Part shown: one piece after another, positions 1 to 317 of the stretch | Position numbering within the stretch: the stretch's first letter is position 1 | Layout: every line of letters begins with the position of its first letter | Assembly (NCBI RefSeq): GCF_003334255.1 | Contig: NZ_QOWU01000264.1 | DNA length: 317 bases | Reading direction: 5' to 3' (one strand) | Origin: Escherichia coli | Lineage (GTDB): Bacteria > Pseudomonadota > Gammaproteobacteria > Enterobacterales > Enterobacteriaceae | Notes under the pieces: model-generated | Told to the model about the DNA's origin: nothing | Database searches by the model: none | Seen by the model: only the letters and a program-made list of their open reading frames with translations | Made by a program: the position numbers and the translations under genes

Positions 1-128
1 GCGGATCAACGCCACCTGTCCAGGCTCCGTGCGTGAAGCCCCCACCACCTCCGGCGTGGATAATGCAACCGGCCCCCGACTGGCAGACACCGCTGAACGG
101 GATTATTTCATCCTCAGAGAGCGGCTGA
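1..128 (+). CDS. Rz1: Rz1-type o-spanin (outer-membrane lipoprotein spanin subunit), C-terminal portion; 5'-partial, embedded in the +1 frame of Rz
   Basis: Frame beginning at position 3 is open to TGA at 126-128. Hand translation: GSTPPVQAPCVKPPPPPAWIMQPAPDWQTPLNGIISSSESG*. The stretch CVKPPPPPAWIMQP.PDWQTPLNGIIS matches the mature C-terminal part of lambda Rz1 as I recall it, including the penta-proline tract and the single periplasmic Cys (codon 30-32). No signal peptide or lipobox is visible in the window, so the start lies upstream. About 11 of the 41 visible residues are Pro, typical of Rz1. Confidence 0.85.
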   Translation, partial: GSTPPVQAPCVKPPPPPAWIMQPAPDWQTPLNGIISSSESG

Positions 129-190
129 TGACGATGCAGAAGCAACTGGAAGGGGCGCAGGAATATATCCGTACTCAGTGCATTAAGTAG
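1..190 (+). CDS. Rz: Rz-type i-spanin (inner-membrane spanin subunit), C-terminal portion; 5'-partial, gene starts upstream of the window
   Basis: Frame beginning at position 2 is open to TAG at 188-190. Hand translation: RINATCPGSVREAPTTSGVDNATGPRLADTAERDYFILRERLMTMQKQLEGAQEYIRTQCIK*. This closely matches the C-terminal region of phage lambda Rz as I recall it (motifs SVREA, SGVDNA, PRLADTAERDYF, LRERL, TMQKQLEG, QC near the C-terminus). Both cysteines known to be conserved in the lambda Rz periplasmic domain are present (codons 17-19 and 179-181). Identity recalled from memory, not searched. Confidence 0.9.
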   Translation, partial: RINATCPGSVREAPTTSGVDNATGPRLADTAERDYFILRERLMTMQKQLEGAQEYIRTQCIK

Positions 191-204
191 TCTTTTTATT
201 ATCC

Positions 205-210
205 GGAGGA
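205..210 (+). promoter_or_regulatory. Shine-Dalgarno / ribosome-binding site for the downstream ORF
   Basis: GGAGGA at 205-210, followed by a 3-nt spacer (tgt) and ATG at 214-216. Spacing is on the short side but acceptable. It lies in the 23-nt gap after the Rz stop. Confidence 0.6.
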
Positions 211-213
211 TGT

Positions 214-317
214 ATGAAGAAATTACTGGTAACCGTAAAACCTTTTCAGGGAACAATTCCGTTCCGTATTTTGCAGCGTGGTCGTGTTCTTGTTGAAGGT
301 TCGTTCAGTGGTAAATG
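214..317 (+). CDS. hypothetical protein, N-terminal portion; 3'-partial, runs off the window end
   Basis: ATG at 214 is preceded by the GGAGGA Shine-Dalgarno. The frame is open for 34 codons to the window end: MKKLLVTVKPFQGTIPFRILQRGRVLVEGSFSGK. MKK is a typical N-terminus. No hydrophobic stretch long enough for a signal peptide, and no lipobox Cys, so it is not Bor-like and is probably cytoplasmic. Same strand as Rz with no convincing terminator between them, so it is probably co-transcribed with the lysis genes. I do not recognise the product. Confidence 0.6.
   Translation, partial: MKKLLVTVKPFQGTIPFRILQRGRVLVEGSFSGK

Follow-up and report, generated by a model that had tools for sequence, protein, structure and literature searches.

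The first 128 nucleotides of a 317-nucleotide stretch of Escherichia coli DNA (referred to here as the window, meaning the whole stretch analyzed) can be read in two overlapping forward frames, which raises the question of whether both encode protein and, if so, how the coding constraints of two genes share the same bases. Among the three forward frames of the window, all of which were translated, frame 2 runs on the plus strand from position 2 to 187, followed by a TAG codon at 188 to 190 (RINATCPGSVREAPTTSGVDNATGPRLADTAERDYFILRERLMTMQKQLEGAQEYIRTQCIK), and frame 3 runs on the same strand from 3 to 125, followed by a TGA codon at 126 to 128 (GSTPPVQAPCVKPPPPPAWIMQPAPDWQTPLNGIISSSESG). The fragment encoded by frame 2 alone matches PHROG 13, the Rz-type spanins (5.9e-26), and that encoded by frame 3 alone matches PHROG 3198, the Rz1-type spanins (1.9e-18). 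The corresponding full-length proteins of a relative match the Pfam families PF03245 (Phage_lysis; 2.8e-49, residues 26 to 150) and PF06085 (Rz1; 1.2e-21, residues 20 to 60), and the exact proteins are already in NCBI as "lysis protein" and "Rz1 family lipoprotein", respectively. The description of positions 1 to 128 in the sequence-only reading, as a dual-coding segment with a spanin in each frame, is thus borne out by the translations and by searches that assign both products to the Rz and Rz1 families. Positions 1 to 190 are almost certainly the 3' end of an embedded two-component spanin locus of the lambda family, carried by a lambdoid E. coli prophage of the Stx phage type, and no data contradicting this identification were found. 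The pair is an ordinary copy of the Stx phage type, known already to the level of the exact proteins. A search of NCBIfam gave no matching model for Rz, Rz1, or the open reading frame downstream of them. Naming of the overlapping products in databases is inconsistent, as the Rz1 cluster at 90% identity also includes entries of 63 to 69 amino acids labeled "i-spanin subunit Rz, partial".

The i-spanin gene Rz is represented by its 3' part (positions 1 to 190, plus strand, with the phase set from position 2), an assignment resting on the translation, PHROG 13, PF03245, and alignment to lambda; the window contains the last 62 residues, at the C terminus of the protein. The o-spanin gene Rz1 is represented by the whole of the mature protein (positions 1 to 128, plus strand), with codons 21 to 61 at 3 to 125. 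Each Rz1 codon starts at the second base of an Rz codon, placing Rz1 in the +1 frame, and both frames use all of bases 1 to 128, with the Rz1 stop (126 to 128) lying upstream of the Rz stop (188 to 190). Bases 1 and 2 are the end of the codon for the Rz1 lipobox cysteine, Cys20 (tGC), and base 1 is also the third base of an Rz leucine codon, both as read from the closest relative, whose sequence shows no difference from the window at positions 1 to 190.

Matches to the window occur in 4,520 of 5,426 complete E. coli genomes, and a further 380 come from phage records, most of them of Stx-converting phages, at 90 to 94% identity. E. coli STEC17-183 (locus L001) matches best, at 99.7% identity over the window, and the sole difference lies at window base 240. 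Scans of viral, metagenome, and genome contig collections for exact copies of the stretch around this base had no hit. The Rz1 start, its signal peptide and complete cysteine codon, the Rz helix, and the context of the lysis cassette lie outside the window and were all read from this strain. Its Rz gene occupies 3732 to 4190 and encodes 152 amino acids (annotated as "lysis protein", WP_419180921.1). The +1 frame contains an open reading frame of 61 codons from an ATG, at 3943 to 4128, offset by 211 nucleotides within Rz and encoding MRELKMKLFALTLPLVVSAC followed directly by GSTPPVQAPCVKPPPPPAWIMQPAPDWQTPLNGIISSSESG. The N terminus of Rz1 combines a basic n-region with a hydrophobic core and leads into the lipobox V-S-A-C, with glycine at position +2 (GSTPP at the start of the mature protein), the cysteine codon being at 4000 to 4002 with its final two bases opening the window. 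Using the lipobox consensus [LVI][ASTVI][GAS]C without aspartate at position +2 (PMC6139136), MRELKMKLFALTLPLVVSAC followed by GS was recognized as a lipobox in STEC17-183 and in all 46 unique relatives. The N-terminal segment of Rz, MLSAFIVILLVACGALWMA, is strongly hydrophobic (Kyte-Doolittle mean, 2.46; 19 residues). The upstream features anticipated from the window, an ATG, signal peptide, and lipobox for Rz1 and a hydrophobic N-terminal helix for Rz, are therefore all present in the closest relative, as is the embedded lambda-type architecture that had been proposed, with Rz1 (3943 to 4128) inside Rz (3732 to 4190) at a +1 offset.

In STEC17-183 and in a second close relative (L002), the gene order is a class II holin, a lysozyme, two small open reading frames, Rz with Rz1, a 74-codon open reading frame, and packaging genes including the terminase, and the holin, lysozyme, Rz/Rz1, terminase, and portal genes are annotated as intact. 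The two small open reading frames between lysozyme and Rz (3392 to 3574, 60 amino acids, and 3589 to 3720, 43 amino acids, in STEC17-183) belong to PHROG 1115 and PHROG 4906, both without an assigned function; the second is hydrophobic, and lambda has nothing at this place. Between the holin and the lysozyme of STEC17-183, positions 1873 to 2118 hold a DUF1327 pseudogene and a hypothetical gene on the reverse strand, because of which the lysis cassette of this strain is considered rearranged, though its four lysis genes still look intact.

Both ends of Rz vary among the relatives. The start in STEC17-183 is ambiguous (3717 to 3734): PGAP takes the ATG at 3732 (152 amino acids), and an alternative GTG at 3717, which overlaps the TGA of the upstream small open reading frame (GTGA), would give a protein of 157 amino acids beginning MNINRMLSAF. 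Many relatives carry GTT, GTA, or ATT at the position of the ATG taken by PGAP, and in these the Rz start must be upstream (MNRVLCVV). The Rz stop has been lost in 4 of the 46 unique relatives (L002, with Rz at 2732 to 3217, L048, L055, and L075), where Rz gains nine codons, reaching 486 nucleotides and ending in QCTKLAFYYPEDT, and so extends across the beginning of the downstream open reading frame.

The remainder of the window lies outside the spanin pair. An intergenic spacer of 23 bases (191 to 213, plus strand) carries the Shine-Dalgarno-like sequence GGAGGA at 205 to 210, and directly after it an open reading frame begins with ATG at 214 and runs off the window end (214 to 317, plus strand). 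This gene is complete in STEC17-183 (4214 to 4438, 74 codons, WP_000735655.1, "hypothetical protein"), matches PHROG 2571, a family without an assigned function, and is open in nine unique copies, but a Pfam search returned no match for it. It follows Rz directly with a good Shine-Dalgarno sequence, and the region is common to just 16 of the loci examined. A promoter scan of the window returned no promoter-like site, and one weak terminator-like hairpin was found at 250 to 265, inside the downstream open reading frame. The only RNA element match, to the AilA thermometer in Rfam, was dismissed as chance (E=0.75; 20 bits, where the gathering score is 81), and the short minus-strand open reading frame at 6 to 68 and the one from the ATG at 210 (28 codons) were set aside as mechanical and without support.

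The conservation of the two frames was followed in two samples, one of the Stx type (80 loci, giving 46 unique Rz genes together with those of STEC17-183 and L002) and one of the lambda type (80 loci, giving 37 unique sequences with lambda itself counted). The Rz1 ATG, length, lipobox cysteine, and stop are kept in 46 of 46 and 37 of 37 unique sequences, respectively, with a length of 61 codons in the Stx type and 60 in the lambda type, and none of these 46 and 37 copies carries a frame-disrupting change in Rz1. The alignment of related copies, in which disrupted frames would have spoken against an embedded gene, thus showed disruption in 0 of 83 unique sequences. The expectation that a single-frame gene caller would miss Rz1 also held: PGAP annotated Rz alone and left out Rz1 in both STEC17-183 and L002, and both genes are annotated in just 5 of 40 evenly sampled phage records.

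We infer function for this Rz/Rz1 copy and for its prophage, and a functional lysis module is consistent with what surrounds the pair in the nearest relatives, an intact holin-lysozyme-Rz/Rz1-terminase series. Intact genes may also belong to a relic module in a defective or cryptic prophage, where they would have ceased to serve lysis, their intactness being due to recent descent or to recombination with active phages and not to selection in place. We consider this unlikely here, although not to the point of being negligible. It would fit the number of copies, as the window matches a median of 2 and a maximum of 13 places per E. coli genome, many of which will be in decayed prophages, and it would fit the pseudogene inside the STEC17-183 cassette. 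Arguing against a relic are the lysis, terminase, and portal genes annotated as intact in the nearest relatives, the lack of disruption among the 83 unique sequences, and a substitution pattern, described below, that reflects selection across the family.

In a +1 overlap, the wobble site of Rz is the second codon position of Rz1, and the wobble site of Rz1 is the first codon position of Rz, so that the two genes leave different traces in natural variation. Nucleotide diversity at the third positions of Rz codons falls from 0.207 (upstream) and 0.233 (downstream) to between 0.062 and 0.066 within the overlap, a decrease of about threefold, and 17 of 62 Rz third positions segregate in the overlap compared with 52 of 90 outside (Fisher p=2.6e-4). 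Variant alleles were also counted per weighted mutational opportunity, in place of a formal overlapping-gene dN/dS model, over the mature-Rz1 part of the overlap except for the Rz-only class. The resulting rates, which take no account of phylogeny or recombination, were 0.18 to 0.31 for Rz-only synonymous changes, 0.10 for changes synonymous in Rz and nonsynonymous in Rz1, 0.14 for changes nonsynonymous in Rz and synonymous in Rz1, and 0.06 for changes nonsynonymous in both frames. The same tendency appears at a greater distance: the window differs from lambda at 7 of 100 nucleotides in positions 29 to 128 and at 18 of 59 in positions 129 to 187 (p=1.8e-4), with 0 of the 7 and 10 of the 18 differences at Rz wobble sites, and 4 of the 7 leave Rz1 unchanged while altering Rz.

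A third gene on the opposite strand would make part of positions 1 to 128 triply coding. An antisense frame codon aligned to Rz is open from window position 305 down to 1 on the minus strand (3936 to 4256 in STEC17-183, 106 codons). It matches PHROG 17757 (7e-46; function unassigned), 35 of 43 unique relatives keep it open, and its wobble sites coincide with those of Rz1, so that within the Stx-type clade the overlap's synonymous counts do not speak against it. An antisense frame in this alignment is closed only where the sense strand uses one of the rare codons TTA, CTA, and TCA, and shadow frames are therefore commonly open. Stops interrupt the frame in lambda and in 8 of the 43 relatives, and of the 36 variant alleles in the Rz-only part, 29 alter the antisense protein and one creates a stop, so that no synonymous bias is seen; moreover, its TTG start lies in the downstream region common to only 16 of the loci examined. 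A real antisense gene is accordingly very improbable, and the frame was rejected as a shadow open reading frame that the annotation of some phage records treats as a gene; PHROG 17757 would most simply be a collection of miscalled open reading frames.

For the two sense frames, the question is how much openness alone reveals. When the Rz peptide was recoded with synonymous codons, chosen uniformly or by phage codon usage, the +1 frame stayed open over its 41 window codons in 22% and 58% of recodings, respectively, and over the full 61 codons in 10 to 41%. Because so many recodings stay open, the intactness of both frames is in itself weak evidence of purifying selection. Homology and the substitution pattern are far beyond chance. 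The possibility that the +1 frame is open by chance or composition, with Rz the sole real gene and Rz1 not made here, can be dismissed as extremely improbable, since the openness of the recodings and the omission of Rz1 by annotation pipelines, which would favor it, are outweighed by the Pfam Rz1 match, the conservation of the ATG, signal peptide, and lipobox throughout the 46 and 37 unique copies, the reduced Rz wobble diversity within the overlap, variation at Rz1 wobble positions in 29 to 72, and the finding that in lambda both products are made and both are required for outer membrane disruption, with Rz1 experimentally essential (PMC5295617). The sequence-only reading had concluded from the two intact frames that purifying selection acts on both products. 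The conclusion is upheld by homology and by the roughly threefold lower wobble diversity; the inference from open frames alone was weak, and selection does not act on both products at every base.

Mapped along the window, the variable sites divide into blocks. In positions 1 to 28 (plus strand), where GSTPPVQAP, the linker that follows the lipid anchor of Rz1, is read together with RINATCPGS of Rz, including the cysteine equivalent to lambda C99, 3 of 9 first, 2 of 9 second, and 7 of 10 third positions of Rz codons are variable. In positions 29 to 72 (plus strand), Rz1 contains Cys30 (codon 30 to 32), the penta-proline stretch (39 to 53), and AWIMQPA, and Rz contains its flexible linker L2, VREAPTTSGVDNATG; here the variable sites number 10 of 15, 3 of 15, and 2 of 14, and variation is concentrated at Rz first positions, which are the wobble positions of Rz1. 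The contrast between these two blocks in the codon position that varies has a Fisher p value of 0.027. In positions 73 to 110 (plus strand), which contain PDWQTPLNGIIS of Rz1 (delimited as DWQTPLNGIIS for the counts) and PRLADTAERDYF of Rz, variability is low at all three codon positions (4 of 13, 4 of 12, and 3 of 13), and there are zero differences from lambda. Rz1 in this block carries the equivalents of the lambda mutation-sensitive residues W46, L50, and I54, and Rz begins coiled coil 2, with the equivalent of Y127. Positions 111 to 128 (plus strand) encode the C-terminal tail of Rz1, SSESG, and its stop. Positions 129 to 187 (plus strand) are read in Rz only, as the C-terminal part of coiled coil 2, and show the ordinary pattern of a single gene, with 9 of 19, 7 of 20, and 16 of 20 variable positions.

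Constraint on the overlap is therefore mostly partitioned: Rz leads in positions 1 to 28, Rz1 leads in 29 to 72, and both are conserved in 73 to 110. Purifying selection holds for both genes, but for any one base it acts mostly in one frame at a time, and only about 38 bases (73 to 110) look constrained in both. It is this partitioning, by and large, that lets the overlap persist. The sequence critical to Rz1, its cysteine and proline-rich region, sits over the flexible linker of Rz, and the sequence critical to Rz sits over the linker of Rz1. Mutagenesis of disembedded lambda genes had led to the same picture (Cahill et al. 2017, PMC5295617), with mutationally sensitive stretches of either gene facing silent stretches of its partner. 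In that work, lambda Rz residues 100 to 115 could be replaced by a Ser-Gly linker and Rz1 residues 25 to 30 by Gly-Ser repeats, the mutationally sensitive positions of Rz1 were P32, P33, P35, P36, I39, W46, L50, and I54, and P34 tolerated alanine (PMC5295617). All eight sensitive positions are invariant in 46 of 46 Stx-type copies, and the tolerant P34 position varies, being A or S among the Stx-type copies and, in some of the lambda type, R.

The lambda pair shares most of its organization with that of the window. Rz1 lies wholly inside Rz in the +1 frame in both, the Pfam families are the same, and both the lambda pair and the STEC17-183 pair are positioned after the holin and endolysin. The lambda cysteines Rz C99, Rz C152, and Rz1 C29, which are known to form homotypic disulfides in that phage, all have equivalents in the window, the two in Rz (codons 17 to 19 and 179 to 181) being periplasmic, and the penta-proline stretch and the equivalents of I39, W46, L50, and I54 are common to both Rz1 proteins. 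Rz is about 74% and Rz1 about 69% identical in protein sequence to the lambda counterpart. The differences include the Rz1 linker, GSTPPVQAP here and TSKQSVSQ in lambda, which is one residue longer here, with a 3-nucleotide indel in block 1 to 28, and the Rz1 substitutions P43A, P56S, and R59S. The first of these accounts for QPAPDW in the window as opposed to QPPPDW in lambda, a difference pointed out in the sequence-only reading and confirmed on the translated lambda Rz1. The C terminus of Rz reads QCIK here and QCR in lambda, extending one residue further past the last cysteine.

The lambda salt bridge pair, Rz E150 and Rz1 R59, is replaced by threonine (173 to 175) and serine (Ser60, 120 to 122) in the window. 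Nearly all Stx-type copies have threonine paired with serine or asparagine at these positions, and one copy has glutamate and asparagine. Covariance of E150 and R59 and a dispensable Rz1 tail have been published for lambda (Cahill et al. 2017, PMC5295617), and the Thr/Ser pair found here fits that work as a polar/polar state of the covarying pair. Among other phages, the Rz/Rz1 genes of Stx-converting and other lambdoid E. coli prophages (for example, Stx2a and Stx2c phages, H-19B, and ASU11) form the clade to which the window belongs. Whole-window DNA identity within this clade, including the downstream open reading frame, is 90 to 94% in 25 phage records and 99.7% in STEC17-183, and its members have the same Rz1 length (61 amino acids) and lipobox, with point differences only. 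Spanins of P2 (LysB/LysC, overlapped), T4 (pseT.3/pseT.2, separated), and T1 (gp11, unimolecular) differ from the window pair in gene arrangement, and their sequences are unrelated or very distant, the only trace being a weak match to LysC in Pfam (E=0.2). They perform the same job, forming a complex that bridges the inner and outer membranes and removes the outer membrane at lysis (PMC6139136).

By analogy with lambda, Rz would be located in the inner membrane with its N terminus in and its C terminus out (PMC5295617, PMC6139136), and Rz1, which has glycine and not aspartate at position +2, would be lipidated and delivered to the outer membrane. Each subunit would form a disulfide-linked homodimer, and the C termini of Rz and Rz1 would bind one another across the periplasm. 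The resulting complex would fuse the inner and outer membranes after the action of the holin and endolysin, thereby completing lysis.

The natural variation of these prophages independently reproduces the picture of partitioned constraint obtained in lambda, as confirmation and not as discovery. The chief value of the finding lies in annotation, as Rz1 is still missing from most records. In Stx-converting phages, lysis releases both phage and toxin, and recognizing an intact spanin pair helps in judging whether a prophage is able to complete its cycle.

Follow-up and report, generated by a model that had tools for sequence, protein, structure and literature searches.

The best described relatives of the locus analysed here are the Rz and Rz1 proteins of phage lambda, which together form a two-component spanin. 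According to the passages of PMC5295617 and PMC6139136 that cite Berry et al. 2013, the lambda residues Rz C99, Rz C152 and Rz1 C29 form homotypic intermolecular disulfides. In the same passages, the C99 bond is described as dispensable, and either Rz C152 or Rz1 C29 as enough for function; the passage of PMC6139136 citing Berry et al. 2013 adds that the host Dsb system is needed for disulfide formation. Two further elements of the lambda pair are a penta-proline in Rz1, a fusion motif reported to be essential, and a salt bridge between Rz E150 and Rz1 R59, a contact for which charge-to-polar covariance has been described within the lambda family (PMC5295617). The conservation of the cysteines across the lambda spanin family is already published (Kongari et al. 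2018, PMC6139136), with cdtI, phiEt88 and SfI reported as exceptions. In T4, the spanin PseT.3/PseT.2 likewise needs homotypic intermolecular disulfides. However, its genes are separated and show no sequence similarity to the spanin described below, all its cysteines are located in the o-spanin, where both are essential, and its i-spanin has no periplasmic cysteine (PMC6139136).

The window, i.e. the whole stretch of 317 nucleotides analysed here, very probably carries the 3' end of a spanin cassette from a Stx-type lambdoid prophage, in which the cysteines at the positions of C99, C152 and C29 would form three homotypic disulfides as in lambda. Since both the role and the conservation of these cysteines are published and the allele is already in RefSeq, this is a confirmation and not a discovery. 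The features on which the comparison is based are the following.

2..190, plus strand: 3' end of Rz (i-spanin), last 62 codons and the stop codon TAG at 188-190 (translation, PF03245, lambda alignment)
3..131 (open reading frame 3..125), plus strand: 3' end of Rz1 (o-spanin), last 41 codons and TGA TGA at 126-131 (translation, PF06085)
17..19, plus strand: Rz Cys codon TGT in the context ...RINATCPGSV..., corresponding to lambda Rz C99 by alignment
30..32, plus strand: Rz1 Cys codon TGC in the context ...VQAPCVKPPPPP..., directly 5' of VKPPPPP, corresponding to lambda Rz1 C29
39..53, plus strand: penta-proline (PPPPP) of Rz1, unchanged relative to lambda (translation)
120..122, plus strand: Rz1 Ser codon at the site of lambda Rz1 R59 (alignment)
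173..175, plus strand: Rz Thr codon at the site of lambda Rz E150 (alignment)
179..181, plus strand: Rz Cys codon TGC in the context ...RTQCIK, then TAG, corresponding to lambda Rz C152
205..317 (L001 4205-4438), plus strand: 74-aa open reading frame running off the window, with a Shine-Dalgarno-like GGAGG at 205-209 and ATG at 214

Architecture of the spanin genes and their nearest relative

Read from base 2, the Rz frame yields RINATCPGSVREAPTTSGVDNATGPRLADTAERDYFILRERLMTMQKQLEGAQEYIRTQCIK up to its TAG stop codon, a portion that comprises the linker and the distal helix (CC2). The Rz1 frame, read from base 3, yields GSTPPVQAPCVKPPPPPAWIMQPAPDWQTPLNGIISSSESG and is terminated by the tandem TGA. 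As in lambda, the architecture is embedded: Rz1 is encoded within Rz in the +1 frame, its stop codon at 126-128 lies inside Rz, and Rz itself ends at 190. The window opens at the second base of the Rz1 lipobox Cys codon, which contributes bases 1-2. Translation revealed neither stop codons nor frameshifts in the Rz and Rz1 frames within the window. The two consecutive in-frame stop codons of Rz1 (TGA TGA, 126-131) occupy a position where lambda Rz1 presumably has one TGA. Open reading frames on the minus strand (e.g. 6..68) were dismissed for want of support. Searching Rfam with the window yielded a single sub-threshold match, to the AilA thermometer (20 bits where the gathering score is 81; E 0.75), which was put down to chance.

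The 62 residues of Rz match PF03245 (Phage_lysis, Bacteriophage Rz lysis protein) with an E-value of 9.5e-22 at model positions 66-125 of 126, and the 41 residues of Rz1 match PF06085 (Rz1, Lipoprotein Rz1 precursor) with an E-value of 4.9e-21. The full-length proteins match the 'Rz-like spanin' families phrog_13 (Rz, E 6e-74) and phrog_3198 of PHROG, and a search of NCBIfam gave no match for Rz, Rz1 or the downstream open reading frame. By megablast, the closest genome is the chromosome of E. coli STEC17-183 (NZ_CP075652.1) with 316 of 317 positions identical. Since the only mismatch is base 240 in the downstream open reading frame, bases 1-190 are identical in both. In addition, 380 phage records match the window. 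They are mostly Stx-converting phages at 80-95% identity, and one record reaches 95-99%. The number of places matching the window per E. coli genome has a median of 2 and reaches 13.

The 5' halves of Rz and Rz1 are located upstream of the window, and their intactness is an observation on the nearest relative only. In NZ_CP075652.1 the gene order is class II holin, lysozyme, two small open reading frames, 'lysis protein' (Rz), the 74-aa gene, terminase and portal. Rz is intact there with 152 aa (L001 3732-4190). Its N-terminal membrane segment differs from that of lambda. The segment is strongly hydrophobic, with a mean Kyte-Doolittle value of 2.46 for residues 1-19 compared to 2.63 in lambda, and is located upstream of the window. 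Rz1 is present as an intact 61-aa open reading frame (L001 3943-4128) inside the +1 frame of Rz and is unannotated. It has the signal peptidase II lipobox LVVSAC (VSAC) with Gly at +2, a signal peptide that again lies upstream of the window, and 11 Pro among its 42 mature residues. In lipoproteins of this kind, sorting to the outer membrane goes with a +2 residue other than Asp. The automated annotation of this nearest genome labels Rz alone ('lysis protein'), and the result has little weight other than for a correct annotation. A DUF1327 pseudogene and a hypothetical gene on the minus strand were found between holin and lysozyme (L001 1873-2118). Extra material thus interrupts the lysis cassette of the relative, while its holin, lysozyme and Rz/Rz1 genes are intact.

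For a direct comparison, lambda Rz and Rz1 were translated from NC_001416 and aligned by MAFFT with both fragments from the window and with the full-length proteins of the relative. The Rz fragment shares 75% and the Rz1 fragment 78% identity with lambda, and C99 and C152 of Rz as well as C29 of Rz1 form invariant columns. An earlier note on this DNA, made from the letters alone, had assigned the codons 17-19 and 179-181 to Rz cysteines and the codon 30-32 to an Rz1 cysteine, and had equated the three with the disulfide-forming residues of lambda. Translation in the respective frames bears out the codons, the alignment with both lambda proteins shows the equivalence to be exact, and the disulfide role that the note ascribed to the lambda residues can be found in the passages of PMC5295617 and PMC6139136 citing Berry et al. 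2013. Besides the penta-proline, window and lambda share a distal helix of the type AERDYF...MQKQLEG and the motif WQTPLNGII. Differences include the following: after the first Rz Cys the window has CPGS instead of CQS, an insertion of one residue; the Rz tail ends with QCIK (Cys third from the end) instead of QCR (Cys second from the end); the Rz1 linker has one residue more; and the contact pair is Thr/Ser in place of Glu150/Arg59.

Related alleles of Stx-type and lambdoid origin are found in the STEC17-183 prophage, in phage ASU11, in Stx2_KH16-043 and in H-19B, and records of Stx-type phages are 90-94% identical. Like the window, these relatives have the 74-aa open reading frame downstream. 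H-19B differs in that its Rz has lost the stop codon and carries a C-terminal extension of 37 aa (L163 423-995; PMC6139136), whereas the window keeps TAG at 188-190. The H-19B read-through enters the frame of a 28-aa open reading frame at 210-296 of the window (MYEEITGN...). A few Rz alleles from IMG/VR show a read-through tail of 9 aa, TKLAFYYPED[TIV].

Conservation of the cysteines and signs of selection on two frames

At 75-78% identity, the chance that three given residues are retained is about 0.4 by simple arithmetic relative to lambda alone; the match of the three cysteines to lambda alone is therefore not beyond chance. Moreover, in lambda C99 is dispensable and either of C152 and C29 can stand in for the other, so that function does not require full conservation of the cysteines. 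By themselves the three cysteines are weak evidence of function, and taken alone they would not distinguish an active from a recently inactivated prophage. The comparison was extended to relatives for which Rz and Rz1 were obtained by tblastn-anchored extraction of open reading frames. A scan for related loci seeded with lambda Rz delivered solely lambda-like loci of 97-100%, and a second scan was seeded with an Rz of the window type. In total, 161 loci with paired Rz/Rz1 DNA were collected, representing 65 distinct allele pairs.

In all 161 loci and 65 allele pairs, the three cysteines and the lipobox Cys are invariant. All of the best 120 Rz clusters (84-96% identity) have C99, and 119 have C152. 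The picture is less uniform at larger distance: in 71 full-length-like representatives of clusters formed at 50% identity, which share 39-85% identity with the query, C99 is found in 60 and C152 in 45, while 16 others have a gap at the C152 column. The gapped representatives are largely frameshifted or truncated metagenome calls, and because many such proteins are contained in this set, the raw cysteine counts understate the conservation. The conservation over a broad set of homologs, which the earlier note had proposed as a check, thus holds without exception in the 161 loci and is mostly kept down to about 40% identity.

The least constant of the three is C29 of Rz1, which is found exactly in its alignment column in 95 of the 120 Rz1 clusters. 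The remaining 25 have it displaced or lack it, so that the position of C29 is not strictly diagnostic; its inconstancy is consistent with the published redundancy with Rz C152. In 17 clusters the cysteine lies 2-3 residues further N-terminal (VCPPQTKPP type). About 8 clusters with 70-90% identity (P0136, P0148, P0149, P0178, P0189, P0190, P0210 and P0227) are devoid of a periplasmic cysteine.

At the codon level, the analysis covered 29 different DNA alleles of the window type. None of them deviates at the first or second base of either Rz Cys codon (T17, G18 and T179, G180). Base 19 is T or C, a change that is synonymous for the Rz cysteine and replaces Val by Ala in the Rz1 frame. Base 181 varies synonymously between C and T, and the following codons 182-187 vary in their amino acids. 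G31 serves as third base of an Rz Val codon and as second base of the Rz1 Cys codon. Any base here would preserve the Val of Rz, but all 29 alleles have G. The family-wide conservation and this codon-level pattern do exceed chance.

Substitution rates were calculated for the STEC17-183 allele and lambda. In the part of Rz outside the overlap, dN/dS is 0.25. From outside to within the overlap, dS drops from 0.79 to 0.26, as is expected if both frames code. A further signal was obtained for the residue pair Rz 150/Rz1 59, which among the 161 loci is E/R in 80, T/N in 49 and T/S in 31, with a single exception (E/N). The polar Thr/Ser pair of the window matches the charge-to-polar covariance published for the lambda family. 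Taken together, the synonymous TGT/TGC exchange beside variable flanks, the dN/dS of 0.25 and the covariation of Rz 150 and Rz1 59 point to purifying selection, and these signals agree with a functional, co-evolving spanin pair.

Predicted disulfide bonds, proposed mechanism and alternative readings

These comparisons show that the window holds the end of a canonical spanin of the lambda type which is probably active. By homology, Rz would be located in the inner membrane and Rz1 would be lipid-anchored in the outer membrane. In the periplasm both are expected to form disulfide-linked homodimers, Rz-Rz via its two cysteines and Rz1-Rz1 via the cysteine of its linker, and the disulfides would stabilise the Rz2-Rz1(2) complex. 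Interaction of the C-termini of Rz and Rz1 would lead to a complex spanning the periplasm, and this complex, once the peptidoglycan has been removed by the endolysin, would complete lysis by disrupting the outer membrane. By analogy with lambda, we infer that the disulfides form in the window allele and that the allele is lytically active. The functional, canonical two-component spanin proposed in the earlier note is likewise supported at the level of sequence by open frames, Pfam matches, an intact relative and the dN/dS of 0.25. With respect to lesions upstream, which that note had named as a possible objection, the relative identical over bases 1-190 has none, Rz and Rz1 being full-length there.

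The cysteines might also have been kept by recent shared ancestry and the constraint of overlapping frames only, without selection for disulfides, in which case their presence would be uninformative on function. The identity of 75-78% to lambda, with its chance retention of about 0.4, is in line with such an explanation, as are the low dS across the whole overlap and the fact that the Rz1 Cys codon shares bases with the conserved Val-Arg of SVRE in Rz. However, shared ancestry hardly explains why the cysteines are kept, amid neighbouring residues that vary, in representatives as distant as about 40% identity, why the third bases of the Rz Cys codons change only synonymously next to codons 182-187 that change their amino acids, or why G31 is constant although the Rz frame leaves it free. 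Lambda genetics, as far as given in the passages of PMC5295617 and PMC6139136 on this point, also require C152 or C29. We therefore regard this explanation as unlikely. Somewhat less probable still is an origin of the window from a decaying, non-functional prophage copy with an intact 3' end and genes broken upstream. It would be compatible with the window, which shows just the 3' part of each gene, with the median of 2 and maximum of 13 matching places in E. coli genomes and with the DUF1327 pseudogene inside the lysis region of the nearest relative. Against it, Rz and Rz1 are full-length in the genome identical over 1-190 and include start codons, hydrophobic N-terminus and lipobox, the genes for holin, lysozyme, terminase and portal are neighbours of Rz there, and both frames are free of stops and frameshifts within the window.

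A third possibility concerns the use of the cysteines, which could deviate from lambda, e.g. by heterotypic Rz-Rz1 bonds or by intramolecular bonds between C99 and C152 of Rz. It is suggested by the Thr/Ser contact in place of Glu/Arg at Rz 150/Rz1 59 and by the tail that is one residue longer, with the cysteine third instead of second from the C-terminus, and an isomerisation from intramolecular to intermolecular bonds has been proposed for T4 (PMC6139136). The spacing and the context of the cysteines are as in lambda, for which the relevant passages of PMC5295617 and PMC6139136 report solely homotypic bonds, and the covariation of polar for charged residues at 150/59 was already described in the lambda family (PMC5295617), so that we give this possibility almost no weight. 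Three homotypic disulfides remain the preferred reading.

Going beyond this reading, the C152 and C29 disulfides might be non-redundant in Stx-prophage alleles with T/S (or T/N), and pairing might be allele-specific; at a T/S or T/N C-terminal contact without the lambda salt bridge, the redundancy of C152 and C29 might be lost. Separately, the 74-aa open reading frame might encode an accessory of the lysis cassette that has so far escaped recognition. We consider these ideas improbable. If true, allele-specific pairing would limit cross-complementation among the prophages residing together in one STEC genome.

Region downstream of Rz

In lambda, Rz is followed by bor on the opposite strand, whereas the window type has the 74-aa open reading frame on the same strand. 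Its start lies approximately 23-24 bases past the end of Rz, and it does not belong to the spanin. The product matches phrog_2571, a family of unknown function, with an E-value of 2.8e-28 at profile positions 100-172 of 291, and a Pfam search gave no match for it. The gene was found in just 26 phage records, all of Stx-type or lambdoid phages, and in the records examined it is located directly 3' of Rz. Inside this open reading frame, a scan for promoters and terminators detected a terminator-like hairpin at 250-265 (GGAAC...GTTCC, then a T-rich run), with 1 found compared to 0.2 expected from shuffled sequences. As a terminator it is weak and lies within a coding frame, and it was judged to be probably a chance structure.

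About 80 bases beyond the window, at L001 4399-4728, an open reading frame of 110 aa overlaps the end of the 74-aa gene. Residues 20-64 of its product match phrog_6954, labelled 'Rz-like spanin', with an E-value of 6.4e-14. This could be a mislabelled family or the remnant of a second spanin-like gene.

Follow-up and report, generated by a model that had tools for sequence, protein, structure and literature searches.

A penta-proline run in a nested Rz1 gene of Escherichia coli is one allele of the PPxPP-AW block of lambda-like o-spanins

The spanin genes at the locus

The window, by which we mean the whole stretch of 317 nucleotides analysed here, contains the 3' part of an Rz/Rz1 spanin gene pair of the lambdoid, Stx-phage-like type. 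Translation of its plus strand in three frames yields two overlapping reading frames: frame 2 is that of Rz (RINATCPGSVREAPTTSGVDNATGPRLADTAERDYFILRERLMTMQKQLEGAQEYIRTQCIK, stop at 188-190) and frame 3 that of Rz1 (GSTPPVQAPCVKPPPPPAWIMQPAPDWQTPLNGIISSSESG, stop at 126-128). The i-spanin Rz is represented by its C-terminal 62 codons and a TAG stop (2-190, plus strand), the o-spanin Rz1 by all codons that follow the lipoylated Cys, the stop included (3-128, plus strand); the window begins inside the lipobox Cys codon of Rz1 and holds the whole of its mature domain. The sequence-only reading had placed Rz1 within Rz, and profile matches bear this out: Rz1 matches Pfam PF06085 (E=1.2e-21, model positions 1-40 of 41) and phrog_3198 'Rz-like spanin' (E=1.1e-30), and Rz, annotated as 'lysis protein', matches PF03245 (E=2.8e-49, model positions 1-125 of 126) and phrog_13 (E=6.2e-74). 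Rz1 has 686 homologs, and PF06085 is found in all of the best 120 of these 686. No NCBIfam model matched Rz1, Rz or the ORF downstream of them.

Prophage matches to the window occur in 4,520 of 5,426 complete E. coli genomes; that of E. coli STEC17-183 ranks first (locus L002, 99.7% identity). Among phage records, 380 match at identities of at most 94%, mostly those of Stx-converting and other lambdoid phages. L002 gives Rz1 its lysis-cassette setting: genes for a class II holin and a lysozyme are followed by two small ORFs, the 152-codon 'lysis protein' (Rz, L002 3732-4190, with its hydrophobic N-terminus visible in the translation), a 74-codon hypothetical gene, and terminase genes. With terminase genes after the lysis cassette, the source prophage of the window looks intact. 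Rz1 is found at L002 3943-4128 as an unannotated ORF of 61 codons (MRELKMKLFALTLPLVVSACGSTPPVQAPCVKPPPPPAWIMQPAPDWQTPLNGIISSSESG), wholly embedded in the +1 frame of Rz in the coordinates of both L002 and the window. The lipoprotein start lies upstream of the window; the L002 ORF, which is the same across the Rz/Rz1 part, begins MRELKMKLFALTLPLVVSAC and carries the lipobox VSAC. The start of a mechanically listed GTG-initiated ORF at 33-128 was rejected as that of Rz1, since the ATG, signal peptide and lipobox lie upstream of it (L002 3943-4128).

Rz1 lacks annotation in the closest RefSeq genome (L002 3943-4128) and in most of the phage records matched, and Rz often carries the outdated label 'endopeptidase'; the under-annotation of nested o-spanin genes is systematic. 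Downstream of Rz, preceded by a good Shine-Dalgarno sequence (ggagga, 205-210), an ORF of 74 codons occupies window positions 214-317 on the plus strand and continues beyond the window (L002 4214-4438). It matches phrog_2571, a family of unknown function, at E=2.8e-28, covering only positions 100-172 of the 291-position profile, has no Pfam or NCBIfam match, and could represent a fragment, or else a shorter form, of some larger phage protein. The TAG stop of Rz (window 188-190) is replaced by CTG in phage vB_EcoS-569R3 and its relatives (L001, ON470597, 1642-1644), in which Rz runs about nine codons further, overlapping the start of the downstream ORF; this extension resembles the C-terminal Rz extension of H-19B noted by Kongari et al. 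A promoter scan of the window returned no promoter-like site, and a terminator scan returned one weak terminator-like hairpin (250-265), which lies inside the downstream ORF and is irrelevant to the proline run.

The penta-proline run and its surroundings

The run occupies positions 39-53 on the plus strand, with the Pro codons ccc (39-41), cca (42-44), cca (45-47), cct (48-50) and ccg (51-53), and stands in the Rz1 frame as ...CVK PPPPP AWIMQPAPDWQTPLNGIISSSESG*. The same bases are read in the Rz frame as gcc ccc acc acc tcc ggc, giving the residues A-P-T-T-S-G of the Rz linker. Translation confirms both the five Pro codons and the PTTS of the Rz frame at 41-52 that had been read from the letters. 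The window has a single match to the pattern CCNCCNCCNCCNCC, as against none in 200 dinucleotide-preserving shuffles; mature Rz1 has 11 prolines among its 42 residues, and shuffling these residues yields a run of five or more in only 1.8% of cases. The run is neither due to chance nor an effect of composition. It is equivalent to P32-P36 of lambda Rz1, for which Cahill et al. (2017) introduced the name "penta-proline (P5) stretch" within a "proline-rich region" (PMC5295617). The motif had been said at first sight to occur in lambda Rz1; it does, as is also seen in phage 434, and it is thus not new.

The Lys codon immediately 5' of the run (36-38) provides a KPPP context, which clusters with the strong stallers, VKPPPPPA being classed 'S' in K-12 RzoR. 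Immediately 3' of it, the codons for A-W-I-M (54-65) form the anchor that is conserved in homolog surveys as part of a PPxPP-AW[IVLM]M block. The segment C-V-K-PPPPP-A-W (30-59) contains the proline-rich region together with the conserved Cys that precedes it (C29 in lambda). The middle Pro codon (45-47), equivalent to lambda P34, is permissive by homolog surveys and by lambda genetics alike: many homologs have A, S, D, E, R, T or V instead, and the haplotypes described below show C, G or T at position 45.

Two further proline motifs lie in the Rz1 frame. A di-proline in the linker, S-T-P-P-V (12-17), is a predicted weak staller (STPPV = W under the rules of Qi et al.). The second, P-A-P in QPAPDW (69-77), is PPP in lambda, 434, and K-12 RzoD and RzoR; the lambda changes P42S and P44S in this motif are lysis-defective (PMC5295617). 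Where these proteins have QPPPDW, catalogued as a predicted strong staller, Ala takes the place of the middle Pro both in the window and in the Stx-phage group (QPAPDW), and the free middle position of P5 seems to recur in this second motif.

Conservation of PPxPP rather than P5

The motif was surveyed in four independent samples of homologs. In the closest, the best 120 of 686 Rz1 homologs, taken as representatives of clusters at 90% identity and scored over the five residues before AW, 47 have PPPPP, 63 PPxPP, nine another single substitution, and one no motif; the PPxPP alleles of these best 120 comprise PPAPP (45), PPDPP (7), PPSPP (5), PPEPP (2), PPRPP (2), PPTPP (1) and PPVPP (1). A second sample of 82 loci was collected via Rz peptides outside the motif and is therefore unbiased for it; here the counts are 29 PPPPP, 45 PPAPP and 8 PPSPP. 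The unbroken run is thus absent from about 60% of close homologs, in the best 120 of 686 as in the 82 Rz-retrieved loci. A pattern scan of IMG/VR, conditioned on PPxPPAWxM and therefore a sample rather than a census, with a few chance matches included, gave x = A in 57, P in 39, S in 9, D in 7, R in 5, T in 2 and L in 1 among the matches listed (120 stretches). Individual phages with PPAPP include PhiR12_2 (recorded host K-12 MG1655), AU6Stx1, TL-2011c, VT1-Sakai and vB_EcoS_P32; PPPPP is present in phages 434 and ES18 and in Hafnia phage yong1, while phi467 has PPDPP and Edwardsiella phage EPP-1 has APPPP.

Further out the pattern loosens. The 28 distant representatives, taken at 50% identity and kept after a filter on lipobox, length and lambda signal, have a longest proline run of five in 2 cases, four in 3, three in 9, two in 12 and one in 2. 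P0226 has RPEPA at the P5 position, predicted as weak, in an intact holin-lysozyme-Rz cassette; P0215 has no PP at all and is nested in a 176-codon Rz-like ORF adjoining a lysozyme gene. In the lambda-like group the conserved element is PPxPP-AW, and beyond that group it relaxes to a less strict proline-rich patch; the unbroken P5 is one common allele, about as common as PPAPP, and not a conserved feature. Of the initial claim of a conserved tract, the part that stands is thus PPxPP-AW; the penta-proline itself is often interrupted (47 PPPPP against 63 PPxPP in the best 120 of 686). The survey agrees with the P34 exception published earlier (PMC6139136), and the PPxPP pattern is therefore not new.

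The library at 50% identity also contains many lambda-like Rz/Rz1 sequences with frameshifts and chimeric ends (for example P0124-P0127, P0133 and P0148), probably originating in error-prone assemblies or in lambda-derived vector or control DNA among public runs; such sequences make the family look more diverse than it is and need to be filtered out before conservation is counted. A separate case is P0088, an ORF of 81 residues in an NCBI E. coli genome, which is a natural fusion of Rz1 to Rz and carries both PF06085 and PF03245: the Rz1 signal peptide and linker are followed by PPPPPAWI and then, in frame, by the C-terminal coiled-coil region of Rz. Its presumed origin is a frameshift immediately 3' of P5 in a prophage undergoing decay.

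The constrained reading frame

As each Rz1 codon CCN lies across an Rz codon NCC, the run could be read as a passive by-product of an Rz linker of small residues, written in NCC codons and free of selection on Rz1. Five NCC codons do read as CCN in the +1 frame, and out-of-frame genes tend to be rich in disorder-promoting residues, proline among them (Kongari 2018, quoting Rancurel; PMC6139136). We nevertheless give this reading next to no credence, for the variation within the run lies at the positions that change Rz, which is the opposite of what selection on Rz would leave. Among the 37 distinct haplotypes of the 82 Rz-retrieved loci, only positions 41, 44, 50 and 53, plus 45, vary within 39-53. 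The first four are third positions in Rz1 and first positions in Rz, hence silent in Rz1 and non-synonymous in Rz, where the residue alternates between Pro, Thr, Ala, Ser and Gly; position 45 opens the permissive middle codon. Third positions of Rz, which are second positions of Rz1, are invariant across the run in all 37. Since variation is limited to first positions of Rz and the CC of the Rz1 Pro codons stays invariant, the prolines are not a passive read-out of the Rz frame. A broad range of Rz peptides underlies the motif in the wider sample (ATTASG, ATGTSG, TSSASG, APTTSG, APITSG, ATGPTS and others). At four of the five codons it is Rz1 that is under selection, and the Rz linker beneath them is unconstrained. 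Lambda genetics points the same way: the Rz linker takes insertions (PMC6139136) and is mutationally silent where the sensitive parts of Rz1, its prolines included, lie over it, as passages in Cahill et al. report (PMC5295617).

Recoding and RNA-level readings

The C-rich tract, GCCCCCACC in the Rz frame, might itself be the functional element, as a recoding site at which tRNA-Pro slips by +1 from CCC to CCA to give an Rz-Rz1 fusion, or as a place where ribosomes stalled in the Rz1 frame block those translating Rz and so couple the two subunits. One mRNA is common to both frames, positions 39-43 form a run of five C, and the Rz frame offers a CCC-A context there (gcccccacc, 38-46); further, EF-P is reported in parts of a preprint to suppress frameshifting at proline codons (bioRxiv 10.1101/2024.09.11.612453). 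The C5 run is not conserved, however: lambda-type and PPAPP-type alleles read GCCACCACC or GCCACCGGC, with gccaccacc in the lambda type and gccaccggc in the PPAPP type, both of which lack it. Nor is there a notable RNA structure (fold z = -1.4). We know of no report of an Rz-Rz1 fusion product. From the distribution of these alleles, the C5 run is unlikely to function as a slip site, and recoding or coupling at the tract as a whole appears barely conceivable.

An RNA-level explanation was rejected more generally, as the whole window folds no better than its shuffles (z = -1.4). The proline codons include, in the 46-54 region, the sequence CACCTCC, which is the anti-Shine-Dalgarno core of 16S rRNA. 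In addition, CCTCCGG (48-54) is the exact reverse complement of CCGGAGG (203-209) at the ribosome-binding site of the downstream ORF; a pairing between the two was rejected, since it is not in the predicted fold and such a 7-mer match is estimated to occur about three times by chance in 317 nucleotides.

Predicted stalling and the need for EF-P

Consecutive prolines stall ribosomes in a manner relieved by EF-P, and both KPPP and PPPP are among the strong stalling contexts described by Starosta et al. (2014, PMC4176338); a subset of PPP proteins is unaffected by the loss of EF-P (PMC4176338). Qi et al. (2018) class every run of more than three prolines as strong (S4 Table rule I, PMC5811046) and, in their S1 Table, list VKPPPPPA of K-12 RzoR as 'S' and, for RzoD, VKPPR as W, PRPPA as M and MQPPPD as S (PMC5811046). 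Passages in the same paper state that EF-P cannot fully offset poly-proline stalling even in the wild type (PMC5811046). The supplementary tables of Starosta et al. (2014) make no mention of rzoD or rzoR.

We re-implemented the rules of Qi et al. (S3 and S4), which reproduced the published classes of RzoD and RzoR. Under these rules the window motif, which combines five prolines with Lys at position -1 and so shows both of the features of predicted stallers, is classed 'S'. The interrupted alleles are mostly predicted to be strong as well: PAPPA, as found in PPAPP alleles, is 'S', as are VKPPS and VKPPD, and only the PPRPP, PPTPP and PPVPP alleles fall to 'M'. At least one predicted strong motif is kept in 111 of the 120 close homologs (best 120 of 686) and in 21 of the 28 distant ones, the other seven of which have none, two of them lacking PP altogether. 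As interrupted variants mostly keep a predicted strong motif, predicted sensitivity to EF-P survives the breaking of the run. Frequent loss of the tract among functional homologs, which the sequence-only reading took as evidence that would count against an EF-P link, is indeed seen; with 111 of 120 still predicted to be strong, though, the predicted sensitivity is kept.

An EF-P link for Rz1 is thus chemically plausible, to judge from the motif and these rules, and the EF-P sensitivity of an identical VKPPPPPA has already been catalogued computationally, though not discussed (Qi 2018, PMC5811046). In the records covered by a full-text literature search, no link from EF-P to Rz1, to spanins or to the lysis of lambda was found; both terms occur together only in PMC11602170, a paper about synthetic translational coupling, neither of them in its title or abstract. 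The main text of a Keio-wide screen for lambda host factors by plaque assay does not mention efp, yjeK or yjeA/poxA, which is weak evidence. We expect that an Rz1 reporter would probably fall at least two-fold in an efp mutant; that such a drop would yield a visible lysis defect of the spanin type is doubtful, and that the stall itself is a selected regulatory device we regard as very unlikely. EF-P dependence, even if true, would extend well-established rules and come as no surprise. If, on the other hand, Rz1 output were to collapse without EF-P, a host translation factor would be needed for the final, outer-membrane step of lysis in lambdoid and Stx phages, and Rz1 would provide a simple system for ribosome stalling inside nested genes, of interest to both the phage-lysis and the EF-P fields.

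The role of the prolines

The regulatory reading takes the poly-proline to be a selected translational throttle, by which host EF-P tunes the output of Rz1, and with it lysis or its timing, so that the phage senses the translational state of its host. The stalling contexts and classes cited above (PMC4176338, PMC5811046) are compatible with it, as is the incomplete compensation by wild-type EF-P stated in passages of the latter paper, and most natural variants keep a predicted strong motif. The run stands at codons 33-37 of the 61-codon ORF, about 100 nucleotides from its start, and ribosomes queuing behind a stall could back up as far as the start codon. Against this, PPP or longer is often replaced and some members lack PP, which a conserved throttle does not predict; EF-P is expressed constitutively and, according to parts of PMC11611912, is backed up in E. 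coli by factors such as EfpL; some PPP proteins do not respond to EF-P loss (PMC4176338); and neither the literature covered by the search nor, for what this weak evidence is worth, the main text of the Keio screen connects EF-P with spanins. Passages in Cahill et al. also report that proline missense mutations abolish function without lowering accumulation, so that the prolines are needed in the protein (PMC5295617). Taking these points together, we attach very little weight to the throttle.

Its extension to lysis timing, suggested at the outset for Rz1 stalling, is probably wrong. In lambda the time of lysis is set by the holin, not by the spanins, which act only after holin and endolysin; the role of the holin in timing is reportedly the subject of work by Chang, Nam and Young in 1995. 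As the spanins act this late, a shortage of Rz1 is expected to give unlysed spheres rather than a shift in timing. Unlysed spherical cells are the terminal phenotype of a spanin defect in passages of Cahill et al. (PMC5295617).

A related idea, which we find far-fetched, is that in hosts with low or unmodified EF-P (under stress, in stationary phase, or in efp/epm variants) the stalls at KPPPPPA would also obstruct ribosomes in the Rz frame, so that both spanins fall and cells remain as unlysed spheres, making lysis subject to a checkpoint on host state. If true, this would be a case of ribosome collision across reading frames in overlapping genes.

In our judgement P5 is very probably kept for the function of the protein, the o-spanin Rz1, and the need for EF-P is a side effect of this. 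Rz and Rz1 are required for outer-membrane disruption at lysis, as shown for lambda (PMC5295617), where P32Q, P33L, P35H, P36Q and P36L are lysis-defective alleles of Rz1 and position 34 tolerates alanine, P34A being functional (PMC5295617). According to passages in the same paper, most lysis-defective lambda missense mutants accumulate and form complexes normally (PMC5295617), and Cahill et al. treat the region as an essential membrane-fusion motif (PMC5295617). The stretch is conserved across the lambda o-spanin family "except for P34" (Kongari 2018, PMC6139136).

On this protein-function account, Rz1 would act as a small outer-membrane lipoprotein which, together with Rz in the inner membrane, bridges the periplasm and performs the final step of phage lysis, in which the outer membrane is disrupted, probably by fusion. 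The prolines would make up a stiff, extended stretch immediately ahead of the conserved AW[IVLM]M block, required at a stage later than the accumulation and complex formation of the subunits, with positions 1, 2, 4 and 5 presumably required and only the middle one free (PPxPP). The nested arrangement would accommodate this readily: each CCN of Rz1 lies across an NCC of Rz, and the wobble base of Rz1 is the first base of the next Rz codon, such that Ala, Pro, Thr or Ser in the Rz linker leaves the Rz1 proline unchanged. A need for EF-P in the efficient translation of KPPPPPA would be a by-product of composition and not the reason for the motif, and is expected to have little consequence in EF-P-proficient hosts. 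We infer by homology that the lambda results, P5 as essential and P34 as permissive, carry over to the window allele, the block CVKPPPPPAWIMQP being identical to that of lambda in proteins that are only about 62% identical as a whole. Nearly all members are predicted to stall without EF-P, and selection on protein function and selection for slow translation would leave the same mark in such an alignment.

The P5 motif, its essential role and its permissive position are already published for the lambda family, and the window is one more allele. As it stands, the observation is of low importance.

Comparison with known systems

The closest characterized counterpart is lambda Rz1. As seen via phage 434, which has an Rz1 of the lambda type, the block C-V-K-PPPPP-A-W-I-M-Q-P is identical in the two, which also agree in where the block lies within the mature lipoprotein, in its +1 nesting over the Rz linker and in belonging to PF06085. 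They differ in the signal peptide and linker (overall identity of about 62%), in the second motif, which is PAP in the window and PPP in lambda, and in the codons of the run, CCC CCA CCA CCT CCG in the window as against CCA CCA CCG CCT CCG in lambda (from primer sequences, PMC5295617); because of this difference in codons, the Rz residues underneath differ as well, APTTSG in the window and ATTASG in lambda.

The nearest relatives at the DNA level, at 90-94% identity, are the Rz1 genes of the Stx-phage/933W group (VT1-Sakai, vB_EcoS_P32, TL-2011c and AU6Stx1), which share with the window the type of signal peptide (MRELKMKL...), the QPAPDW motif and the gene order. Their allele is PPAPP, whereas that of the window is PPPPP, the minority version in this subgroup (29 of 82 loci). 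Among the K-12 homologs, RzoR has the identical VKPPPPPA and is likewise a predicted strong staller (PMC5811046 S1 Table), and RzoD is a natural variant in the middle position, PPRPP; both are genes of cryptic prophages that were catalogued computationally, whereas the prophage of the window looks intact.

Outside the spanins, Cahill et al. drew an analogy to the PPAPPP of the reovirus p15 FAST protein (PMC5295617), a small lipid-anchored fusogen whose prolines are essential and whose third position is permissive; it is an unrelated protein of a eukaryotic virus, and the analogy is functional only. With regard to translation, E. coli CadC (PPP) resembles Rz1 in having at least three prolines in a strong upstream context and a predicted need for EF-P. 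In CadC, however, both EF-P dependence and its regulatory use have been measured, whereas in Rz1 the need for EF-P is predicted and it is the role of the prolines in the protein itself that has been demonstrated, in lambda.

Follow-up and report, generated by a model that had tools for sequence, protein, structure and literature searches.

The fall in G+C content behind the Rz stop codon in a 317-nt stretch of Escherichia coli DNA, termed the window here, probably marks the border between two modules of a lambdoid prophage, where an optional late-operon cassette follows the spanin genes. The cassette would start at about position 182 and measure ~270 bp. It would take in the final codons of Rz, the 23-nt spacer that holds a strong ribosome-binding site, and the 225 nt that encode a protein of 74 amino acids. 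It would occupy a variable slot between Rz and a conserved block of ~185 nt that precedes the packaging genes. The best reading of the gene is that of an optional passenger of the late operon and not of an autonomous conversion gene of the bor type. The gene itself is an ordinary lambdoid feature. As in textbook mosaicism, small accessory genes rich in AT are exchanged among lambdoid phages at fixed slots; a step in G+C content can serve as a marker of such mosaic joints. The 74-residue protein family and especially the block are leads worth keeping. About one-fifth of complete E. coli genomes (1140 of 5426, 21%) carry this selected, well-folding and uncharacterised gene beside the spanin genes, and the block, if functional, would be a new feature in one of the best-studied phage groups.

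The composition step and the mosaic joint

All genes of the window are on the plus strand. The 3′ end of the Rz i-spanin gene spans positions 1–190 (58.4% G+C; TAG stop at 188–190), as seen from its translation and a match to phrog_13; the frame 2 translation reads RLMTMQKQLEGAQEYIRTQCIK and closes with EYIRTQCIK before the stop. The 3′ part of the Rz1 o-spanin gene is embedded in it at 3–128, in the +1 frame of Rz, with a TGA stop at 126–128 and the frame 3 translation GSTPPVQAPCVKPPPPPAWIMQPAPDWQTPLNGIISSSESG. A spacer of 23 nt (TCTTTTTATTATCCGGAGGATGT; 191–213, plus strand, 34.8% G+C) leads to the next gene and includes the Shine-Dalgarno sequence GGAGGA (205–210, plus strand), 4 nt 5′ of the ATG. 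The 74-codon gene begins with this ATG at 214 and opens with MKKLLVTVKPFQGTIPFRILQRGRVLVEGSFSGK in translation; its first 34 codons and 2 nt fill the window to position 317. A 28-residue alternative open reading frame in another frame (210–296), with its ATG 4 bases 5′ of the start at 214, is probably spurious, and conservation and substitutions track the frame that starts at 214.

The closest public sequence (locus L001) is a 40-kb context from a prophage of E. coli STEC17-183. It is 99.7% identical to the window, and the sole difference, at position 240, is synonymous. Rz of this prophage is a 152-residue protein annotated as 'lysis protein' that matches the 'Rz-like spanin' family phrog_13 (E = 6e-74), and the Rz1 open reading frame encodes a 61-residue lipoprotein matching phrog_3198, also 'Rz-like spanin' (E = 1e-30). 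Rz1 (19943–20128) lies inside Rz (19732–20190), the arrangement of a two-component Rz/Rz1 spanin. A lambda-type cos site (GGGCGGCGACCT) is found ~260 bp beyond the 74-residue gene and is followed by Nu1. Further upstream, at 11501–16928, the prophage displays the late layout of Stx phages, with a Q-like DUF1133 protein, a DNA methyltransferase, tRNA-Ile/Arg/Arg and a nanS-type SASA esterase; the stretch from the tRNA cluster to the esterase carries no annotated stx genes.

The initial annotation had counted G+C by hand at about 58% over 1–190, about 68% over 1–100 and about 41% over 214–317, and a recount reproduced this exactly, with 58.4%, 68.0% and 41.3%, and gave 40.2% for 191–317. The drop after the Rz stop is real, as confirmed by this recount and by comparison with the prophage context. 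Within the 40 kb of L001, a drop of at least 0.182 between adjacent segments of 190 and 127 nt occurs at 0.7% of positions, and 104-nt windows with a G+C content of 41.3% or less occur at 7%. Thus, the drop is unusual, but not extreme. It consists of two steps, one at ~100–128, where the Rz1 overlap ends, and a second at the Rz stop. The proline-rich Rz1 stretch, VKPPPPPAWIMQPAPDW, forces a high G+C content on the overlap, and the caveat that this overlap lifts the upstream value was well placed; the overlapped part (1–128) has 63.3% G+C, as against 48.4% in the tail that is Rz only (129–190). The lowest 60-nt window (181–240, 31.7%) covers the spacer and the first nine codons of the next gene. 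Part of the drop is thus explained by the Rz1 overlap together with an AT-rich translation start, and these two account for about half of it.

Could they account for all of it? The drop would then be purely local, with proline codons of Rz1 upstream, an AT-rich start region downstream, and a following gene that is not distinct in composition. The position of the minimum and the early onset of the fall, within Rz itself, agree with this, as does the gradient within the gene, whose first 104 nt have 42.3% G+C in the closest relative and the remaining 121 nt 49.6%. Also, the gene ranks only eighth lowest in plain G+C among 53 prophage genes. The full-length gene, however, weakens such an explanation and makes it unlikely. 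The whole gene of the closest relative has 46.2% G+C and a GC3 of 0.44; reference values are 52.8% for the prophage stretch of L001, 55.3% for Rz, ~56% for late genes and 56.1% for the conserved block. Compared with 5000 random in-frame pieces of 75 codons (225 nt) drawn from the prophage late genes, it falls in the lowest 1.2% for G+C and the lowest 3% for GC3, and its codon usage has a z-score of −2.5. Compared with pieces of host genes, sampled from one 50-kb chromosomal stretch, it falls in the lowest 1.6% and the lowest 1.1%, respectively, with a codon-usage z of −2.35.

A lower-G+C gene downstream of Rz had been proposed from the 104 nt in the window, and a composition typical of the late region over the full length of the gene would have spoken against it. 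A separate gene is present, and from start to stop it has a lower G+C content than the late region, in the lowest 1–3% of late-gene pieces. Against genes of the early region it is ordinary (16–25% level), and 225-nt windows as AT-rich as the gene make up 15% of the whole prophage. The compositional shift is real but moderate, and it is a family-wide trait. Alleles of the 74-residue gene have 41–46% G+C, with 41–42% in the divergent ones, and a long form of 198 residues has 38%. Distant relatives have 38–42%; two of these stand beside lysis genes of 49–52% and a third is in a locus of 39% overall. That divergent alleles and distant relatives at 38–42% are found beside lysis genes of 49–55% also argues against a purely local drop. 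Other genes found in the slot after Rz share the property, with 41–43% for bor and 45–48% for Rha, as compared with 51–55% for Rz and 56% for the block. The cargo of this slot, the 74-residue family included, is 8–10 percentage points of G+C below the adjoining lysis genes.

The boundary of the cassette is seen in sequence similarity. Similarity of the window to most Rz-bearing phages and prophages ends at about position 181, which puts a mosaic joint at 182–190; the last two Rz codons and the stop therefore belong to the variable part. Coverage of the window is below 80% in 355 of 380 phage records, and the examples listed end at 180–181. An alignment with PhiR12_1 and Stx1_14744 agrees with a joint at ~181. 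Among E. coli genomes, 4520 match the Rz segment and 844 of them match the full window. In the phages Stx1_14744 and 1720a-02 no gene intervenes, and the conserved block starts 8–13 bp past the Rz stop; in L001 Rz and block are separated by 263 bp with the 74-residue gene. The gene is thus present in some and absent in others of these related phages, as is expected of a moron.

A census of 107 viral contigs, for which the block motif was the sole search criterion, found the slot empty in 25% and occupied by the 74-residue gene in 15%, by Bor in 14%, by Rha in 12% and by other DNA (200 bp or more) in 28%. Min27, Lambda_2G7a and lambda carry bor in the slot, on the opposite strand, and P13374, ES18, Lys8385Vzw and IdasGreatGrand a Rha-type or anti-repressor gene. 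A second scan of viral contigs, with a divergent family member, returned mostly the same contigs.

A 9-bp direct repeat, TTATTATCC, brackets the cassette. The upstream copy is at 196–204 of the window and the second, outside the window, is at 20445–20453 of L001, 7–15 nt past the stop of the gene. A shared 9-mer arose in 106 of 200,000 composition-matched shuffles of both 23-nt flanks (~5e-4). The repeat is exact in this allele and imperfect in the commonest alleles, and the junction expected from precise excision, CTTTTTATTATCCATGCGC, was absent from a search of IMG/VR.

Relatives, expression and fold of the 74-residue protein

Wherever a fetched locus includes upstream sequence, the gene stands after Rz, whatever the packaging module beyond it, e.g. 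Nu1 and cos in L001, and HNH and TerS in Stx2_EH1846. Relatives at 25–35% identity occur in other phage types, where unrelated spanin genes immediately precede them and terminase genes follow. The spanin neighbours of these relatives are non-homologous and of two types, one of them DUF2570/LysC. The N15-like phage YDC107_1 has its relative as the middle domain of a protein of 198 residues encoded at the same post-spanin place. This long protein matches the family phrog_2571 (E = 9e-108), to which the 74-residue protein also belongs (E = 2.8e-28, 99.9 bits, residues 1–73). The short protein corresponds to positions 100–172 of the 291 in the family profile and is a stand-alone beta-sandwich that lacks the helical N-terminal part seen in the long form. 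That the same late neighbourhood is kept at 25–35% identity points to an old resident of the phage gene pool and not to evident host-derived cargo.

Four loci with distant relatives show a further arrangement. The relatives at 4341–4559 of L156, 4305–4511 of L161, 626–838 of L160 and 449–670 of L164 are followed, ~60–95 nt downstream on the same strand, by a gene for 68–73 residues; the E. coli form is without such a neighbour.

A role around lysis, suggested by the consistent linkage to spanin genes, is the leading, though weak, guess for the 74-residue protein. A stronger form of this idea is that the protein is an ancestral accessory component of spanins or lysis, often lost, which works with Rz/Rz1 or with the holin at lysis. 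The constancy of the place after Rz irrespective of the downstream packaging module, the position of distant relatives just past non-homologous spanin genes, the fused 198-residue form at the same place in an N15-like phage, and a layout with Rz in some alleles that is typical of translational coupling are all consistent with it. The gene is nevertheless found in only ~15% of block-bearing loci and with ~11% of E. coli Rz copies. In addition, its composition is unlike that of lysis genes, and no envelope-targeting signal is predicted in its product. One distant relative lies between Q and the holin gene, and another beside lom/bamE-like cargo. With a relative upstream of the holin, the linkage to lysis genes is not absolute, and on balance an ancestral lysis component appears unlikely.

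The autonomous lysogenic conversion gene is a different model for cargo in this slot. In its lambdoid sense, the term moron is reportedly that of Juhala and Hendrix in 2000. The bor gene of lambda, which encodes a lipoprotein, is expressed in lysogens from a promoter of its own. A working definition holds a moron to be a usually independently expressed gene that appears inserted in an operon when relatives are compared (PMC2629481). A consensus scan, which is crude and would miss weak or non-sigma-70 promoters, found no sigma-70-like promoter between Rz and the 74-residue gene or in the 3′ end of Rz, and the only such site in 2 kb is beyond cos. The same type of scan found no terminator-like site between the stop of the gene and the conserved block. 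The sole plus-strand terminator-like hairpin is inside the open reading frame, at 250–275 of the window (20250–20275 of L001), and such a count equals the expectation from shuffles. This hairpin consists of GGAAC-AATTCC-GTTCC followed by GTATTTTG, and it is constrained as coding sequence (TIPFRIL). Thus, with respect to the properties of a moron, the gene has a distinct composition, and neither a promoter nor a terminator of its own was found by these scans.

The gene lies on the strand of the late operon, 23 nt past Rz, and has its own Shine-Dalgarno sequence; the spacer 5′ of the gene is conserved in the 150 copies fetched. The Rz stop varies among alleles, as seen in the window, L084 and many IMG/VR loci. 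It is TAG in the window, TAA or TAG elsewhere, and is absent in many alleles. In the alleles without it, Rz gains eight codons by way of the spacer and ends in a TGA that overlaps the ATG of the gene (ATGA). Such a stop/start overlap is a layout typical of translational coupling. Apparently without transcription signals of its own, the 74-residue gene would be transcribed as part of the Q-dependent late message that covers S, R and Rz; this proposed read-through from pR′ is drawn from the established organisation of the lambda late operon. Translation would start from the gene's own Shine-Dalgarno sequence or be coupled to that of Rz where stop and start overlap. The protein would then act late in infection and not in the lysogen.

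How closely, then, does the gene resemble lambda bor? Both share the slot after Rz/Rz1, are optional among close relatives, and are lower in G+C than their flanks. These likenesses are what favours a classic autonomous moron, expressed in the prophage from its own promoter, ended by its own terminator and of benefit to the lysogen. The differences are in orientation and signals. Bor is on the opposite strand, whereas the 74-residue gene is co-directional with the late operon and may overlap the Rz stop, and Rz reads through the 23-nt spacer in many alleles. No promoter-like site upstream or terminator downstream was detected by the consensus scan, no signal peptide or membrane segment is predicted in the product, and no host homologue outside prophage contexts was seen among the family matches. 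An autonomous gene of the bor type is accordingly improbable, slightly more so than either alternative weighed above. The initial annotation had suggested a horizontally acquired moron. The insertion, the optional presence and the differing composition bear this out, but independent expression does not find support, as no promoter or terminator was found. An inserted, AT-rich gene with no signs of autonomy thus supports the moron reading only in part.

A partial parallel to the optional late-operon passenger is the 'ant moron' region of P22-like phages, which is located before the tailspike gene and carries the independently regulated genes mnt, arc, ant and sieA (PMC2629481). Both are hypervariable stretches of the late operon with differing non-morphogenetic genes, and both are sometimes empty. 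The post-Rz slot differs in being located between spanin and packaging genes, and its 74-residue occupant shows no signs of independent regulation.

The open reading frame is a genuine gene under purifying selection. In L001 it is 225 nt long and is annotated in RefSeq as a coding sequence for a 'hypothetical protein' of 74 residues (WP_000735655.1). The alleles comprise 28 distinct DNA sequences, of which at least eight specify one and the same protein. The family comprises 66 database clusters with 47 representatives at 50% identity, and its members are all in prophage contexts of Enterobacterales and are all unnamed. That the AT-rich stretch is only a non-coding spacer from Rz to the packaging region, as might be imagined from the lack of a Pfam or NCBIfam family or a named homologue and from several phage records in which the frame is unannotated, is effectively refuted by dN/dS values of 0.25–0.37 against divergent alleles, the many alleles with only synonymous differences, a length of ~74 residues retained down to 59% identity, invariant residues that include G13, P16, G33, K34 and C35, a strong Shine-Dalgarno sequence, the spread of the 47 representatives across Enterobacterales, and the fold prediction.

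At the amino acid level, AlphaFold2 with a 23-sequence alignment gives a mean pLDDT of 90.5 and an all-beta model from residue 2 onwards, with six strands and one short helix, and without a signal peptide or membrane segment. The protein is thus predicted with confidence to be a small soluble beta-sandwich. No function emerged from any of three fold searches, in which the best E value of Foldseek among viral structures was no lower than 0.07 and the AFDB50 search found uncharacterised family members only. A sequence-profile search of the PDB gave no match either (best E = 0.71). Searches of Pfam and NCBIfam gave no match, and no family among the PADLOC anti-phage defence profiles was matched at E ≤ 1. 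The accession WP_000735655.1 is mentioned in no paper found. One 1.5-kb contig encodes a 125-residue protein (P0002) in which an N-terminal DUF1737 (PF08410) segment is fused to the entire 74-residue sequence; a wrongly called start or a rearrangement at the locus is the probable cause of this fusion.

A conserved block between cargo slot and packaging genes

Downstream of the gene, the unannotated block looks like a structured RNA and appears to be a more novel lead than the gene itself. In L001 it extends over 20454–20640 (~185 nt), starting ~15 nt past the stop of the 74-residue gene and ~137 nt beyond the window. The block is near-invariant among phages with differing flanks. It is found in 428 phage records, as against 28 for the 74-residue gene, and in at least 1852 complete E. 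coli genomes. It invariably sits between the cargo slot behind Rz and the packaging genes, irrespective of the type of terminase. The block core is present in only seven of ~100,000 species-representative genomes (one per species), which indicates a narrow distribution in lambdoid phages of the Escherichia type. The E. coli records listed carry no annotation for the block, and nothing relevant was found in the literature on the sequence of its core or on the names of the neighbouring lambda open reading frames.

Known classes of elements do not account for the block. It does not appear to be coding, as it shows 1-nt insertions and deletions and inconsistent calls of open reading frames on both strands. 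No tRNA or tmRNA was found in it, and a search of L001 19500–21200 on both strands against Rfam gave no match at E ≤ 1. AgvB and AsxR are small RNAs of lambdoid prophages in EHEC/EPEC (PMC4104026), and Pas small RNAs have been described as well (bioRxiv 10.64898/2026.05.13.724894). The genes for these RNAs are close to pR′, in the interval from Q to the lysis genes, and the RNAs themselves are 51–60 nt long or modelled in Rfam (PMC4104026; 10.64898/2026.05.13.724894). The block shares with them the properties of a conserved non-coding sequence at a fixed position beside a cargo slot of the late region. Its location after the spanin genes, its length of ~185 nt and the negative Rfam search differ from theirs, and an identity with AgvB/AsxR or Pas, which map upstream of the lysis genes, was rejected.

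Secondary structure was assessed with an alignment of 35 representatives, each with at least six differences. The consensus fold has −36.8 kcal/mol on the plus strand and −18.2 kcal/mol on the reverse complement. Of the cells in the proposed structure, 98.2% pair, as compared with at most 63% when partners are slid. Compensatory changes are found in nine of 40 pairs, five of them in the seven pairs of one terminal hairpin, whose variants include TCCGGT/ACCGGA, TCCTGT/ACAGGA and CTCGAT/ATCGAG. The values for pairing and compensation were reached in none of 500 shuffles, the structure being derived from the same alignment on which it was scored and the sequences being related and mosaic. The narrow spread of the block left little extra diversity for covariation. 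The folding energy of the single sequence is no better than that of shuffles (z = +0.12).

A diverged copy of the block is present in lambda itself (NC_001416, 46867–47042; nhmmer E = 9e-34), between bor and lambdap78, where nothing is annotated. This copy retains the 5′ domain and 32 of the 40 pairs; other sequence stands in place of the 3′ domain. The same profile search located two direct copies in the N15-like phage YDC107_1 (2466–2650 and 3414–3604 of locus L085), one on each side of the gene for the 198-residue phrog_2571 homologue (2701–3297). The upstream copy keeps 40 of 40 pairs, with three compensatory changes. The placement of two blocks around this homologue suggests that cargo can be gained or swapped by recombination between blocks.

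Possible roles of the block are those of a structured segment in the late mRNA, a binding site for a protein on DNA, or a conserved linker that promotes exchange of the adjoining cargo. A more specific proposal, which is tentative and more likely wrong than right, combines several of these properties. The block would be an undescribed structured RNA of the late transcript and at the same time an anchor of the cargo slot, with cassettes such as the 74-residue gene, bor and Rha recombining between Rz and block or between block and block, and the 74-residue protein, expressed late, would be a partner of the spanins in a new role at lysis.

There is also a second variable slot, after the block and before cos or terS, at ~20633–20650 of L001 (compare L004, L015 and L041). 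Some contigs have inserts of ~770–960 bp here. In others the packaging module is switched at this point and consists of a small minus-strand open reading frame, an HNH DNase and TerS.
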